A stretch of DNA of 64,000 nt from a virus (taxonomy: Duplodnaviria > Caudoviricetes). Made by a program: the position numbers and the translations under genes. Every line of letters begins with the position of its first letter. The stretch's first letter is position 1. Positions 1 to 64,000 of the stretch are shown in pieces. The notes below the pieces were generated by a model, which did no database searches, was not told where the DNA came from, and was given only the letters and a program-made list of their open reading frames with translations. The stretch spans positions 1 to 64,000 of IMG/VR virus record IMGVR_UViG_3300029288_000114. One strand, written 5' to 3'.

Positions 1-2153
1 CTCCTGCCAAAACTACAACCAGGGCCGCCCCGAAAAAACGACCACCCTGACACATCTATCTCCGCCGATGTGTTTTGCACTCTATTCGTCGCCGACGGTT
101 CCACCACCAGCGCCTTACTGTTCGCCCACGGCCCCTGCACCTGGTGGAACGCACCGGAGATTGTCGCTACTTGTCCTCTGGTACTCGTCCAGCTTGTCGG
201 CGTGATCGCGCAGCCTGGGCCCCACAGCGCCAGCCCGTCCGCTTGTGAGAACAGCATATCCCCCATCTGCTCGGAGATAGCCAGGGTGCTCAGCCATACG
301 TCTCCATCGCCGTAGACCACAAGGCCAGGATTGCTCTCGCTTTCACCAGCCCACAGCAACTTATCCGTACTCCCCGCATCGGGTACTATACCAACACGTT
401 GATTGTTGCCACTATCGTAGAAGAACATGGGAATGTCGTGCAATTCCATATTCACGTTACTGATTAGTAAGTAACTATCACCCACGCCAACGCCTTCTCC
501 GGCCCACAAACCATATTCGGCGTCAGACGTAATGCCTTCAAGATTACCCAAGCGCACCTTAGTCTTTGCCGCTGCGCCGAACGCAGCCCACGAATCTACA
601 CCATCAATGATGTCCATAAACGGCGCGAACGTCGAACTAGCATCCATGTACAGCGCGCCCTGACGGTCTGTATCAGTAGTGTTACCTACTCGAACCACAG
701 TGCCACCAGCAGACAGGTCAGCCAAAGAGCCAGAGTCAGCTGTCACCGTATAGCGTTGGTGATCTACGCCGTTGTTAGTAACTACTGTTGGGCCAGCAGT
801 CACCGTCATCTGCACAGATGAGATCGTCAGCGTATCATCAAGGTCGTAGTCCTTGTACCAGAGCAAGTCACCAATGGCAAAAACTGGCTCTTTGACATAG
901 ATATAGCTACCAGACGCTGGCTGTGTGATCTCGCTGGCATCGGCGATGTACAGATAGCCGTTGGTGGCTCGCACGATGTCATACTGGAAGATATGCGTGC
1001 GGAGCGTGTGGCGCACGGTAAGATCGTCTACTTCCAGGTAGCTCTTAGTGCCATCGTAGCCTATGGCATAGCCAGCACCGAAGTAGCCACTAGTGTATTC
1101 TTCATAGATGCGGCTGTCGCCGTCTAGCATTACATCACTAAGAACTACGAGTTTAACCGCAGGATTTACGGTCAAATCCCCGGCGTTCGTAGTAATAGAT
1201 TCTGCTACGTTGAAAGCCAGACTGCCGTAAGCGGTTAGATCACCATTGGCATCAGCTACTAAAGCATTAGCGCCGTAGTCACTTTGTCTTAGCCCATAGG
1301 CATACAACGCACCAGAGCTAAAGGCCATTCCGGTGCCGATGTTAATTTGGATGTTGTTACTGTTCTCGGTCAGCCCGTATGCCGTGTCAATGATGTCGGT
1401 CACGTCTACGGCAATGGTGTTGGTCAAAACATCAATGCCGTCACCGGCCCCCACCAAAAGTGCGCCAGTTGAGAAATTCAACCCTGACGTGGCGGCCAGG
1501 TTAATACGGATGTTATTACTGTTCTCGGTCAATCCGTAGTTTGTGTCAATGATGTCAGTCACATCTACGGCCACACTATCATCCGCCACGTCGATCCCAT
1601 CTCCGGCCCCAACCGCCAACGCAGAGCCTCCGCCGCCGGTTAGCCCCGCACCGGCAGCGCTTGCAGCAATACGCAGGTTCTCACTGCCGTCGTCTTCTAG
1701 TCCTGCGCCAGCAAAATCTGAAACATCAATTGCCAAAGCGGAACCGCCGCCGCCCTGTAGTCCATCACCCGCTGCCGCCGCCGCGATACGCAGGTTCTCA
1801 GACCCATCGTCTTCTAGCCCGGTTCCGGCAAAGTCGCTTACATCAACGCCGATTGCGCCAGTGTAAAAATCTAATCCGCCCGACGCTTGCAGGCTAACCC
1901 TGATATTGTTGGTCGCTTCTGTTAGCCCATACGAAGTGTCGATGAAATCCGTGACATCAATATCAATCGTGGATGCACCAATGTCCAGCCCGTCGCCGAC
2001 GAGTTTGGCGTTTGGCGCTTTCGCATTTGTTGCGGCCAAAACGAATTGTAAGTCTGTTAGGTCTAATCCCCCAGTAGATACAACCGTGGTTGCGCCCTTG
2101 CGGAAATAAGGGCGTAGTGCCTCTAGGTCTGAGCGTGCATTTCTTCGTCTCAT
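1..2153 (-). CDS. Tail fibre / receptor-binding protein, runs off the left edge (absent from the ORF track)
   Basis: ATG at 2153 overlaps the stop of the upstream tail gene (ATGA). Manual translation gives MRRRNARSDLEALRPYFRKG..., Gly-rich fibre repeats, then SGYFGAGYAIGYDGTKSYLEVDDLTVR...RATNGYLYI. No stop seen in the parts translated. Confidence 0.8.
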   Translation of the reverse strand, partial: MRRRNARSDLEALRPYFRKGATTVVSTGGLDLTDLQFVLAATNAKAPNAKLVGDGLDIGASTIDIDVTDFIDTSYGLTEATNNIRVSLQASGGLDFYTGAIGVDVSDFAGTGLEDDGSENLRIAAAAAGDGLQGGGGSALAIDVSDFAGAGLEDDGSENLRIAASAAGAGLTGGGGSALAVGAGDGIDVADDSVAVDVTDIIDTNYGLTENSNNIRINLAATSGLNFSTGALLVGAGDGIDVLTNTIAVDVTDIIDTAYGLTENSNNIQINIGTGMAFSSGALYAYGLRQSDYGANALVADANGDLTAYGSLAFNVAESITTNAGDLTVNPAVKLVVLSDVMLDGDSRIYEEYTSGYFGAGYAIGYDGTKSYLEVDDLTVRHTLRTHIFQYDIVRATNGYLYIADASEITQPASGSYIYVKEPVFAIGDLLWYKDYDLDDTLTISSVQMTVTAGPTVVTNNGVDHQRYTVTADSGSLADLSAGGTVVRVGNTTDTDRQGALYMDASSTFAPFMDIIDGVDSWAAFGAAAKTKVRLGNLEGITSDAEYGLWAGEGVGVGDSYLLISNVNMELHDIPMFFYDSGNNQRVGIVPDAGSTDKLLWAGESESNPGLVVYGDGDVWLSTLAISEQMGDMLFSQADGLALWGPGCAITPTSWTSTRGQVATISGAFHQVQGPWANSKALVVEPSATNRVQNTSAEIDVSGWSFFRGGPGCSFGR

Positions 2154-3604
2154 CGGAATGTGTCCATCCTGGCGATTACAGCGTCAAGTTCATTGCTTTC
2201 TTGGTCAAGATAAATACGCAATTCATTATTTGAGCTAGAGTATTCCATTTGCATTGCCTGTCCGCACGTTTTCCTGTCCCATGACGAGCTAAATATGTCG
2301 ATGTCTGGGAAGATGTCAGATATACGGAAGTAGCTTTTCGACAACTTTATGGGTGCCCACAAGGGCCAACGCTGCCCGTTAGAGTCGTACAGGTACGGCG
2401 ACGATAGCGTAATAGGCGTAGAGGCTTGGGCGTCTTTGCATTTGTTCAGGTAGTAATCGCGATATAGTGCGGCGCTAACAGCAACGTTGTCACCGGCGCT
2501 TTCGATAGCTTCGCGCAGCCAGTATTTCGACACGCTATCCGTATCGGTAGCGGCGTCTGTTATTTCTACGTAGTTATCGTTCTCCATGTCGTTGTAGATA
2601 ACACGCACGTAGTTGCGCATTTCCTGGATATTACGACTACCAGAAACCCCGCTACCCTTTATCATCCATTTGCGAATATCCCAATTAAATGTACCGTCAT
2701 CGACTTGTGCGTGGAAATGCGCCAGCGGTTTCTGTGGTGTCGTCCCATCAAATGGCATATTCTCCAGATAGTAGTTCCACTGTTCGTTAGTGCCGCCGAC
2801 ACTACTTAGCGACGCCATCTTGATGATGAAATCGCCTGGATACATCCCGCCCTCTTCCCACGGCGGCTCGTACTCGCCCATCAGCGTTCCTGGATCGTCA
2901 ATCTCATCGTAGTTAGTTGAGATCGCGGGCACTTCATACGACAAACATTCTTTCACAACTTCGCCGTTGGTCTTGTAGTTGTATACTAGCCTGACGATAT
3001 ATTCGCTTGGCTTCTTATCGGTTGGATCGGTGTCGTTCCAGCCCGGCGTAGTAAGCTCATAATCCTGGTACACGTAGATTGAGTCGTCCGTACCGCTTGT
3101 AGTAAATGCCGCGCCCATAAAGCCGGAGGTGTATGAGTTATCGTCGTTGGTAATGAATATCTCATACGCGGCAGGAGAGGCCCCGCTCTCCCAGTCGGAA
3201 AAGTCTTGCCCGGCGTCTTGAAACGCATTACTAAGATATGCCAGCGCGCCCTGCTCGTCACCCTTCTCGGTAGTATCGAATTGGAATAACTGATCGTAAT
3301 GCCTAAACCAAAAGCCGTTAGCTATTAGTTTAACCCCGCTGGCAATCAACTCAACGTCAGTGATAAACCCATCGCCTACCGGCCTATCACAAAATCCATC
3401 GGCGATGATTAACCTGTATCCTACGTAGCGCGAGAAGAAATCGTATGCTGCAGCAGAGGATAATCCGATGGTAATCTCTGTCGAAATATTGCCGCCTGGA
3501 ATTTGCCAGACTAGCGTGATGCCCTTCGCCAGATTGGTTAAGTCCATCACGAACTCTGGCGTAGACAGATCGTTATCGAATAGATAGGCGTATAGTTGGT
3601 TCAT
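2150..3604 (-). CDS. Minor tail / tail-tip (hub-like) protein
   Basis: 484 aa acidic protein, second gene after the tape measure, coupled to both neighbours. Confidence 0.6.
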   Translation of the reverse strand: MNQLYAYLFDNDLSTPEFVMDLTNLAKGITLVWQIPGGNISTEITIGLSSAAAYDFFSRYVGYRLIIADGFCDRPVGDGFITDVELIASGVKLIANGFWFRHYDQLFQFDTTEKGDEQGALAYLSNAFQDAGQDFSDWESGASPAAYEIFITNDDNSYTSGFMGAAFTTSGTDDSIYVYQDYELTTPGWNDTDPTDKKPSEYIVRLVYNYKTNGEVVKECLSYEVPAISTNYDEIDDPGTLMGEYEPPWEEGGMYPGDFIIKMASLSSVGGTNEQWNYYLENMPFDGTTPQKPLAHFHAQVDDGTFNWDIRKWMIKGSGVSGSRNIQEMRNYVRVIYNDMENDNYVEITDAATDTDSVSKYWLREAIESAGDNVAVSAALYRDYYLNKCKDAQASTPITLSSPYLYDSNGQRWPLWAPIKLSKSYFRISDIFPDIDIFSSSWDRKTCGQAMQMEYSSSNNELRIYLDQESNELDAVIARMDTFR

Positions 3605-5457
3605 AGCAGGAATTCTGTTTGCGGTTTGTATTTTATTCTCACGCTTGCGTAATCCAGTGAGTGTATTTTGTCGCTAGTTGACGTACCGTAAAACATGAAA
3701 AAGAATTTTTGGTATGCGCTAGGTATAGCCGTCACCATTCCGCCAAGATGTCCAGTAGATTTTCTTTGCATAAATGATGGCGAATATGGAAATATCAAAT
3801 CTGCATTTCCGTCGTATCTTATGCGCATATATTCGTTTGCCACAGATAGAGCGCCCTGGGTTATGGTGTAAACCTCATCACACGGTATCAAGTATAAGAA
3901 ATCTGCATAAACCGTCGCCGACCCGCTGTCTAGTTTAACCTGGAAGAATGGGACGTACACAACGCTACTGTATTCCGTGTATGTTTCTTCTGTTCGCGGC
4001 CATTCCATGGGCTGCGTGATAAATATTTCCCAGTTTGTTGTCAAGGATACTGTTGTTTCTTCTGTATATACACTGCCGAGAATATTGTATACGCTCCCTC
4101 TTATTTTACCGCTGTGTTCTGAGCTGCTTTTTAGGGCGCACACCAGCACGAATTTCCCGTATGCGCCAAATTGCTCACTAGATGTTGCCCACCCAGATAT
4201 TACGCTTGCCCATGATGTGTTCGCCGTAATACTGTCACTTGCGTCTTTTGTCCTACCAACGTCCGCGCCCCCGTCCCCATCGCCCCACCATTTATGAATT
4301 GGCAATGCTGATTTCCTGCCAATATGAATGAAACTTATTTTATTTGTTGTCGAAGGATATATATCTAACTGCAATGGGGATTCGACATCCCCAGATATAT
4401 CTATTACATCTATGTACGGGACGGCATCTTCGTCATAGTAGTTGTTTATTTTCCTTGAACTTGACCATCCAATCGGCGCCGAGCTTGCTCCTAGTTGCAA
4501 ATAGCACTTATCAACATAATATGATGTGACAAGGGATGCGTCTCCGGTTAGTCTCTCAATACGTATTGTCAGCGTTGTATCGCTCTCCCCAACTGTTCCA
4601 GAAACGTCAAGCCTGCGCCACGTATTGCCGAGCGAGTCTGTGGCGGTGACTGTTGCCGAATTATATTTTGCCGTATCCAGGCTCCCGCTGTCGTCTCCAA
4701 CCACGTCCAGTGTGATGTCGTCTGTTGCAGACGATCTGTATATCCATACGTATCCGACAAACGATTCCCCTTGATACGCAGAACAAGAAATGGCATCTGA
4801 ATATATTCCGTCTGTTCCAGAATTATCGGTCTGCACATGTTGCGAGTATGGTCTGACTAAATGGTATATGTTCCTTGATGTCGTTGGCGATCCGCTTTCA
4901 TTCCAACAATCTGCCAATCCGTCCCGGTCTGTGTCTTCGGCGAAATGCGGATTAAGAATAAAGTTTTCTAACGTTTGCTCCGCGCCGTATCCGGTGGGCT
5001 TGGTTGTTATCCCGATTTTCAATCCATCCCCAAACACCAATTCCTTTTGGCGTATATTATAAAAATCAAGGAATGCCGCTTTGTCATATTCAATATCTAT
5101 GACATCGTAATACGTTGCGTATGTAGCACCATCAAGTTTTATGTATAAGTACACTTTTCTTCCAGTGCCATTGATTTGATAATTGCGAGATTGCGCAACT
5201 AATCTGTTTAGTCCGGCCAAGATCGCAGTTGTGCCGTCGTTCGTCGTCCCGCGCGCGGCGAGCTTGAAAGACCACTCCTTATTCTCTTTGTTATGACGCA
5301 CTAGCATCGCGCCATCGGCGTAGTCGCTTTCGTGATACAGGTTCCTGTGTTTCGATATACCAAACTCGTTACCATTCGCCAGCATCTCGAAACCGTCTGT
5401 GTCATAATATAGATCAATGTCAGTTGTGCCATCGGTTATTTTGATTACATTTGTCAT
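3601..5457 (-). CDS. Distal tail (Dit-like) protein with an inserted carbohydrate-binding-like domain
   Basis: Directly after the tape measure. Internal NFILNPHFAEDTDRDGLADCW...YYVDKCYLQLG segment resembles CBM-type jelly-roll insertions. Confidence 0.6.
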   Translation of the reverse strand: MTNVIKITDGTTDIDLYYDTDGFEMLANGNEFGISKHRNLYHESDYADGAMLVRHNKENKEWSFKLAARGTTNDGTTAILAGLNRLVAQSRNYQINGTGRKVYLYIKLDGATYATYYDVIDIEYDKAAFLDFYNIRQKELVFGDGLKIGITTKPTGYGAEQTLENFILNPHFAEDTDRDGLADCWNESGSPTTSRNIYHLVRPYSQHVQTDNSGTDGIYSDAISCSAYQGESFVGYVWIYRSSATDDITLDVVGDDSGSLDTAKYNSATVTATDSLGNTWRRLDVSGTVGESDTTLTIRIERLTGDASLVTSYYVDKCYLQLGASSAPIGWSSSRKINNYYDEDAVPYIDVIDISGDVESPLQLDIYPSTTNKISFIHIGRKSALPIHKWWGDGDGGADVGRTKDASDSITANTSWASVISGWATSSEQFGAYGKFVLVCALKSSSEHSGKIRGSVYNILGSVYTEETTVSLTTNWEIFITQPMEWPRTEETYTEYSSVVYVPFFQVKLDSGSATVYADFLYLIPCDEVYTITQGALSVANEYMRIRYDGNADLIFPYSPSFMQRKSTGHLGGMVTAIPSAYQKFFFMFYGTSTSDKIHSLDYASVRIKYKPQTEFLL

Positions 5458-8400
5458 TATGCGGGCATCCTTTGCAATGTTGCCATATCACTAATGTCGC
5501 GGCTGATCTGCCGCGACATCTCGCGCCCGACTACCATGTTCGGCACCATCATTGTGCCTACAATGGGCGCATTTACCTCAACAACCACTGGCTGCTGCGA
5601 TCTCGCTGTATGCAATTGCCCCAATCCCATTGCCGCCTTATTGCCCAGCCCCGCAGCCATAGCGCCTATTGGGATATTATTCATCTTACTAAGACCTAGC
5701 GATAAGCCCTGCACTGCATATTCGCCGATTTCAGCAAACACTTTTGATGGAGACATGATACCCCAGGCATTTCTTAGCACTGTCTCAATTGATTTCGCAT
5801 AACCCCATGCGTATTTCTTGAACGCGGGTAGCGATTCAGACATGCCGTTTTGAATGCCGTACGTAATTGCTAACCCTACCGCGTAGAAAGTGTTGCTGCT
5901 TTGTGCAATAGCAAGCATTGCGTCTGCCATGTTTTGCATTACTGCGGATGCGGCGGCGTTTGCTCCGCCACCAGCCCCGGATATTGCATTTATGACCGCA
6001 ACCATCAGGTTAGACATTTCCGTAACGGCACGAGCCGTATTGTTTCTTATACCATTTGCCAACCCGGAGACTATATCCTCCCCTAATTCAATAAATCTTT
6101 TCGCCGGAGATTGTGCCCCGACTGAATCGCGTGCGGCGCGCAGCGTTGCTTCCCCAACCCCGGTTGCCGCTTCTTCTGCGATCACGGAGTTTTCGGTCAC
6201 GCCAAGTCCTAACCCCTCGGATATGCTCCGCCCGATTAGATTGGCGGCTTTCCCCAGGTCTATCTTCTCAAACATTTTGGTAAATCTGCCTATTTCTTTG
6301 CTAATGTCCCGTCCGGTTTTGTCAATGATCTTTGGAACGCCAGCCCATCCGCGATCCCATGCCTTCTGGAAATTATCGGGGAATATGTTGTCAAAGAAAT
6401 CGTTTATGGGTGTCAACCAATTCGTTGTTTGTGCCTCGATTTCTTGTTCTACCGGAGCAAATCCGGTAGTTATAGACTCCTGTGTTGTTAGCCCAGCCGC
6501 AAGAATTGTGCCCTGTAATATTGGCAATCCGGTATTGACGCCAAGAGACATATCGTCCATAATGGATGTGCCGAACTCTTGCATCTGTCCGGCCGGGAGT
6601 AGATATTGCAACGCCTCGTTTAGCGCGTCTGTGCCGGTTTCCGCGCCGTCAGTAATGGCTCGCGGAAGGCTCGCGCCCACATCTGTCCAGCCCTGGACAA
6701 AAGATGTATTCATCATAGCCGTGTCTGGCAACATTGAATTAACCACGCCCTGAACAGATTGGCTTATCCCGGCCGTGTTGTTTGAGACGCCAGCAATTGC
6801 CGCATTAATAAGGGTTTGCGACGATGCGGCGATCTCCGGTTGTCCGTCAAATAGTTCCTCTCGCGCCTTGCTTATGAATTCGCGCCCCAACGCTCTCCCC
6901 TCTTCTCCAACGGAAGACAGGTCAACATCAGGGAATATGTGTTCTATTAATTTTCCAAGCTCGCTTTGTTCAAATGCAATTCTTACACCCTCGAACATGT
7001 CTAATATAGATTCGAGAATGTTTAATCCAACACCGGCAACAATCTTTTTTAGCATCTCCCAGTTGTTAGCCCATACCGCCTTAACTTCTCCCCATGTTGT
7101 GCCGAATAACTTGGAGATTACTTCTGCCATTCCGACAAAGATCATTCCTATTGTGCTGAAAATACCTTGCATAATTCCGCGAAGTATTGTAATGATTCCG
7201 CCACCGATGTCGCCAGCGAGAACCTGCTTTATCCCCGCTCCGATTTGTATAATACCAGCAATAAGCTGCCCGAATCCGAGGAATATGCCATTGATTACCG
7301 CAAGAATAACATGCAGTATCGTGAAGAATATCCCCTTGGTTGCATCACTCTCTCCGGCTGCAGTCTTGAATAAATCTATCGCTTTTTCTATTTCTCCATA
7401 AGAATCCACCAGCGACTTTTTGAATTCTAACAAATCTGGCTTGAATTCTGATTTTATTTCTTCGCCGAATTCTGTCATCTTCTTAATAAAATTGTCGAAC
7501 TTCTCGCGCGCCACTGGCATTACTTCAGCAATGGTATCTTTAAGCGTAGTGAAAGATGCCCCGATCAGGGCTGCGTTCTCGGTGAACGAGTCTTTCATAT
7601 TCTTTAGCGGGTCTTCAAAGATTTCCTTTAGGCGCTCCTTGATGCCCGCAATCTTTTCTTCTAGCAAGCTCGTCCCGGCGAGAGGCATTTGAATCATAGA
7701 ATCCATCATGTCTTCGATGGGAGATTCCCCTCCGCCAGTTGGGGTTTTCCCCTTTGCCGATTTGCTAGATGAATCCTGAATAGCTTTGGCTAACAAGCGG
7801 AATAGTTCCAGTTGCTCTTGAATTAGCTCTTTCTGCATTTCGAGCTGCCGCAACTGAATCTCGTTGGCGTCCAGAGACCTCTTGGTTGTCGTGACTTTTT
7901 TAATTTGCGCTTTAATGGCTGCTGGATCGCGGTTGAGCACTTGCAGTTTGAACAGCTCGCTCTTTTGCGACTTGTATGAGCGCGTAAGTTCTTCGTTGAG
8001 GCGTTTGGCTTTATTGAAAGCGAACTCGATAGACTGAGATAGGAATTCAAGGTCTATCGTGGACAAGCCCTTTGCCCACTCCGCGATAGAGTCAACGCCC
8101 CACTGGAACAAATTGTCCTTGACATCTTGATCTAGCAGGGCGCGTAAGTCTTCCTTGATTTGCGGGAAAGCGTTGTGGATCGGGTAATTCATCATTCCCT
8201 TAACCCACTCACCCATTGCCGCTTCGCCCCACTTGTCAATGTATGGCGCAACTTTTGGCGGAGAACCTGGAGAAAGCCAATTAGTCAGCACGCTTGAAAT
8301 AAAGTTCATCGCTGTAGAGATGAACATTCCGAATCCGTTCATTATGCCGATGGCGAATTGCGAACCAACGTTCGCTCCCCATGTTAGCGCATTAACCGCC

Positions 8401-9917
8401 CAATCTGACGCAGATCGCCCCATTGTCATTTGCGCGGATTCCATTCCGTCTGCGGCATATTGTGCAGCCTGTCCGGTAAGTGTACCAGCTTGCACCATAG
8501 CTTGCATTGCTGGCGCGATCTTTGGCGGTATAGAAGCGAACTGACGCACAAAACCCTCAGACCAATCCTCGACCTTCGGGGTGGCCTCTGAGGTAAATTT
8601 GTTGATATACATTAAAGCAACGGTGGCGAATGGGGCAAACGCCGCCATCGCGCCATCGCGAATGTTGCGCAAGTTAGCGCCGAATTGGGCCATTTGTGTC
8701 TGCAAGAAGACGGTAAGATTGCCTGTCTTTAGCAGAATCTTTTCGCCTTCACGCATCGTGGCATTGAGCAACGCTTGGACACGCTCGGCTTGCGTTAAAG
8801 TATTTGCCGCTTTGCCAACTTCTTGCCCATATTTTGCATATTCTTCTGTGGCATTAATACTGATACCGGCATTGTCAATCCAGCGCGTAGAAAGTCTTCC
8901 AATACCTTTGGTAAGCGACTCTACAACATAGCCAACATCTTGCCCCGTGGCCAACGCAGCCGCTTGCGCAATGCCCATTAGTTTTGGCAAGTCTTTCCCA
9001 ACCTGATCGCCAATTAGGGCGAAGGCCATATTTGCGCCCTTGAGCATTGTGGTAATGTCGAGCGCCCCTCCAGTCATACGCTGCATCTCGGTTATCAGCT
9101 CGCGCGACGACGCTGTAAATCCCTCTGTGTTGTAGCGCGCCTGTTGCATAAAGTTCTCGAACTGTACGCGCAATGCTTCAATCGGGCCAGCCTGCTTGGT
9201 CAGATCGCTTATATTTCTGCCAAGTGATTTTAAGCCCTGGAATCCAATCATGCCAGCGATAATACGCCCCACATCGCCAAAGGCATTTTTGAGCATTTTA
9301 AGTGGGGCAAGAGGAATAGAGATGATAGCTTTTGCTATATTCTTGACTGCTTTTAGGGCTATACCACCGGCTGTCCCGGCCAACTTTGCAAACCATGACA
9401 CAATAGTTTTAATATTCGCCGCGCCATTAGCTCCCATTGCAACTAGCGCAGCGCGAATAGCTTGCACTCTCGAAAGGCTCTGCGCATCCGGTACTCCGCC
9501 CGGCGCAGAGACGCCCTTCTTGCGCCCCTCGCGTGCGGCTTTCATTTCTTCGGTGCGCGCTTGTGTTGCTGCGGCTCGAACGGCGGCGGCGTCTTTGATT
9601 TTCTGTGCGGCGGCTTCCGCTGATGCGGCGGCTGTTTCTCGCGATGCGGCAGTCTCTACCTGCGCGGCGGATTCGGCCTCCCGTGCCTTTGCGCTTGCCA
9701 GAGACATCTCTTTCCTAATCTCTTGAGTCTTTACGGCTGCGGCGGCCTTAGCTTCCTCAGCCGCACGCTTGCTTGCCGCCGAGAATATATCCGCGATGGC
9801 ACGCGCAGATACACCAGAATCTTTTATCGCCGACGTAATGGCGTTGATCTGCTTAATGATGTCGTCGCCCGACATCACGAACTTTATGTGTATCCTTGCT
9901 GCTACATCATTTGCCAT
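5457..9917 (-). CDS. Tape measure protein
   Basis: 1486 aa, Ala/Gly-rich and helical, with SPSKVF/SPAKRF motifs, located after the tail chaperones. Confidence 0.92.
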   Translation of the reverse strand: MANDVAARIHIKFVMSGDDIIKQINAITSAIKDSGVSARAIADIFSAASKRAAEEAKAAAAVKTQEIRKEMSLASAKAREAESAAQVETAASRETAAASAEAAAQKIKDAAAVRAAATQARTEEMKAAREGRKKGVSAPGGVPDAQSLSRVQAIRAALVAMGANGAANIKTIVSWFAKLAGTAGGIALKAVKNIAKAIISIPLAPLKMLKNAFGDVGRIIAGMIGFQGLKSLGRNISDLTKQAGPIEALRVQFENFMQQARYNTEGFTASSRELITEMQRMTGGALDITTMLKGANMAFALIGDQVGKDLPKLMGIAQAAALATGQDVGYVVESLTKGIGRLSTRWIDNAGISINATEEYAKYGQEVGKAANTLTQAERVQALLNATMREGEKILLKTGNLTVFLQTQMAQFGANLRNIRDGAMAAFAPFATVALMYINKFTSEATPKVEDWSEGFVRQFASIPPKIAPAMQAMVQAGTLTGQAAQYAADGMESAQMTMGRSASDWAVNALTWGANVGSQFAIGIMNGFGMFISTAMNFISSVLTNWLSPGSPPKVAPYIDKWGEAAMGEWVKGMMNYPIHNAFPQIKEDLRALLDQDVKDNLFQWGVDSIAEWAKGLSTIDLEFLSQSIEFAFNKAKRLNEELTRSYKSQKSELFKLQVLNRDPAAIKAQIKKVTTTKRSLDANEIQLRQLEMQKELIQEQLELFRLLAKAIQDSSSKSAKGKTPTGGGESPIEDMMDSMIQMPLAGTSLLEEKIAGIKERLKEIFEDPLKNMKDSFTENAALIGASFTTLKDTIAEVMPVAREKFDNFIKKMTEFGEEIKSEFKPDLLEFKKSLVDSYGEIEKAIDLFKTAAGESDATKGIFFTILHVILAVINGIFLGFGQLIAGIIQIGAGIKQVLAGDIGGGIITILRGIMQGIFSTIGMIFVGMAEVISKLFGTTWGEVKAVWANNWEMLKKIVAGVGLNILESILDMFEGVRIAFEQSELGKLIEHIFPDVDLSSVGEEGRALGREFISKAREELFDGQPEIAASSQTLINAAIAGVSNNTAGISQSVQGVVNSMLPDTAMMNTSFVQGWTDVGASLPRAITDGAETGTDALNEALQYLLPAGQMQEFGTSIMDDMSLGVNTGLPILQGTILAAGLTTQESITTGFAPVEQEIEAQTTNWLTPINDFFDNIFPDNFQKAWDRGWAGVPKIIDKTGRDISKEIGRFTKMFEKIDLGKAANLIGRSISEGLGLGVTENSVIAEEAATGVGEATLRAARDSVGAQSPAKRFIELGEDIVSGLANGIRNNTARAVTEMSNLMVAVINAISGAGGGANAAASAVMQNMADAMLAIAQSSNTFYAVGLAITYGIQNGMSESLPAFKKYAWGYAKSIETVLRNAWGIMSPSKVFAEIGEYAVQGLSLGLSKMNNIPIGAMAAGLGNKAAMGLGQLHTARSQQPVVVEVNAPIVGTMMVPNMVVGREMSRQISRDISDMATLQRMPA

Positions 9918-9920
9918 GAG

Positions 9921-10349
9921 CTACCTCATTGTTTGCGGGGGTTTCGCGTGTACGCCGTCGTTCAGTTGACTTGCCGCGCCAGATATTTCGCGGCGCTTAC
10001 TATCACTTAGTTCCCACCAGCCGGTCGGAGTGTTAAGCCGTGCCTCTTTGATACGCGCGCTAAGTGTATCAATCTTGGCAGTAAGCGCGTCCTTGACTCC
10101 GAAGCTAAGAGCAACAAATCTAAGTTTGTCATCGTTTCCTACCATCTTAGTCTTCGGATCGTCATCGTAATAGCTCGCGGCATCGCGCCAGTGTTTTAAG
10201 TCCATCAACTGCAACAACAAAAGGCCGTCTTCGTTTGCTAACTCGGACGGCCGGCAATGAAACAATTCACATGCCCCTAGAACAAGAGCTTGCGGCGGTA
10301 TCCCATCGTTGCGACCCGTCAGGATTGCTCTGACGAGTCTGGCTGAGGG
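9921..10349 (-). CDS. Tail assembly chaperone, C-terminal (gpT-like) part reached by -1 frameshift
   Basis: The -1 frame is open from the slippery site into the 9921-10265 ORF (KPSARLVRAILTG...LFHCRPSEL). No good independent start. Confidence 0.7.
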   Translation of the reverse strand, partial: PSARLVRAILTGRNDGIPPQALVLGACELFHCRPSELANEDGLLLLQLMDLKHWRDAASYYDDDPKTKMVGNDDKLRFVALSFGVKDALTAKIDTLSARIKEARLNTPTGWWELSDSKRREISGAASQLNDGVHAKPPQTMR

Positions 10350-10732
10350 TTTTCTTCTTCATCACCCCGCGACGTTTTGAAGAAAGCGTCTACGAGGTAC
10401 ATAACCTCTTGATGGGATAACGCGGCCACGTCCCCCGCCTCTGGTTTGTAGAACGTGCCGTTGTGCTGTTTACCAAGCGGCTTACCGCTGCGCACGCCAG
10501 TCCACGTCCAGTGATCGATTACATCGGCCAGAATCGGGGCGACTGACTCTTGCAATACTAGGAAGGTTTGGTCATCCTTGGTCTCGCCGAGTTTCATCAA
10601 CTCGATCATATCGGGCATTGACAGGTACGGAATAAACCATACCGCTTCGCCATCGTGCGGATGATACTCGCCGCCCTTGTAGGTGATTGCAAAGTCGCCG
10701 CAGTCGTGTTCCAGGATTGGAATGTTCTTCAT
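10319..10732 (-). CDS. Tail assembly chaperone (gpG-like)
   Basis: Lies between tail tube and tape measure, strong RBS, X XXY YYZ heptamer near the 3' end. Confidence 0.75.
   Translation of the reverse strand: MKNIPILEHDCGDFAITYKGGEYHPHDGEAVWFIPYLSMPDMIELMKLGETKDDQTFLVLQESVAPILADVIDHWTWTGVRSGKPLGKQHNGTFYKPEAGDVAALSHQEVMYLVDAFFKTSRGDEEENPQPDSSEQS
10346..10352 (-). other. -1 ribosomal frameshift slippery heptamer A AAC CCT
   Basis: In-frame X XXY YYZ pattern whose -1 frame joins the downstream ORF. Confidence 0.7.
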
Positions 10733-10759
10733 TTTGTTTCCTCGCTCCTATAGTTTGAG

Positions 10760-11542
10760 TTAGGCTAACTTAAATTGTTTGTAAATTTGATACTTTCTTT
10801 CTAGTCTAAAGCCACCGTCGCCGTATATCCAGTCGCCAAAAGCTATGGCTTTTTTGCCGCACACTTGCATTTGTGACGTTGTGCCGTTTTTGTGACGATA
10901 TACTGATGGAAACGCTGTGCCGTTTTGTGATAATTTTGATTTTAGTTCGTCGATGAAGTTGTTTGTGCCACAAAACGCAGCAACCAGCAGCTTTTTTCTT
11001 TGTACATAAAATGAGCCATCGCCATCAAAGTACCCGCGCACAAAATGTTTTATGTATCGCTCGTCTATGTTCGGCCACTCGAAGTCCCACGATTTTCTTG
11101 GATGCAACCCTAGTGCCATAAGATCGTCGTACACAGTAGGGTTGTACAATTTCCAATACACCATGTCGTCGCGGTTAGAGTGACTTATTTTGTGCGTTGA
11201 TTGTAACGTGCGCTTAATCCATTCTAGTACGGCGATGTCATGTTCGTGAATCTCGATGCCAATAGCTTTCCTGGAACTGGATAGATTGCCGTCTGCCGCC
11301 AGGAACCCTATTAGATACTCACGGCCTGGTGATGGCGTTTTGAAAAAGCTGTCATCTATAGTGTGCTTTCGGCGTACAAGATTGCGTTTTTCTTGTGTTC
11401 TGGCTATACCGGAACTAAACGCTTTCAATATGACACTCTTTTCGGTTCGCCCTACATGACGCGCTATCTCGGCTATGTCTCCGTTAGGATAATTCGCTTC
11501 GAGATAGCTTACGTCTTCTGTAGACCACCATGTTCCAGCCAT
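10760..11542 (-). mobile_element. Free-standing LAGLIDADG homing endonuclease with N-terminal Myb/HTH-like domain
   Basis: Two motifs, YLIGFLAADG and FVRGYFDGDGS. N-terminus WSTEDVSYLEANY...GRTEKSV. Confidence 0.9.
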
Positions 11543-11545
11543 ATC

Positions 11546-11947
11546 TTAAGAGGCAAATCCGACCGAGAAAATCTGGTCAGTGAACACGCCAGAGAAGTCG
11601 CCCGCCCACAGATCGCCCGGCGCAGTCGATGCACTCCACGAGCTAAACTGCGCGTTCCCGTACCAGTAGTCGGACATCGCCGTGCGCACTGGATAGATGG
11701 CAATGTTGTAGATCGTCGCGGCTGTGCCAACGGCGTAGTCGAAGATTTGCTTGCTGTCCATATCAACTAGTGCGGAACCGCTAAACTCACCGCCATAGGC
11801 GCCGACGCGCTTAATACGATACTCAGCTCCGAGGTATGCTTCATCCGCAGAATCTCGGTCAACGCTGATTTCGATATTGGTGACAAAGTTAAGTTCTGTC
11901 CCATTAATATATACAATACCTTGAAGCCCCGTCGCGAAAGTTGCCAC
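11546..11947 (-). CDS. Major tail tube protein
   Basis: 133 aa beta-rich protein upstream of the chaperones, strong AGGAG RBS. Confidence 0.7.
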   Translation of the reverse strand: MATFATGLQGIVYINGTELNFVTNIEISVDRDSADEAYLGAEYRIKRVGAYGGEFSGSALVDMDSKQIFDYAVGTAATIYNIAIYPVRTAMSDYWYGNAQFSSWSASTAPGDLWAGDFSGVFTDQIFSVGFAS

Positions 11948-11966
11948 TGTTGTTCTCCTTTTCTAC

Positions 11967-12212
11967 CTAAAATGCGCAAATTGCTTGCTGGTATATATCG
12001 TGCTTGCGTTTCATAAATATACCGCCGTCTTTATATATCCACTCGGCAAATTGGATTGCGCTCTTGTTCCAAAACCCGAACGCCGCAACTGTGGCTTTGC
12101 ACATTGTTACTTTATACGGGTTCAGATTAACGCCAATTAGATCATCTCTAAGATTGTTGAGAAACGATGGCGTGCCACTAAACACAGCAGTTAGCGCGCC
12201 GTCTCTGGCGAT
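11967..12212 (-). pseudogene. C-terminal remnant of a LAGLIDADG endonuclease
   Basis: FSGTPSFL...AIQFAEWIYKDGGIFMKRKHDIY aligns by eye with FCGTNNFI...AIAFGDWIYGDGGFRLERKYQIY of 10760-11542. In-frame TAG just upstream, no catalytic motifs. Confidence 0.75.
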
Positions 12213-12227
12213 CTACCTTATACGTAC

Positions 12228-12262
12228 ATTATCGCGTCTTTCTTACACGACTACAACCTTAA
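12228..12262 (-). promoter_or_regulatory. Putative late promoter TTAAGGTT-N21-GATAAT (tail operon)
   Basis: Same motif and spacing as the other structural-operon promoters. Confidence 0.6.
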
Positions 12263-12271
12263 CAATCTTGG

Positions 12272-13354
12272 TTAGAGGAACGATTGCGCCACAACTTTTG
12301 CTCTTTCGATATATGAATGTGGTTTAACTAATTTGCGCAATTCTTCCCCGATCTCGCGGCGCTCTTTCTCGCGGGGCAACCAGTAGTGGATCAAATCGTT
12401 AAGTTGTTCGGGGGTGGTGAATGACGGGACTAGATCGCCGAATACCGCTTTGAGTTCTGGTCTGTATTCGCTAATCATAAACCCACCACACGCCGCAATC
12501 TCGTATACGCGCGGCGAGATTGATTCTGCTTCAGGGACGCGCATCTTCCCATCATAGTCTATCGAGACGCGGTTTAGGTTAATCGAAATCTTTGCGCCGT
12601 TATATAGGATCGCGGCTTGCTCGTTAGCGATCTCGGTGTCTTTGTAGTACGGCGCAAGTGGATGCTCGTCTGGAATCTGGTAGTAACCATAGAACTCGAA
12701 GTCAATACCAGACCAATCTACACCTTCTAGCATTCTGACACGCTCGGGGAATCCGCTACCTACAAAGATAACGTCGTGGCGCATATTCTCTGGTACAGCT
12801 ACAGGGAAATGCACGTTGGTATTGTATGCGCCTGGAAGATATGGCAGTTCCAACATGCGTGCCGAGACGAGATCGTTAGCAAACATTGTGTGTGTATATT
12901 CGCGTAATACGCCAACCGATTTATCCTGGTACGGGCACTCGGTACTAATCGTTGTGGTATGAAAACCCATCCGCCTAAACCATTCCCATCCCGCCTTGTG
13001 AATGTTTGTGCCGTCAATAATTACTAACTCGTCAGGCTCGGTTTCCATAATCTTCATCACTAGATTAAGCGATGCTGATAGCACTACGTCCTTTGCGTCG
13101 AATTGCCAGTTCTTGTTGCCCTGTACGATCCCAAAGAATCTCGCGTACTCAGACCACTGCCGAAACAGGGCGTGGTACGGGACTTCCTGGACGCTGTATC
13201 CAAGCATCCGAAATGCGTGCGCGTATCCTTTCCAGACATCATAGTTTGATGTCGGCTGTGCGCCGCTAACTAAAGCTATTACTTTTTGTCGCATAAGTTT
13301 ATCCTTTCTTGTGCGCTTGACATATTTATCGCTTACCCCAAACCCTCTAGCCAT
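12272..13354 (-). CDS. CgeB-like GT-B glycosyltransferase
   Basis: DVIFVGS..PER, YNGAKISINL, SPRVYEIAACGGF, HSYIERAK motifs. Confidence 0.88.
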   Translation of the reverse strand: MARGFGVSDKYVKRTRKDKLMRQKVIALVSGAQPTSNYDVWKGYAHAFRMLGYSVQEVPYHALFRQWSEYARFFGIVQGNKNWQFDAKDVVLSASLNLVMKIMETEPDELVIIDGTNIHKAGWEWFRRMGFHTTTISTECPYQDKSVGVLREYTHTMFANDLVSARMLELPYLPGAYNTNVHFPVAVPENMRHDVIFVGSGFPERVRMLEGVDWSGIDFEFYGYYQIPDEHPLAPYYKDTEIANEQAAILYNGAKISINLNRVSIDYDGKMRVPEAESISPRVYEIAACGGFMISEYRPELKAVFGDLVPSFTTPEQLNDLIHYWLPREKERREIGEELRKLVKPHSYIERAKVVAQSFL

Positions 13355-14109
13355 GTGCCATACTCAGGGCAGAATCCGTGAATCTCGGCGAATAATCTGC
13401 GGTTAATACTTCTCCCGTGGAGCCATTCATAGAATGGCTCCTTTCCTTTCTCTCGTCTATCCCAAGCACTTCCCCCATGCGGTTGATGAACAGCAATTAC
13501 TTCTCTGTCAAAATAAAACCACACCCCGGCGTTGTGTATCTGCCTACTCATGCAAATATCTTCAAATCCATAACGTATCCCGTAAGCAGGATTTAACCTC
13601 ACATTCGTCCACGTCGGGTAACTAAAGCTATGCCCACTACCATACCGCCAGCGTCCGCGAATCGGCGTAACATTCGAGTCCATTAATCGTTCCCACATAT
13701 CATTCTCTTGTTTCGCGTCATCGTCGGAAAACGCGCCCAATACTTTATTGTACACAGCAATGGGATAATCATAACGAGCATGCCAGTCCGCGTGTGCCGA
13801 TAGCATATTAGGCGGCAAGACCATATCGTCTTGTGTCATATAGATGATGTCTCCGGTAGCCATGTCTAGCGCGATATTATTGCACGCCGCACGCCCGCGC
13901 GGGCCGTCGTGGTCAAACGATTGCAAATGTACGGGGACTTTTGCGGGGTACGCCTCGATGATGTTGGTTATCTCGGCATCGTCCGTCTCGGTGACAGAGA
14001 TGCAGATTTCGTAATCGTCATAGTCCTGAGCGATTATCGATTGCCAACAGTTCTCGAACAGGTCTGACTTGCGATCTAATGCTGACAGAACGACAGAAAT
14101 GTGGGGCAT
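13333..14109 (-). CDS. GT2 glycosyltransferase
   Basis: ISVVLS...SIIAQDY, ACNNIAL..ATGDII..QDD, YGFED motifs. Confidence 0.88.
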   Translation of the reverse strand: MPHISVVLSALDRKSDLFENCWQSIIAQDYDDYEICISVTETDDAEITNIIEAYPAKVPVHLQSFDHDGPRGRAACNNIALDMATGDIIYMTQDDMVLPPNMLSAHADWHARYDYPIAVYNKVLGAFSDDDAKQENDMWERLMDSNVTPIRGRWRYGSGHSFSYPTWTNVRLNPAYGIRYGFEDICMSRQIHNAGVWFYFDREVIAVHQPHGGSAWDRREKGKEPFYEWLHGRSINRRLFAEIHGFCPEYGTWLEGLG

Positions 14110-14749
14110 AGTATTCCTTCCATAAAGCTAGGTATACCCTAAACCAATCCGCGTAGGTGTTTGCCTTGAGCGTGCTGGTGGTTGGGCTTCTATATGGTAT
14201 TGTAGTTGTGTTAATTGTACAGCCTTTGTGGTGCATCCTTACCAGCATTTCCATCTGGAAGGCGTGCGCCGTTTCTGCAATCGTATTAAAATCTATACTG
14301 GCTAGGTTATATAACCTTAAACCGCAAGTAGCGTCGCTTAGGCGTGCCCCAAGAAATGACATTGCGAACGACGCGATGTTTGAGTTGACTCTGCGTGGCG
14401 TTACTTCTAGGAACTTGCGCTGTGCGATAACCATATCGGCGTCGTCAGCCGCCATTAGTAAATAGTCAATCCAGCGCGGATCGAAGTTGTCTCCGGCATC
14501 TGTTGTCACTGCATATTTATATCCCAGATCGTTTGCGTATTTCAGCGCAGAGATGTATTTGATGCCCAGGAAACCGCGTGGAAGTTCTGGAATAGTAATA
14601 ACGCGCGCGCCTACCCCAAACGCGATAGCTTTGGTATTATCTGTGCTGTCGTCCAGCAATATAGGATCACAATATCCAGGCAGTCCTTTTAGAAAACTGC
14701 CTATCTTTTCTTGTTCGTTGTAGGTGAGGATAATTGTGGCTATGTTCAT
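14018..14749 (-). CDS. GT2 glycosyltransferase, DPM1/polyprenol-phosphate glycosyltransferase-like
   Basis: IILTYNEQEKI, LDDSTDNT, TTDAGD, SDATCGLRLY, AFQMEM motifs. Confidence 0.85.
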   Translation of the reverse strand: MNIATIILTYNEQEKIGSFLKGLPGYCDPILLDDSTDNTKAIAFGVGARVITIPELPRGFLGIKYISALKYANDLGYKYAVTTDAGDNFDPRWIDYLLMAADDADMVIAQRKFLEVTPRRVNSNIASFAMSFLGARLSDATCGLRLYNLASIDFNTIAETAHAFQMEMLVRMHHKGCTINTTTIPYRSPTTSTLKANTYADWFRVYLALWKEYYAPHFCRSVSIRSQVRPVRELLAIDNRSGL

Positions 14750-15243
14750 GGGATTGGTAGCGGGCTTGACTCTGTAGTTCTGACTAGCATATCCAGCGCC
14801 TCAACGATCCTGGTTTCAACCGTCAGGTCGCGGTAGCGGTAATACGGGCCACCGCCCTCGCGGAACATATAATTAGGCGCTGATGCTCCGGTAACGCGGC
14901 ACGATACAACTGCGCCGTTCAGTGTATTGTCAGCGTCCAGTATAGTGCGTACTAATCGCACATAAGTCCGCAGGTCTTCGCCGGTATCGTCTTTGTGATT
15001 TTGTTTTACTAGAACACGCAATACAAACGTATAGGTTACGCTTTGCCCGACTCCCATATACGCATACTGTGCGCCCTCGGCGTTAGCAATAGAGCCTTCG
15101 GTAATGATTACGCCGTGATCCGGCCCGGCATTAAGCATCTCGTAGCTAACTACGCCAACGTTTTTGTCGGTGTAGTATTCTGAATACTCTTTTAATGTTG
15201 CCGCAATTTGCAACATTATGGACGATTCATCATTAACTGTCAT
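14746..15243 (-). CDS. Tail terminator / neck protein (putative)
   Basis: Size and position after the gp10-like gene. Confidence 0.55.
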   Translation of the reverse strand: MTVNDESSIMLQIAATLKEYSEYYTDKNVGVVSYEMLNAGPDHGVIITEGSIANAEGAQYAYMGVGQSVTYTFVLRVLVKQNHKDDTGEDLRTYVRLVRTILDADNTLNGAVVSCRVTGASAPNYMFREGGGPYYRYRDLTVETRIVEALDMLVRTTESSPLPIP

Positions 15244-15791
15244 TGTTCTCCTATCGATGCCACCACTTGGGTTAGTGTGTTTTCGGCGATGCTTTTTAAG
15301 ACCTGTTGACCGTCTGGTGATTTGAGTGTTTCTTCAGCAAAGGGCCAGCCTTTTGTGCCGCGATGTTCCTCTTGATAAACAGATGTGCCTTTTTCGTGGA
15401 TGAACCATTGGATTGTGCGTGCTTTATTTGCCGGTATTCCACGAGCAGACATCCATCCGCTAAGTGTTTCCAGAGGCACCCACTGTGTTCCTGGCGTTCC
15501 ACCTTTCCATATCGCCCACACTTTTCCGGGATCAGAAATGTCACCTGCGATATTTGGCCCGACAATTAGTTCGGAGTCGCTTCCAGATCGCTCGACCGTA
15601 TACCAGATAGACGATTCCATATTGCCGGTATAGCGCCTGTCAGACAGGATGCGTTTTTCAATGTTTGCTAGTACTTGTCCAGCTCTGGACAACTCGCGGT
15701 CAGCCACGTCGCGTGCGTAGTCCGGCATCCGTAAGAGCCGCACTAGCACGTTGATTAGTTCGAGACCGTCAAACTCAATAGACTGAATCAT
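15240..15791 (-). CDS. HK97 gp10-like tail completion protein
   Basis: YTGNMESSI, WVPLETLSGW...I..KGT..PF pattern, plus position. Confidence 0.65.
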   Translation of the reverse strand: MIQSIEFDGLELINVLVRLLRMPDYARDVADRELSRAGQVLANIEKRILSDRRYTGNMESSIWYTVERSGSDSELIVGPNIAGDISDPGKVWAIWKGGTPGTQWVPLETLSGWMSARGIPANKARTIQWFIHEKGTSVYQEEHRGTKGWPFAEETLKSPDGQQVLKSIAENTLTQVVASIGEQ

Positions 15792-15794
15792 GCT

Positions 15795-16796
15795 TTAATG
15801 CCTGAACATATCTACTTTGAAAAGCGGCTGAATTAACGTATCATCATCCGCGTAGGCATCCCGTTCTTCAACCAAGATACTGCCAGCAGATACGGCTTCT
15901 GCTCCAGATGCGGTACCGCCAGTCTCAATGGCTTTAATAGATGTGGTTATACTTCCGCCTTCGGTAAGGTCTTTAACCAGAGTGTTACACACGGCCTTGA
16001 ACGCTGCGGCGCGAGTATCGCTATTCTCTGCGCGGAATCCGGCTGTCATTTGTGTCATTTCGCATTGCTGTGCGACACAGTTATTCGCATACAGTTTGAT
16101 AACCGATATGCCAGAATCACTAATTGGCGGCTCTAACCCAACACCTTTTAGTAGACCGTCCAGCATCTCGGCAACGTCGTCCTGGAAATCTACCACCTCA
16201 GTAATGGTTGGAATTGTGTCTGCGGTATATTTGCCGCTTGAAGACTTTGTAAGAGACTTGGTTAGTGCCTCTACTTGCTGTAGACTGGAATAGAAGCCAG
16301 ACGTGCGCGTGCTCGTGTACACAGAGAAGTCGAAAACGGTTGTGGGGGATATTGCAGACCACGTTGCAGAAGCATACTCGCTGGCAGAGCCTTTTGTATA
16401 ATACGGGTCGGTCTGGTCTGCACCAACAGAAACATAATTACTTGCGTCTGCAGTGTATGCAGTTGAGGTTCTAACAACAAGGTGATATGTCTCGTTCCCT
16501 GTCAGAACGGGGCGCGCGTCAACATCAAAGTCGATGGCGGTCAATCCCGCTGTTATCCCGCTAATCAACACGGGATTGCTTGTGCCACTATCAATAACTT
16601 CGCCATTCGGCAATCCGTCGCTGTCCTCTTGAATCTCGACATAGAGATACCCGCCCGGATCGCCCGTTACAGTCAAATACAAATACACACGCCCAACCGG
16701 AATATCGCGTGTTGATTTGAAACTTTGCGCCAGTTGGGTGTTTGTTGTATCTATATCAACGTCTGTATTGTATGTGCTGTAACTTGTAATTAGCAT
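15795..16796 (-). CDS. Head-tail connector fused to an N-terminal beta-sandwich domain
   Basis: C-terminal half YSSLQQVEAL...IPTITEV...MLDGLL resembles helical adaptors. N-terminal LAQSF...VEIQEDSDGLP..YHLVV resembles choice-of-anchor R-like domains. Confidence 0.55.
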   Translation of the reverse strand: MLITSYSTYNTDVDIDTTNTQLAQSFKSTRDIPVGRVYLYLTVTGDPGGYLYVEIQEDSDGLPNGEVIDSGTSNPVLISGITAGLTAIDFDVDARPVLTGNETYHLVVRTSTAYTADASNYVSVGADQTDPYYTKGSASEYASATWSAISPTTVFDFSVYTSTRTSGFYSSLQQVEALTKSLTKSSSGKYTADTIPTITEVVDFQDDVAEMLDGLLKGVGLEPPISDSGISVIKLYANNCVAQQCEMTQMTAGFRAENSDTRAAAFKAVCNTLVKDLTEGGSITTSIKAIETGGTASGAEAVSAGSILVEERDAYADDDTLIQPLFKVDMFRH

Positions 16797-17639
16797 CTAT
16801 CTCGCCTCGTCGGGTACGTATCCTAAAACTTCCATCGCTTTGCGCGGACTAATCAATGAATCCGCATTGGATTTAACCGCTTTCTTTTTTAACTTGCCTG
16901 GATACTCGGAGTCGCAAAAGTCGAAGATGTCAATTCCGTCCGGCACATAACGATCAACAATATTAAATGGCTCGTACCAGAATTCCAACGGAGACTCTGC
17001 GGCAAGTACAATCGCCTCTGCCGCCTTGTCTGGATTGACATTTGCCCACATACATCCACGCCGATAGTCGCCATACGGGACTTTTCTCCAATCGATAGGA
17101 GTGCCGGGATATTGTTGGCGTTTGTAATTCGCTGGCCCAAAGCGCAACGCGACAGTTTGCATCATATGATTCGTGCCATAATAAGCCAGCACTTGCTCTG
17201 CCATTACTTTGCTAAACGGATAGTGCTTGATCCCGCCAACAGACCGCCCCGGAACTGCAATCGGGTGTTTCTCGTCAATCGGCAAATAATCGGGTTCCAA
17301 CTTCCCATTGATGTCAGCGCCGTAATACGCGGTACTAGATGCGTAGATCATTCGCCTCACGCCAGCGTTGTGCGCCGCCTCTGCCACATTCGCTGTGCCA
17401 ACTACATTGGCGTATAAGTATGCCTCGAATGGCCTGTTGTCTGGGTGAGGAATACCCGCCAGATGGACAACGACATCAACGCCAGACATTTTATCTGCAA
17501 GATGTTGCTTGTTAAGAATGTCGTTCCCTGAGCGAATATCGAATCCAACAACTTCGTGGCTTTGTACCAGCAAATTGTATGCTCGATGCCCAATATGCCC
17601 CTGATGCCCTGTAATAAGAATCTTCACGTTTAGTTCCAC
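16797..17639 (-). CDS. NAD-dependent epimerase/dehydratase (extended SDR)
   Basis: ITGHQGHIG, VVHLAG, ASSTAYYG, YPFSK motifs. Confidence 0.92.
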   Translation of the reverse strand: MELNVKILITGHQGHIGHRAYNLLVQSHEVVGFDIRSGNDILNKQHLADKMSGVDVVVHLAGIPHPDNRPFEAYLYANVVGTANVAEAAHNAGVRRMIYASSTAYYGADINGKLEPDYLPIDEKHPIAVPGRSVGGIKHYPFSKVMAEQVLAYYGTNHMMQTVALRFGPANYKRQQYPGTPIDWRKVPYGDYRRGCMWANVNPDKAAEAIVLAAESPLEFWYEPFNIVDRYVPDGIDIFDFCDSEYPGKLKKKAVKSNADSLISPRKAMEVLGYVPDEAR

Positions 17640-18067
17640 CTGATATATTCATCAAATGACATTGGAGTAAACACCGGCGCTTGCCCCAGATCGCAAATCT
17701 GTTGTGTCAAATCTTTGATGTTGCGCAGTAGATAGCGGATATAGGACTGATACGCCTCTTCGCGCCGTGCCTGTTCCTCGATCAGTTTCTCTTGGTCTTT
17801 CTTGAAGCTCTCCATTTCCTCTTTGAGAGATTTCGATTCTGCACGCGCTGCGGCGGTGTCTTTTGTCAACTCGTCTATATATACGCCTTGTTGTTGCAAC
17901 CAGTCTTTTGCCTGTTTAACAATTTCATTAGACAGCGCGCTATCTGCCTGTTGCTTTTCTTTCGCTATATCGGCTTTGACTTTCTTGATTGTAACAACGC
18001 TGCCGATTAGACCTCCTATGGCGACTACCAGCCCGCTGATTAAGGAGATTATGTTTATGTCGCCCAT
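17630..18067 (-). CDS. Membrane-anchored coiled-coil protein (possibly lysis-related)
   Basis: Start reassigned to the ATG after an AAGGA RBS. One N-terminal TM helix, then coiled coil. Confidence 0.5.
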   Translation of the reverse strand: MGDINIISLISGLVVAIGGLIGSVVTIKKVKADIAKEKQQADSALSNEIVKQAKDWLQQQGVYIDELTKDTAAARAESKSLKEEMESFKKDQEKLIEEQARREEAYQSYIRYLLRNIKDLTQQICDLGQAPVFTPMSFDEYIRWN

Positions 18068-18068
18068 A

Positions 18069-18374
18069 TTATTCCTTTTTATTTGAGCCAGCATTTCTGT
18101 GTGCCTTATCGATGCCATTAAGCAACACTGGCTTCTCGGTGTTATAAAATGCGAATACGGCCAATGCGTGAAATCCCAAAAGCGCGCTCCATTCATTTAG
18201 CACTCTGGACGGGGCATTTAGCAAAAAATACTCGACATAAAAAAGTAATATTCCAACTCCATATGTGCCTATAATTATGTCTATGCCATGCTTCCTCTTA
18301 CGGTACAACAATATCGACATAATCACTACGTATATTGCAGCCACAATGCGCGCGTACCGCAAGAATTCAAGCAT
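18069..18374 (-). CDS. Small 3-TM membrane protein
   Basis: Three hydrophobic segments, operon-coupled. Confidence 0.55.
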   Translation of the reverse strand: MLEFLRYARIVAAIYVVIMSILLYRKRKHGIDIIIGTYGVGILLFYVEYFLLNAPSRVLNEWSALLGFHALAVFAFYNTEKPVLLNGIDKAHRNAGSNKKE

Positions 18375-18375
18375 C

Positions 18376-18678
18376 TCATCCCCCCAATATAACAGTCACC
18401 GTCGCGTTGGATGTGTCTTTGCTAATCATCTTGATGCGCGCGACGTCGCCCCGAACTACAAGATGCTCGCCAGCCGCAATCGGGACTCCTAGCGTCGTGG
18501 TAGGATTCGTGCCTTCCCATGTTACTACGACGCCATTCGTATTTGCTACGACTGTTGCTTCATATGCACGCATCAAGTTTGCAGTCGAGAAATCAAATGG
18601 AGATGTGCCCAGTGCGATTACGGATGTGCCAACCGTGCCGTTTTTAGCTGCGACAAAAGCTGTATTTGTATGTGCCAT
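18376..18678 (-). CDS. Small beta-rich putative virion protein
   Basis: Thr/Val/Gly-rich 100 aa protein in the late operon. Confidence 0.45.
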   Translation of the reverse strand: MAHTNTAFVAAKNGTVGTSVIALGTSPFDFSTANLMRAYEATVVANTNGVVVTWEGTNPTTTLGVPIAAGEHLVVRGDVARIKMISKDTSNATVTVILGG

Positions 18679-19389
18679 TTATTTGCTCTCCAGTTCCCAT
18701 TTGCCTATCTGCATAAAATCATGTAGGGTTACATCGTAATGGGCAAGATGCCCAATGATATTTGCCATATCCACGTAGATTGGAATCCCTTCTAGCGCGC
18801 ACAATCGCGAGAAGTATACGTCCTCACCAACATCTGCGGCGTGTCCGCCAAATATATCGCTATATTTATCAAATAGATGTTGCAAAACATCGCGGCGAAT
18901 AAGCACCCCGCCAAAGCCGAGTACGTCCACTTGTAAAAGCGTATCGCCATATGTGTCAATGATTTGTGGCTCTGCTTTTAACTGTACTTTGCGCTCGATC
19001 ATCCAGTCGCGAATTTCCTGTGATGCGGAGTAACAGCTTTGCATCTCTTCGTTTGCCCACTTAAACGCCACCGCTTCCGGCACACCGCGCCTCTTGAAGT
19101 ATAGTGCGCCGATGACTGGTACGTTGTGTTTAAGCAACCGCCACACCGTTTCTTCGTGCAGCATATTGTCTGAGTCCACAAAGCACAGGTGCGTTGCGCC
19201 TTCCATCGAGAGGAACTTTTGTGTAATGCGTAGCCGCCCCTCGCGAATGTAAGTGGGCGCGTCGTGGATCATCCCAACCGCGATCCCTTTTGACACAAGG
19301 TATCTTTGCGCCTCTAGTACGCTGTCAATGTGCTCCCAATATGCCATACGCTCGCGGCATGTCCCGAAAATTACTACCGGCTCTGTCAT
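18679..19389 (-). CDS. GT-A fold (GT2-like) glycosyltransferase
   Basis: THLCFVDSD (DxD), VIGALY, GFGGVLIRRDV, GEDVYF, IGH motifs. Confidence 0.85.
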   Translation of the reverse strand: MTEPVVIFGTCRERMAYWEHIDSVLEAQRYLVSKGIAVGMIHDAPTYIREGRLRITQKFLSMEGATHLCFVDSDNMLHEETVWRLLKHNVPVIGALYFKRRGVPEAVAFKWANEEMQSCYSASQEIRDWMIERKVQLKAEPQIIDTYGDTLLQVDVLGFGGVLIRRDVLQHLFDKYSDIFGGHAADVGEDVYFSRLCALEGIPIYVDMANIIGHLAHYDVTLHDFMQIGKWELESK

Positions 19390-19420
19390 AGGGGCTGTGT
19401 CCTTTCCTCTACGCTAAACT

Positions 19421-19468
19421 AAAAAACCTTCTGCCATTTGCGATCCATTATAGGTTCTGGCAGAAGGT
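19421..19468 (-). terminator. Intrinsic terminator-like hairpin at the end of the capsid operon
   Basis: 11-bp perfect stem ACCTTCTGCCA/TGGCAGAAGGT, 21-nt loop, T-tract on the minus strand. Confidence 0.55.
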
Positions 19469-19481
19469 GTTCAAACCTTGA
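19447..19481 (-). promoter_or_regulatory. Putative late promoter TCAAGGTT-N21-TATAAT
   Basis: Consensus -10 with the shared upstream octamer at 21 bp. Confidence 0.65.
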
Positions 19482-19515
19482 TCGCGCCCAGATGTAGGCG
19501 CCGTGCTTGTTCGGA

Positions 19516-19923
19516 TTAGTCTTTGTACCAGAACATAAACAGTTCGGCCTGTCCGTTCGTGGCGTCTGCGGTTTGCCCAACATACTTGGCAACTACCGTA
19601 ATGTCGCTAGTTCCAACGTCGCCCAAGTTGCTCCAGCCAGTCACGGTCTGCCCGGCTGCAGTTACAGACAAATCGTTGACGAAGTGGTTGGTGGTTCCAG
19701 ATTTACCAATATCGACAACGTTTGTTCCGCTGTCGTCGAAGGCGGTTTGCACGTTTAGCGTAATCCCGCAAATGTTAGCGTTTGCCGGAATGACAAACAG
19801 CGTCTTGTCCGTGGTGTCTGTATAAGCGAAGGTGTTGCGGCTTACATTAACTCCATAAGAGTATTGCTCGCCAGGACTCACCGTTCCCTTGATGTATGTT
19901 CTGCCACTTAATACATTTGGCAT
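19516..19923 (-). CDS. Putative capsid decoration / spike-like protein
   Basis: Beta-rich IPANANI..I...VQTAFDDSGT..VDIG pattern, downstream of the capsid gene. Confidence 0.55.
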   Translation of the reverse strand: MPNVLSGRTYIKGTVSPGEQYSYGVNVSRNTFAYTDTTDKTLFVIPANANICGITLNVQTAFDDSGTNVVDIGKSGTTNHFVNDLSVTAAGQTVTGWSNLGDVGTSDITVVAKYVGQTADATNGQAELFMFWYKD

Positions 19924-19926
19924 TGT

Positions 19927-20202
19927 CTATTCTCCTTTATGCGCGTGATCTCCGTGTACGGTTCGCAAGTCATCATTAGCGAATATTGCTCCGCACTCTG
20001 CGCATTTCGGACATTTGTTAGGGTCTCCATTGAACGGCTCCGTGTATCTTCCCAGACGCGGTTTGCCCTCAACATCTAACCCCCACAATTTGTCGTCGTT
20101 ACGCATCCCTTTTAGCTGAAATACTTCACCGATGTCTCTTTGTCTGCCAGCATAGCCGAACTGCTTTCTGGCGACCACCCATTTACCCGTATGAGCACCC
20201 AT
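19927..20202 (-). CDS. Small C2H2 zinc-finger protein
   Basis: CAECGAIF...H...H. Start reassigned to the ATG after an AAGGAG RBS. Confidence 0.55.
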   Translation of the reverse strand: MGAHTGKWVVARKQFGYAGRQRDIGEVFQLKGMRNDDKLWGLDVEGKPRLGRYTEPFNGDPNKCPKCAECGAIFANDDLRTVHGDHAHKGE

Positions 20203-20294
20203 ACTCGTTACTCCTTGTGCATCGCTTGGTTTAAGGCTTGTATTAGTCGTTTCTTGCGTTACTATGATTAGAATACACCGAAGGAGATTAATCA

Positions 20295-21158
20295 ATGAAT
20301 CGCAAAAAGTACGATAGAGATTTGGCTTTGAAACTATATCAAGAACTCGGAACCTATTCTGCCGTTGCTAAAGAGCTTGGTTGTAGTATCGGGACTGCCG
20401 GACAGATTGTTCGCCGCGCTCAGGGTCTTTGCACAAAATGCGACAATCTTCCAGTCGAAGGTCATACTATGTGCGAGAAGCACCTTGAACAAAATAACGC
20501 AAACTCTCGCGCCCTCAGAATTAAGCGAAATGGACTTGGTATTTGCCAGCGTTGCGGTAAAGAAGTTGATAGAGATGGTTCCGTTTGTTCGTCTTGCGCC
20601 AAAATCATTTCCTCATCATCTTTGTCTCGCGGCAAAGAAAAGGTAAAGCAAGGTCTTTGCTATCGCTGCGGGCAACCTATTGGCATTCGATCAACCTGGT
20701 ATTGCGACGATTGCCTTGCAAAAATAGGCAATGAGTCCCTTGCTCGCCGCTCTCGCTTGAAGTCTGCGGGGATTTGCATAAGCTGCGGCAAAAACCCAGT
20801 CTCCGAAAATAGCTCATCTCTTTGCAAAACTTGTAGGGAAAAGCATATCGTCAGAAACAGACTTAGAACAGGGAACTCAGAATACGCAATCAGATGGCAA
20901 TCTGTAATGACGGAACATGACTTTACCTGCTATCTTTGTGGACAGCCCGCCGATACAATGCACCATATTGATGAGTCGCATTATACCGACGAGCCGAACC
21001 ACGATGTCGAAAATCTTGTCCCGCTCTGCAAAGCGTGTCACGCCGGAATTACTAGTGTTCTTTCACTTGTTCGTCGTTCTGATATTGTTAAAGTTCTGAA
21101 TCTCGTTGCCCAATCTCCGAAGAATGATATACCGGAGATTGAATATGTACTATATTAA
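20295..21158 (+). mobile_element. HNH endonuclease with N-terminal HTH and four Cys-rich repeats (probable homing endonuclease)
   Basis: Repeats GxCxxC-x9/11-Cxx(C/H). C-terminal CYLCG...HHID...NHDVENLVPLCKACH. Antisense to the late operon. Confidence 0.85.
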
Positions 21159-22123
21159 TCTACTATATCAGAGAAAAATACCCCTGCATCGCTGAGCAAC
21201 TTTTTCTGGTCGTAGTACGAGCGAATTTCAATGTAATCACCCATCAACTTGTCGTCGCGATACTTGCGCACCGCTTCCATCCCGTTACCCATGCCGGTGT
21301 TCCAGAAGAATGTGTAGCCAGCGGCGGGTTCCCAAATCGACGGGGAACTTGGTGTGTAGAGCAACAGCGCATCGTCGTCCCAGTTGGCGGTGTAAGTAAC
21401 GCTACCCTCAGCAGTCCCTTCGGCGCTGGCGGTATACACGCTCTTGCCGACCAACACGCGCTCAACGCCGAATAGAGCCGCAAGCAGTTCCGTAGAGGCG
21501 ATACCGCGCTCAGTGTACTTGATGCGATCCAACACATCAGGGTGATCCAGCAAGCGGTCGGCCACCAAGTCGCCCAGAACAAGCGTGTTCGGCTCGCGAC
21601 CAAGCAGGCGGCGAATCGTGCGCTTGTAGGTGCGCAGATTTTCGATAGGTGCAGAAGTCCCATAATCAGACCACTTGACAACGGTTGAGCCACCAGTCAC
21701 ATCCGTAGTCCAAACAGAGGTCTTCCACAGATTCGACACAAAACTGCGTTCGCGCCGCAGGCGCATCGCGTTGGTAACAAGCATCGTGCCTTCGCGATCA
21801 CTGTTGAACGGATCATCTTCGTTGACGCGCCGATCATCAGAGATGAAGTGCTTGATACCGTAACGGTAGCAGTAGTAGGCGTACGTCGAGGTATCAACCG
21901 TATAGCCAATGTCTGCAGCTTCGCTGGTTTCGCCAAGCGGAGTTGCCGCTTCGTCGCGGAAGAACGCCGACTTGTTGATCGCGGGAATAATGTCGGTCTG
22001 CTTCCCCACCATCACTGCCGGGAAAATCTGATCCGCAATAAACTCATTGTGATAGCCGAGCAACACATCGGTCAACAGTTTGTTGACGTGGACATCTTTC
22101 GCAAGTGGCATTAAGTTAGGCAT
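21155..22123 (-). CDS. Major capsid protein
   Basis: 322 aa with FIADQIFPAV, KWSDYGTSAPI, PNTLVLG, LLDHPDV motifs, following protease and cement genes. Confidence 0.9.
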   Translation of the reverse strand: MPNLMPLAKDVHVNKLLTDVLLGYHNEFIADQIFPAVMVGKQTDIIPAINKSAFFRDEAATPLGETSEAADIGYTVDTSTYAYYCYRYGIKHFISDDRRVNEDDPFNSDREGTMLVTNAMRLRRERSFVSNLWKTSVWTTDVTGGSTVVKWSDYGTSAPIENLRTYKRTIRRLLGREPNTLVLGDLVADRLLDHPDVLDRIKYTERGIASTELLAALFGVERVLVGKSVYTASAEGTAEGSVTYTANWDDDALLLYTPSSPSIWEPAAGYTFFWNTGMGNGMEAVRKYRDDKLMGDYIEIRSYYDQKKLLSDAGVFFSDIVD

Positions 22124-22136
22124 TTTTTATTCTCCT

Positions 22137-22517
22137 TTACGCAGCGCGCCCGCCAGGGATAAGAACGATCTCGCCCACTTCGCCAGTATTGCCGCCGACG
22201 ACACAGCGCCCAGCAACGTAAGCCGTGGTGCTAGTACCAGCAGTGATTTTCACTGCCTTGGCATCAGTGTGCGTGCCAACCAAGTCGCCAGCCGCAACGA
22301 CGCCGCCGAGGTACACTTTGCTATGCCCCACCGTGCGCACCGTAACGCCCTGCCCAGTAGAACCTTCGTCCTGCAGAACACCCATCACAATGTCCGTCGC
22401 GTCACCGCACAAATCGGCAGTGTCGTTACCGTTCATTTTGACGAAGAGCCACTGCGAACTAGACAGGTCATCGTATGCCTTCATGGGAATATCGATACCG
22501 CTAAATTGTTTCGCCAT
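22137..22517 (-). CDS. Capsid cement / decoration protein (DUF2190-like)
   Basis: 126 aa Gly/Val-rich protein (MGVLQD...G.SKV..GG.VAAGD.V) directly before the capsid gene. Confidence 0.75.
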   Translation of the reverse strand: MAKQFSGIDIPMKAYDDLSSSQWLFVKMNGNDTADLCGDATDIVMGVLQDEGSTGQGVTVRTVGHSKVYLGGVVAAGDLVGTHTDAKAVKITAGTSTTAYVAGRCVVGGNTGEVGEIVLIPGGRAA

Positions 22518-22534
22518 TAGTTTTTCTCCTTTAC

Positions 22535-23902
22535 CTATTCGTTCAAAGTCTTGGTCACGGCCCTGTCGTATTCCGCGTACAGCGCGCCGTTCTCTTTCGC
22601 GACCTTTGCGATTGCATCGGCGCGGCTCAACCCATCGCTCATCGCTTCCTTGATCTTCATCTCGAAGCGTTCCTCTGGCGTTTTTGCGCCATTGCCCTCG
22701 TGCCCAGCCTCGCCAAACAAGGCTGCGGCCTTGTCTTGATTAACCAAGGCGCGCAAGATATTCATAAACTTCTCATAGTGCACCTTGCCCTCGGTCTCGT
22801 CGGCGTCGTTCAGCCACATCAACTCGTCGCCAAAGTTCTGCTCCGGCACCGTCTCGAACTGTCTGGCTGTTTCGGCAAATTCAAGACGCCGACGCGCGGT
22901 CATCTCTTCCATTGCGATCCGCTCGGCCTCAGCCTTTGCCGCCTCAAACTCGGCGAGCTTGACTTTCATTTGTTCTTGTTCTTCTTGCAGCCGCGCCTTT
23001 TCTTCTTGGAGCGCGGTGATCTCCGCATCTTTCTCTTGCAGTCGAGTATCGTCTGCCTGAACATTCACCATTTCCTGTTTATCCATAGCTTGCTCCTTTT
23101 CGGTGCCCTCATCACTGAGCTTGTCGGGCGCTTTTTCAAATACATGCTCAATTGCCGCAATCTTGTCTTCCGCCCACTTCTTAAATTGCGGGAACTCAAA
23201 TGCAAAGCGGTGCATCTCCTGCACCTGATCTCCTGCTTCTGATTCTTCGCTGTACTCTTGCCATTCGCCGTCGCCGAAAACTAGCGTGCTGCGCCCAAGA
23301 CGCGGACGCGGGGTCACGGCAATGCCAAGAGCAACATTCTTGTACTCTTTGCCATCGAATACGCCAACATATCCATTGAATTGCACTTCGGGGGAGGCGT
23401 ACTTGTAACCCTTTTTCACCAGTTCTTCAACAGCGCCATCGCGGAACGCCGGTAGCCACTCTACGCCGCGCTCCGAAACACGCAAATCGGCAATGGTTCC
23501 ATAAACCCCAAACTCATCACGGTGCAGCGTGTTAATCGGCAAGTCGTAGTCTGGAACATTCTGCTTGAAGTTGCTCACCATTTCAATACCGTCATTAATG
23601 GTGAAGTCTTTACGGATACCGTGATGAATGACCTTAAACGGCATATACAAACGCCAGCCGCCATCCATTCCCTCGCCAAGTTCGACTAGCAACTCAGGCT
23701 CATCAGTCATCTTGGCAACCCATTCGCCCTTGTCGTTTTTCTCGTAGCCGCGCTTAATTGCACCCCACGCCTTAGCGAATGCTGTTTCCTCGTCATCTCC
23801 GCGTTCAAGCGCACTATTGACAACACGCAGAAATTGTCGCTGCGCGTCTTCCGGCAACACTTTGGCTTGGTCTGGTAATTCGGAAATCTTAGAATATGGC
23901 AT
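22535..23902 (-). CDS. ChaB domain + Mu gpI-like prohead protease + scaffold
   Basis: MPYSKISELP..LPEDAQ..F..V.NSA...A.AWGAIK..Y.K...GEW (ChaB), then LPINTLH and YKYASPE (protease), then an acidic coiled coil. Confidence 0.85.
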   Translation of the reverse strand: MPYSKISELPDQAKVLPEDAQRQFLRVVNSALERGDDEETAFAKAWGAIKRGYEKNDKGEWVAKMTDEPELLVELGEGMDGGWRLYMPFKVIHHGIRKDFTINDGIEMVSNFKQNVPDYDLPINTLHRDEFGVYGTIADLRVSERGVEWLPAFRDGAVEELVKKGYKYASPEVQFNGYVGVFDGKEYKNVALGIAVTPRPRLGRSTLVFGDGEWQEYSEESEAGDQVQEMHRFAFEFPQFKKWAEDKIAAIEHVFEKAPDKLSDEGTEKEQAMDKQEMVNVQADDTRLQEKDAEITALQEEKARLQEEQEQMKVKLAEFEAAKAEAERIAMEEMTARRRLEFAETARQFETVPEQNFGDELMWLNDADETEGKVHYEKFMNILRALVNQDKAAALFGEAGHEGNGAKTPEERFEMKIKEAMSDGLSRADAIAKVAKENGALYAEYDRAVTKTLNE

Positions 23903-23925
23903 GATTATTCCTCATCATTGTGTGT

Positions 23926-23960
23926 ATTTTAACTACATACAAACGCGACTGCAACCTTAA
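23926..23960 (-). promoter_or_regulatory. Putative late promoter TTAAGGTT-N21-TAAAAT (head operon)
   Basis: Shared motif and spacing, just upstream of the protease start. Confidence 0.65.
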
Positions 23961-23962
23961 CG

Positions 23963-24175
23963 TTATAGGTTAGAATCGCGCGCGCTGGTGAAATCGTCTA
24001 GCTGATTTTTTGATTCAAAGACCTGCGCAGACGACATTCGCCACAGTTTGACCGGACGCTTGCCGTGCATTTTAACAATGTAGCTTCCGTATCCGGTTTC
24101 CCTTTCCAGAAATTCTAACAACGGCAAATAGCGTTGCAGTAGACTGTACATCGTGGTCGCATCAATTTGTGTCAT
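23963..24175 (-). CDS. Small hypothetical protein (YezD/DUF2292-like)
   Basis: GYGSYIVKMHG pattern, coupled to the upstream gene. Confidence 0.4.
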   Translation of the reverse strand: MTQIDATTMYSLLQRYLPLLEFLERETGYGSYIVKMHGKRPVKLWRMSSAQVFESKNQLDDFTSARDSNL

Positions 24176-24681
24176 TTCAACCTCGCTAGTATGTCATCCC
24201 AATCTACAACGCGCATTCCTCTAACTGCACGATGCGTATTGAACGGTTGAGAAAATAGGTATCCGTCTGTCTTTCCAGACAAATCGTTTATCGTTTCTGG
24301 AATAGAGTCTATGAAAATGTCTAGCCCCATTTGTTCGACACGTAACGATTTATCTGAAACGTGAATCGCAGATTTTGCTGTAAATCCATTATCCCTAAGC
24401 CACTTGCATGTTACGTTTGCGGCGTATGATGGGCGCGATGTAATAATAAAGACAGAATGAGATTTGAATAATACGTCTAATCCGTTAGCCGCCCCACGCA
24501 TAACCGGCATGTGCAAATATGTGGTGTCGCGTGTATACCAATCGCTCCATACTGCATCTGGTATTGTAGCAAACATTTCTTCCAGGCTGTATGCACTGTC
24601 CAGGTCTGGACAGCCAAACGAATTAACAGCCGCAAGATATATGTCGGCAAGCACGCCGTCTATTTCCAGCCCGATTCTCAC
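24172..24681 (-). CDS. HAD-family 5'(3')-deoxyribonucleotidase-like (NT5C) protein
   Basis: IGLEIDGVLAD, IITSRP, K, IFIDS, PFN motifs. Confidence 0.8.
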   Translation of the reverse strand: MRIGLEIDGVLADIYLAAVNSFGCPDLDSAYSLEEMFATIPDAVWSDWYTRDTTYLHMPVMRGAANGLDVLFKSHSVFIITSRPSYAANVTCKWLRDNGFTAKSAIHVSDKSLRVEQMGLDIFIDSIPETINDLSGKTDGYLFSQPFNTHRAVRGMRVVDWDDILARLK

Positions 24682-26786
24682 GCGACCCGCCCTCTATATT
24701 TGTATTGAATGAAACAACGGTCGTTGTGCTTGCACATTCTGTCGCCAATCTGCGGCTGCAAGTTCTCCGGTTTAGTCCACCCAAGATCACTCAATGCGCT
24801 ACAATCTGGACAAACACGATTATCCTGTACGGATACGTTACGCGCCAGGAGATTGTCGTCCCCGGTAAGAATACCGCTTTTTAGATCAACAGTCAGTGTG
24901 TTGCGCGGGAACAGTGTGTCGAATGTTTTCTTCGCCTTGACTGGCGTGGCTTTGTTGGCGAAGATTTTGTAGATTGCGCTGGCGTATGTGCCGGCCCTTG
25001 CCGCGAACAATCCGGTTGCACCAGAGATTGCCAGCGCAAATAGCTCTGCCGCCATATCGTCTTCTTTAGCCTGGCGTGCCACTTCGAGAATCTTGTCGCG
25101 GATTGCCGGAGTCAATACACTGGTCATATATCCGTATTGCAACATAATCTCGTCCAGGATTGCCATCATCTGCGGAGCGTTCGGCGCATCCCCAACCACG
25201 TCGCGCCACATTTTAATCGCGTCATCCATCAGCGATTCTCGCATTGCATCAACGAGATTGTTCGTATATATGGCAACGAGAGATTCCCACTCTTTTTCGT
25301 TCTTCGCGGTAAGCTCTTTGGACAGGGGCTTTAATGTGCGCAGATAAATACTAGTTAGTTTGCGCGCCGTTGCGTCTGTCATTGCGTCTGCTGATTGTGC
25401 GGTTGGCAAATCGGCGAACTCAGACATCTTTTTTTCTGTCACCGCTTCATCCGTTTCCGCCTCGCCTTCTTCAACTTCTTGAGACGCTGGCATAGATACA
25501 TCTTCTGTAGTGTCTTGCTGTGGCTGTGCGTCTGGAGTAGTCACGCCCTGCTGCGCCGGTAGATTTGGCTTTAACAGCAAACCCGGTTTCTCGATCTGAT
25601 CCAGCCCAATCGTGCGGCGTACTTGATTCTCGGTTTCGAGATCGTATGTTACCGTACCGGCGTTAAACAGCCTGGACACCATTTCTGAGAAGTCTTGCAT
25701 ATCAACTTTGGCAAGTTTATCAAAGAACACAGTCGGAGTGCCACTACCTTCGGGGAATGAGTTTAAGTCAAACAGGCGTTTAACGGCTTGCCGGTTGATA
25801 GTTGCCGCAATGCGCGATAAGAATGTATTGAGCGCGGCCAGGTACATCGCGGATTTGTCCTTAATCATGGCGAACGATCCGCCATCACCGGCTCCAAGCA
25901 TAATGAAGTCCATCAGCATTACGCGCGCAAAGTCTTTTTGGTGCCGCGCAATAACTTCGCCGAGTTCAATCGCTGGCCCGTGTGCTGGCATCTCGTATTT
26001 GAAAGTCCACCCGCTCGGTAACGTCATTCCCATATCTTCGCCGATCTTGACGTTGCGTACAATATTCTTTGCCACCGTAACGGGTGATGTAGCAGATGTA
26101 TCGGTGAAATCAACATTGTCAGGCAGCATCATAACCGGCGTGCCCGACATCCGCTCACACACAATCGCTTCGAGGATTTGCAGGTTCTTTACATAAAACC
26201 AGGACGTGTAACTTCCTTCGTATACGGACACGCCCTCAAAGTTGTTCTTGCCGCTGCCGCTAGTGGTGAAGTGTAGCATTTTCTCGGCGGGGATGAATAC
26301 GGATGTGCCATCCCAGTCTTGCCACATCCCGGCCATATCGCCATCTTTTATTTCCCATCTATCTAGTGTTATGGGGTGGCGCGGCGACCACTTTTTCCAA
26401 TAGATGCGCTTGTCATCGCGCCGCTCATAGACAACTTCTTGTGCAAACCATCCATATACCAGGAAATGCGATATGTCAGACATAACGTCCTCGAACGGTT
26501 TTTGCATTGTTTGCAATGCACGTTCGAGAAATTCGGCTTTCTCTTTGTCTTCCGGCAGATTGCCCGCTGGCCTGACGTGAACCTTCGCGCCTTGCATAAA
26601 GATACTCGTAGTCTGCAGCATCGCTGCGCCCACAGCATCAAGGCGCGACATTTCGTCGAACACTTCAACCTTACGAGCGTTAGTGCGAAGATCGCTAATC
26701 CAGGACTCGGTAATATTGCCGTTGTACTGATTTAGCCCTGAAACACCAAGCTCTTGTGTGATTTTAGTTGGCTGTTTATCTGCCAT
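24678..26786 (-). CDS. Portal protein (Mu gp29/DUF935-like) fused to a MuF-like head morphogenesis domain
   Basis: YGWFAQEVVY, FIPAEK.LHF, GGSFAM motifs. C-terminal DNRVCPDC...IGDRMCKHNDRC. Confidence 0.85.
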   Translation of the reverse strand: MADKQPTKITQELGVSGLNQYNGNITESWISDLRTNARKVEVFDEMSRLDAVGAAMLQTTSIFMQGAKVHVRPAGNLPEDKEKAEFLERALQTMQKPFEDVMSDISHFLVYGWFAQEVVYERRDDKRIYWKKWSPRHPITLDRWEIKDGDMAGMWQDWDGTSVFIPAEKMLHFTTSGSGKNNFEGVSVYEGSYTSWFYVKNLQILEAIVCERMSGTPVMMLPDNVDFTDTSATSPVTVAKNIVRNVKIGEDMGMTLPSGWTFKYEMPAHGPAIELGEVIARHQKDFARVMLMDFIMLGAGDGGSFAMIKDKSAMYLAALNTFLSRIAATINRQAVKRLFDLNSFPEGSGTPTVFFDKLAKVDMQDFSEMVSRLFNAGTVTYDLETENQVRRTIGLDQIEKPGLLLKPNLPAQQGVTTPDAQPQQDTTEDVSMPASQEVEEGEAETDEAVTEKKMSEFADLPTAQSADAMTDATARKLTSIYLRTLKPLSKELTAKNEKEWESLVAIYTNNLVDAMRESLMDDAIKMWRDVVGDAPNAPQMMAILDEIMLQYGYMTSVLTPAIRDKILEVARQAKEDDMAAELFALAISGATGLFAARAGTYASAIYKIFANKATPVKAKKTFDTLFPRNTLTVDLKSGILTGDDNLLARNVSVQDNRVCPDCSALSDLGWTKPENLQPQIGDRMCKHNDRCFIQYKYRGRVA

Positions 26787-26848
26787 GTTCCCGCCTTAAA
26801 TGCGAATGTGGCGCACGAATAGGTGCGCCTAACAATTGCTCCCCCTTG

Positions 26849-27109
26849 CTATTCTGCGTCAAAAACGTCGTGGATGAGCGAAGACCCGCCGCCGATAAAG
26901 ACAGCCGTAAGGATGCGCCCGGCGACGTCCGGCAACATTTCGCCCAGGATATTGACACCAGAAACCCACCCGATCACTCCGCCCGTGGCCAGCGCAACAT
27001 ATACAATCCACCATAAGTCTGCTTCAGGGAACTTTTGCCTAATCGGGGCGACGATGTAATCTACAAGCGCCTTATTGATAACCGCCAAAAACAGTGCTAC
27101 ACTAAGCAT
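26849..27109 (-). CDS. Putative holin
   Basis: 86 aa, 2-3 TM helices, ILTAVFIGGGSSLIHD C-terminal motif. Confidence 0.65.
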   Translation of the reverse strand: MLSVALFLAVINKALVDYIVAPIRQKFPEADLWWIVYVALATGGVIGWVSGVNILGEMLPDVAGRILTAVFIGGGSSLIHDVFDAE

Positions 27110-27142
27110 TTTTCACCTCGCTTTAGTTTGGTATCGCTAACT

Positions 27143-27177
27143 ATTCTACATCTCGAAAGTAATGAGCCGAACCTTAA
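27143..27177 (-). promoter_or_regulatory. Putative late promoter TTAAGGTT-N21-TAGAAT (holin-portal operon)
   Basis: Shared motif and spacing. Confidence 0.65.
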
Positions 27178-27201
27178 ACGTTGCATTCGTCGTCGTTGTG
27201 T

Positions 27202-27243
27202 GTGATATTTATCATTTGCGTAACTACGTAATTGTGATAGAAT
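27202..27243 (+). promoter_or_regulatory. Promoter with CRP/FNR-like box GTGATATTTATCAT 22 bp upstream of an extended -10 (TAGAAT)
   Basis: Same geometry as five minus-strand promoters in the accessory arm. Confidence 0.65.
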
Positions 27244-27267
27244 ACAGACAATTCTTGATAAATTCGT

Positions 27268-27539
27268 GTTAGACGGATTAGGAGGCCGTCACATTATGAG
27301 CGAAGAATATATTTTGAATTTTGGGTATTGCCCAGATTGTGGGACACAGTTTGTTTTTGACCGTGAAAATACAGCGTGGACAGAGGAACAGGATTTAGTT
27401 GTTGTTCCGCTGGTTTGTCCGAATTGTCGCTACTCAGGCGGTGCGCACATCCGTCTAACCCCAGTTGCAGCGGACGCGGAACACGAATAGGCGACGGGCG
27501 AGCGGGAAGCGCCGCGCCGCTGAACATTGGCCGTTAGGC
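27268..27539 (+). mobile_element. Integron gene cassette with attC site (attC 27453-27539)
   Basis: 5' core GTTAGAC, RBS, ORF, then R'' GTCTAAC (exact complement of the core), TTGCAGCGGACGCGG...CCGCGCCGCTGAA stem with extrahelical bases, and R' GTTAGGC. Confidence 0.8.
27296..27490 (+). CDS. Small zinc-ribbon protein (cassette cargo)
   Basis: CPDC...CPNC, AGGAGG RBS, ORF ends inside attC. Confidence 0.7.
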   Translation: MSEEYILNFGYCPDCGTQFVFDRENTAWTEEQDLVVVPLVCPNCRYSGGAHIRLTPVAADAEHE

Positions 27540-27662
27540 GGCAAAGGAGACAATCGGTGAACAGTGATATTGCAAAATTCGTACTTGAACACAGCAACAT
27601 CGAAAGCGACCTAGCCTCTATAGGATTTTGGGCGGGGACATCGTTGAAGTAAAGAGGGAGAC

Positions 27663-27947
27663 ATGGCGAACGATTCAAGTGCTGCAGGAGTGATGTGGTA
27701 CGACGGCGACTCCAAGAAATCGCTTGTTGACAAGCTGCCAGCGGCTATCGCGGCATATAAGCGCCACAGCGGATTAGAGCCTACGCATGTGGAGTTGAAT
27801 ACGAATGACTATGCAGAGGTGCCGGATGGATCGGTGGTTTGTGGTCTGGTTATTCAGCGGGGGGAGTATACTTCGCCAGGATATTGTTATGTATTTGGAG
27901 GTGACCGGAATGGGCGCAAGGTGGGAACGCCGCGAGAAGAAGCGTAA
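27663..27947 (+). CDS. Hypothetical protein
   Basis: GAGGGAG RBS, 94 aa. Confidence 0.65.
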   Translation: MANDSSAAGVMWYDGDSKKSLVDKLPAAIAAYKRHSGLEPTHVELNTNDYAEVPDGSVVCGLVIQRGEYTSPGYCYVFGGDRNGRKVGTPREEA

Positions 27948-28028
27948 CAAGAGACGCAACGGGATGCGCGTTAGCGGAAAAAGCGTATTCGTTATATTAT
28001 CAGAGATCGGGAAAAGGGGAAATAAAAA

Positions 28029-28208
28029 GTGGAAAAAGTAATTAAAGCTATTGTTATACTTGTTTCTGTAGTCGTGATGCATTTTGCATATCGTACGCAC
28101 GATTTAGATTGCGTTACAAAGAACGCCTGGATGTATCGTTTATCTTATGCAGTCATAATTGTTATGGGCATCCTCACAATTGCGGTGGATGTTTTGCGCC
28201 TGTTCTAG
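28029..28208 (+). CDS. 59 aa two-TM membrane protein (below the ORF-track cut-off)
   Basis: GTG after a GGGGA RBS, translates as MEKVIKAIVILVSVVVMHFAY...YAVIIVMGILTIAVDVLRLF. Confidence 0.5.
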   Translation: MEKVIKAIVILVSVVVMHFAYRTHDLDCVTKNAWMYRLSYAVIIVMGILTIAVDVLRLF

Positions 28209-29875
28209 TACGCCCGCCATTTAGTGTCTCCGACAGAGAACCCGCGCCGCTTTAACTCGCGTACCGTATCAGATCGTGGCACAATAATAATCTGCGGGAC
28301 GTTGCTGTAGTGCCGAGTCGGGCCACCCACAAAAGCATAGCGCAAGGCGGAAGCAAAATCTTCGCCGTCCTTACCCGGGGTATCTCTATCAAATGTGCCA
28401 TCAGGCAGCTTCTTGCACTTAAAGCGGTGCATCAACGCATTGTCCAGACCTGGACAGCGTTTGGGATCGACGAACAGGCTACGATCTTGCGAGAAGTCGC
28501 GGAACGCATCACGCAATCGTCCAAGTCCGTAAGCAACACTGGCGACCTCTTTGTTAATCGTGCGGCAATTTAGGTCTTCTGGCCAGTCCTTGATTAGGTC
28601 TTCGCTGGCTTTCTCCGCCCAAAAGGTAGTGATGTGTAGCCCAAAATCGTCCAGGACTTTTTGTTTGATATTGCGCGCCGCCTCAATGAGTTTACTTGGA
28701 GTGCTGCTGTCGTCAGCCCATTCCGCTATTGCCCACCGAATCTTGTTTCCGTTACTGGCAGTATATGGCGCTTGTGCCATAACCACGATACGCCCACGAC
28801 CGCGCTGATCTATACCGGCACAGCAAGTCCAATTGTTCAAGTCTGCACCTTGCGGCGGGAACGGCAACCGACTACCCTCGTCGTACTGCGGGAACACTAA
28901 GCCCTGCTCTTTATCAGACAACAACAAATTCTGCAGCGCCCAAGACTCAGGATCGACAGCGTTCTTGAATTTGCCGAGCGCATCGCGGAATGGGTAATGC
29001 CCGCCGGCTTTTGCCCCTCGCCCCTTACACAACTCTTCAAAATTTCCAGTATACGGGTTCGTCCAATAATGGAATGGGCAAGCGCCACAATCAGTCGGGT
29101 ATTCCTGTCCGCAGCTTTCCATCGTGTCGAAGATGTCGAATTGATAGGTGGCAATGCCGCGATCCCTAGCCGTGTTAATGAGGGACTGCATCGTCCCGTT
29201 ACTATGGTATTGCGATGACGCCATCAGGGTCGTGGCGCTATGCCCGCCTTTTGACATGGGCATTTCCATCGCCGTAGCCAGGGTATTTGTGTCTATATGG
29301 TCTAGCTCGTCAATTACTAGAACTTGCGGATGCGGGCCAGATACAGCGCGCTCTGAACCGCCCGTCCTGATCTCTAACTTAGAGCCATTCGTTAAAATAG
29401 TTTTGCTAACTAGGGGATCGTCTGCCAGCATGTCGGAGAACAACGCGGAACGCATCAATCCATCCTCGCCGTCTTTCGCCTTGCTGCCAGCGTAATATGC
29501 GTATCCGTCGCGTGCTTGCCCCTCGCTGCCGCCAACGTGGACTACGAATATACCGTCCTTGAATAGCGTGGTGGCGACCTCGAAGATGGAGTATGCGCGA
29601 GTCTTGCCGCCGCCGCGATTGCCTCTGGCCAATAGGGTTTGCTCGCGCTCGAAGAACGCATCGGCGATGAATTGGAATGGGGACTTGTGTTCTTCGTGCG
29701 TGGCATAACGCGCCATCTTAAAGCCGAGCACGTCGCGTATCCACTCGTACAGATCGTCGTCGTTTCGTGGGCGCTGTGATGCTTTTAGTTTTAGGCGGCT
29801 AGTTTTCTCCGTCTGTGCGTCTTGCAGTAATTGCAAAAGCATCTGCGGAGGCAAGCTCTGAAAAGTCTGCGTCAA
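28205..29875 (-). CDS. terL: Terminase large subunit
   Basis: Walker A GNRGGGKT, Walker B VLVIDELD, RNase H-like AGID...ALRY. Confidence 0.85.
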   Translation of the reverse strand: MTQTFQSLPPQMLLQLLQDAQTEKTSRLKLKASQRPRNDDDLYEWIRDVLGFKMARYATHEEHKSPFQFIADAFFEREQTLLARGNRGGGKTRAYSIFEVATTLFKDGIFVVHVGGSEGQARDGYAYYAGSKAKDGEDGLMRSALFSDMLADDPLVSKTILTNGSKLEIRTGGSERAVSGPHPQVLVIDELDHIDTNTLATAMEMPMSKGGHSATTLMASSQYHSNGTMQSLINTARDRGIATYQFDIFDTMESCGQEYPTDCGACPFHYWTNPYTGNFEELCKGRGAKAGGHYPFRDALGKFKNAVDPESWALQNLLLSDKEQGLVFPQYDEGSRLPFPPQGADLNNWTCCAGIDQRGRGRIVVMAQAPYTASNGNKIRWAIAEWADDSSTPSKLIEAARNIKQKVLDDFGLHITTFWAEKASEDLIKDWPEDLNCRTINKEVASVAYGLGRLRDAFRDFSQDRSLFVDPKRCPGLDNALMHRFKCKKLPDGTFDRDTPGKDGEDFASALRYAFVGGPTRHYSNVPQIIIVPRSDTVRELKRRGFSVGDTKWRAY

Positions 29876-30350
29876 TTATATCACCCGTATTTATTGCGCC
29901 CTGAATGGCACCGATCAGTTGTTCTAGTTGGTCAGCACTCATCGACGAGAAGTCGAATAGCTGCGCGGTATTGTTCTGTACATTGACATTGATACCGGGT
30001 TGGTTGGTGTGCTTTCTAGCAAAGTCCAATATGTCCAATGCGTCGCGGTCTGACAGCGGGAGATCGCTTGCCACGCGCCTCGCCAGCTTGTCTTCCAAGA
30101 GATTCTGCGCATACGCGAGTTGGCGATGGTTGCTCGCGAGTGGGACATATTGTATAATCTCATCTACGCGGCGGTTGACCTCGATGCCCGCTGGCGTGGT
30201 AGCGTTGACAAGTTCCATTACCTCTGGAACATTCATATCGCATAGCTCGGCAATGTTGCGCACGTCTGGCACATAGACAATGCCGCGCCGCGCAATCATT
30301 TCTTGGAGAACGCATTGTTGCCCACGGTTGAGAACGGTTAATGGTTTCAT
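29799..30350 (-). CDS. Terminase small subunit (putative)
   Basis: Directly upstream of and overlapping terL. INVNVQNN...FDFSSMSADQLEQL tail is typical of TerS. Confidence 0.6.
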   Translation of the reverse strand: MKPLTVLNRGQQCVLQEMIARRGIVYVPDVRNIAELCDMNVPEVMELVNATTPAGIEVNRRVDEIIQYVPLASNHRQLAYAQNLLEDKLARRVASDLPLSDRDALDILDFARKHTNQPGINVNVQNNTAQLFDFSSMSADQLEQLIGAIQGAINTGDIIDADFSELASADAFAITARRTDGEN

Positions 30351-30357
30351 TGTTAAT

Positions 30358-30393
30358 ATTGTATGATAGCGATCAATGGTCAACGAACCTTGA
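30358..30393 (-). promoter_or_regulatory. Putative late promoter TCAAGGTT-N22-TACAAT (terminase operon)
   Basis: Shared motif with 22-bp spacing. ATG follows 7 nt after the -10, suggesting a leaderless mRNA. Confidence 0.55.
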
Positions 30394-30401
30394 ACACCCA
30401 T

Positions 30402-30429
30402 TTGACACCTGATAAAACAGTGGTAGAAT
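30402..30429 (+). promoter_or_regulatory. Sigma70-type promoter TTGACA-N16-TAGAAT
   Basis: Consensus -35 and extended -10 at the strand switch. Confidence 0.7.
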
Positions 30430-30437
30430 TACTTTTG

Positions 30438-30767
30438 ATGGGAATACGCAAAGACCTCATAAACAAATACGATACACCGCAACGTCGCCAGGACATCATC
30501 ATGCGCGATGGCGGCAGGTGCGTAATGTGCTCCGCGCAAGCGCAAGACATTCATGAGATCGTTAGCCGCTCGGCGTGGGCAAGCACAGATCGAGATATTG
30601 AGCTATGCTTCTCACTAAAGAACAGTGTGTGTCTGTGCCGCAAGCATCACGATCATCTACAGGGACTCCCGCAATACAAGCGAATACTTTTAGAGATGCT
30701 ACGCGAGAAGTATGGGTATGAATACGCAGAGCGCGAGTTTGCGCAATACCTGGGGGAATATGGCTGA
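30438..30767 (+). CDS. HNH-like nuclease
   Basis: RDGGRCVMC...DIHEIVSR...NSVCLCRKHH. Confidence 0.8.
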   Translation: MGIRKDLINKYDTPQRRQDIIMRDGGRCVMCSAQAQDIHEIVSRSAWASTDRDIELCFSLKNSVCLCRKHHDHLQGLPQYKRILLEMLREKYGYEYAEREFAQYLGEYG

Positions 30768-30945
30768 GTTAAGAAAGTACAAATGCTGCAAGTGCGGCTA
30801 CGAAGAAGAGCGGATTGACTTCGTGGACGGCGTTGATTGCCCGCATTGTGCGGGCTTTATGTATCCCGTGGGCGTCTCAGCGTTCCAGGAATATCACACT
30901 GAACCAAAATCAGATATACTAGAGCTAGGAGAACAGAATGCCTGA
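30760..30945 (+). CDS. Small zinc-ribbon protein
   Basis: YKCCKCG...CPHCAG. Confidence 0.6.
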   Translation: MAELRKYKCCKCGYEEERIDFVDGVDCPHCAGFMYPVGVSAFQEYHTEPKSDILELGEQNA

Positions 30946-31951
30946 TTGGACTGATGTACTAAACGAATCTATCCGTATCATACGCGAGGGCAAGGCGAGC
31001 GGGTGGAGACCGCTAGAGCGGCAGTTGGAAAAGGAGCTTTATCATGTGTCGCGATCCGGTATGCAAGCGGCGTTTAGTCGCGAGTTCGACATAGAAGAAT
31101 GGGACGACATTGTGGCTATGGCAAATGGCGGGTATGGTGGATCAGTAGACGATTTAACAGAAGAGTCTGACGAGCAACAAAGAATAAAAGTAACACACTC
31201 CGCGATCTCCGATGGGTTGATCGCGTATCTAGCAGATAAGCACTTCCCGTTCCATGACGCTAAGGCGATTGCATTGGCGGCTAAGTTGCTATTGGCGTTT
31301 GCGCCAGACGAAGTTATTGATGGCGGCGATGGGCAGGATATGTACGCAGTGTCCAGTTTTGACAAAGACCCTAAACGAGTCCTGTGTTTACAAGACGAAC
31401 TGGATGTTGGGTATAAATACAATCGCATTCTAAGGGATGCTACGCCGGAGGCGAAGTGGTACGAACTCGACTCCAACCACGAGGCCCGCTGGGACAGGTA
31501 TTTACACTCGCATCCTGAGATCAGTGGATTGCGGGCACTAGAGCTGCACAATCTGATGCGATTTGACGATCTGGGATGGGAATACGGCGGAACGGAGCGT
31601 TGGTATTGTGGTGGAGCTCTGGCTTTCTTGCACGGCACTAGATGCAGTAAGCACGCTGGATGGGCGGCGAAGGCAGAGTTGGAATCGCGCTTCTTTCAGC
31701 AGCACGTCGTGCAGGGGCACAATCACAAAGTCGGGTATTACTCGGCGCGCGGGCCACTTAATAAGGTCGAGGGCTACGAGGTGGGATGTTTGTGTGATCT
31801 TGAGCCAGAATATGTCAACCATCCCAACTGGAATCAGGGCATAATGTTTGTCACGATTTATAATTCTGTGCCCACGTTTGAGAATATTATATTCCAGAAA
31901 GACGAGTCTGGAACGTGGGCGTCATTCAGGGGAAAGGTATACAGGGGATGA
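30938..31951 (+). CDS. Calcineurin-like metallophosphoesterase
   Basis: DKHFP, GGDGQD, SNHE, LHG, GHNH motifs. Confidence 0.88.
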   Translation: MPDWTDVLNESIRIIREGKASGWRPLERQLEKELYHVSRSGMQAAFSREFDIEEWDDIVAMANGGYGGSVDDLTEESDEQQRIKVTHSAISDGLIAYLADKHFPFHDAKAIALAAKLLLAFAPDEVIDGGDGQDMYAVSSFDKDPKRVLCLQDELDVGYKYNRILRDATPEAKWYELDSNHEARWDRYLHSHPEISGLRALELHNLMRFDDLGWEYGGTERWYCGGALAFLHGTRCSKHAGWAAKAELESRFFQQHVVQGHNHKVGYYSARGPLNKVEGYEVGCLCDLEPEYVNHPNWNQGIMFVTIYNSVPTFENIIFQKDESGTWASFRGKVYRG

Positions 31952-32327
31952 AAATCGAGGACTTTTTGCAAATGGTAGAAGATGATGATATGAAGTTGCT
32001 GGATACACTAAGCGCCAAGGCGACGACTACGCCGGTGACGAGAATGCGCTACGCTGTTTTGAAACAACTGCGGCAATGTGCGACATGCTTAACATCGATG
32101 CCAAGACTCCGCATGGCGTGGCGATGATTTTAGAAATCGTCAAGATTACGAGAATGTGCACTCTGATGTTTGAAGAGCGTAACCCCAAGAATGAGGCGCT
32201 TACCGATTCGTTCGCTGATGCACATGGCTATTTGCACCTAGCCAAAGCGTGTTTTATAAACGAACAAGAAATCGGCAACGAGAGCGCGGGATATACTGTC
32301 ACCTTTACATATCCGGTGGGCTGGTGA
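31948..32327 (+). pseudogene. DUF1599 / nucleotide-modification-associated helical protein split by a 1-nt frameshift (or assembly error)
   Basis: One extra G at about 32020 joins two ORFs and restores K-GDDYAGDENALRCF...VKITR...DSFADAHGY. Confidence 0.65.
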
Positions 32328-32842
32328 ACGAACGCGGCACAATTGCGGGCGAGGCGTCTCGCTCGTTCCGCAAGCATCACTGGTCTGTTAATGTAACCAG
32401 AGACGCAGTGCGTTGTCCGCGTTGCGGGACAATGATATACCCAGATGCGGCAGCGGGATGTTTCGATATTCGCATTGGTGCTCCGATGTGGGACGAGCGC
32501 GATACGGCGTGGTATGCGGTTGAAGTTAAGTACGGCAAGACCGCATACCCATTCTCTAACTTTGATGAGAAGAAACGAGAATGGGCAAAGTCGCACGCTG
32601 ATGATTACTCCATGTGGATATGGCTTGGCATGGGTGTGTCGATCCGCGACGACAAGTATCCCCGCGTTACATACCTATTCCCGCTGGATGTATTCTATCG
32701 GCTAGAAACCGCCCTGGAACGGAAGTCGATCCCGTATGGTTGTCCAGAGTTGGATAAATATAAGTTGCAATGGCTTGGTGGTGGAACGTGGAAAATCCAC
32801 GATCTGTTTTTCGAGAGTTTGGTATTTGCCAAGACGGACTAG
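32324..32842 (+). CDS. PD-(D/E)XK nuclease, RecU/Holliday-junction resolvase-like
   Basis: GCFDI...AVEVKY motif, next to recA. Confidence 0.55.
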   Translation: MNERGTIAGEASRSFRKHHWSVNVTRDAVRCPRCGTMIYPDAAAGCFDIRIGAPMWDERDTAWYAVEVKYGKTAYPFSNFDEKKREWAKSHADDYSMWIWLGMGVSIRDDKYPRVTYLFPLDVFYRLETALERKSIPYGCPELDKYKLQWLGGGTWKIHDLFFESLVFAKTD

Positions 32843-32971
32843 ATATAACATTTGAAGAGCTTCCGTCTGGCAATATCAGACTGGTAATGCAAGGATATGG
32901 CATAACCGAGTTGTCGCCAGCGTGCTACAATAGACTGGCTAGGTTTCTTCTCATGGTGTACGGAGGACAAT

Positions 32972-34027
32972 GTGGTAAAAAAGAAAACTGACGGTGTGAC
33001 TTTCCCGGAAGATGACAATTCATTTAGCAATATAGAATATATATCTACTGGGAGTATAGCGGTTGACTTCGCGCTTGGGCGCAAGGGTGTGCGTTGCGGA
33101 CTCCCGCGCGGACTCGTTAGTACAATTTGGGGCATAGAGGGTGGCGGTAAAAGCACATTTGTTTCCAGTTGCATCCGTGAAGCGCAGAAGATTGGCGAGG
33201 TTGCCGTATTCGACACAGAGCTACGCATCGACCCGTTTTATATGAGCAGCATGGGCGTAGATGTTGATGCGCTAACTATTGGGCAGCCCGACTACGCCAA
33301 TGGCGTATTCGGGGAACAGCTTGGAGATAGCATCATCGAACTCGCAAAGTCTGGTAGATATGTTATGATTGTGCTGGACAGCGTTGCCGCATGGGTGCCG
33401 AAGAACATCGCGGAGGGCGAAGTGTCTGAACACAGTCCTGGGTTGCACGCCAGAATGGTTAGTAAGTTCCTGATGTCGGCAGTGAACCATCTTAAAAAAA
33501 CCAATACGGCATTAGTATTTACTAGCCAGAGACGCGCCAAGTTCGGCGGGATGTCTTTCGCCGGGCCATCCTACGAAATATCTGGCGGGAATGCATTGAA
33601 GTTCTATTCCTCTGTGTTCGCCAGGATAGATCGCCTTAAGAACATAACTCCGTCTTCCACAGCAAAAGAGGTGATTGGTATTCGTAGCCGTATCACTATG
33701 CAAAAGAATTGCGGGCCGGCCTATACGTGGGCAGAGTTCGAGATTACAGACTCTCTTGGATTAGATAAAGCAATTGAGGTGTTTGAGCTTGGCAAACCAT
33801 TCAATATCGCGTATAGCAAAGGCGCTTGGTATTACTACGTTGATGAGAATGGAGAAGAAATAAGAGCTGGACAGGGGCGCACTAATGCGGTGCAGTTCTT
33901 GCGCGACAATCCAGACCTACTCGAATCGCTACGGAACAGAATAGCAGTCGCAATGAGTGAGCGATATGCTCCGCAGGAATCAGACGTTGAGGGAGACGAA
34001 AATGTGGAAAACACCGAGAGCAATTAA
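32972..34027 (+). CDS. recA: RecA-family recombinase
   Basis: ISTGSIAVDFALG, GLPRG, GIEGGGKST, VLDSVAA, SGGNALKFYSS, KGAWY, GQGR. Confidence 0.95.
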   Translation: MVKKKTDGVTFPEDDNSFSNIEYISTGSIAVDFALGRKGVRCGLPRGLVSTIWGIEGGGKSTFVSSCIREAQKIGEVAVFDTELRIDPFYMSSMGVDVDALTIGQPDYANGVFGEQLGDSIIELAKSGRYVMIVLDSVAAWVPKNIAEGEVSEHSPGLHARMVSKFLMSAVNHLKKTNTALVFTSQRRAKFGGMSFAGPSYEISGGNALKFYSSVFARIDRLKNITPSSTAKEVIGIRSRITMQKNCGPAYTWAEFEITDSLGLDKAIEVFELGKPFNIAYSKGAWYYYVDENGEEIRAGQGRTNAVQFLRDNPDLLESLRNRIAVAMSERYAPQESDVEGDENVENTESN

Positions 34028-34484
34028 GGAACTGATCGAAGAATACAACCGTTTATCAGACGAGGATAAAGGGCTGCTTGAAAAAACATCATTGACACGG
34101 CTATGTTATTCTTATGCGAAAAATGAGGACAGGGAAGAGCGAGAGAAACGAAACGCGGATAGAAACGCGAAGCTGCGCGAGATTGCCGAGCGCGAGTTTG
34201 TGCCATTCACGTATTGGGATGTGCTGTTTGAGTTGCCGGGGAAGCAAACATACGCAATAGAAGTAATTGATTACGAATTCACTGATGGCAACCGCTTCGT
34301 CAGCGCGCACGACAAATACGGAATATTAATAGTTGCCGAAGACGCGATTATGCTGCGCGCGACAGAAGTTATTGTGGACTCTATTGATCGTCTTCCAGAT
34401 TGGTGCCCATTATTTAAGTGCGAGTTCGGCACATATCGAACGTCGCCGCAGTGGGTCAAGGAGAGCGCAAATGCAAATGACTAA
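34002..34484 (+). CDS. Hypothetical protein
   Basis: GGGAG RBS, overlaps the recA end. Confidence 0.6.
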   Translation: MWKTPRAIKELIEEYNRLSDEDKGLLEKTSLTRLCYSYAKNEDREEREKRNADRNAKLREIAEREFVPFTYWDVLFELPGKQTYAIEVIDYEFTDGNRFVSAHDKYGILIVAEDAIMLRATEVIVDSIDRLPDWCPLFKCEFGTYRTSPQWVKESANAND

Positions 34485-34938
34485 AGTGTGGGGCAACCGC
34501 TTCCGTAAATTACAAGCCACTGGTAAGAATACGTTCTCGTACTCCGAAATCTCTGATATGTTCGGCATTGCCACGGCAAACGTGGCACAGAAGTTCAAGG
34601 AAATCCGCGAGATCGAGCCGGACGCAATCACCGAAGCGGAGACAGACGATGACACCAGGCACAAGATGTTCCAATTCGACTATGACATTCTCCTGGGTGA
34701 AGCAGATGACGAACCAGAACCAGAACCAGAATTCCCCGACTGGATGGCGCGTGGCACATATGACTCCATTATGGAACGCCTAAATCTCGCAAGCGGATAT
34801 TGGGTGGCTTACGAGCACCTGGACTGGGAACGACAATATCAACGTGGCGGTGTAAGGGTTGTAGTATATGAAGACGGTCAAAAAGCTCCAGAGCACGAAC
34901 GCATATATCGCCTAGACAACTGTATCATAGTCAATTAA
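34471..34938 (+). CDS. Hypothetical protein, possible N-terminal HTH
   Basis: FSYSEISDMFGIATANV, AAGGAG RBS. Confidence 0.55.
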   Translation: MQMTKVWGNRFRKLQATGKNTFSYSEISDMFGIATANVAQKFKEIREIEPDAITEAETDDDTRHKMFQFDYDILLGEADDEPEPEPEFPDWMARGTYDSIMERLNLASGYWVAYEHLDWERQYQRGGVRVVVYEDGQKAPEHERIYRLDNCIIVN

Positions 34939-34960
34939 CAATAGCATAGCGTGCCAGGAT

Positions 34961-34988
34961 CGGCAATTCTAATTGAGTTGCCGTTTTT
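34961..34988 (+). terminator. Intrinsic terminator
   Basis: CGGCAATTC/GAGTTGCCG stem followed by TTTTT. Confidence 0.7.
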
Positions 34989-35005
34989 CGTTTCTATGCT
35001 ATAAT
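34978..35005 (+). promoter_or_regulatory. Sigma70-type promoter TTGCCG-N16-TATAAT, likely leaderless (ATG 35013)
   Basis: Perfect extended -10 located 7 nt before the ATG of MPGYKDH. Confidence 0.6.
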
Positions 35006-35012
35006 GTCACGT

Positions 35013-35672
35013 ATGCCGGGTTACAAAGATCACAAAACGGTTACTGGTATAGCCAGCGCGCTCACTGCTGGCGGTGTGTTTGTGGGCTATCAAATAACCT
35101 ATCGCGTAGGCGAATACTTTGAGTGGTTGCCGCCCGGCTCTGTGGATGAGAAGTTACCTAACACGCTGTTCGTTATGGCATTGATAGCTGCCGGTGTTTA
35201 TTTCGGCGGCACATTAAACAGTCCAGACCTAGACACGCCCAGTACGCCATATAATCATTGGGGCATATTCAGATTTATCTGGTTGCCCTATCAGATAATG
35301 ATAAAGCACAGATCGCCGTTCTCGCACTGGCCCGTATTGGCAAGTGTATTTAAGCTGACATATTTGTTCGTTATGCTCAACCTGATTATTGACGTGCTGA
35401 TCTTAATGGCTAATCTGTGGTTTATTGCCATTGGCGATTCATTTAGAATCGCCGTGACTGTATGGCAAGTGGCGGCGTTTTTATTTCAGCCGTTACGGTA
35501 TCCGGTCGTGTGGGTATTCATTGTCGGGGATGTGATTGGGGAAACATCCCACATCATCACGGACTGGCTAGACGGGCGCAGGCGAGTTCGGTATTGGGAC
35601 GATACTGTTCCAACGCTCTCCGATGGCGAGGTGGATACTCCGCACGACCATCGCAATCGATACGGGGGATAA
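35013..35672 (+). CDS. DUF2227-family membrane metal-binding protein
   Basis: MPG..DH, SPDLDTPS, WG..RFIWLPY....KHRS..SH.P, SHIITD motifs. Confidence 0.85.
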   Translation: MPGYKDHKTVTGIASALTAGGVFVGYQITYRVGEYFEWLPPGSVDEKLPNTLFVMALIAAGVYFGGTLNSPDLDTPSTPYNHWGIFRFIWLPYQIMIKHRSPFSHWPVLASVFKLTYLFVMLNLIIDVLILMANLWFIAIGDSFRIAVTVWQVAAFLFQPLRYPVVWVFIVGDVIGETSHIITDWLDGRRRVRYWDDTVPTLSDGEVDTPHDHRNRYGG

Positions 35673-36029
35673 ATGAAAACTGCATTTCTGTTGTGTTGCG
35701 TTGTGGCTATTGCTATTTTTGGCTATATAGTCGTAGATGAGTATATGAGCAATAGAACTGTGTCTTTGACCGGACAAGTCACGGCTCTGTCTATGGAGAA
35801 TGCAGAACTGCGTCGCCAGCTCGTAGCAAAGAATAATGAGCGTCTATTGTACGAGGCCGCGCAAAAGGATAACGACACCGTGAACTTGATTGCGCAGTGG
35901 CATGTCTTTCAACCAGTCCTGTTGCTTTTAGGCGGGATATGTCTTGCGGTATTCTTGCCCTTGATCTGGATGGGATGGACATATGCGCTGCGGTATTACC
36001 TGAGCGCAGTTAGGAAATTCGATGAATGA
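35673..36029 (+). CDS. Two-TM coiled-coil membrane protein
   Basis: N- and C-terminal hydrophobic helices, coupled to neighbours. Confidence 0.65.
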   Translation: MKTAFLLCCVVAIAIFGYIVVDEYMSNRTVSLTGQVTALSMENAELRRQLVAKNNERLLYEAAQKDNDTVNLIAQWHVFQPVLLLLGGICLAVFLPLIWMGWTYALRYYLSAVRKFDE

Positions 36030-37437
36030 TCCTAGACTCGAACGCATCCTCAACAGGGCCGCAGACATCATTGAGGGCGCCTGCTATAATGAGGGACTGC
36101 CGGTGCGCATTGGCGAGAGCGACATTGTTGTTCTGGCTAATCAATGCCGCATGTATGCACATCCGTTGCTAGACGCACGCTCCGTAAGGGCTTGGGAGCG
36201 TGAGAGGCTTAAGACCGAGTATCAAGGATATAAGTTCGAGAACGCCTTCCGCAATGTAGCCACAATCAAAACAAAGGCGTACTCAGTCATCAAGGGGATG
36301 ACTGGATTACCGGCGAATAGCGACTTCGGCATTGATGTGGGCGGCGGCGCGATTGTGTTCGATTTTAACCTCACCGATCTAGCCGGAGAACAATACTTCC
36401 ATCCCCTGATGTACGAAGACAGCTCGCGCAAGGGGCAGCTCGTAATTGGGCGCACCCTAGAAAGCGAAGGCGTGGTGGTGAATCCAGAGGGCATAGATCA
36501 CCATCACATTTTGATGGTTGGCTCTACTGGCAGCGGGAAAACGGTGCTGGCGAACACACTGATTGGTGCAGCGATCTCTGTATATCCGCCGTCAGAACTG
36601 CGCTTGTTCGTGTCATCTGGTAAAGAGGAAGACATCATCGTGTGGGATGGCGTGCCACACCTGTTGTATAAGCCGTCTCACGATTCCCGCGAGGTTGTGG
36701 CAATGCTGTCTTGGGCAAAGATGGAACGCGAACGGCGTAGCCACTTGCCAGCCCGCGATAAAGGGTTATTGCCGCACATCGTCATCTACATTGGCGAAAT
36801 CAGTGCGCTACTTGGCGGCGCTGGCGCATCTGAAATGGAAATCCTGCTTGACGATCTGCTATGTATGGGGCGCTCATCCAAAATTCATCTGTGGGTTACG
36901 ACACAACGCCCCACCGGGAAGAAGGTGGGTAGCTCTGATGCCAAAGGGCAATTCAAATTGGTGCTATGCGGCGCTATGCAGAATCCGCAGGATGCCTACA
37001 TCGCTCTTGGTATGGGGAAGTCCGGCGCTGAATTTTTGCCTAACAAGGGCGCATTTATTACCAACAACGGCACGCGCTTCCAGGCGGCGTTCCTGGGTGA
37101 TGACGAGCATCCCGAACAAATAAACGATCTTGTGGCAACGGCGCGTGGCAAGTGGGGTGAGCCGGAATATATAGAATTAGACGTGGCTGCGGTTGGAGAT
37201 GTTGAATCAAGCAACCTCACGCAAGACATCCTGGATGTGGTCAACACTATCAGGTCGAACAATTTGACCGAGTTAGCCAAGAGTTACATATCAACTGTAA
37301 TGGGGTGGGGATACAATCGCGCAAACCGCGTGTGGCTTGAGCTAGAGCGGGTCGGTGTAATCTTGCCGCGCGAGAGCAAGAATGTGCCCGCGCAACTCGA
37401 TTTAGAAGTAATGAATAAGGAATATGGAAAGGGTTAG
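36022..37437 (+). CDS. FtsK/SpoIIIE-family ATPase with C-terminal gamma-like winged helix
   Basis: HILMVGSTGSGKT, EMERR-like segment, HIVIYIGE, GRSSKIHL..TQRP, GAEFL...G, MGWGYNRANR...LE..GVI. Confidence 0.88.
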   Translation: MNDPRLERILNRAADIIEGACYNEGLPVRIGESDIVVLANQCRMYAHPLLDARSVRAWERERLKTEYQGYKFENAFRNVATIKTKAYSVIKGMTGLPANSDFGIDVGGGAIVFDFNLTDLAGEQYFHPLMYEDSSRKGQLVIGRTLESEGVVVNPEGIDHHHILMVGSTGSGKTVLANTLIGAAISVYPPSELRLFVSSGKEEDIIVWDGVPHLLYKPSHDSREVVAMLSWAKMERERRSHLPARDKGLLPHIVIYIGEISALLGGAGASEMEILLDDLLCMGRSSKIHLWVTTQRPTGKKVGSSDAKGQFKLVLCGAMQNPQDAYIALGMGKSGAEFLPNKGAFITNNGTRFQAAFLGDDEHPEQINDLVATARGKWGEPEYIELDVAAVGDVESSNLTQDILDVVNTIRSNNLTELAKSYISTVMGWGYNRANRVWLELERVGVILPRESKNVPAQLDLEVMNKEYGKG

Positions 37438-37442
37438 ATAGA

Positions 37443-37643
37443 ATGGACGAGAAAACTATTTGCGTTAATCTGTCTCTGTTTGTGGCGCAGTATATAGCAT
37501 GGGCGCTCAGTTTGATCGCGTCGTTTGCTGGCGGCGTGGTATTCTGGTCTAGGCACGCCAAATACAACAACGTGTCTAACGAACAACAGCCGCAAATCGC
37601 GCAGACTCCGGCGACTCCTGGACGTCGGGTGCGTTCGGCATAA
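37443..37643 (+). CDS. Small single-TM protein
   Basis: Hydrophobic N-terminal half, within the operon. Confidence 0.5.
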   Translation: MDEKTICVNLSLFVAQYIAWALSLIASFAGGVVFWSRHAKYNNVSNEQQPQIAQTPATPGRRVRSA

Positions 37644-37691
37644 GGTTTGCGACACCCGGCAAGGCGGGTAACATAGGGCAACATCCCCCTC

Positions 37692-38225
37692 ATGGAAACA
37701 TTAACTATCCGCAGATCGCCATTCGCGGCGCTAAGGTGGCTGGTCAAACCAGCCGCTTTAGTTCTAAGCTGTATCGCAATCATCGTTGGGCTATCAGCAA
37801 CAAGGGCAACGTATTGGGTGTTTATTGTCGCTCTTGGCATTGCAATGTTACCGTTGAGCCTAATCATATTGTATCTGAATTTCAATGATTGGGCGAACGA
37901 TGTCTATACGATAGACACGAATGGCGATTTCAGAATAGAATACCGCACATGGCTGCGTTACAGAAGCGGACGGCGCGGGCCGATCTCTGCGTTGCAAGAT
38001 GCGTGGGTGGTGCAAAAGGGCGCGACTCGCTTAGTCTTCGGGTTCGGCGACATCTATGTACAGGTGGGGTGGTCGCGTATCCCGTTTTGCTTGCGCGACG
38101 TGCAAGACCCGTATGCTGCGGTTAATGAGATCAAGCGGTTATCGCGTTACTATAGCGGGGATCGCCGAGAAGAACAAGTGGATGCTGTAGGCATCATGCT
38201 AGAACAATACCAGGAGCTAGATTAA
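37692..38225 (+). CDS. Membrane-anchored bacterial PH-domain (bPH_2-like) protein
   Basis: Two TMs, then W.NDVY.I, lQD..V.Q.G..RLVFGFGDI.V, L.DV.DP. Confidence 0.8.
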   Translation: METLTIRRSPFAALRWLVKPAALVLSCIAIIVGLSATRATYWVFIVALGIAMLPLSLIILYLNFNDWANDVYTIDTNGDFRIEYRTWLRYRSGRRGPISALQDAWVVQKGATRLVFGFGDIYVQVGWSRIPFCLRDVQDPYAAVNEIKRLSRYYSGDRREEQVDAVGIMLEQYQELD

Positions 38226-38228
38226 AAA

Positions 38229-41147
38229 ATGACCAAGAGAAAGAAAGCAGAATTATCATTTGAGTTACCAAGCATGGCAGACGATCCGTATAGTGATTTG
38301 GATCAGTATTTCCCGACTCAACTACAGCGTTTTCAGTATCTCGACAAATACTCCCGTTACCGCTACGATCTGGGACGCCGCGAGACGTGGAACGAGACAG
38401 TTGATCGAGCCGTTGATTATATGCGCTGGCTATCGAAAGGCAAGTTAAGCGAGCGCGACTACAAAGAAATCCATCACGCTATTCTCAACCTGCACGTTAT
38501 GCCGTCGATGCGCCTATTGGCGATGGCAGGCGATGCAGCGAAGCGGGACGAGAAAAGCATTATGAATTGTGCGTATGTAGCCATAGACAGCCTTGACGCT
38601 CTAGTTGAAATGCTCTCGCTGTCTATGTCTGGCGTGGGTATTGGGTTTAGCGTAGAAGAGCGTTACACATCGCAACTGCCGCGCATTAAGCGGCAATCCG
38701 GCACGTTCTCAGTGTTTATAATCCCTGACAGCACAGAGGGCTGGTGTACTGCGCTTAGAGCGGGATTAACCGAGTGGTACAATGGGCGCGACGTAGTGTT
38801 TGATTACTCGCAGATTCGTAAAGCCGGAGAGCCGTTGCGCACTAAAGGCGGACGATCTTCTGGTAGCGGCCCACTGAAAGAGCTGCTCGACTTTACGCGC
38901 GGCAAGATTGTGTCGCGCGGCGGTACGCAGCTTCGCCCTATTGACATCTATGACATCGCCACAAAGATTGGCGATTGCGTGATCCAGGGCGGGGTCAGGC
39001 GCGTCGCTACACTCTGTATGTTTGACTACGACGACGAGATGATGCTAAACGCCAAGTCCGGCGATTTCTGGAAACACTCGCCGTGGCGCTTCAACTCAAA
39101 CAACAGCGCGGTTGTAGAGAAAGAGCTTTCATTGGATGAGGTGCGCGACTTTATGCTACGCATGGACGCCAGCAAGAATGGTGAACCCGGTATTGTAAAC
39201 AGGCTGGCGATGAAGAACACAATGCCTGAGCGCCGCAACAAAGAACACGAGTTCGGAACCAATGCGTGTCAACCAGGATGGGCTACTGTATTAACGCCCG
39301 ATGGCATAAGAACAATTGACGACATTGATGTTGGAGATATTATTTGGTCTGGAGAAGGATGGACTGAGGTTGCGCGCAAATTGTCGTCTGGCAACAAATC
39401 TGTGTACGCATATAAATTTAGCAATGGTACATTTGTTGGCACAGACGATCATCACATCTTCTCTGGTGGAGAAGAAGTAGAAGCCGGGGAGGCCGAGTCC
39501 GCAGATGGATTGGCTGGTTTGTTTGCAAACGATATTGTGATTGATCCACAAGATGTTATGGACGGTCTCGTGCTTGGGGATGGCACTGTTCACAAGGCCA
39601 GTAACAATTTAGTGTATCTTATTATTGGCGAGAAAGATATGGATTATTTCAATAGCGAAATCTCGCATTTAATAAAGAGAGACAGAACCGCAGCGTTCAG
39701 ATTTGGATGGGAGATTGATACGACAATATCGGCAAGAGAATTGCCATATACATATTTGCGCAAGGTTCCAGACAGGTTTTTCTATGGTGACAAGAATAAA
39801 ATCGCCGGTTTTTTACGTGGGCTTTTTAGTGCAAATGGCAGTGTAGTTGACACAAAAGGCTATTACAGAATAGGGCTAAAGCAATCAAGCGAAACACTTG
39901 TAAGACAAGTTCAAATAATGCTTTCGTCGCTTGGTATACGGTCATACATAACAATAAACAAACCAAAATCGGTCGAATTTAGAAATGGGGTATATGCCAT
40001 AAAGCAATCATACGACATAAATATATCCACAGACAGACATAAATTCATGACAATTATCGGATTTGTACAAAAGTACAAACAAAGAGGAGCCGACGCAGCT
40101 CACGAATCAAGAAAACTAGTATATGGAACACTGCAAGAAATTGAGCCTCTTGGCGTTATGCCAGTATATGATCTTACCGTACTATGCAATGAACATTCGT
40201 ATTGGACGGGCGGTATCAAGGCCAGGAATTGTGGAGAAGTGATTCTTAAAAATGCGGAATTCTGCAATTTATCCAGTGTCGTGTGCCGCCCGGAAGACGA
40301 TGTTAATATGCTCGTTTACAAAGTGCGTGTCGCAACTATTATCGGTACGATTCAATCACTTGCGGAGAATTACGAGGGATTGCGCCCTGTATGGGGCGAC
40401 AACCAACGCGACGAACGGCTACTTGGCGTTGACCTTAATGGGCAAATGGACTGCCCGGAAGCGCGCAAACCAGAGGTGCAAGATTTCCTACGGCAGCACG
40501 CCATAGATATTAATGCGGAATATGCCGCAAAGATGGGTATCAACGCATCCGCATCTATTACAACCGTTAAGCCATCGGGGAACAGCGGGGTAATGCTGGA
40601 CATCTCTAGCGGTTTGCACCCGCGTTGGTCGCAGTATTATATTCGCAATGTACGTATCAACAAAGGATCGCCGCTGTATCGCGTGCTGAAAGACTCTGGC
40701 GTTAAACTCGTGCCGGAGAATGGGCAAGAGGAAGAAACAGGAACAACGTTTGTGGCTGGATTCCCAATGAAGTCTCCTGATGGCGCTGTTACTCGTCATG
40801 GCATGAACGCCCTTGAGCAACTAGAATACTGGAAGTCTGTCAAGTTACACTGGACTGAGTTAAACCCAAGCTGTACTATCTACTACAGCGAAGATGAACT
40901 TGACAGTGTGATCGAATGGGTGTATAGTAACCAGGATGTTATCGGCGGGTTATCGTTCTTGCCGCGCTTTGATATGAACTACGAGAACGCGCCGTACATC
41001 GAGATTGATGCCGAGACATACGAACAGATGTCGGCTGAGTTCCCGAAGATCAAGTGGGGCTTGCTGGCGGAATACGAGAAGTCCGATCTGTCCAGCTCTG
41101 GACAGGAAGTGGCGTGCTCTGCTGGCGTGTGCGATTTCAAACTTTAG
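38229..41147 (+). CDS. nrdJ: Class II (AdoCbl-dependent) ribonucleotide reductase with intein
   Basis: RRETW.ETV.R, MPSMR, NCAY, GVGIGFSV, GGVRR, TN[A|intein|C]GE, FCNL, TTVKPSG, C-terminal ACSAGVC. Confidence 0.95.
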   Translation: MTKRKKAELSFELPSMADDPYSDLDQYFPTQLQRFQYLDKYSRYRYDLGRRETWNETVDRAVDYMRWLSKGKLSERDYKEIHHAILNLHVMPSMRLLAMAGDAAKRDEKSIMNCAYVAIDSLDALVEMLSLSMSGVGIGFSVEERYTSQLPRIKRQSGTFSVFIIPDSTEGWCTALRAGLTEWYNGRDVVFDYSQIRKAGEPLRTKGGRSSGSGPLKELLDFTRGKIVSRGGTQLRPIDIYDIATKIGDCVIQGGVRRVATLCMFDYDDEMMLNAKSGDFWKHSPWRFNSNNSAVVEKELSLDEVRDFMLRMDASKNGEPGIVNRLAMKNTMPERRNKEHEFGTNACQPGWATVLTPDGIRTIDDIDVGDIIWSGEGWTEVARKLSSGNKSVYAYKFSNGTFVGTDDHHIFSGGEEVEAGEAESADGLAGLFANDIVIDPQDVMDGLVLGDGTVHKASNNLVYLIIGEKDMDYFNSEISHLIKRDRTAAFRFGWEIDTTISARELPYTYLRKVPDRFFYGDKNKIAGFLRGLFSANGSVVDTKGYYRIGLKQSSETLVRQVQIMLSSLGIRSYITINKPKSVEFRNGVYAIKQSYDINISTDRHKFMTIIGFVQKYKQRGADAAHESRKLVYGTLQEIEPLGVMPVYDLTVLCNEHSYWTGGIKARNCGEVILKNAEFCNLSSVVCRPEDDVNMLVYKVRVATIIGTIQSLAENYEGLRPVWGDNQRDERLLGVDLNGQMDCPEARKPEVQDFLRQHAIDINAEYAAKMGINASASITTVKPSGNSGVMLDISSGLHPRWSQYYIRNVRINKGSPLYRVLKDSGVKLVPENGQEEETGTTFVAGFPMKSPDGAVTRHGMNALEQLEYWKSVKLHWTELNPSCTIYYSEDELDSVIEWVYSNQDVIGGLSFLPRFDMNYENAPYIEIDAETYEQMSAEFPKIKWGLLAEYEKSDLSSSGQEVACSAGVCDFKL
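39267..40229 (+). mobile_element. Intein (321 aa) with LAGLIDADG endonuclease in nrdJ
   Basis: Starts CQPGWATVLTPDG, block B GTDDHHI, GLVLGDG and FLRGLFSANG, ends VYDLTV...KARN/C. Confidence 0.92.
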
Positions 41148-41157
41148 GAGAATAGCA

Positions 41158-41376
41158 ATGGCAAAGCTGAAAATTAGCGGTAAGATTAGCAAGCGACATT
41201 TGATTGCGCTGCTCGAAGATCGGGTCGAGTGGCTAGAGCGGCGCGTCGAAGAACTGGAGAGGCGTGAAACTGTAGTGTTTGTGCCAACTGTTGTGCAGCC
41301 GTATGTTCCGCTATACGGCACGGACAAAACCAAAGACTTCACAATCACTAGCTTCGGCGACTCGTCCCGTACTTAA
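41158..41376 (+). CDS. Small coiled-coil hypothetical protein
   Basis: AGGAG RBS. Confidence 0.55.
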   Translation: MAKLKISGKISKRHLIALLEDRVEWLERRVEELERRETVVFVPTVVQPYVPLYGTDKTKDFTITSFGDSSRT

Positions 41377-41420
41377 AGTACGATACCCACAAAGGTTCGC
41401 CAGCGCCAATATTAAGCTGG

Positions 41421-41458
41421 CAACAAAACAGCCCGGTTAATCGCCGGGCTGTTGTTAT
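41421..41458. terminator. Bidirectional terminator between convergent arms
   Basis: 10-bp stem AACAGCCCGG/CCGGGCTGTT with A-rich and T-rich flanks. Confidence 0.8.
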
Positions 41459-41466
41459 TGTGATAG

Positions 41467-42021
41467 TTAGTCTTTGCGCGAATATGCGAAATCCCTAAAC
41501 GCAGAATACACCCCGAACCTCTCTCGCATCTCGGCAAGTACATCATCTCCCGTGAGTTCGTAGATATTCATTACATGACGATTGTACTCGCTGTCGTATA
41601 GCTTCTTGCGCCGCTTGTTGATTTTCTTAACTTCGGCAAACACATCATCGCGCGAAATGCCATATTTCTTTTCCAGATATTTTGCCAGTTCCGGCTGCGA
41701 GAGCGCCTTGAATTGACAGATTGGGCATAACTCTTGCGGAATGTCGCCGTCTAGTTTGTCGCAGTATTCCAGTGCCTCGTCGTCGCTCATTGCGGCGGTG
41801 TCCGGTTTAGAGTAAGACGCTCGATCAATCCAGGCGCGTGCGAGTTCCGGTGTAACTTCGCCCTCGACAAATTCTTCTAGCAAAGTGTGTTCGTTCTCGC
41901 ACATCACAAAACCATAGTCGCGGCGAGAATTGCCGTCCCAAAATGTTTCGCTCTCGCCGCTGATCTCACAGATATAAGTTGTGCTAGAAGAGTTGGTAAC
42001 AAATCCGTTGCGCTTCTTCAT
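41467..42021 (-). CDS. NSSS-tag protein 4 (MKKRNGFVTNSSSTTY), with Cys/His zinc-site-like residues
   Basis: Shared N-terminal tag, CEISG, CENEH, CPIC. Confidence 0.8.
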   Translation of the reverse strand: MKKRNGFVTNSSSTTYICEISGESETFWDGNSRRDYGFVMCENEHTLLEEFVEGEVTPELARAWIDRASYSKPDTAAMSDDEALEYCDKLDGDIPQELCPICQFKALSQPELAKYLEKKYGISRDDVFAEVKKINKRRKKLYDSEYNRHVMNIYELTGDDVLAEMRERFGVYSAFRDFAYSRKD

Positions 42022-42446
42022 AAATAATCCTCTGTGAATGTAATATTCTCGCCGTCTGACATTGCCCTGAGCATTTCGGCGAGCGATTCGTCTGAATGTT
42101 CGATGTCAAGATAGTATAACGCAAAGCCGTCTTCGAGCATCTTAATTCTCTTGGCATATAAGTCTGCCGCGCCGTCATCGTCATCCATCTCGTAGGCAAG
42201 TGCGGCAAGCGTTGATTCATGCTTACCGCTATTCCACACTTTCCTCATAATAAAGGCGTCGTATTCGGATTTGGTACGCACCACATCGTCCGCTTTCGTT
42301 TCCAGAGTGTCGAGAAGCATCTTGTACACATACTTCAAGACCAGATGAGCAGCGACGACAGAATCATCCATGTCTGGCAGGCGCTTGATTGCTAACACAA
42401 ACGAACTACTGCTACTATTGGCAACAAACCCTTGTCTAATTTTCAT
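42018..42446 (-). CDS. NSSS-tag protein 3 (MKIRQGFVANSSSSSF)
   Basis: Shared N-terminal tag, coupled to the next gene. Confidence 0.8.
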   Translation of the reverse strand: MKIRQGFVANSSSSSFVLAIKRLPDMDDSVVAAHLVLKYVYKMLLDTLETKADDVVRTKSEYDAFIMRKVWNSGKHESTLAALAYEMDDDDGAADLYAKRIKMLEDGFALYYLDIEHSDESLAEMLRAMSDGENITFTEDYL

Positions 42447-42449
42447 AGA

Positions 42450-42797
42450 TCACCACGTCTCGTAGTTTTCCAATAGATCATCTGCTGACATAGAGGAATG
42501 CTGATCTTCGTTGCCAGCCCACACTTGATAATCGCCTCCGTGGATAGTGACGACTGTGCCATCTGGTTCTCTTAAATACTTGTAAACCAAACAATACTCA
42601 AAGTCGTATGCAAGCGTGCCCAGCACATCCAGCATATCTTCGGTAATAGCGAATACATCTTGCCCCTCGCACATATAGTTGCCAAACACAATGTAGTCAC
42701 CTTTTGACAAGTCGATCTCTTCTAGCTTGACGCGCTTGCCAATAACAACGAACGAGCTGCTAGAACTATTCGTCACAAAACCAACCCTGATCTTCAT
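42450..42797 (-). CDS. NSSS-tag protein 2 (MKIRVGFVTNSSSSSF)
   Basis: Shared N-terminal tag, ATGA overlap with the upstream gene. Confidence 0.8.
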   Translation of the reverse strand: MKIRVGFVTNSSSSSFVVIGKRVKLEEIDLSKGDYIVFGNYMCEGQDVFAITEDMLDVLGTLAYDFEYCLVYKYLREPDGTVVTIHGGDYQVWAGNEDQHSSMSADDLLENYETW

Positions 42798-43276
42798 TCG
42801 TTATCATTCCCCCCTTGAATATAAGAGTCTTTTGAAAACAGGAAGTCGCACAGCGTTTCGTAGCTGGCAAAGATTTCCGTGTTCTTGCCCTCGGCGGCGG
42901 ATGACTGATGGTCGATATACCCGTCCACCATTCCGTCTGGCACTGGATATTTGTTCGTTAAAACCCACTCAACATAATCGAATCCGGCGTATGCGCGCAA
43001 TGCTTTCTCTAGCGTTGGTCGCCAGGTCTCGCGGCGCGTATTATACCAGCAAGTATCTCCGCATCTCTCCGCTTCAAGAATTTGCAAGGCGGCAAAGTTT
43101 AGCTTGTCATAGAAGTCGGTGTATTTCTCGTTTTCCCATCCGAACTCAATTTCGCCGCTATCGCCGATTCGGACGATCTTTCCCAACCCAAATCCGGGCG
43201 TCATCATTCTGGTGTTGCACAATACGATAAAGCTACTACTGGAACTGTTAGTTACAAAGCCCTGTCGTGTTTTCAC
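42794..43276 (-). CDS. NSSS-tag protein 1 (MKTRQGFVTNSSSSSF)
   Basis: Shared N-terminal tag, GTGA overlap with the radical SAM stop, GYIDHQS motif. Confidence 0.8.
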   Translation of the reverse strand: MKTRQGFVTNSSSSSFIVLCNTRMMTPGFGLGKIVRIGDSGEIEFGWENEKYTDFYDKLNFAALQILEAERCGDTCWYNTRRETWRPTLEKALRAYAGFDYVEWVLTNKYPVPDGMVDGYIDHQSSAAEGKNTEIFASYETLCDFLFSKDSYIQGGNDNE

Positions 43277-45593
43277 CGCGTCTTCTCCCTACGATTACAC
43301 AGCACTACTTCTGGTTTCAACGGACATCCACCCATGCAGTTCTGCCGCACGGCGCATCCCGGACAGCGATTGCGCAACTGGTCGCGGAACGCCTCGAATT
43401 GCGGACTGCTCCACGCCTCTTCAATCGTATGATCGCGCAGGCTAACGCCGTATTTCAATTCCTGGTCGAAGCTACACGGCGTAGCGATCATATCCGGTGT
43501 AATGTACATACTGAACCGCGCACCCTCGCAGGTGTCGATGCTGTCCATGTTGATGTCTGAGGTATAGTTGATTATACCAGGAATAGAACAACTGTCAAAT
43601 CCAATCTTGAAGTCGCCATTCCAATTATCAATAATTTGGAAGAACTTGTCCAGCTTTGGATCGCCCGGCTGCAACACATTCGCTTGCTGTCCAAGCCCAA
43701 CCGGTTTGTGCAGCAAGAACACTACTGCGCTAATGCCATCAGGAAAGTTGTTGTTTAACAGGCGGCAATTCGCTTCATCAATTGAGTTGTTACCGAGAAC
43801 GTAGTGAATATTTGTAGTCACTCCAGCATCAACGAGCCTGCCAATTGCGGAGAGCGTGTATGGTGAGCGGTACCACGAAACAGCAGCGGCACCACACATA
43901 TCTTTGGTAGGGCTACTTCTTTATCGGTGAGTCCAAGGCCGCTTGTGGTATAGTTGGGGATAATGCCGTACTCGCGCGTCATTCTTAGGATGTCGCCGAA
44001 TTGCTCGTGCTTGTTTGGATCACCACGGCCGCCTAGCGCGCAATTGTGTGACAAAATACCGTTTGACGTAACAAATAGGTGCGCGTCGCTTTTAACCTCA
44101 ATATCAACCACGCGAGACATACCGGCGGGGGTGACAGATACGACCACATTATCCTTATACAGCCTTGAATTTTTGCTGTTAATATTATTTGCAACACAAT
44201 CCAAGAACCCGGAACTGTTCCAGTGGAATCTCGTCGCGGATTTTATAATATTGATGTCATGATTATTGTATATTCTAACCCTATATCTCGTGCTTCTATT
44301 GATCGATCTCCCGAAACTCTTGTCAAAAGAAACACCGCCACTTTCAGACGAAACAGACGGAATAATGCCAAACTTCACACTAAAAAGCATAGAAAGTCCA
44401 GATGCCAAATACTTACTTGAAGTGTTAAATACAACAGACGCTCCATTAACACTATCATACTTCAGATCCCCGTCACAGAAATATCCAGCCAGGAATTCAG
44501 TCACCATATCCTGAGAGAGGTCAAAGATAAAGTTTGGGAGTTGCTTCTTCTTATCTTTGCCGCGACAACCAAATGCAATATCAAATATGATTTTGTGTAA
44601 AATATTTGAACCAAATTCAAAAACGTATTTATTGCTTTTCTTGGTGATGTGATAGCCGAGATTCGGGAATACAGAATCAACACAATGTATTAAATCAAGA
44701 AACATAGCCTCTTTCGCAAGGCCCATAACGTAGCTTCTGCGCGACCCGTCTCCTACATAGTATCCGATCATTCGCATAAGCTCTGCTGACACGGGAATAA
44801 TTGATGGGACTGTGTACTGCGACCGCTCCACGCCCAAGGCCACAACCACCGAGTCAAGGTTTCCGTCGTACATTGACAATTTCACAGACCGCTTTCCGTC
44901 GATGCGGACATTGAACTTATATCCAAGCCCCGCATCAATTATCATCCTGGCTATATTAAGCTCTGTAATTCCATTAAATGCAGTCGGTGTAGCCATAACC
45001 ATTCTATCGCCACCGACAATTTCGCAAACCTGTTTTTCTACTCTCCGCCCGTCCTCTGTTAATACCGGAAAAGTGTGATCCGCAGTGGCTTTAATCTTTC
45101 TCCCGCCATCAATCGCAATCTCAAAAATGTCCTTAACAGATTCCGACTTAGCGACAACTGGAATATAACCAGCAAAACCGTCGTGAATTTTCTCGCCGAT
45201 TTTCACATCGGCAATCCTTATAACTCCACGATCCCCACTAAGTACAATCTCGTCTTCATGCAAGCATTGCATTACAACGCCTTGACTCTGGTGCATAATG
45301 CTTTCGTAGTCTTCAACGCTCATATTCGGCTCGTTGCGCGTCAGCCCACTTTGGTAGCACTGCACACCAGACGCCAAGCATAACCCGCTTTTGCCGTGAA
45401 CGCAATGGCCCATGATTCCTATATCGATGAGTGAGGGCATACTGCGCATAAACGGATCAACGCCCGTATCCACCGTGCCCTCAATCACGCCAGAGCGAAT
45501 ATACGCGCCATTCTCGCGGTTGAACCATTCGGCGAAGTTGTATTTCTTGTCTACGTACATATCTTGCTCGCTACCACGAATAATCTTAATCAC
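43273..45593 (-). CDS. Radical SAM/SPASM protein with intein (one gene, apparent 1-nt frameshift near 43908)
   Basis: Cx7Cx6C motif (CVHGKSGLCLASGVQCYQ), ALGGRGDP, PNYTTSG, AVSWY, GFDSC, SPASM CEGARFS.YI.PD....PCSF...CPGC.....CMGGCP. Confidence 0.9.
44043..45266 (-). mobile_element. Intein (408 aa) with LAGLIDADG endonuclease in the radical SAM gene
   Basis: Starts CLHEDEIV, ATADHTF, IGYYVGDG and FLAGYFCDG, ends VVDIEV...GILSHN/C. Looks AT-richer than its flanks. Confidence 0.92.
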
Positions 45594-46182
45594 TGCTTAC
45601 TCCTAGTTGCTCTTCAATCCATGCTCGCGTTTCTGGATGAAGAATGATCTTGTCCTTGTTGTCCAGATACCATTGCTTCGTATCTGGATCGTTGTTGTTA
45701 CCCTGCTGCTTACCATAGGCGCGCCCCGCACCAATCCAGTCCGCAAGCATCTCCCTGCGGTAGCGATCTGGCATAGGCACGGGTGTCTGGCATTGCCGTA
45801 ATGCGAATAACACAAAGTCTTGTGAGTTGTATTGAAAGCTGCCCCTAAACGCAACCCGCGCATAATCGCCAGCGTCGCGCCAGATTTCGTACACGCCATT
45901 TGCGCCGCGAATATGCCAGCCGTCTTCCTGGCAGCCCTGAAAGAGCCAAAACTGCCAGTGGTGAGCATTCCTCTTGTAGTGCATAGCAAACGCTCGCAAA
46001 ATTCTGTCGTCGTCGTAGCGCATGGTATTCCCATAGAATCTTTGCGCATACGGGATAAACTCTGACGGCAAGAACTTCGACCAGTCGTGTAGAATCCCCA
46101 ACAGCGGAACGCCTAGCCGCACGCACTCAACCAGCACAAACCACTTATGCCGCAATAGGGCTTTCAAATACTTCCAGTACAT
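45586..46182 (-). CDS. DUF5662-family HD-like protein
   Basis: HKWFV, LHDWSKF, H..RN.HHW..W, MP..Y..EMLADW.GAGRAY. Confidence 0.8.
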   Translation of the reverse strand: MYWKYLKALLRHKWFVLVECVRLGVPLLGILHDWSKFLPSEFIPYAQRFYGNTMRYDDDRILRAFAMHYKRNAHHWQFWLFQGCQEDGWHIRGANGVYEIWRDAGDYARVAFRGSFQYNSQDFVLFALRQCQTPVPMPDRYRREMLADWIGAGRAYGKQQGNNNDPDTKQWYLDNKDKIILHPETRAWIEEQLGVSSD

Positions 46183-46184
46183 AA

Positions 46185-47168
46185 TTACTCCTTAATCATT
46201 GCGTATGCTTTCTGGTAGTCGGTGTGAAGATCACAAGGAACTCCAAACGAGACGATTTGATCGTAGCTCCACTCCATATCGCGGAATACCCTGCCGTCGC
46301 CATCCCAATGACTAATGCGATCTGACACTTGCTCGTAAATCTCGCGGTCTGTTTCTGTTTCAGCCGAGAAGCTATCTAGTCCGTACTGCGCGAGAGACGG
46401 CCCGTCAGACCAGTCGTCGCGATTGCGTTGCATATAATGTGCCAAGCGCAGGTACTTGTTGGAATTAACGATTGTATCAAAGAGCGTATATTCATCTGTC
46501 TCGATTGGCAACCCGTACTTAGATAACAAAGCCACAAGCTCAAGGTCGGCTTTGCGCTTTCTGATTTCTTCTTGCTCTTTGCGTTCTTTCTCTGCCGCTT
46601 GCTGTCGTTCCTCGGCTTGCATCTTTCTCTCGAAATCGTTGATTTGCTGCTCCAGTTCGACGTATCGCTTCATCTCGACGTCATAGTTATCGCTAACGGG
46701 CAACCATCGCTCAATGTCGCCGCGATAACCGGCAACGTTCTTAATTGCGGTTTTTTCACGAGATCGCTTTGTCTTGTATTCGTGTGTCGTGTATGTTTGC
46801 GGGATACCAATCGCCGACATCACTGATTCGATACGCGCGCGTGCCTTTTCGTTATTAGCAATGGCGTCTATGTTGGATGCGTGCATTTTCTCTGCTTTGT
46901 CGCGCCATTCAGATACAGTCTTACGCGCGTTAGCAACAGCGACTTTCCACGAACTTCCGTAGCGGCTATCGTCGTAGTACATAACATTGCTGTGCCAGTG
47001 CCCGCTGAAAGAGATTTTCTTCACTTCGCTCATCACGCCGTTCTCGGTGTTGAGCTTGGCAGTTAGGGATTCAATCTTTTTCAGCAGAGCATCAACGGAT
47101 TGCTTGGCGATGTCTGCGTATCCTTCTGCTTCTGTGTTTGCATGTGACGATACGCCAGTGTACATCAT
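46185..47168 (-). CDS. Hypothetical coiled-coil protein
   Basis: 327 aa, coupled in the operon. Confidence 0.7.
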   Translation of the reverse strand: MMYTGVSSHANTEAEGYADIAKQSVDALLKKIESLTAKLNTENGVMSEVKKISFSGHWHSNVMYYDDSRYGSSWKVAVANARKTVSEWRDKAEKMHASNIDAIANNEKARARIESVMSAIGIPQTYTTHEYKTKRSREKTAIKNVAGYRGDIERWLPVSDNYDVEMKRYVELEQQINDFERKMQAEERQQAAEKERKEQEEIRKRKADLELVALLSKYGLPIETDEYTLFDTIVNSNKYLRLAHYMQRNRDDWSDGPSLAQYGLDSFSAETETDREIYEQVSDRISHWDGDGRVFRDMEWSYDQIVSFGVPCDLHTDYQKAYAMIKE

Positions 47169-47422
47169 GCGCCCCTAGTCGCTCTGGCGACAATCATCTC
47201 GATAAAATCAATTTGCGCTTCCCATAAATCAGCGACAACCGATGTGCGCATATATTCTATCGCCATCTGGCAAGCCTTTATCAAGTCCGGCGCAGCAGTA
47301 ATAAGATAGCCGTTTGCGATCATCTCGTCCTTCTCCCGCAGCCCAATATGCGCTACGTCGAAACCTTCTTCGTCAGACACCCATTCTTCACCGTCGAATG
47401 TCCAATGCCCTTTTGTGTACAT
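47165..47422 (-). CDS. Conserved phage hypothetical protein (AN..LI.AAPDL type)
   Basis: YTKGHW...ANGYLITAAPDL. Confidence 0.65.
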   Translation of the reverse strand: MYTKGHWTFDGEEWVSDEEGFDVAHIGLREKDEMIANGYLITAAPDLIKACQMAIEYMRTSVVADLWEAQIDFIEMIVARATRGA

Positions 47423-47727
47423 TACAATTCCCCCATCATCTCGCGCACAAAATAATCTCTGATATTGTACCCTTCGCCGATGGCGCGCAGCGCAATGGCT
47501 TTCAGGTTCATATACGCCGCGCCGTATTGCCCACACTCGGCGCTTGTATCTTCAACGATCTTCTCTAGCGCGCCAAGATACGCTTTGGCAATACGTTCTA
47601 GGCACTCGCGCCCCATTTCTTCGCGGCGCTCTATACTCTCGATAAGTTTGGCGATGTGCTCCGCGTCTTCTTCCATGGCGACTCCGTTAATATATAGCCC
47701 GGCATTTGTCCCGTAGATCGTACTCAT
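47422..47727 (-). CDS. Hypothetical protein
   Basis: Overlaps neighbours by start/stop codons. Confidence 0.55.
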   Translation of the reverse strand: MSTIYGTNAGLYINGVAMEEDAEHIAKLIESIERREEMGRECLERIAKAYLGALEKIVEDTSAECGQYGAAYMNLKAIALRAIGEGYNIRDYFVREMMGEL

Positions 47728-48587
47728 AAATACATCACCCCAAACATTGCTACGCCCCATAGGGCGATGTCAACCTGTAACGCCCGATCTTTTAACAGCG
47801 CCTCATCGGGCGCGAGTTGCATCTTCTCGATATGAACCAGATAGAGATAGCGAAAGATGCCATAGACCACAAACACAATCGTTGTCGCCGCGAGATGATT
47901 GCTCCGCATATTTGTCGCCGTGATGGTGTAGAGTGAATACATAGCGATGCACAGCGTTGCCGAGATGTTGAGTAATTGCCCCGTGAATTCATGGTTGTTG
48001 TAGTTTTTGTCCCGCGCGCTCTGCGCATTACCGTTAATGGACTCGGCATAACGTTTGCCGAATCCCAGGAATAACGCCAGGAAGAACACGCACAGGATAA
48101 GCCATAGCGACATGCTCTCGGCGTTCACGGCGAACATCCCCGCGACAACACGCAGCACAAAGCCGGTGGTGATTGATAGCACGTCTACAATCGGCTTGTG
48201 TTTCAAGGACATCGTATACGCCAACTGCATGGCGATATACCAGCCCAAGATATAACTGAATTGCTCATTTACAATCCGCGACAGAACGAACGCGCCCGTT
48301 CCTACAAGAACGGACAGTCCCGCGGCCGTTTGCCACTTCAATGCACCGCTGGCAATCGGGCGATGCGCCTTGCGTGGATTCCTGGCATCGTCTTTCTCGT
48401 CTACAATATCATTGAGTACATACACGAATCCTGATGCCAAACAAAATACCAAGAATCCAAGCGTGGCGCTCCACAAATATTGCAGATCGAACAGCTTGCG
48501 ATCAAAGAACAACGGCGCAAGCACAAACACGTTCTTGACCCATTGCTTAGGGCGCATCGATTTAAGAAACAGAATCGCGGTCTTCAT
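47724..48587 (-). CDS. UbiA-family prenyltransferase, polyprenyl-phosphate phosphoribosyltransferase (DPPR synthase)-like
   Basis: MRPKQWVKN.FV..PL.F, YVLNDI.D...D...P.K..RPIASG, AY...LKH....DV, GFVLRV.AG, KRYAE, YGIFRY. Confidence 0.9.
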   Translation of the reverse strand: MKTAILFLKSMRPKQWVKNVFVLAPLFFDRKLFDLQYLWSATLGFLVFCLASGFVYVLNDIVDEKDDARNPRKAHRPIASGALKWQTAAGLSVLVGTGAFVLSRIVNEQFSYILGWYIAMQLAYTMSLKHKPIVDVLSITTGFVLRVVAGMFAVNAESMSLWLILCVFFLALFLGFGKRYAESINGNAQSARDKNYNNHEFTGQLLNISATLCIAMYSLYTITATNMRSNHLAATTIVFVVYGIFRYLYLVHIEKMQLAPDEALLKDRALQVDIALWGVAMFGVMYL

Positions 48588-48786
48588 CCTCGTCCTCGTA
48601 GATGTCTGCTGGAATCGCTTTTAGATCGTACAGCAACCCAATCAGCTCGTCGATGTCTGCATAATTAAAGTCCCATGCCAGACCAGTCTCTTCGTTGTCT
48701 GGCATGGGGTGCCAGATACAACACCCGATACCGTTTTGATATTGTACTTTGTCGGCGCAGAATGTCTTTGATCTAATGTACGGCAT
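48562..48786 (-). CDS. Small hypothetical protein
   Basis: ATG directly after the upstream stop. Confidence 0.45.
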   Translation of the reverse strand: MPYIRSKTFCADKVQYQNGIGCCIWHPMPDNEETGLAWDFNYADIDELIGLLYDLKAIPADIYEDEDEDRDSVS

Positions 48787-48787
48787 C

Positions 48788-49003
48788 TTAAATCGTATGC
48801 GTATCCAAAAACCAGTCCAACCCCAAGCGTTCGGCAATCCCGATAGCTTTTTGTGGGTTGATCGCCCAAATGTCAAACAGTTTCTCTGGGTCGGATTCCA
48901 CAAGCGAATCCAGTTCTGCATTAATGCTCTCCACCACTGCTTCCGCACGCGCCAATGCCGCCCCTAGCGCAACAATCTTCTCTTGCTTGTCTTTATCGTT
49001 CAT
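48788..49003 (-). CDS. Small hypothetical protein
   Basis: AAAGGAG RBS downstream of a promoter. Confidence 0.6.
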   Translation of the reverse strand: MNDKDKQEKIVALGAALARAEAVVESINAELDSLVESDPEKLFDIWAINPQKAIGIAERLGLDWFLDTHTI

Positions 49004-49032
49004 CAGTGTTCTCCTTTAATCGGTATGCTTAG

Positions 49033-49074
49033 ATTGTAGCACGATTAGGCGTGAGCAACAGTGACAAACATCAC
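49033..49074 (-). promoter_or_regulatory. Promoter: CRP/FNR-like box (GTGACAAACATCAC) + N22 + extended -10 TACAAT
   Basis: Box centred at -41.5. Confidence 0.7.
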
Positions 49075-49092
49075 CGCCGCTCACGCCGCTTG

Positions 49093-49707
49093 TCACTTCC
49101 GCAACTCTTTGATTAAGAGCCTAGACCAGCTCTCGTAACCCTCGTCCTCATTGATGTCGTTCAGCGACACGAACCCAAAGTCCGTATGCCTCTCTGTATC
49201 AACACAATACACGCCACTGGCAGTCGCGTAATAAACGATACCAATATGCACACGCCCGACATCATTCGAGTCATCGTAGATCAATCCTGCCGGAGTAGCC
49301 GTAAGGCAGAAATAGTCGTAGGCAAATTCTTCGTTGAACTCTCGCAACAGGGCGCGATTCACCATCGCCGAGAACGACAGTTTGCCATTCGCGGCATCCT
49401 GTAGATTGATGTGACCGCCAACACCGACCGACCAATTCCCGTACAGGCGCTCATCCCCGCCCTTTTTAGTACGGCGGTATTGAAGCACCCGTAATGTATC
49501 GCGGCTGAATACCACGATGTACGGGATTACCTGCAAGAATTGGTGGCTGTGTTCCGCAACACTGCGCGGGAGCATACAGGTGTCACGCCACAATTCATTC
49601 TGATAGTGGCGGATAAATTCAGATGCCGCATAACCATCCAACATTGCCCCGGTTGCCCATTTAAATTTCGGGTCGTTTGTAATACAAAGTACCGTTTCGT
49701 TAGACAT
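49093..49707 (-). CDS. Nudix-fold phosphoesterase (COG4112-like)
   Basis: QVIPY, Y.R.KKGG.ERL...S.G.GGHIN, REF.EE, D.SNDVGRVH.G. Confidence 0.85.
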   Translation of the reverse strand: MSNETVLCITNDPKFKWATGAMLDGYAASEFIRHYQNELWRDTCMLPRSVAEHSHQFLQVIPYIVVFSRDTLRVLQYRRTKKGGDERLYGNWSVGVGGHINLQDAANGKLSFSAMVNRALLREFNEEFAYDYFCLTATPAGLIYDDSNDVGRVHIGIVYYATASGVYCVDTERHTDFGFVSLNDINEDEGYESWSRLLIKELRK

Positions 49708-49993
49708 CGATCCCCCAACTCTCGTATGCACTTCTAATGTACTTGGCAACTTCTTCGCTCTCGGTGTGCTGTTCTAGCATGATCGGCACAACTACGGCCT
49801 TGAAGTATGCCAAAAATGACATCTCTCTGGCAACCGCAACGCTATCTGCACAATCCCCAAGACTAATGACAATTTCAATGCTGTTAAAGTTCAGACCAAG
49901 AATCGAGTCTAGCATATCCTTGTGTCTAATCCATTGCCAGTCTCCCCCCTCTGGCGGGGCGATCTCTTTGTCGAACCATAACCTAAGCTGCAT
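49700..49993 (-). CDS. Degenerate cyclic-phosphate-processing receiver-like protein
   Basis: LWFDKEIAPP...W.W...ISLGD...HT pattern. Weak match. Confidence 0.4.
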   Translation of the reverse strand: MQLRLWFDKEIAPPEGGDWQWIRHKDMLDSILGLNFNSIEIVISLGDCADSVAVAREMSFLAYFKAVVVPIMLEQHTESEEVAKYIRSAYESWGIDV

Positions 49994-50171
49994 GCGCCAG
50001 CCGTCCCTTTACCGCAGCCAAGATGATGCTGAGTTCATCTGCCGTTAGCGGCTTGGTCAACGCTGGAATATTATCCAGATCGTATACATCAAATAGGGCG
50101 TGGCAATCCGAGCACATAATCACGCCGGGAAGTTCAACGATCTCGTCAGTCTCCAGATGTTCGCAGTCCAT
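49983..50171 (-). CDS. Small Zn-binding hypothetical protein
   Basis: CEH...CSDC, GGAGGA RBS. Confidence 0.5.
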   Translation of the reverse strand: MDCEHLETDEIVELPGVIMCSDCHALFDVYDLDNIPALTKPLTADELSIILAAVKGRLAHAA

Positions 50172-50267
50172 TGCTATCCTCCAGAACAAAACACGAATAA
50201 TGCTACTATCGCCAATACAGCGATAGCCAACAACAAAATCCTGAACAAGTGATAGCGCGCTCGCCAG

Positions 50268-50906
50268 CTATTCGTCTTGTGCCTCGAACCATTCTGGGTG
50301 TTCACTCGCCACTTTCTCGCGATATGGAACAAACACTGCCGGTGCGTAGTATATCAACAAGTCAAGCATCTTAATGCACATATCGCGGATTTCCCACTGT
50401 GCAGCGGGATGTATGCGCATATCAAATAGATGCAGGTATCCACGCAAGTTTGTTGTAATCAGAATAGTCGTCTTCGTGGCTTTGGGAAGCACAAAACGCG
50501 CATCCTCCTTTGGTATGCCGTCGGCCCGCAAAAGACAATACATAGTGAATAGCCCGTCTGCAATCTTGGTGTATGCAGATAGAGCCTCTTCGTTCTTGCG
50601 GATCGACTCTGGCACAACATATGATGGCTCGTTAAATTCGCAGTACCTTTCCGACATTTGGGCATAACTCACCAGACGATGCCGCACAAGCTGATGGCTT
50701 GCTGTCCGACTAATCCCTTCAACCAAGAACGTCACAGAGTTGTGCTCTAACAAGCCCAAGTGCTGCTCGTCAATCCGTTGACGGATGAATCGCTCTGATT
50801 GTCCAAACCTGGACAACGAGTTCGTGCATACACGCCCGGCGTACTCGATCAGATATTGCGGCTCGAAATCAAGAGCCTGAGTAGTGGCAATGATTTTAAC
50901 TTTCAT
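50268..50906 (-). CDS. thyX: FAD-dependent thymidylate synthase
   Basis: SRTASHQLVRHR..SYAQMSERY, EDARFVLP, N.R, AQWEIR. Confidence 0.95.
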   Translation of the reverse strand: MKVKIIATTQALDFEPQYLIEYAGRVCTNSLSRFGQSERFIRQRIDEQHLGLLEHNSVTFLVEGISRTASHQLVRHRLVSYAQMSERYCEFNEPSYVVPESIRKNEEALSAYTKIADGLFTMYCLLRADGIPKEDARFVLPKATKTTILITTNLRGYLHLFDMRIHPAAQWEIRDMCIKMLDLLIYYAPAVFVPYREKVASEHPEWFEAQDE

Positions 50907-51295
50907 TGCTATGCCAGCGCGTGACCCAAGAACATAGGCCAAAACACAAGAATTACCATGAACTCTAAAAGATTGTCTGTCTGTTTGCCGTATGCGTACC
51001 AGTAGCCGAATAGAAAATATACAACAAGCAAAAATACAAGCTCCATGTTATTCCCCCAAGAATCTAAACCTGTTTCTGAATACATCTAGCGAAAACATAC
51101 CGTCTCCACCGTCAGCATAAACGAACTTGACGAACAGCTCGTTTACCCGCGCCACAATCCCTCTCCTGCGCAGAAACATATCTTCGTATTCGCGCCCCTC
51201 TCTAATTCCATGCAGGTTCCTGAACACGCTCGACCCTCACAACATCACGCAATGCTCTACCGCTATTCCAAATTTTCAGCAATGCAGATACAACA

Positions 51296-52385
51296 CTATG
51301 CCCACTGAAACATTGGCTGTACATGCGCTTGTCCATCTGATTGTAAAACAGTATCTCGATCACCGACGTTCACCCCCTGTAAGATTTCACCCGCCATCCG
51401 CTCGATGGCTTCTGCGAATGTTTCGTTTTCTTGTCGCTGCGCCACATACGTCGCGCCATTAACCACGTCCATCATTCGCACGTCGTTTGCCCGTGCGGAT
51501 TCGCCAGCGTTACCGACAGATGCGCCTTGCCATTCGTCGGCTACGGTCTTTGACAAGCCGTATTTCTCGGCCCACTTGTCAATCAGCGGGCGTAGCGATT
51601 TGCTTTCAATATGCACGGACTCGCTTGCCACGAACTTCTCTGCGGCTTCTTCTGAAAGACGCAGCCCCTCAGCCAGCGCACCCGCTACCATCGCGGCAAG
51701 CACGTTAGAGTCGAAATAGCGATGCCGTACAATCACCGCAGTTTTCCGCTTCCCATCCATAGATTATGCCGTTCGTGCAAACCGAGCGATACAACCCGCC
51801 CGTCACTCGCGCACTACCATCGCCGATCTCGCTGTTACGAATGTACACGCCGGGATGTAATCCGCCGTATTTATCCGAGAATGTAATTTGCGGCAGCAAA
51901 ATATACGCCCGCAACCGATCCCCTACGCTCGGACGATGTACAAACGCATCAACGCCCTTGCCAACCGTTTCCATACCGCGCTCTACGAGACCGACAAATC
52001 TGTTATTGTCGAACACGGTGTAGTCGGTTGACAAAACAGCACGGAATGCGTCGCCTTGCGCCCGCATCAGATATTCGCGCCCCGCCTCTGCCTCTTTTTG
52101 CAAAAGGCGATTAAGGATTGTCGCTTCTAGGTCTGGCGGGCAACGGTCTGGATCACCGATCCAACGCAGGTCTGGCCCACCAATGCGCCCATTAAATTGC
52201 GCATATGCATAATCGTTCAGCGCCAGCTCCATCAATACCGACTGCTGCTCGAATAAAGTCGGCTGAGTCGGATAGCGCACGATCTTGTCTGCGACATAAT
52301 GTAGATCACCTGCCGCCAGCCTCTCATCCCAACAATCCTCTGCGTATTGATCTACCAAGTTTCTCAAATCGCCTAGCGTTTGCAT
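51296..52385 (-). CDS. DUF932-like protein split by a 1-nt frameshift near 51750
   Basis: RAVLS..Y..FDN, G..I.NSEIG.G, VCTNG.I, continuing in the other frame as AVIVRH...DVVNGATYVAQ...IE..AG.IL. Confidence 0.7.
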
Positions 52386-52481
52386 AACAACTCCTTTACA
52401 TAACTAACCAATGCTGACATAATAATGTATGTCGCGAGCGTCGCGGCGATGATGTAATATAAGATAACCGCATATACGATT

Positions 52482-52802
52482 CTAAGAACGCTCGTCGTCT
52501 TTGAACTTAAATGGTGTGATTTCTGGAATAACATCTGGGCAAACCTTTCTGGCGTATCCATAATACGGATCGCCCGGAGTTTGGTGGGCGTTTAACACAT
52601 ACAGCAACGCATCCATCAGCCTAGCTTCGAGAGGACGCTTTAATACATTCGTCTCTCGCTCTGGTACTGAAACGCTAGAGTTCTTGAAAGCCGAGTACAC
52701 TGCCGCCCTGGTTACGCCGTACATCTCGGCAACCCTCTGCACGCCGTGTGTACGGCACAAATCAATCAACACTTCAAGCGGCGGGAGTTTCTGCTTTGCC
52801 AT
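52482..52802 (-). CDS. HTH DNA-binding protein
   Basis: VQRVAEMYGVTRAAVY. Confidence 0.65.
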   Translation of the reverse strand: MAKQKLPPLEVLIDLCRTHGVQRVAEMYGVTRAAVYSAFKNSSVSVPERETNVLKRPLEARLMDALLYVLNAHQTPGDPYYGYARKVCPDVIPEITPFKFKDDERS

Positions 52803-53022
52803 TGCCCGTTCCAGTAACATCGTTCGGATTAACGCCGGTCGCATAAATATGCGCCATTGCCAGCACGTTTTCCGCATTCCTTACCGCCTGCGTGCTTGCC
52901 GCCGCAACAAGAAGCGCGACAATCATCAGCGGAACACCAGTCCAGGCAGGAATATCACCGGCCACCATTCCGACGTTTAGCCCATAAAACGCAACCCAAT
53001 GCAAAATCGCAATAGCTTTCAC
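52774..53022 (-). CDS. Small membrane protein
   Basis: Two hydrophobic helices, GAGGTG RBS. Confidence 0.55.
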   Translation of the reverse strand: MKAIAILHWVAFYGLNVGMVAGDIPAWTGVPLMIVALLVAAASTQAVRNAENVLAMAHIYATGVNPNDVTGTGNGKAETPAA

Positions 53023-53243
53023 TGTTTCACCTCATGGTTTTTGATATGTATTAATGTGGCAATATCAATGACAAGATAGAAAATGCTACGGGCGAAAAAT
53101 GGCACCTGTGCCGTTACGCCGAAATACACAATAGACAAGATTGTAGTAGCGGCGAATATAATCATCGCGTACTTGCGCGCTTTTATATTAACCACCCACC
53201 CAATTATTGCGCCAATATTGATAATCCAACTAAGAATGTCCAT
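53019..53243 (-). CDS. Small 3-TM membrane protein
   Basis: Hydrophobic 74 aa ORF. Confidence 0.6.
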   Translation of the reverse strand: MDILSWIINIGAIIGWVVNIKARKYAMIIFAATTILSIVYFGVTAQVPFFARSIFYLVIDIATLIHIKNHEVKQ

Positions 53244-53252
53244 GTATGTGCC

Positions 53253-53549
53253 CTAGAATGAAATATCGTCCAGATCATCTTCTGGTACTGGCTCGTTGGG
53301 ATCATACGGGCGACAGGTAATCGCCCACACGACTTTGCCACTGCCATTACAAACTTCGCACGTTCGCCCCTCTCCCAATTGCCGGTCAAGTATGTCACCA
53401 CGACCGCCGCAAGACGGGCACTCTTGTACACACTTGCCCTTAGCAATCTCTACCACCAATTCGAGGAACTTGGACAAGAAGCCGATGTCGTGGATATACG
53501 ACTCTGCCGATCTCGCTACCACATATTCATCAATGTAATCGTCATCCAT
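53253..53549 (-). CDS. DnaJ-type zinc-finger small protein
   Basis: CPSCGGRG...CEVCNGSG, AAGGAG RBS. Confidence 0.7.
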   Translation of the reverse strand: MDDDYIDEYVVARSAESYIHDIGFLSKFLELVVEIAKGKCVQECPSCGGRGDILDRQLGEGRTCEVCNGSGKVVWAITCRPYDPNEPVPEDDLDDISF

Positions 53550-53578
53550 TTGTTTTCTCCTTGCTGTGAATTGTTTTC

Positions 53579-53620
53579 AATATACCACCAATTCGCCGTA
53601 TTGCAAATGACATTGATTGC
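53579..53620 (-). promoter_or_regulatory. Promoter: degenerate CRP/FNR-like box + N22 + extended -10 TATATT (also TTGCAA -35)
   Basis: ATGAC half-site at the conserved position. Confidence 0.6.
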
Positions 53621-53639
53621 ACATTAGCCGTGATAGATG

Positions 53640-54506
53640 TTACTTGATTGCCCCAGCCGCTCGCAACACATCAATCTTGTTGGCGATGGTTGTGCGTGAG
53701 TAGCCAGTGATTTCTGCAAGCTGACTGTTGCTGGCGTCTGGATGCGTACGGATTGCATCGTACACGGCTTTGGTGACATCATCTTTCAATAGATTGTCCA
53801 GGACTTTCTTCTGTTGTGCGTCAGCCAACTCTTGCTTTATTCTGGCGCGCTCTGCTTTCTCATCGAACGCAGCCTGCGCGGGTTTACTTTTCTCGGCTTC
53901 CATTCGGTTGCGCTCTTGTGTCTCCCAGTTGTGCGCACCGTCATTCCACTTTGTCCAGCGTTCCTCGAATGAGGCGTTGTAGAAACCGAACTCCATTAAC
54001 CCGGCATAGAAATCAATACCGCTACACAGAATAAGAACAAGAGCGCCATACTCGCGCACAAAGCCCACCCATTGCGCCGACAGACTTGTAAGAGACACGT
54101 ACACCACAAATAGGTTTCCCAAGGTCGCAATGAGAGATATAAAAATCCCCGCCCAATCCATTGCGTTAGCCTCGCTGGACTCCGTGTTAAACCACAGAAC
54201 CTTTCTTTTATTGCCAGTTTTAATGCGATGTTTGCGAAACACCTCCGCCGCCGCCGCAATTGTGGACGCCTCCCCACCAAGCACCATGAAAGCAGAACCC
54301 CACTCGTGACCGTTCTTCGCCGCCAGCCCCGGAACGAACGCATTGTGCGCATACACTATCACTCCAATAGTGTACACAATCGCCGGCAACAACAACGCCC
54401 ACCACGAGAAACCAAGGCGTTTCGGTTCGGGCTTCCAGTATGGTCTAATGTCCGTTGTGTTCGATGGCATACTCTGCCGCCCAGTCGTAGATATTTTCGT
54501 AGTCAT
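53640..54506 (-). CDS. 4-TM membrane protein with coiled coil and C-terminal HTH (DUF2637/Spd-like architecture)
   Basis: Four hydrophobic helices, then HPDASNSQLAEITGYSRTTI. Confidence 0.65.
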   Translation of the reverse strand: MTTKISTTGRQSMPSNTTDIRPYWKPEPKRLGFSWWALLLPAIVYTIGVIVYAHNAFVPGLAAKNGHEWGSAFMVLGGEASTIAAAAEVFRKHRIKTGNKRKVLWFNTESSEANAMDWAGIFISLIATLGNLFVVYVSLTSLSAQWVGFVREYGALVLILCSGIDFYAGLMEFGFYNASFEERWTKWNDGAHNWETQERNRMEAEKSKPAQAAFDEKAERARIKQELADAQQKKVLDNLLKDDVTKAVYDAIRTHPDASNSQLAEITGYSRTTIANKIDVLRAAGAIK

Positions 54507-54642
54507 CAGCGCCTTCCTCTGCGTTGAAGTAAGAAGCCGCGTCCTCCGCCAAGAGCGTTGCGCTCATCTCGCCCGTTTGTGGATCGATATGGTATTTTGC
54601 CATCTCGCGGAAATATTTCAATACGTCTTTCTTGGCAATCAT
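54445..54642 (-). CDS. Small hypothetical protein
   Basis: GGGAG RBS, coupled. Confidence 0.5.
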   Translation of the reverse strand: MIAKKDVLKYFREMAKYHIDPQTGEMSATLLAEDAASYFNAEEGADDYENIYDWAAEYAIEHNGH

Positions 54643-55001
54643 TATTTTCTCCCGAAATGGATTCCGTTGATTTGAATATTATCTCCGATAGCGCCGATCT
54701 GCGCACCGACCAGAACTCCGTCAACCCTATCTGCGGTCATATTGATCTGGCAATTGACTTTCTGCCCGTCCTGCTGAAAGGCTACGACATTATTGCCACC
54801 AACCACGTTGCCGTCTCCAACAATAACGGTATCCCCGCCGCCTGCTTGCATCTCGTCGCCAGGAAGATACTCAGTCCCGCAATACGGGCATTTGATAGAT
54901 TGCCGTGCCCGTACAATGGCGATGCCGTCCGAGACAAACGCCTTGCTATCGTCAGTAATCTCCAGCTTGCCGTGACATTGCGTACAAATTAAAGCGATCA
55001 T
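54642..55001 (-). CDS. Zinc-ribbon protein with Gly/Asn/Val-rich tail
   Basis: CTQC...CPYCG, AAGGAG RBS. Confidence 0.6.
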   Translation of the reverse strand: MIALICTQCHGKLEITDDSKAFVSDGIAIVRARQSIKCPYCGTEYLPGDEMQAGGGDTVIVGDGNVVGGNNVVAFQQDGQKVNCQINMTADRVDGVLVGAQIGAIGDNIQINGIHFGRK

Positions 55002-55011
55002 TATTTTCTCC

Positions 55012-55413
55012 TTAATATGGTTCGTGAAGACTAAACACAACTCTTTCTACCTTAATGCCATAACCTACCGTATCCCAAGCTAACGCGCTGCCCCAATCAA
55101 TCTCTCCGACAATACCGCCGTTAATCATCCAGTTTATTGTCTGCGCGTCCCCGGCGCAATCAATCACCAGGAAAGAACGCACATCATCCGTCTTCACATT
55201 ACGCAGCCACCACACTTCCCCGATATGTTCGCACTCCAAGACCGCGAGATAGCCGTCCGTCTCTGGTAATTCTTGCGGCAACGTCATCGAGACTCGTGGC
55301 GGATCGGTTTGTTGCCTCACGGCTATAGTACGCTCCGCAACCCCGCCGCCGTATTGAGATGCAGTGCCAGACACCAGAACGATAACAATCAGGGCCGCTC
55401 TTACTAACGGCAT
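55012..55413 (-). CDS. Exported RlpA-like double-psi beta-barrel protein (putative)
   Basis: Signal-like N-terminus, GTASQY...AV..C..IG...VIDC...EID pattern. Confidence 0.5.
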   Translation of the reverse strand: MPLVRAALIVIVLVSGTASQYGGGVAERTIAVRQQTDPPRVSMTLPQELPETDGYLAVLECEHIGEVWWLRNVKTDDVRSFLVIDCAGDAQTINWMINGGIVGEIDWGSALAWDTVGYGIKVERVVFSLHEPY

Positions 55414-55586
55414 GTGTACTCCACTATTTGCCGACACACAGCCGCGTCAGCGCCGATCTTTATGCAGCCCATCCAAGCCCGCACGTCGCAGGATAGGTAT
55501 GCGGCAACTCCGATTGCAATGAGCACAAGTATCAAGATGGCAACAACTTTCCACATAACAGTTTCTCCTTTGTTTGTGATAGGTCT

Positions 55587-55628
55587 ATCTTATCACGAAT
55601 CATCCGCGACGACAGTGATGAATGTAAT
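55587..55628 (-). promoter_or_regulatory. Promoter: CRP/FNR-like box (GTGATGAATGTAAT) + N22 + extended -10 TAAGAT
   Basis: Conserved geometry, AAAGGAG RBS downstream. Confidence 0.6.
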
Positions 55629-55646
55629 AACGAGCCGCGCAGAGTG

Positions 55647-56036
55647 TCACATTCCGCGCACGATATATTTGATCGCTCGCGAGATTCGTTCCCTGACAGT
55701 CTTGCGGGGCGAAGGTGTCCACTCATAAGCAATCTCTTGCGGGGCGAAGATGTAGTCCGTGACACCTACATGATGAATGTGCAGTGTTAGCGTGAGATAT
55801 TGCCCCGGGCCTGGATAGTCCTGATCGTACATACTCATATATTTGAATCCGGGTACATTCTCCCACTTCTGCACGATTTCGATGCAGTATGGATGTGTAT
55901 ATGGCTCTGCGGATTCCCACATCTCATCAACTAGCGCGCCGAGTATTTGATGCTTAATAGACTGTTCGGCATAGGCGCGTTGCGCTTGGGGTGCGTCGTC
56001 CGGGATGAATATGCGCGCCGAGTATTTATCGTTCAT
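55647..56036 (-). CDS. Hypothetical protein
   Basis: GAGG RBS, coupled to the methyltransferase. Confidence 0.55.
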   Translation of the reverse strand: MNDKYSARIFIPDDAPQAQRAYAEQSIKHQILGALVDEMWESAEPYTHPYCIEIVQKWENVPGFKYMSMYDQDYPGPGQYLTLTLHIHHVGVTDYIFAPQEIAYEWTPSPRKTVRERISRAIKYIVRGM

Positions 56037-57328
56037 CAGAACAACCTCTGGTTTGCAATACGATATTCTGCTTCCGTGACCGTCTCGGCGATCTCGAAAT
56101 AATCGCCGTCCATCTCTACGCCAATAAAGTCGCGCATCTCGCGCGCACAAGCCATCGCAGTCCTACCGCTTCCGACGAATTGATCGAGTACCACGCCGCC
56201 GTGAGGCGGCTTCGTCAAGCGCACCAACCACTGCATAAGTGACAAGGGCTTAACCGTGTTGTGAATGTTACCAATCATCCGCTCGCGTTCCGGCAAGGCG
56301 TCGTACTCGTCCTTTGTGATCCGCGCGTATCCAGAGCTGGACAACTTATCGCGTCGCCAGTAGAGATGCTGGCAATGCAAATCGCGCTCAGACGGTGACG
56401 CTTTAGCCGTATAGAAGAATCGTGCCGCACTACCCTCATCTGCATAGACGGTTTCTGGATTGATGACGTTGTTTACAAACTTGCTGTAACACACTCCCGG
56501 AGTGTGTTCGCCCACAAAGCCGCCCGGTTTCACTGCCCCGCTCTTAGTGTGCGGGAATAGAGAGAGAACTTCATCGCTGCCATCGTGGGCTAAATTACAA
56601 GGGAAACGGCCCTCGCCAACCTCTTTATATGTGCCGTCCCATTCATCGAACTTGCCATAGGCGTTCTTTGTACTTCGCCCGGTCTTCATTGTCCTTGATT
56701 CGGCTTCTGTCCTGCATTCCCCCACGTTAAACCCCGCCAATCCCCATTTCTGTGCATTGCTCACGTAGTTGCCATCCAGCGGCTTCATCGCCACGATAAC
56801 TGGCTCGAATGACGGCTTGATGCAAGTATGATAGTCATCGAATCGCTGCGCCAGATCGGTTGCCGGTACGGTGATAGGCAAGTCGCGGCTCTCCGGTTGC
56901 CAGTTGTCATCGCGGATTGTTCCTCTGCCAACTCCGTTGACGCTCATCCCCGCGCCTTTGGCTACGCCAACGACTTCGCGCTGCGCGCCTCTTGCTTTAT
57001 CAATCGCCTTGCTAATGTTCATTCCAGCCGGACGACCACTGCCATACACCCACATTATAGTGTCGCGTATCTCCCAACCGGCGTCTTCGATATAGCACGC
57101 CATACGATGAAATGTACGAGCGCCGCCGAACACGAGCATATATGCTCCTGGCTTCGCCACTCGTAAAGCCTGTTCCCAAAATTCTATTCCGGGAACGCCG
57201 CGATCCCACCCGCGCCCCATAAAATTTATCCCATACGGCGGGTCGGTGATAATAGTGTCAATGCTGTTTTCTGGTAGCATTGGCAACACATTGCGATTGT
57301 CGTCTCGGTACAATTTGTAGTTAGGCAT
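56036..57328 (-). CDS. Beta-class N6-adenine/N4-cytosine DNA methyltransferase
   Basis: TDPPY, GWEIRD.IMW.YGSG, HNTVKP..LM, VLDQFVGSG.T. Confidence 0.93.
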   Translation of the reverse strand: MPNYKLYRDDNRNVLPMLPENSIDTIITDPPYGINFMGRGWDRGVPGIEFWEQALRVAKPGAYMLVFGGARTFHRMACYIEDAGWEIRDTIMWVYGSGRPAGMNISKAIDKARGAQREVVGVAKGAGMSVNGVGRGTIRDDNWQPESRDLPITVPATDLAQRFDDYHTCIKPSFEPVIVAMKPLDGNYVSNAQKWGLAGFNVGECRTEAESRTMKTGRSTKNAYGKFDEWDGTYKEVGEGRFPCNLAHDGSDEVLSLFPHTKSGAVKPGGFVGEHTPGVCYSKFVNNVINPETVYADEGSAARFFYTAKASPSERDLHCQHLYWRRDKLSSSGYARITKDEYDALPERERMIGNIHNTVKPLSLMQWLVRLTKPPHGGVVLDQFVGSGRTAMACAREMRDFIGVEMDGDYFEIAETVTEAEYRIANQRLF

Positions 57329-57361
57329 CAGTATATCCCCATATTCATTAACGGTCTCTCA

Positions 57362-57610
57362 TCATTTACTCGCCTCGTACTGTTGCTTGTAATACTCAAA
57401 GTCATTCGGATCAGCAAACTTGGTGCATTCAATACACCAATCTTTAGTCATTTGCAAGCAGCACGTTGTAACCTTTGGGCGCAAATCGTCGATCTTTTGA
57501 TCCGCCGAGATCGCCCAGGTCACGAGCGTAACGGCAATGGTAAGTCCGATCAACAGCGCAATACACCCGGAACCCCTACGAGGTGGAATTACACGGCCAG
57601 TGAATGTCAT
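57362..57610 (-). CDS. Small single-TM Cys-rich protein
   Basis: AAGGAG RBS after a promoter. Confidence 0.55.
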   Translation of the reverse strand: MTFTGRVIPPRRGSGCIALLIGLTIAVTLVTWAISADQKIDDLRPKVTTCCLQMTKDWCIECTKFADPNDFEYYKQQYEASK

Positions 57611-57639
57611 TTGCGTTCTCCTTGTTAAAATATGCGCTT

Positions 57640-57681
57640 AGTATATCCGATTCTGCCGTGAAGCAAAGCGACAAACATCAC
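57640..57681 (-). promoter_or_regulatory. Promoter: CRP/FNR-like box (GCGACAAACATCAC) + N22 + TATACT
   Basis: 13/14 identical to the box at 49061, same spacing. Confidence 0.7.
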
Positions 57682-57902
57682 GCGGTTTCTTGCAATGCGT
57701 CACTTTCGTCAAGGACAAACTTAAAACGTCGGGTAACAAACTCGACTGTCTCTTCGTCCATCAGCATGTTCGCTCGCGCGATCAAAAGTTTACCTGGGCG
57801 TATGTCTATTACTATCTCTATCCCACTACATTTGTTGGGGTCAACGCCAATCTTCCTGGCAAGTTCTGCAACAATCGCGTCGTCTCCGGTAATGAATGTC
57901 AT
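57678..57902 (-). CDS. Hypothetical protein
   Basis: GGAG RBS, packed operon. Confidence 0.55.
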   Translation of the reverse strand: MTFITGDDAIVAELARKIGVDPNKCSGIEIVIDIRPGKLLIARANMLMDEETVEFVTRRFKFVLDESDALQETA

Positions 57903-57903
57903 C

Positions 57904-58266
57904 TTAAATCTCCATCAGGCTTTCTTTCCACGGCACATTGGCGAACCGATCTTCCAAGAACGGGATAGGAGCAGCACGACAGTCGCCCCCCCAATAGTTA
58001 AGCCCCTTGGGCGATGGTTTGTCTGTATACGCCCACACATCGCCAGTCGCATCTCTAGCAATCCATTGCGCGCCAGGGGCAACAACCTTGATAGCAGCGG
58101 CTTCCTCTGCAGTGACTATCGGATTAACATCAATCACCTTGAATCCGGCGAACTCGGCCAGTTTAACAACTTCAACACGAGACAACACTCCGCAAATCCC
58201 CGTCACGGAGCATCCCGCCAACACCCCACGGATCGTAAGCGTCAGAGTATCGTACTTCGAGTACAT
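57904..58266 (-). CDS. Hypothetical phage protein (WIARD..G..WAY..KP domain)
   Basis: Motif typical of small phage proteins. Confidence 0.6.
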   Translation of the reverse strand: MYSKYDTLTLTIRGVLAGCSVTGICGVLSRVEVVKLAEFAGFKVIDVNPIVTAEEAAAIKVVAPGAQWIARDATGDVWAYTDKPSPKGLNYWGGDCRAAPIPFLEDRFANVPWKESLMEI

Positions 58267-58410
58267 ATCTCTGCCACCCGTTCCCTTCTAGCCACGCGAA
58301 GAATTGCTTGCGCAGTTCGGCGATCTCTTTGTGGATTATGCGCTTCTCTTCTTCTAATCTACGCAACAGTTCCAGTTTGTCTTCCGGTGCTTTGTAGTAC
58401 ATTGTTCACC

Positions 58411-59313
58411 TCACAGATATTTGTTTCTAGCAAGCACGTCTACAATCTCGGAAATCACTTCGTCGCCACGAGATTGAATCGTCACGGCATCTGCAAGAGA
58501 ACCGTAATGTTCTTCCAGGCAGTCCAACAGCAACCGCTTGATCTTACCTTCGTCCGGCGCATACGGCAATGGCGACGAATTATAAAGCGGTTGCAACAGC
58601 ATCTCTTTCTGTGTAAACCAATCGCGCACCTGTTGTTCTGTCCATTCGCCGTTACGGATTGACTTGAGCATATCTGCATTGCGGCGTAAGTCCAACGTGC
58701 CCTCGGTCAATATCTGCTCGCACTCTAGCACGGCCCGAATAGCATGCATCGCAAATTTGCAATCGTATCCGTACTCCTGTATCATCACCCATCTTTTACT
58801 ATCTTCGGTTTTTTGTTTCATCTTGCTAATTTGGCTAAATGCAAAACCGCGATAGCGATGATATACATTCTTACTCAAAAAGACGCCGCGATTGTCACGT
58901 ACGGCTTGTCCGATCTTGGTAATGTGCAATACGCAGTCATGTGGAGTATACAGAGAATTTAGCATATTCGGATTTCCGTCCATTGTCAAACTAAAATACT
59001 TTACAATAGAGTAGATCGTCAGGTCATACTCTCGCCCGCGCCCATCAACCGCATCCGCGTCTACGATATGGTGTTGCTGATATTGCTCAAACCGATTCTT
59101 TTGCCGCCCGAACCCCAGTATCTCACCACGCAAATGCGGGAACACATCCTCTTTGGGCGGGATCGCAAAGCCGAGTACGTCGAAGTCTGACGTGTCGCTG
59201 CTTGCTCCATACGAAATGCTACCCATTATTGTCTCGTAATGGATATTATCCGGCAACCATTTTGGCGGAGTAATCAATCCGCGTTGATTCAGCTTGTATA
59301 CTGTAGAAGCCAT
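58411..59313 (-). CDS. Pol-beta superfamily nucleotidyltransferase (RlaP/YcgL-like)
   Basis: GSISYG....SDFDV.G, GNPN.L..L, YD.KFAMHA.R. Confidence 0.88.
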   Translation of the reverse strand: MASTVYKLNQRGLITPPKWLPDNIHYETIMGSISYGASSDTSDFDVLGFAIPPKEDVFPHLRGEILGFGRQKNRFEQYQQHHIVDADAVDGRGREYDLTIYSIVKYFSLTMDGNPNMLNSLYTPHDCVLHITKIGQAVRDNRGVFLSKNVYHRYRGFAFSQISKMKQKTEDSKRWVMIQEYGYDCKFAMHAIRAVLECEQILTEGTLDLRRNADMLKSIRNGEWTEQQVRDWFTQKEMLLQPLYNSSPLPYAPDEGKIKRLLLDCLEEHYGSLADAVTIQSRGDEVISEIVDVLARNKYL

Positions 59314-59314
59314 T

Positions 59315-59530
59315 TTAGTCCCCTTGTATAAATTCAGGTAATCGCCCCTGTCTCAAATAGAACTCGCGCAATATCAATAGCCGCTCATTCAATAACAGAC
59401 AATCCCCCAACTTGCGCGCCGCCGCATAAAGCTCTGGTATCTCTATCCCCGTAATGGCAACCAGCTCAGCCGTGATACTCGCGGTCGCGGCGTATTCCCT
59501 TTGTAAGTCATCGGCGAATTGACTGAGCAT
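59315..59530 (-). CDS. Hypothetical protein
   Basis: Packed operon. Confidence 0.5.
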   Translation of the reverse strand: MLSQFADDLQREYAATASITAELVAITGIEIPELYAAARKLGDCLLLNERLLILREFYLRQGRLPEFIQGD

Positions 59531-59533
59531 CGC

Positions 59534-59812
59534 TTATTCACTCGCCTTGCTAGAATATAGCAGCGCCTTAACCAACCCAATGCGTGCCTCAATCGCTTTC
59601 ACGGAAAGGGCTGTGGATTCCATGATGCCCTTGCGCCCTCCTGCCTCGGCGAACTCTTGGGCAGCCCGCAGCTCGGCGTTCTTGCCGTCAATCTTCCCTG
59701 AAAGGTAGGCGTTCGCCAGGGCGTCTTCATAGTCGCGGCGTGCATTAAAGTTATGTACCAGAACCAAAGCGTACTCTTCTAATAGTTTTTCGATCTCATC
59801 GCGGGTATACAT
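59534..59812 (-). CDS. Hypothetical protein (GKNAE.R.A motif)
   Basis: AGGAG RBS. Confidence 0.6.
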   Translation of the reverse strand: MYTRDEIEKLLEEYALVLVHNFNARRDYEDALANAYLSGKIDGKNAELRAAQEFAEAGGRKGIMESTALSVKAIEARIGLVKALLYSSKASE

Positions 59813-59813
59813 G

Positions 59814-60335
59814 CTATGCTCCTGTCAGCGTTTCAATCACAATGTCTCGCGGCAAGAAGTCTGAACAATAATAGCCGCTACTAAATGTGGTCTTCTTACT
59901 CACCACCCCGTCACGGATAAAATGAATGCGCTTATCAAACATCAGTAGTTGCATCTGCCGTCCGGCGTCCTTAAATACCCACTTGCTGTACTTATCATTC
60001 AGCCATGCTAGTGACATTAACAGAGCAACAGGCTTGCCGAAACTCAGGGCGCGCTCAAATATCTTGCGCTTGTTACTAAATGGCGGGTTGCTGATAATGC
60101 AGTCGTAGTCAAAGGGCGGCTCGTAGTTATAGAAGTCGTGTCCGGTGGAGATGTGCGAGAACGTAACCGCTACATTATGCTCGCTAAGAACGCGCACAAA
60201 TGCGCTATCCGGTGTATCAAACGGACACCACACTATCCAGCGCGGCTTGATGTATTTTAACAGTGGTTCAACCGCGTAATCAGGAGTGTAGCACTCGTCA
60301 TAAGAGTTGCCGTAAAGAATCTTTTGGCTATCCAT
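59814..60335 (-). CDS. Small adenine methyltransferase
   Basis: DECYTP, VWCPFD, ISNPPFS, RIHF motifs. Confidence 0.85.
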   Translation of the reverse strand: MDSQKILYGNSYDECYTPDYAVEPLLKYIKPRWIVWCPFDTPDSAFVRVLSEHNVAVTFSHISTGHDFYNYEPPFDYDCIISNPPFSNKRKIFERALSFGKPVALLMSLAWLNDKYSKWVFKDAGRQMQLLMFDKRIHFIRDGVVSKKTTFSSGYYCSDFLPRDIVIETLTGA

Positions 60336-60363
60336 TGCGTCTCCTTACTGAATGTTGATCCTA

Positions 60364-60435
60364 TTCCCGCGAGTGAACTCGAACCCCTAACCCGCACCTT
60401 ATAGAGTGCCGCTCTAACCGTTGAGCTACACGGGA
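60364..60435 (-). tRNA. Atypical or degenerate tRNA (6-nt anticodon loop CTATAA, Ile-UAU or Met/Ile-CAU if one base is missing)
   Basis: Acceptor TCCCGTG/CGCGGGA, D arm GCTC/GAGC, GGTTCGAG T-loop, T-stem with one mismatch, no encoded CCA. Confidence 0.75.
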
Positions 60436-60459
60436 TTATTCTTGCATTATAGCACATTT

Positions 60460-61260
60460 CTAGCTCTTGCAAAATGACGCCTGCATCACGCCAAGTTCTG
60501 CATAAAGTTCGTCAAGTTTGGCGCGGACGCGCTCAATCTCTTTACGCTTTTCTGCACGCGCAGATTCGTGGATCGCTTCTTCATATCCATCCGGCAATGC
60601 GCTTTCCAGATTGTATTTCCGAGCAATTTCCAGCACGCCAACTTTAGCGCCTTCGCTCGCCGCCTGCCGTAGCTTGTCAGCCATTACGGCGAGGGCTTGC
60701 TCGTAAGAAGAACACAGCGTGACCCCTTCTTCGTCAAGATACGCGCCGTACTTTTTCATACTTCCAAACACGCGCCAGGTTAATTCCCCATCCCGACAAC
60801 GTATAAGGTCTGCGGTCATAATGTAGTGCCTGTCGCTGCGATACGAATCTTGCATCTGCGTGGCGAGTTCCGCAATATCACAAATGTCTCCCCGTCCATA
60901 CCGCCACTCGACGAAGTGCGTGATTCCGCCATTGAAAATTTCGGATAGGTTAAATAGCGCGTCGTCCTGACCGGCCAGCCGCTTGATTTCATCCTGCCGT
61001 TCATGTTGAGCGTGCAACAAGGCGGAACGTTCCTCGTAAACCTGTTGAGTTAGCACGGCGATTTCTTTATTCAGCCGGGCGACTTCCGCGTTCAGGCGTG
61101 TCGTAGGCGGATTATCGAAAACACGATCAGTGGTGAAGATTTGCCCATACCCCTCATAGACTTCATCGCCGTAAGTCGCCTCTACAATCTCCTGCACGAC
61201 CAACGGATTCTCAGAAAGCACTTTCACTTCTCTGCCGTCTAAAACGTATTGCCTTTTCAT
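60460..61260 (-). CDS. Hypothetical coiled-coil protein
   Basis: AAAGGAG RBS, first gene of the leftward arm. Confidence 0.7.
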   Translation of the reverse strand: MKRQYVLDGREVKVLSENPLVVQEIVEATYGDEVYEGYGQIFTTDRVFDNPPTTRLNAEVARLNKEIAVLTQQVYEERSALLHAQHERQDEIKRLAGQDDALFNLSEIFNGGITHFVEWRYGRGDICDIAELATQMQDSYRSDRHYIMTADLIRCRDGELTWRVFGSMKKYGAYLDEEGVTLCSSYEQALAVMADKLRQAASEGAKVGVLEIARKYNLESALPDGYEEAIHESARAEKRKEIERVRAKLDELYAELGVMQASFCKS

Positions 61261-61291
61261 AGCTCTCCTTTCATAAATGTGTTCGATGCTA

Positions 61292-61333
61292 ATTGTAACA
61301 TAAGATCGTCTGGTGTAAAATGACGTTTGTCAT
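61292..61333 (-). promoter_or_regulatory. Promoter: palindromic box ATGACGTTTGTCAT + N22 + extended -10 TACAAT
   Basis: Perfect ATGAC-N4-GTCAT centred at -41.5. Confidence 0.75.
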
Positions 61334-61894
61334 CCGTTTAGCCGTCGTTTGTCCGTTTCCCCTCTTTTGGATAGGTGTCTTTTCGTCTTTTAGTGCATAT
61401 TCCTCTATATAGAAGATACTAGAACCCGCGAGACGAACAATCGCACGCGCTCTGTTGAACTTGACTGCGTGGCGGTTTGTGTCAAGTAACATTTTGGGAT
61501 TGTGCATGATTTTTGGGGACGGTTCGTGTGTGCGGCTGCGCGCGTTTCACTTTGCATGTGGTGGGGAGGTATACTGGTACATTTAAACTTCCGACTATAT
61601 ACATTATGTAAAGTACAATCTACCGCACGCGCAACAAAACAAAGCATACCGCCGCACCATTGCAATAATATTGCGCAAATTTGCGATCATGCGCTTTTAG
61701 TTGTCAGACAACTGACAACTGGCATGGGCGACAGATTATTAATGCTGCGTCAGCATAGTTGTACCATATAAATTGCATTGCACACTTTTATATACTACGC
61801 CACCCAATTTTACAATGCCTACACAAAACTATAATGCACACAATATCCATTGCCACCATTGCGCCACATGCAACAAAAGCTATACACTGGTATT

Positions 61895-62071
61895 GCACGT
61901 AATACACTTACAGCATAGCGGCATTACAGCATACTACACTTACAGCATAGCATACTTACAATGCAATCATAGCATGGCTATAGTTACAGTGTAGCACGTA
62001 ATACACTTACAATGGCACAACACTTACAATGGCATGGCCATAGTGCAATACTTACATGTAATACACTTACA
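61895..62071 (+). repeat. Cluster of 7 ACTTACA direct repeats, including two exact 18-mers GCACGTAATACACTTACA
   Basis: Copies start at 61906, 61938, 61954, 62005, 62022, 62050 and 62065. Confidence 0.8.
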
Positions 62072-62100
62072 AGCGAGTTATGGTCATGCCCGTTAGGGCG

Positions 62101-62369
62101 TTATAGCACAAATGTTCTAATCTATTCGCTGCTTGCGGTCTTTCCATTATATGCACAATGTCAAGCGATTGTAATTATAGCACAAGTGTTCTAATTCACT
62201 TGTGTTTGTGAGTATCCTTCATTATAAGCACAAAAGACAAGTACAATCCTTATCTTAAGACTATTTGCAATAAAACAATGCACAAAAGTTCTTTTTTGCC
62301 ACAATCCCCACCCAGACCGTATTTTAGGGTTATTTTTGATACTTTTCTCCCACATTTTAACATTTGTTC
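62101..62369. promoter_or_regulatory. Four LexA/Cheo-box-like sites (GCAC or TAAC-N4-GTTC)
   Basis: Sites at 62106, 62180, 62280 and 62358. The first two overlap minus-strand TGTGCTATAA extended -10 elements. Confidence 0.5.
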
Positions 62370-63217
62370 TATTCAACAAATTATGCATGTACGAATGTTT
62401 CTGCAATTTCGAGCATAACGCCCCATTTTACCCTATAAAACAGTAGTTAAAAAGATGCTTTTCTCCCACCGGGAAAATTTTAGACATGACTTATTATTTG
62501 CTTGAGCAATCTTAAGAATTGCAATCCCCATTGCAAAAAAGTACAAATTGCAATAGTCGCGGCTATGCTCTCACAGCTAAAATGCAATAGAATCTTGCAA
62601 AAGTGCGCAATTTATAGGCATTGCTACACTGGCAGAATTGCAAAAACAAAAAGTTTGGCCATCTTCTTTAATTGCGTGGGAGAGAAAAGTCGAGTATACT
62701 GTGTTTGTACGTGGGCAAGGCAAGCAAGGCAAGCCAAGCCAGCACTTTTAACCAGACTAGTGACATTAAAGATTGTACGCGGGAAGTCACTACCGCCGAC
62801 CCGCTACCCAAGTGCGGCAGCACTTTACCAGTTTAGTCGGAGTATAGGCAAGGGCGCAGGAAACATTTATAGGGCGCAATTTTAGAAGGGTATGATCAAA
62901 ACCACGGGCCCGGCGACGTGCGGAATACTTCACCTAACCTGCCTATTAATAATCTGATTAAACTTGAAACTAGTAAAGTGCGACGTTAACAATTTTATCC
63001 CTATAGTATACCATCCCCCCGAATTCACCTTCCAGCTATCAAATAGAATGGGCGTGATAATAGACATGGGATATGCTACTATAGGATACTCAAACTATCG
63101 CGCAAGCGATAGACTCGAATTATAAACTTGTAAAATAATTTTATAGTTTGAGTGTATCACTTGCTCAATGGCAAGTGTAAAATTTTAATCACTATTCACA
63201 GTATATGGAGGTTTGAA

Positions 63218-63790
63218 ATGGCTACGTTAAAATATGATTCACGCAAAAAAGTTTATTTTCTGGTCAAGGATGTTACGGAGTCTGGAAAAACTACAAAAAA
63301 GCCTGTTGAGGTTCCGGTAGAATCTAATTCTGTTCATGCGCTTCTAGTAGTCGGTAATAGCATGGACAAAGCAACAATCCAAGCGTACCAGCTGTATACA
63401 TCCTTGTCTGAAGAGGATCGCCGGGACTACAAAGCTATCCTTGAGGATATGTTTTCCCGCATGACTGTCAATGTTTGGTCATGGTGTATCGATGACGCCA
63501 ACATGCGCTATGTCTATGAAAACATGGGGCAGCTGGCCGTGCAAGCATATCATACCCTTCCGCAAGAAAAATGGGCGGAATTCTTACCCATTGCCAAACA
63601 TGAGTGCGAAGTCAACATGAGAGGCGCCTCCGCGCGGTTTATTCGCGCCGTGAACAAGGAAAAAGCCGCGGTCAAGAAAAGCACACCGGCACCGGCGCGT
63701 ACTATTGAAGTCATCATGGCAGAACTTGCCGCAGCAGAAAAAGTTGTGGAGGCACTCCGCAAAGAACTGGAGACGGCCAAGGCCAAGTAG
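63218..63790 (+). CDS. Hypothetical protein, first gene of the rightward arm
   Basis: GGAGG RBS, Lys/Ala-rich coiled-coil C-terminus. Confidence 0.75.
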   Translation: MATLKYDSRKKVYFLVKDVTESGKTTKKPVEVPVESNSVHALLVVGNSMDKATIQAYQLYTSLSEEDRRDYKAILEDMFSRMTVNVWSWCIDDANMRYVYENMGQLAVQAYHTLPQEKWAEFLPIAKHECEVNMRGASARFIRAVNKEKAAVKKSTPAPARTIEVIMAELAAAEKVVEALRKELETAKAK

Positions 63791-63812
63791 TACAATCGCA
63801 CAAGGTTATAGA

Positions 63813-63843
63813 ATGGGGAAGGGTTATAGTGACCCTTCCCCAT
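63813..63843 (+). terminator. Strong hairpin after the gene (terminator or processing site)
   Basis: 14-bp stem ATGGGGAAGGGTTA/TGACCCTTCCCCAT. U-tract is weak. Confidence 0.55.
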
Positions 63844-64000
63844 GTCAATTTATAGGTTACCGCATGGATAGTCGTGCTATTCATGCGGTAGTTTATAACT
63901 TGAAAGTCCAGTGTGTAAAATGATTTTACACTGGCAAGGAATGACATATGAGCGAATTGGATACTTGGTTCCCTAGAGAGAATGGAATTGATGCAATCGA

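Follow-up and report, generated by a model that had tools for sequence, protein, structure and literature searches.

Between the lysis and packaging genes of an uncultured phage from landfill and groundwater lies a variable slot with a short plus-strand operon, ORF64-ORF31-ORF94-ORF59, flanked on both sides by minus-strand genes (Table 1). The IMG/VR record of this phage is 97 kb long and estimated to be 88% complete; the window, by which we mean the whole 64,000-nucleotide stretch of DNA that was analyzed, is its first 64 kb. Neither the holin-like protein that borders the slot nor ORF94 and ORF59 match any family, and a DNA search of the INPHARED phages with the slot gave no match. ORF64 is followed by an attC element, and the two together form a predicted integron-type gene cassette. 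The base composition of the cassette (GC 0.525 versus 0.495) gives no sign of a foreign origin; only the attC is unusually GC-rich.

Table 1. Features of the cassette slot and its surroundings, in order of position in the window.
Feature	Position	Strand	Remarks
Portal gene	24678-26786	-	PF06074 Portal_Mu; left of the operon
86-aa membrane protein, holin-like	26849-27109	-	Borders the slot on the left; the L001 protein at the equivalent position is 52% identical; conserved in relatives
Promoter-like TTGCGT-N16-TAGAAT	27216-27243	+	TG-extended -10; points at the cassette, divergent from the holin-like gene; putative function
5' core site G, then TTAGAC, plus 4 bases	27268-27278	+	GTTAGAC at 27268-27274; left arm of the inverted repeat
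Predicted cassette, 265 bp	27269-27533	+	TTAGAC, 5' UTR with RBS, ORF64, attC up to the G of R'
RBS AGGAGG	27280-27285	+	Read in the sequence
ORF64, 64 aa	27296-27490	+	Treble-clef/zinc-ribbon, CPDC...CPNC; ATG 27296, stop TAG 27488-27490
attC, 87 bp, 32-nt loop	27453-27539	+	R''-L''-stem-loop-stem-L'-R'
R'' GTCTAAC	27453-27459	+	Then spacer CCCA
L'' GTT-G-CAG (GTTGCAG)	27464-27470	+	Then stem CGG-A-CGCGG
L' CTGAAC	27520-27525	+	Then spacer ATTGGCC
R' GTTAGGC	27533-27539	+	Read in the sequence
ORF31, 31 codons	27557-27652	+	GTG start, RBS AAGGAG; after GGCAAAGGAG downstream of the attC
ORF94	27663-27947	+	Variable slot; 38% identical to ORF95 of L003
ORF59	28029-28208	+	Variable slot; runs into the 3' end of terL
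terL	28205-29875	-	Right of the operon; its 3' end meets ORF59

Every motif listed in an earlier, sequence-only reading of this stretch was recovered in place, and the complementarity between the core site and the R'' side proved longer than that reading gave. The two form an 11-bp perfect inverted repeat, GTTAGACGGAT (27268-78) and ATCCGTCTAAC (27449-59), whose left arm lies just 5' of the RBS; such a repeat is expected by chance at about 7e-5 within 300 bp. With its R'' side repeating the 5' core in inverted orientation, the unit carries what would be the circularized cassette's own R'. Its boundaries follow from the attC model match described below and the G/TT rule. The unit thus delimited has the make-up of a gene cassette: it starts with a TTRRRY sequence complementary to its own R'', its single ORF is promoterless, and its last base is the G of R'. 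A promoter had also been placed about 25 bp upstream. A promoter-like sequence does end 24 bp 5' of the core site, and its pattern is unique in the window, with 0.04 occurrences expected by chance; its designation as a promoter was not reproduced by a generic sigma-70 scan, which makes no call at this position because the -35 fits at 3/6 bases only. Lying just behind this site, ORF64 would be transcribed from phage signals.

The last 12 codons of ORF64 overlap the attC, so that R'' sits within the reading frame. ORF64 matches the zinc-finger family PF13451 zf_Tbcl at 28.8 bits (cut-off 24) and, weakly, phrog_21057; it has no PHROG function and no informative Pfam match beyond the zinc-finger fold, and its Atlas neighbors are unnamed small proteins. 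The suggestion that the cargo serves defense or counter-defense found no backing, as ORF64 is a small zinc ribbon without a functional match; its likeness to Lar restriction-alleviation proteins (TM 0.56) is a lead only. Among 5.8 billion proteins the sole homologue is P0002, which is 91% identical, has a different N-terminus and is encoded on a 17.5-kb JGI contig. Its reading frame continues through the attC loop, which is consistent with a rapidly changing variable terminal structure flanked by conserved arms.

The attC has the parts and spacing expected of such sites. Its R'' (RYYYAAC) and R' (GTTRRRY) boxes pair at 6/7 positions, and only 8 such pairs at 50-150 bp spacing occur in the 97 kb, this one among them. 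L'' and L' pair at 6/6 positions, with an extrahelical base at the center of L''. A second extrahelical base, which is A on the top and T on the bottom strand, lies exactly 3 bp inside L'' and is followed by a 5-bp stem, the stem arms being CGGACGCGG and CCGCGCCG. The sequence-only reading was staked on a bottom strand that folds with extrahelical bases, and this is the fold obtained: in DNA folding, pairing of the bottom strand spans its whole length and leaves both bulges, a single unpaired T and a single unpaired C on the '' arm. Relative to the class 1 type, the spacers deviate (4 and 7 nt, usually 5 and 5-6 nt), and the extrahelical base of L'' on the bottom strand is C, not G. The energy of the hairpin is unremarkable for a GC-rich stretch (z of -0.6 for the bottom and -1.0 for the top strand), and in 3% of 150 block-wise dinucleotide shuffles of the genome an R'' and an R' motif likewise enclose a hairpin of equal stability. 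Hairpin energy and end motifs are therefore unconvincing by themselves, and it is the specific geometry together with the model score that excludes chance. An intrinsic terminator was rejected as an identity for the element, no T-run following the stem.

For comparison we used real attC sites from phage records that Qi et al. 2023 (PMC9892861) name, comprising the class 1 arrays of a P1 phage (L016), a chromosomal-integron fragment of V. anguillarum (L011), TJE1 (L012), Shewanella M16-3 (L014) and MW202573 (L015). A strict-consensus detector overlooked most of the real attCs and was relaxed for the parse. The attCs of aadA1, aadA2, psp, qacH, TJE1_attC2 and Shewanella M16-3 and the element in the window then display one signature, in which an L box paired at 6/6 positions with a bulge in mid-L'' is followed by 3 bp, a bulged A (top) or T (bottom) and further stem. 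In the window element the stem extends 8 bp beyond the L box, with the bulged A 3 bp inside L''. No other match to this signature was found on either strand of about 350 kb of phage DNA when at least 6/7 R-box pairs were required. Written as bottom strands, the window attC reads GCCTAAC GGCCAAT GTTCAG CGGCGCGG (loop) CCGCG-T-CCG CTG-C-AAC TGGG GTTAGAC, and attCaadA7 (Table S3, PMC9892861) reads ATCTAAC GCTTGA ATTAAG CCGCGCCGC GAAG GCGGCG-T-CGG CTT-G-AAT GAATT GTTAGAC.

Covariance models, which had been put forward as a check on the element, were built in house and trained without the window sequence. The first model (R1, four aadA-type attCs) fails on the window attC and on real attCs such as TJE1_attC2 because it is too narrow. 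The second (R2, ten diverse attCs with structure assigned by hand) matches 27453-27539 on the plus strand over the full model at 25.8 bits, with a rough E-value of 0.005, a score that ranks among those of real attCs outside its training set. The third (R3), trained on the 17 real attCs that R2 detected in integron-bearing records, gives the window attC 31.4 bits with filters off (E 1.3e-4, likewise rough), full-length and on the plus strand only; the runner-up in the window has 12.5 bits, and no score above 13.4 bits occurs anywhere in the rest of the 97-kb genome or in the loci of the relatives. With default filters R3 does not report the window attC, probably because of the 32-nt loop insertion. 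Held-out real attCs score comparably (dfrA 31.6 bits, estX 30.0 bits, V. anguillarum sites 27-40 bits), and four attCs beside an IntI-like gene in another virus (Rctr41k) reach 17-21 bits and agree with the window attC in the 4-nt R''-L'' spacer and in the base bulged from L''. The home-made models thus return the match that was looked for, and by every test applied here 27453-27539 is a genuine attC.

ORF31, downstream of the attC, had been read as the stump of a second cassette. It has no family match and no attC of its own, and no GCCTAAC R'' partner lies downstream. Variant contigs from the metagenome runs X2 and X3 join the phage sequence at 27631, with ...NHIWYVIADN in frame before the joint, and resemble ORF67 of L003. 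The last seven codons of ORF31 (27631-27652) are accordingly the tail (3' end) of an ORF67-like gene resident in the phage; no source was recognized for 27545-27630. ORF31 is therefore a chimeric remnant of the resident gene and not a demonstrable second cassette. Relative to these variants, the arrangement in the window is a replacement extending to 27631 and not a clean insertion.

TerL-based searches yielded four usable relatives (L001/L005, L006, L002 and L003), and the TerL search of 185,579 species genomes found no prophage. The slot is hypervariable among these relatives, so the locus is far from the invariance that would have spoken against a mobile unit. In L002 and L003, whose TerL is 92-93% identical, ORF74, ORF90, ORF67, ORF95 and ORF91 replace ORF64 and ORF31, with another gene at the place of ORF90 in L002. 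A single 133-aa gene occupies the slot of L001 (a 64% relative), and L006 (a 55% relative) has yet another arrangement. The R3 model finds no attC in the slots of the relatives, none of the other slot proteins of this phage or its relatives has a family match, and no empty site was found. Candidate decayed attCs at the L002 and L003 junctions (GGTCGTTAGGCCGCCAAG, GCCTAACCCC..., CTGAAC-N6-GCTAGAC) were rejected: the best local alignment scores 21, where shuffles average 18 +/- 2.5, and no model match falls on them. A 17-bp palindrome (TGTAAAATGATTTTACA) marks a module boundary elsewhere in the genome and is unrelated to the attC element.

The unit and its arms also occur in other contexts, as seen on short metagenome contigs (273-329 nt) from Logan assemblies of four public runs, which were aligned to 26000-29000. 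A groundwater run from another study contains the same phage with an identical locus (contigs spanning 26948-27660, no differences), and in a second landfill run 27027-27312 is unchanged. A lagoon contig of 329 nt (X5) carries 27266-27544 with 1 mismatch between flanks of 23 and 27 bases that are absent from the window, and a different gene follows the same GTTAGGCGGCAA. This copy ends 2-3 nt to the left and 11 nt to the right of the predicted G/TT crossovers, so its movement may be due to ordinary recombination instead of IntI. A further groundwater contig (run X2), at 38x depth against about 6x for the phage, shares 27449-27526 only, preceded by 184 nt of unrelated sequence. Its 10 substitutions and 3 indels all fall in the loop (27484-27509), both arms being unchanged, and it terminates in ...CGACGGTTAGGC (...GTTAGGC) with an L'-R' spacer of 6 nt. 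On another contig 27447-27485 stands immediately after the TAG of a different ORF. On these last two contigs the shared sequence begins at 27449 and 27447, which is where the extended attC stem starts, and the element follows the end of an ORF in 3/3 contexts observed.

The lack of an intI gene noted for the window extends to the whole record: neither IntI (TIGR02249) nor any tyrosine recombinase (PF00589) was detected in the 97 kb (88% complete), and no attI-like repeats were recognized. The locus is thus not a complete integron, in which intI, attI and Pc stand beside an array. Nor is it a CALIN, for which at least two attCs lie close together, as there is one attC in the window and zero in the remaining genome. 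A SALIN consists of a single CDS and its attC, with no further att site and no integrase close by, and the locus, whose record shows a lone attC and no integrase, is a phage-borne SALIN. A host integron had been proposed as the source; two exact patterns of the attC family found no copy in the 185,579 species genomes or in IMG/VR, a search of exact matches only that is not evidence of absence, and the proposal gained no support from it.

Taken together, 27269-27533 is probably a genuine integron-type cassette, a promoterless small gene with its attC, stranded alone in a phage genome. It would derive from a bacterial or mobile-element integron whose attCs are of one family. We infer that it could have entered in an IntI-expressing host by recombination between the attC and a secondary site (attG) in GTT-bearing phage DNA; alternatively, the unit may have been exchanged between related phages. 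In the right flank TTAGGCGGC the cut falls at GTT, and CGGC occupies +6 to +9; this fits the attG consensus GWT...CRGM, which was derived for IntI1 in E. coli. IntI insertion and ordinary recombination may both be considered, the latter being left room by the edges of the lagoon copy and by the replacement-type difference from the variant contigs. The cassette now heads the small-gene operon, about 24 bp after the promoter-like site. As the bottom strand of the attC is still able to form an IntI-type hairpin, the cassette should stay excisable, and thus donatable, with a compatible integrase. The predicted excision products would read ...TTCGTG, then TTAGGCGGC for the empty site, and ...GCCG, then TTAGACGG for the circular junction.

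Other explanations were weighed against this one. An unlikely alternative holds that the element is a non-integron repeat, of the REP or MITE kind or a module-boundary element, which resembles an attC and is shuffled among phages by homologous or illegitimate recombination without IntI. It would account for a slot that is hypervariable even at 92-93% TerL identity and in which the other swaps lack an attC, for the use of an unrelated palindrome as a module boundary elsewhere, for the edges of the lagoon unit, which are not exactly G/TT, and for the record being devoid of an integrase; the depth of the arm-bearing groundwater contig proves only multiple copies or abundance. Yet a repeat of this sort leaves unexplained a full-length score like that of held-out real attCs, obtained only in the orientation that the gene predicts, as well as two extrahelical bases at their canonical offsets and RYYYAAC and GTTRRRY ends, with an R'' side that matches the 5' end of the cassette over 11 bp. 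The element moreover follows ORF ends in all three contexts and, unlike the boundary element, is single-copy in the genome. Least probable of all is an ordinary operon in which a chance or RNA-level hairpin (an attenuator, mRNA stabilizer or weak terminator) happens to lie over the end of ORF64, its attC likeness being a coincidence. The modest fold z-scores, the shuffled genomes that yield equally stable hairpins and the translation of the loop region as protein in P0002 are in keeping with it, and an E-value of about 1e-4 per 64-kb window would produce tens of chance matches over about 250,000 windows. Against it, the model score, the bulge positions and the 11-bp inverted repeat coincide independently, the element recurs behind other genes with its arms conserved and its loop variable, and a stem lacking a T-run is no intrinsic terminator.

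The sequence-only reading went further and saw in the locus an expressed landing site, with the phage acting as a cassette vector. In its strongest form, a dedicated acceptor (functionally like attI plus Pc) at the GTT site would let the lineage repeatedly capture and express host cassettes, which we regard as very unlikely. The position of the cassette behind a strong-looking promoter, the different small genes in the slot of every relative, the G(T/C)TAG(A/G)C motif about 20 nt before the start codon of several slot ORFs and the different gene after the same sequence in the lagoon copy all speak for it. However, the genome has a single attC and the slots of the relatives have none, the similarity of the junctions is not significant, and no integrase, attI-like repeat or empty site was found. 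The contigs of the relatives end before the promoter, so reuse of the site is not visible there. With relatives of 92-93% TerL identity that hold other genes and no attC, the landing site and vector claims are not borne out, and a lone cassette stranded in the phage is the reading that we retain.

The closest counterpart is the SALIN, a single attC lacking an integrase, reported in bacteria by Loot et al., who showed IntI-mediated insertion of cassettes outside integrons, at GWT-bearing attG sites, and expression of those cassettes that land near a promoter. The phage locus is alike in having one CDS with one attC, no intI, attI or other attC nearby, an adjoining resident promoter-like site that could express it and, at the target, the GTT and CGGC of the attG consensus. 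It differs in its carrier, a phage genome instead of a bacterial chromosome, and in that insertion by IntI is here a proposed step. In phages, including virulent ones, attCs, CALINs and complete integrons were described and tested by Qi, Rajabal, Ghaly, Tetu and Gillings (2023, Front Microbiol, PMC9892861), who found that TJE1_attC2 is recombined by IntI1 and who also discuss GTTRRRY boundary motifs and mosaicism as a route of entry. As in their phages, integron sites and small cargo genes occur here without a phage integron integrase, and the L-box and bulge signature of TJE1_attC2 is that of the window attC; unlike theirs, the present phage is uncultured, from landfill and groundwater, and holds the cassette between its lysis and packaging genes. 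Since that study required at least 2 attCs per phage, a lone cassette falls below its reporting rule.

Compared with aadA-type attCs (attCaadA7, aadA1 and aadA2; the 59-base element of class 1 mobile integrons), the order R''-spacer-L''-bulged T-stem-loop-L'-spacer-R' is the same, and aadA1 and aadA2 share the R'' sequence GTCTAAC with the window attC. The window attC is, however, 87 bp long with a 32-nt loop where the aadA type has 60 bp, it has spacers of 4 and 7 nt where theirs measure 5 and 6 nt, its L'' extrahelical base is C where theirs is G (bottom strand), the sequences are not alike beyond the boxes, and its cargo is no resistance gene. The PeSL cassettes in the hyperplastic regions of T4-type phages are similar in that small accessory genes are swapped among close relatives at short structured DNA near promoters; whereas PeSLs are many-copy, phage-specific and promoter-linked, the element described here is single-copy, follows a gene and matches an attC model.

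The occurrence of attCs in phages has been in the literature since 2023, and the phage cassette presented here adds a well-supported case to a type of system already known. It is a clean natural example, with a complete cassette in the canonical gene-then-attC orientation, carried by an uncultured phage in which no integrase was detected and accompanied by independent metagenome copies. It also shows that a case with a single attC, of the sort discarded by standard pipelines, can be real. The finding speaks for the idea that genes are moved into and between phage genomes by integron integrases or by recombination at the sites of these enzymes (Qi et al. 2023; Loot et al.). A bolder and improbable extension would make the promoter-proximal GTT site a standing, expressed cassette acceptor through which the phages of this lineage trade cassettes of one attC family with an abundant unsequenced host integron, of which the 38x groundwater copy might be a trace; if true, phages would be regular, and not accidental, shuttles of integron cassettes in anoxic subsurface communities.

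The variable slot flanked by terL and the holin-like gene has diverged far more than its borders, as seen when window 27110-28208 is compared with the region downstream of terL in L002 and L003, two contigs from relatives. ORF94, a gene of the slot, is only 38 % identical to its L003 counterpart ORF95, versus 92-93 % for TerL in the same comparison. Within the slot, one swapped gene sets L002 apart from L003. The L003 slot also carries a 19-nt repeat, GCATCAAGC[C/G]CGACCGCGC, in the 3′ tail of each of two small ORFs that are unrelated to one another, and a related tail is found in L002 (...GACCGCGCCAGGCGCGCC...). The repeat is read in a different frame in each of its two ORFs and may be a DNA-level element located at gene ends. 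As a candidate attC it was rejected by the attC model.

Beyond its TAG stop, ORF64, the cassette gene, continues for 10 further open codons (ATGEREAPRR, window 27488-27523). These resemble the read-through tail ALGEQETPRR of its homologue P0002, and the stop, which lies within the attC loop, may therefore be recent.

Elsewhere in the genome, a single other RYYYAAC/GTTRRRY pair, at window 12322-12404, has its R boxes paired in the MFE fold. This fold is weak and branched (-8.3 kcal/mol), the attC model gives no match there, and the pair is probably due to chance. Separately, the palindrome TGTAAAATGATTTTACA and its variants occur a dozen or more times at about 63100-75100 of the whole phage record (window 63129-64000 and beyond), with 13 occurrences of its 14-mer GTAAAATGATTTTA. 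The palindrome bears no sequence relation to the attC at 27453-27539.

Coordinates of the repeat copies and of the Rctr41k integron-like region
Feature	Location	Strand	Note
19-nt repeat copies	L003:3810-3828 and L003:3250-3268	-	3′ tails of small ORFs
IntI-like gene and attC matches	L019 (KX853513.1) 4680-8813	attCs on integrase strand	R3 model

The available part of Qi et al. (PMC9892861) describes three complete phage integrons and one In0, and the phage records named there do not include KX853513.1 (Virus Rctr41k), obtained from a DAMO enrichment culture. This virus carries a gene for an IntI-like recombinase that shares 40 % identity with the integron integrase of V. anguillarum. At least four attC matches of about 128 nt each follow 3′ of this gene on the same strand, scoring 17-21 bits with R3, a covariance model trained on 17 real attCs excluding the window's own. 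The region looks like an integron whose array lies on the integrase's own strand.

What the first reader, a model, noticed from the sequence alone, without database searches (positions are those of the whole stretch)
41467..46182. Top candidate: radical SAM/SPASM maturase with four client proteins sharing an N-terminal MKxRxGFVxNSSSSSF tag
Seen: a tightly coupled operon (HD-like DUF5662, radical SAM/SPASM, four ORFs, terminator). The four ORFs start MKTRQGFVTNSSSSSFIV, MKIRVGFVTNSSSSSFVV, MKIRQGFVANSSSSSFVL and MKKRNGFVTNSSSTTYIC, then diverge almost completely. The serines use mixed TCN and AGY codons, so the tag is selected as protein and is not a DNA repeat. Two ORFs share a late D(HQ/QH)SS motif. 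The enzyme has an unusual Cx7Cx6C cluster motif and a full SPASM domain. Known: SPASM enzymes modify peptides and proteins, for example anSME oxidising Ser/Cys to formylglycine, and RiPP maturases. Inference: a phage post-translational modification system in which a portable tag of about 16 aa is recognised and modified (Ser oxidation, cross-link, epimerisation or cofactor formation) to activate a variable set of folded effector proteins. I recall this motif in hypothetical proteins but know of no characterised function.
Basis: partly seen in the sequence, partly recalled or inferred. Interest (0 to 1): 0.9.

Follow-up and report, generated by a model that had tools for sequence, protein, structure and literature searches.

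The report
Phage radical-SAM enzyme with serine-tagged clients
This phage encodes an iron-sulfur radical enzyme followed by four unrelated small acidic proteins that all begin with the same 16-18 residue serine-rich peptide; the enzyme and the peptide travel together in hundreds of large phages (including the laboratory coliphage RB43), so the peptide is probably the enzyme's docking and modification site in a protein-modification system that I could not find described in print.

Summary
On the minus strand lie DUF5662, a radical-SAM/SPASM gene carrying a 408-residue intein, four tightly coupled ORFs that start MK.R.GFV[TA]NSSS.., and a hairpin. Serine codons are mixed. The "frameshift" in the enzyme gene is an error of this record. 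Contigs from three runs, two of them from independent studies, carry one extra base that restores a single frame.

The tag is not peculiar to this phage. All 36 fetched viral loci with a relative of the 160-aa client (plus two metagenome loci) hold 1-12 tagged ORFs. At least 68 of 79 enzyme-centred loci hold tagged ORFs on the same strand. All four near-complete genomes without a nearby enzyme encode it elsewhere. The bodies fall into 126 sequence clusters with no Pfam domain, and 95% are acidic.

A co-fold of a related enzyme with a 40-residue tag scored 0.87, against 0.01 for the best control. The tag lies along the enzyme's N-terminal sheet and active-site barrel. The Thr-9 tag variant occurs only with the window's divergent enzyme clade, which has a full SPASM domain.

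This scan has already reported the same system on other DNA, RB43 included. I found no paper describing it.

The parts
45586..46182 (-). DUF5662 protein (198 aa), translationally coupled to the enzyme gene; not a conserved partner of the system
   Evidence: PF18907 E 1.7e-34. No homologue found in 38 related loci.
43273..45593 (-). Radical-SAM/SPASM enzyme gene. It is a single gene once the base missing from this record behind 43907 is counted. Cluster motif C-x7-C-x6-C-YQ, GGE-like motif ALGGRGDP, full SPASM motif.
   Evidence: SPASM PF13186 30.3 bits, TIGR04085 30 bits. Colinear alignment with L030/L125/L129 enzymes. Extra base in 3 of 3 covering contigs. The model of the closest relative matches SuiB, SkfB, PqqE, CteB and anSME.
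44043..45266 (-). 408-residue intein with a LAGLIDADG endonuclease domain, inserted in the SAM-binding GGE-like motif (..VVMQ|C...SHN|CALGGRGDP..)
   Evidence: PF14890 42.5 bits, PF14528 24.6 bits. Boundaries come from alignment with intein-free homologues. Present in contigs of three runs, with no intein-less joint seen.
42794..43276 (-). Client ORF4 (160 aa, net charge -8). Tag MKTRQGFVTNSSSSSF. Family with invariant FGW, IDHQS and SYIQGGNDNE motifs and no known fold.
   Evidence: 109 homologues. Alignment A1. AF2 pLDDT 88 with residues 1-11 below 50. No PDB or BFVD fold match.
42450..42797 (-). Client ORF3 (115 aa, net charge -12). Tag MKIRVGFVTNSSSSSF.
   Evidence: Only residues 1-27 align to the ORF4 family.
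42018..42446 (-). Client ORF2 (142 aa, net charge -11). Tag MKIRQGFVANSSSSSF. Its body is a singleton.
41467..42021 (-). Client ORF1 (184 aa, net charge -9). Tag MKKRNGFVTNSSSTTY. Cys-rich body (C18, CENEH, CPIC). It belongs to the largest client cluster (35 members in 27 loci).
41427..41453 (.). 11-bp-stem hairpin between the converging operons; a likely bidirectional terminator
43571..43598 (-). Perfect sigma-70 consensus (TTGACA, 16 nt, TG, TATAAT) inside the enzyme gene, about 300 nt upstream of the first client; a possible separate client promoter
   Evidence: A consensus match only; function not tested.

Best explanation
One radical-SAM/SPASM enzyme serves many client proteins that share an N-terminal handle.

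Proposed mechanism:
1. Residues 1-9 of each client (MK.R.GFV[ST]) add as a strand to the three-stranded N-terminal sheet of the enzyme.
2. Residues about 9-16 (the N-S-S core and the following small residues) are thereby fed across the top of the SAM/[4Fe-4S] barrel, against the SPASM domain.
3. There the 5'-deoxyadenosyl radical abstracts a hydrogen and a covalent change is made at or next to Asn10-Ser11-Ser12.
4. The body, small and acidic and drawn from well over a hundred unrelated families, then carries the modified N-terminus.

In this phage the enzyme must first splice out an intein. Four clients are made from the same operon.

Shown here: the linkage, the diversity of the bodies, the conservation pattern, and a modelled interface. 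Inferred: binding in the cell, any covalent change, and its chemistry. Candidate chemistries, in my order of preference, are oxidation of a Ser C-beta as in anSME, a cross-link within the tag, epimerisation, and backbone cleavage.

My odds: about 0.8 that the enzyme recognises the tag, and about 0.55 that it covalently modifies it.
For: 1. Linkage from the tag side.
- All 36 fetched viral loci with an ORF4 relative, plus two metagenome loci, carry 1-12 tagged ORFs.
- 24 of the 38 have the enzyme family within 10 kb.
- Of 10 others searched record-wide, 5 encode it elsewhere. That includes all 4 records that are at least 90% complete. The 5 without it are 11-29% complete in four cases and 79% in one.

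2. Linkage from the enzyme side.
- At least 68 of 79 enzyme-centred loci have tagged ORFs within 10 kb, always on the enzyme's strand and mostly downstream.
- Further tags turned up in several of the remaining loci.
- RB43-like cultured phages keep two tagged genes about 20 kb downstream.

3. All 6 'cellular' MAG contigs with the ORF4 family also carry the enzyme plus tag arrays.

4. The bodies are unrelated.
- 323 bodies fall into 126 BLAST clusters, 94 of them singletons.
- hhalign between the 12 largest clusters gives under 3% probability for all but three pairs.
- 0 of 125 representatives have a Pfam domain.
- Only the tag aligns between the window's clients.

5. Co-fold: ipSAE 0.87 (runs 0.88/0.86/0.87) against 0.01 for the best of 3 controls. 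The runs agree in at least 75% of contacts and partner pLDDT is 60-64.
- The tool's calibration: 58 of 80 solved complexes and 2 of 110 mismatched pairs reach the mark. It holds only roughly here, because my own alignments and ligands were used.
- Tag residues 1-19 all touch the enzyme.
- Residues 2-4 pair with enzyme residues 25-29.
- Residues 6-9 touch the GGE-like motif (109-113) and barrel strands 137-141 and 160-163.
- The SPASM Cys region (270-316) is also in the interface.
- Many of these enzyme positions are family-invariant.

6. Conservation. An HMM search not tied to my regex finds N10 and S11 invariant and S12 nearly so. Positions 13-15 tolerate A, G, C, T, Q, E and N.

7. Co-variation. 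Thr at tag position 9 occurs only with the deep enzyme branch L030/L125/L129, and the window's enzyme aligns with that branch. Other variants (D6-Y7, L7) are uniform within a genome and confined to single enzyme clades.

8. Monomer model of ORF4: residues 1-11 have pLDDT below 50, while F16-V18 is the first strand of the fold.

9. The enzyme model's nearest solved structures are peptide- or protein-modifying SPASM/twitch enzymes: SuiB (E 7.6e-13, TM 0.55-0.58), SkfB, PqqE, CteB and anSME.
Against: - No biochemical datum exists. Linkage and a model cannot show catalysis on the tag.
- The co-fold may lean on solved maturase-peptide complexes such as SuiB-SuiA and CteB.
- The tag variants map to few independent branches, so the co-variation is anecdotal.
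- Tag residues 16-18 are a strand of the client's own fold in the ORF4 model. The enzyme would therefore have to act before or during folding, or touch only the free arm.
- In RB43-like phages the clients lie 20 kb from the enzyme.
- A later checker of an earlier scan report noted that a sister form of the tag mostly lacks a nearby enzyme. I did not test that.
- One 79%-complete record with a tag has no enzyme.
Confidence: 0.58

Rival explanations
1. Docking handle only. The tag recruits clients to the enzyme, but the radical chemistry is done elsewhere: on the client body, on a third molecule that the client presents, or the clients regulate or chaperone the enzyme.
For: The linkage and the co-fold show association, not a reaction site. 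The bodies are too diverse to share one function, which would fit adaptor roles.
Against: In the model the tag runs through the active-site face of the barrel next to the SAM-binding motif. The strictest conservation is at N10-S11-S12 rather than in the strand that pairs with the enzyme. The bodies share no other motif that could be a common target.
Confidence: 0.15
2. The tag is a sorting or stability signal, and its linkage with the enzyme is indirect. Examples would be a capsid-targeting sequence like that of the T4 internal proteins (recalled from memory, not tested), an export signal, or an N-terminal degron.
For: Tandem, hypervariable, small acidic phage proteins with a common N-terminus resemble, by recollection, the T4 internal-protein arrangement. 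In RB43-like phages the clients are not adjacent to the enzyme.
Against: - It does not explain the near-obligate genome-level co-occurrence with one enzyme family.
- It does not explain the co-fold with controls at 0.01.
- A bacterial chromosomal cassette holds the same enzyme clade plus one tagged protein beside a dynamin-like GTPase, with no capsid in sight.
Confidence: 0.1
3. The 'tag' is the conserved first strand and active-site loop of one very divergent protein superfamily. The enzyme is merely co-inherited.
For: F16-V18 is a strand of the ORF4 fold. Many bodies have a late acidic-His or Gly-rich C-terminal motif by eye. ORF3 and ORF4 share a D(HQ/QH)SS-like string.
Against: Profile-profile comparisons find no homology beyond residue about 27. 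Body lengths range from 19 to 309 aa. Residues 1-11 are disordered in the monomer model. The tag is far better conserved than any body, across enzymes that are only 30% identical.
Confidence: 0.07

Closest known systems
SuiB/StrB with SuiA (streptide), and CteB, SkfB, PqqE: radical-SAM SPASM/twitch RiPP maturases acting on leader-bearing precursors
   Same: - Best structural matches of the enzyme model: SuiB E 7.6e-13, SkfB 3.2e-10, PqqE 2.7e-09, CteB 5.6e-09.
- The only significant radical-SAM hit by sequence profile among solved structures is SkfB, E 0.0047.
- One enzyme recognises a conserved N-terminal sequence shared by several substrates encoded next to it.
   Different: - The substrates are whole proteins, 42-309 aa in the arrays with a median of 136 aa, from more than 100 unrelated families, not short peptides.
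- No PqqD-like RRE was detected. The enzyme model's own N-terminal three-stranded sheet is the predicted docking surface.
- No protease or exporter is present in the operon.
- The system is phage-encoded.
- No curated family cut-off is reached.
Anaerobic sulfatase-maturating enzymes (anSME/AtsB) with Ser- or Cys-type sulfatases
   Same: A SPASM radical-SAM enzyme that modifies a Ser/Cys in a short motif near the N-terminus of a folded protein. anSME is among the structural matches (4k39, E 4.5e-08).
   Different: TIGR03942 scores 17.4 bits against a cut-off of 349. The tag lacks the (C/S)-x-(P/A)-x-R motif. No client is a sulfatase. There are many unrelated clients instead of one enzyme family.
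FxSxx-COOH peptides with FxsB-type radical-SAM/SPASM enzymes in conflict systems (Kaur, Burroughs, Iyer, Aravind 2020, PMC7159879)
   Same: A SPASM radical-SAM gene sits beside variable proteins that share one short conserved piece, in conflict-type gene neighbourhoods.
   Different: There the conserved piece is C-terminal and is released by a peptidase. The motif is different, and the systems are bacterial with vWA-MoxR/AP-ATPase partners. None of these features is seen here.
SPASM radical-SAM enzyme installing thioether cross-links in whole proteins of methanogens (PMC13692751; title and abstract only)
   Same: A precedent that SPASM enzymes can act on proteins rather than short RiPP peptides.
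   Different: That chemistry is based on Cys. The tag here has no conserved Cys. The paper was not read in full.

Membership tests
Radical SAM superfamily | Three-Cys motif binding the SAM-cleaving [4Fe-4S] cluster after barrel strand 1 | tested here: met
   The window has C-x7-C-x6-C-YQ, aligned to the canonical C-x3-C-x2-C-YK of relatives L014 and L006. The spacing is non-canonical, so which Cys are ligands is inferred.
Radical SAM superfamily | Pfam PF04055 at gathering score | tested here: inconclusive
   No hit for the window's pieces, which are split by the intein. The closest relative L030 scores 24.2 bits against 29.5. Its model matches radical-SAM barrels at E down to 7.6e-13.
Radical SAM superfamily | GGE-like SAM-binding motif at barrel strand 2 | tested here: met
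   ALGGRGDP aligns with QIAFG.. of the family. It is the intein insertion site.
SPASM subfamily | C-terminal auxiliary-cluster domain with CxxCx5CxxxC; PF13186/TIGR04085 at cut-off | tested here: met
   PF13186 scores 30.3 bits against 21.5 and TIGR04085 30 against 27. The motif CPGCAVRQNCMGGC plus a downstream Cys is present. The main phage branch has fewer Cys and looks twitch-like.
RiPP pathway | Short precursor peptide with a leader and a core, from which a small product is released | tested here: not met
   In the arrays the clients are 42-309 aa; the median over all tagged proteins is 136 aa. ORF4 is a confidently folded domain. There is no peptidase or exporter in the operon.
RiPP pathway | RiPP recognition element (PqqD-like) in the enzyme or a partner | tested here: not met
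   No PqqD/RRE family hit at E up to 0.01. The N-terminal domain is modelled as a bare three-stranded sheet.
anSME/AtsB sulfatase maturase | TIGR03942 equivalog score; (C/S)xPxR substrate motif; sulfatase client | tested here: not met
   17.4 bits against 349. The motif is absent from the tag. No sulfatase domain occurs in 125 client representatives.
Intein (Hint domain with homing endonuclease) | Cys1, C-terminal His-Asn, +1 Cys; PF14890 at cut-off; endonuclease domain | tested here: met
   C...SHN|C boundaries. PF14890 scores 42.5 against 35.8 and PF14528 24.6 against 22.5.

The most novel reading that the evidence does not exclude
The enzyme converts Ser11/Ser12 (or Asn10) of the tag into a reactive or cross-linked residue: an aldehyde, a dehydro residue or a macrocycle. 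This residue then acts as a built-in warhead or cofactor, giving phages a universal 'activation handle' that can be bolted onto any small acidic host-takeover or anti-defence protein. The same enzyme clade with a single tagged protein beside a dynamin-like GTPase in a bacterial chromosome would then be the cellular counterpart or origin, making this a shared currency of phage-host conflict.
Probability: 0.15. Interest if true: 0.9.

Novelty: new variant of a known kind. Interest (0 to 1): 0.8.

Why it matters
If the enzyme does modify the tag, this is a post-translational modification system of unknown chemistry. It would act on whole proteins rather than peptides, and one enzyme would serve over a hundred unrelated protein families.

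The system is very common in large phages. More than 593 tag-pattern hits were found in IMG/VR, 4710 enzyme clusters score E <= 1e-20, and 173 cultured T4-like phage genomes carry the enzyme.

It would give a function-linked handle on a large block of phage 'dark matter': small acidic proteins, which in RB43 lie among unannotated genes. A short portable tag with a dedicated enzyme could also be a useful protein-engineering tool.

It is directly testable in coliphage RB43 and its Klebsiella, Enterobacter and Cronobacter relatives.

Tried and rejected
- DNA-level search of the operon against cultured phages: no match. tblastn of ORF4 against cultured phages: no match, so that client family is known only from metagenomes.
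- Profile of the ORF4 family against PDB sequences: nothing.
- Foldseek against PDB: best E 1.9. VIA-align wide: best Z 2.6. BFVD: one uncharacterised homologue only. No known fold can be named for ORF4.
- The ESM Atlas gave a structural lead to a Tad2-like (PF11195) cluster, TM 0.60/0.40. The other fold searches did not corroborate it, so I did not adopt it.
- Pfam and NCBIfam on the four clients: only sub-threshold noise.
- Literature: the string NSSSSSF occurs in no paper. Searches on radical SAM with RB43, phage, SPASM, leader peptide, jumbo phage or serine-rich found no description. The FxSxx systems of PMC7159879 are a different thing.
- Glycyl-radical motif, SGNH-like catalytic blocks, and pyruvoyl or Ntn self-processing at Asn|Ser were considered from the sequence. 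I dropped them as untestable or ill-fitting: the motif spacing or order does not match, and Gly6 is not invariant.
- A programmed -1 frameshift at the enzyme gene was considered and rejected, because reads show a missing base in the record.
- No RNA holder was listed among the sequencing runs.
- The search for related loci with the broad enzyme alignment failed for lack of a conserved stretch.
- Rfam on the interrupted enzyme gene of L003: no intron family.

Full report
**What is there.**
- On the minus strand of the window, one search lists a 198-aa ORF at 45586-46182. It is DUF5662 (PF18907, E 1.7e-34).
- Next come two overlapping ORFs that together encode a radical-SAM/SPASM enzyme (43818-45593 and 43273-43899).
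- Then come four ORFs of 160, 115, 142 and 184 aa, joined by 4-nt overlaps or a 3-nt gap.
- The operon ends at an 11-bp-stem hairpin at 41427-41453.
- Their serine codons mix TCN and AGY, so selection is on the peptide.
- The 97-kb record, which is 88% complete, has exactly these four tag sites.

**The enzyme gene.**
- It carries a 408-residue intein with a LAGLIDADG domain (PF14890 42.5 bits, PF14528 24.6 bits).
- The intein is inserted as ..VVMQ|C...SHN|CALGGRGDP.., that is, in the SAM-binding GGE-like motif.
- The exteins are colinear with intein-free relatives (L030, L125, L129).
- Like those relatives, they have a C-x7-C-x6(8)-C-YQ cluster motif and a full CxxCx5CxxxC SPASM motif. The main phage branch instead has a canonical or loop-expanded C-x3-C-x2-C-YK and fewer C-terminal Cys.
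- The apparent frameshift near 43900 is not real. Logan contigs from three runs all have an extra base behind 43907. One run is the probable source sample. The other two are a groundwater and a landfill metagenome from other studies.
- That base restores ..EVALTKDMCGAAAVSW.., which matches the LTK/TTK of homologues.
- The intein is present in the covering contigs of three runs, and no intein-less joint was seen.

**The tag is widespread and linked to this enzyme family.**
- A search with the ORF4 family (109 homologues; alignment A1) hit more than 593 tag or motif patterns in IMG/VR and returned 36 loci.
- Every one of these loci, plus two metagenome loci, holds 1-12 ORFs that begin with the tag.
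- 24 of the 38 loci have a homologue of the enzyme within 10 kb.
- For ten loci without one I searched the whole record. Five encode the enzyme elsewhere, including all four records that are at least 90% complete. The five without it are fragments of 11-29% completeness, apart from one at 79%.
- In the reverse direction, 79 new loci were fetched with the enzyme alone. They have tagged ORFs within 10 kb in at least 68 cases, always on the enzyme's strand and mostly downstream. Several of the rest proved to have tags on closer inspection.
- 173 cultured T4-like phage genomes carry the enzyme, among them RB43, RB16, KP27, Matisse, Miller and GAP161.
- RB43 has two tagged genes, CCK73964.1 and CCK73969.1, about 20 kb downstream on the same strand.
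- Among 185,579 species genomes only six contigs hold the ORF4 family. All are MAG contigs, and all have the enzyme plus tag arrays.
- The window's enzyme clade is very large. 4710 clusters score E <= 1e-20.
- In one Firmicutes MAG that clade sits in an apparently chromosomal cassette: dynamin-like GTPase, enzyme, a 107-aa protein starting VKIRSSFVTNSSSSCF, two unknown proteins, and DUF4291.

**Tag versus body.**
- In 329 unique tagged proteins, K2, R4, F7, V8, S9 and F16 are 93-100% conserved.
- An HMM search not tied to my regex shows N10 and S11 invariant and S12 nearly so. Positions 13-15 accept A, G, C, T, Q, E and N. The core is therefore N-S-S, not a generic serine run.
- After residue 20 the proteins fall into 126 BLAST clusters, 94 of them singletons.
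- Profile-profile comparison of the 12 largest clusters gives under 3% probability for all but three pairs.
- None of 125 representatives has a Pfam domain, and only phrog_7397 recurs.
- 95% of bodies are net negative, with a median charge of -11. The window's four are -10 to -14.
- ORF1 belongs to the largest cluster, which is Cys-rich and looks like a zinc ribbon by eye. ORF4 belongs to the second largest. ORF3 has one relative. ORF2 is a singleton.
- Only the first 22-27 residues of ORF3 and ORF2 align to the ORF4 family. The D(HQ/QH)SS resemblance is therefore not evidence of common descent.
- The ORF4 model (pLDDT 88) has residues 1-11 below pLDDT 50 and its first strand at F16-V18. It matches no solved or viral predicted fold.

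**Does the enzyme hold the tag?**
- I co-folded the closest intact relative of the window's enzyme (L030, with alignment A2), SAM, three [4Fe-4S] clusters, and a 40-residue tag segment (alignment A4, which includes the window's four tags).
- The score was 0.87 (runs 0.88/0.86/0.87) against 0.01 for the best of three controls. The runs agree in at least 75% of contacts, and partner pLDDT is 60-64.
- By the tool's calibration, 58 of 80 solved complexes and 2 of 110 mismatched pairs reach the mark. That calibration holds only roughly here, because my own alignments and ligands were used.
- Tag residues 1-19 all touch the enzyme. Residues 2-4 pair with enzyme residues 25-29, which lie at or next to the edge strand of a three-stranded N-terminal sheet.
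- Residues 6-9 touch the GGE-like motif and barrel strands 3 and 4. The SPASM Cys region is also in the interface.
- This supports binding but does not show it. It may also owe something to solved maturase-peptide complexes.
- The enzyme model's nearest solved structures are SuiB, SkfB, PqqE, CteB, TigE, DesII and anSME.

**Co-variation.**
- Within a genome all tags share the same variant.
- Thr at position 9 occurs only with the deep enzyme branch L030/L125/L129. The window's enzyme aligns with that branch and three of its four tags have Thr9. The bacterial L130 tag also has Thr9.
- D6-Y7 and L7 variants each map to one enzyme clade.
- The independent events are few, so this is consistent with direct recognition but weak.

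**Interpretation.**
- The best reading is a one-enzyme, many-clients protein-modification system. The N-terminal strand docks, and the N-S-S core is presented to the radical site.
- I put recognition at about 0.8 and covalent modification of the tag at about 0.55. The chemistry is open.
- The rivals are lower: a docking handle only, a sorting or degron signal, and one shared fold. The report sections above give the reasons.

**Comparison with known systems.**
- The system works like a RiPP maturase with a shared leader, or like anSME with its sulfatases.
- It fails the membership tests of both. The clients are folded proteins, no RRE is detected, no peptidase is present, the CxPxR motif is absent, and the TIGR03942 score is far below its cut-off.

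**Novelty.**
- I found no description in print.
- This scan has already reported the same enzyme-tag pair on other DNA several times, including RB43. My linkage, model and conservation results agree with those notes.
- New here:
  - the window belongs to the full-SPASM, Thr-9 clade;
  - its enzyme carries an intein in the GGE-like motif;
  - its 'frameshift' is a record error;
  - the strictly conserved core is N10-S11-S12.

Noticed in passing
window 43571-43598 (minus strand): A 12-of-12 sigma-70 consensus with an extended -10 (TTGACA, 16 nt, TG, TATAAT) lies inside the SPASM-coding part of the enzyme gene, about 300 nt upstream of the first client ORF. It might drive the clients separately from the enzyme.
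   Followed up: no
window 38229-41147 (plus strand): A 972-aa ORF that reads like a ribonucleotide reductase interrupted by a second intein-like insertion (by eye). With the enzyme's intein, that would be two in this phage.
   Followed up: no
L130 7892-14263 (Firmicutes MAG contig, 159 kb): Bacterial cassette: a dynamin-like GTPase (688 aa), an enzyme of the window's clade, a 107-aa protein starting VKIRSSFVTNSSSSCF, proteins of 334 and 412 aa without Pfam hits, and DUF4291. It is flanked by ordinary metabolic genes, so it looks like a chromosomal, defence-type context.
   Followed up: partly
L003 6168-8479: The enzyme gene of another phage is interrupted inside the Fe-S cluster motif (..CAF|C....VHN|CYKGN..) by an intein. 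That intein is itself split into two ORFs by an HNH-endonuclease gene at 6693-7490, so it may be a naturally split intein. The enzyme genes of L011 and L033 are also in two ORFs. No Rfam intron was found.
   Followed up: partly
window 41400-46200: Near-identical DNA occurs in landfill and groundwater metagenomes from several studies. The phage is therefore recurrent in such sites.
   Followed up: partly
window 42794-43276: The ESM Atlas model of ORF4 resembles a cluster of 261-aa viral proteins carrying a Tad2-like (anti-Thoeris) domain, TM 0.60 by query and 0.40 by target. PDB and BFVD searches do not corroborate it.
   Followed up: partly
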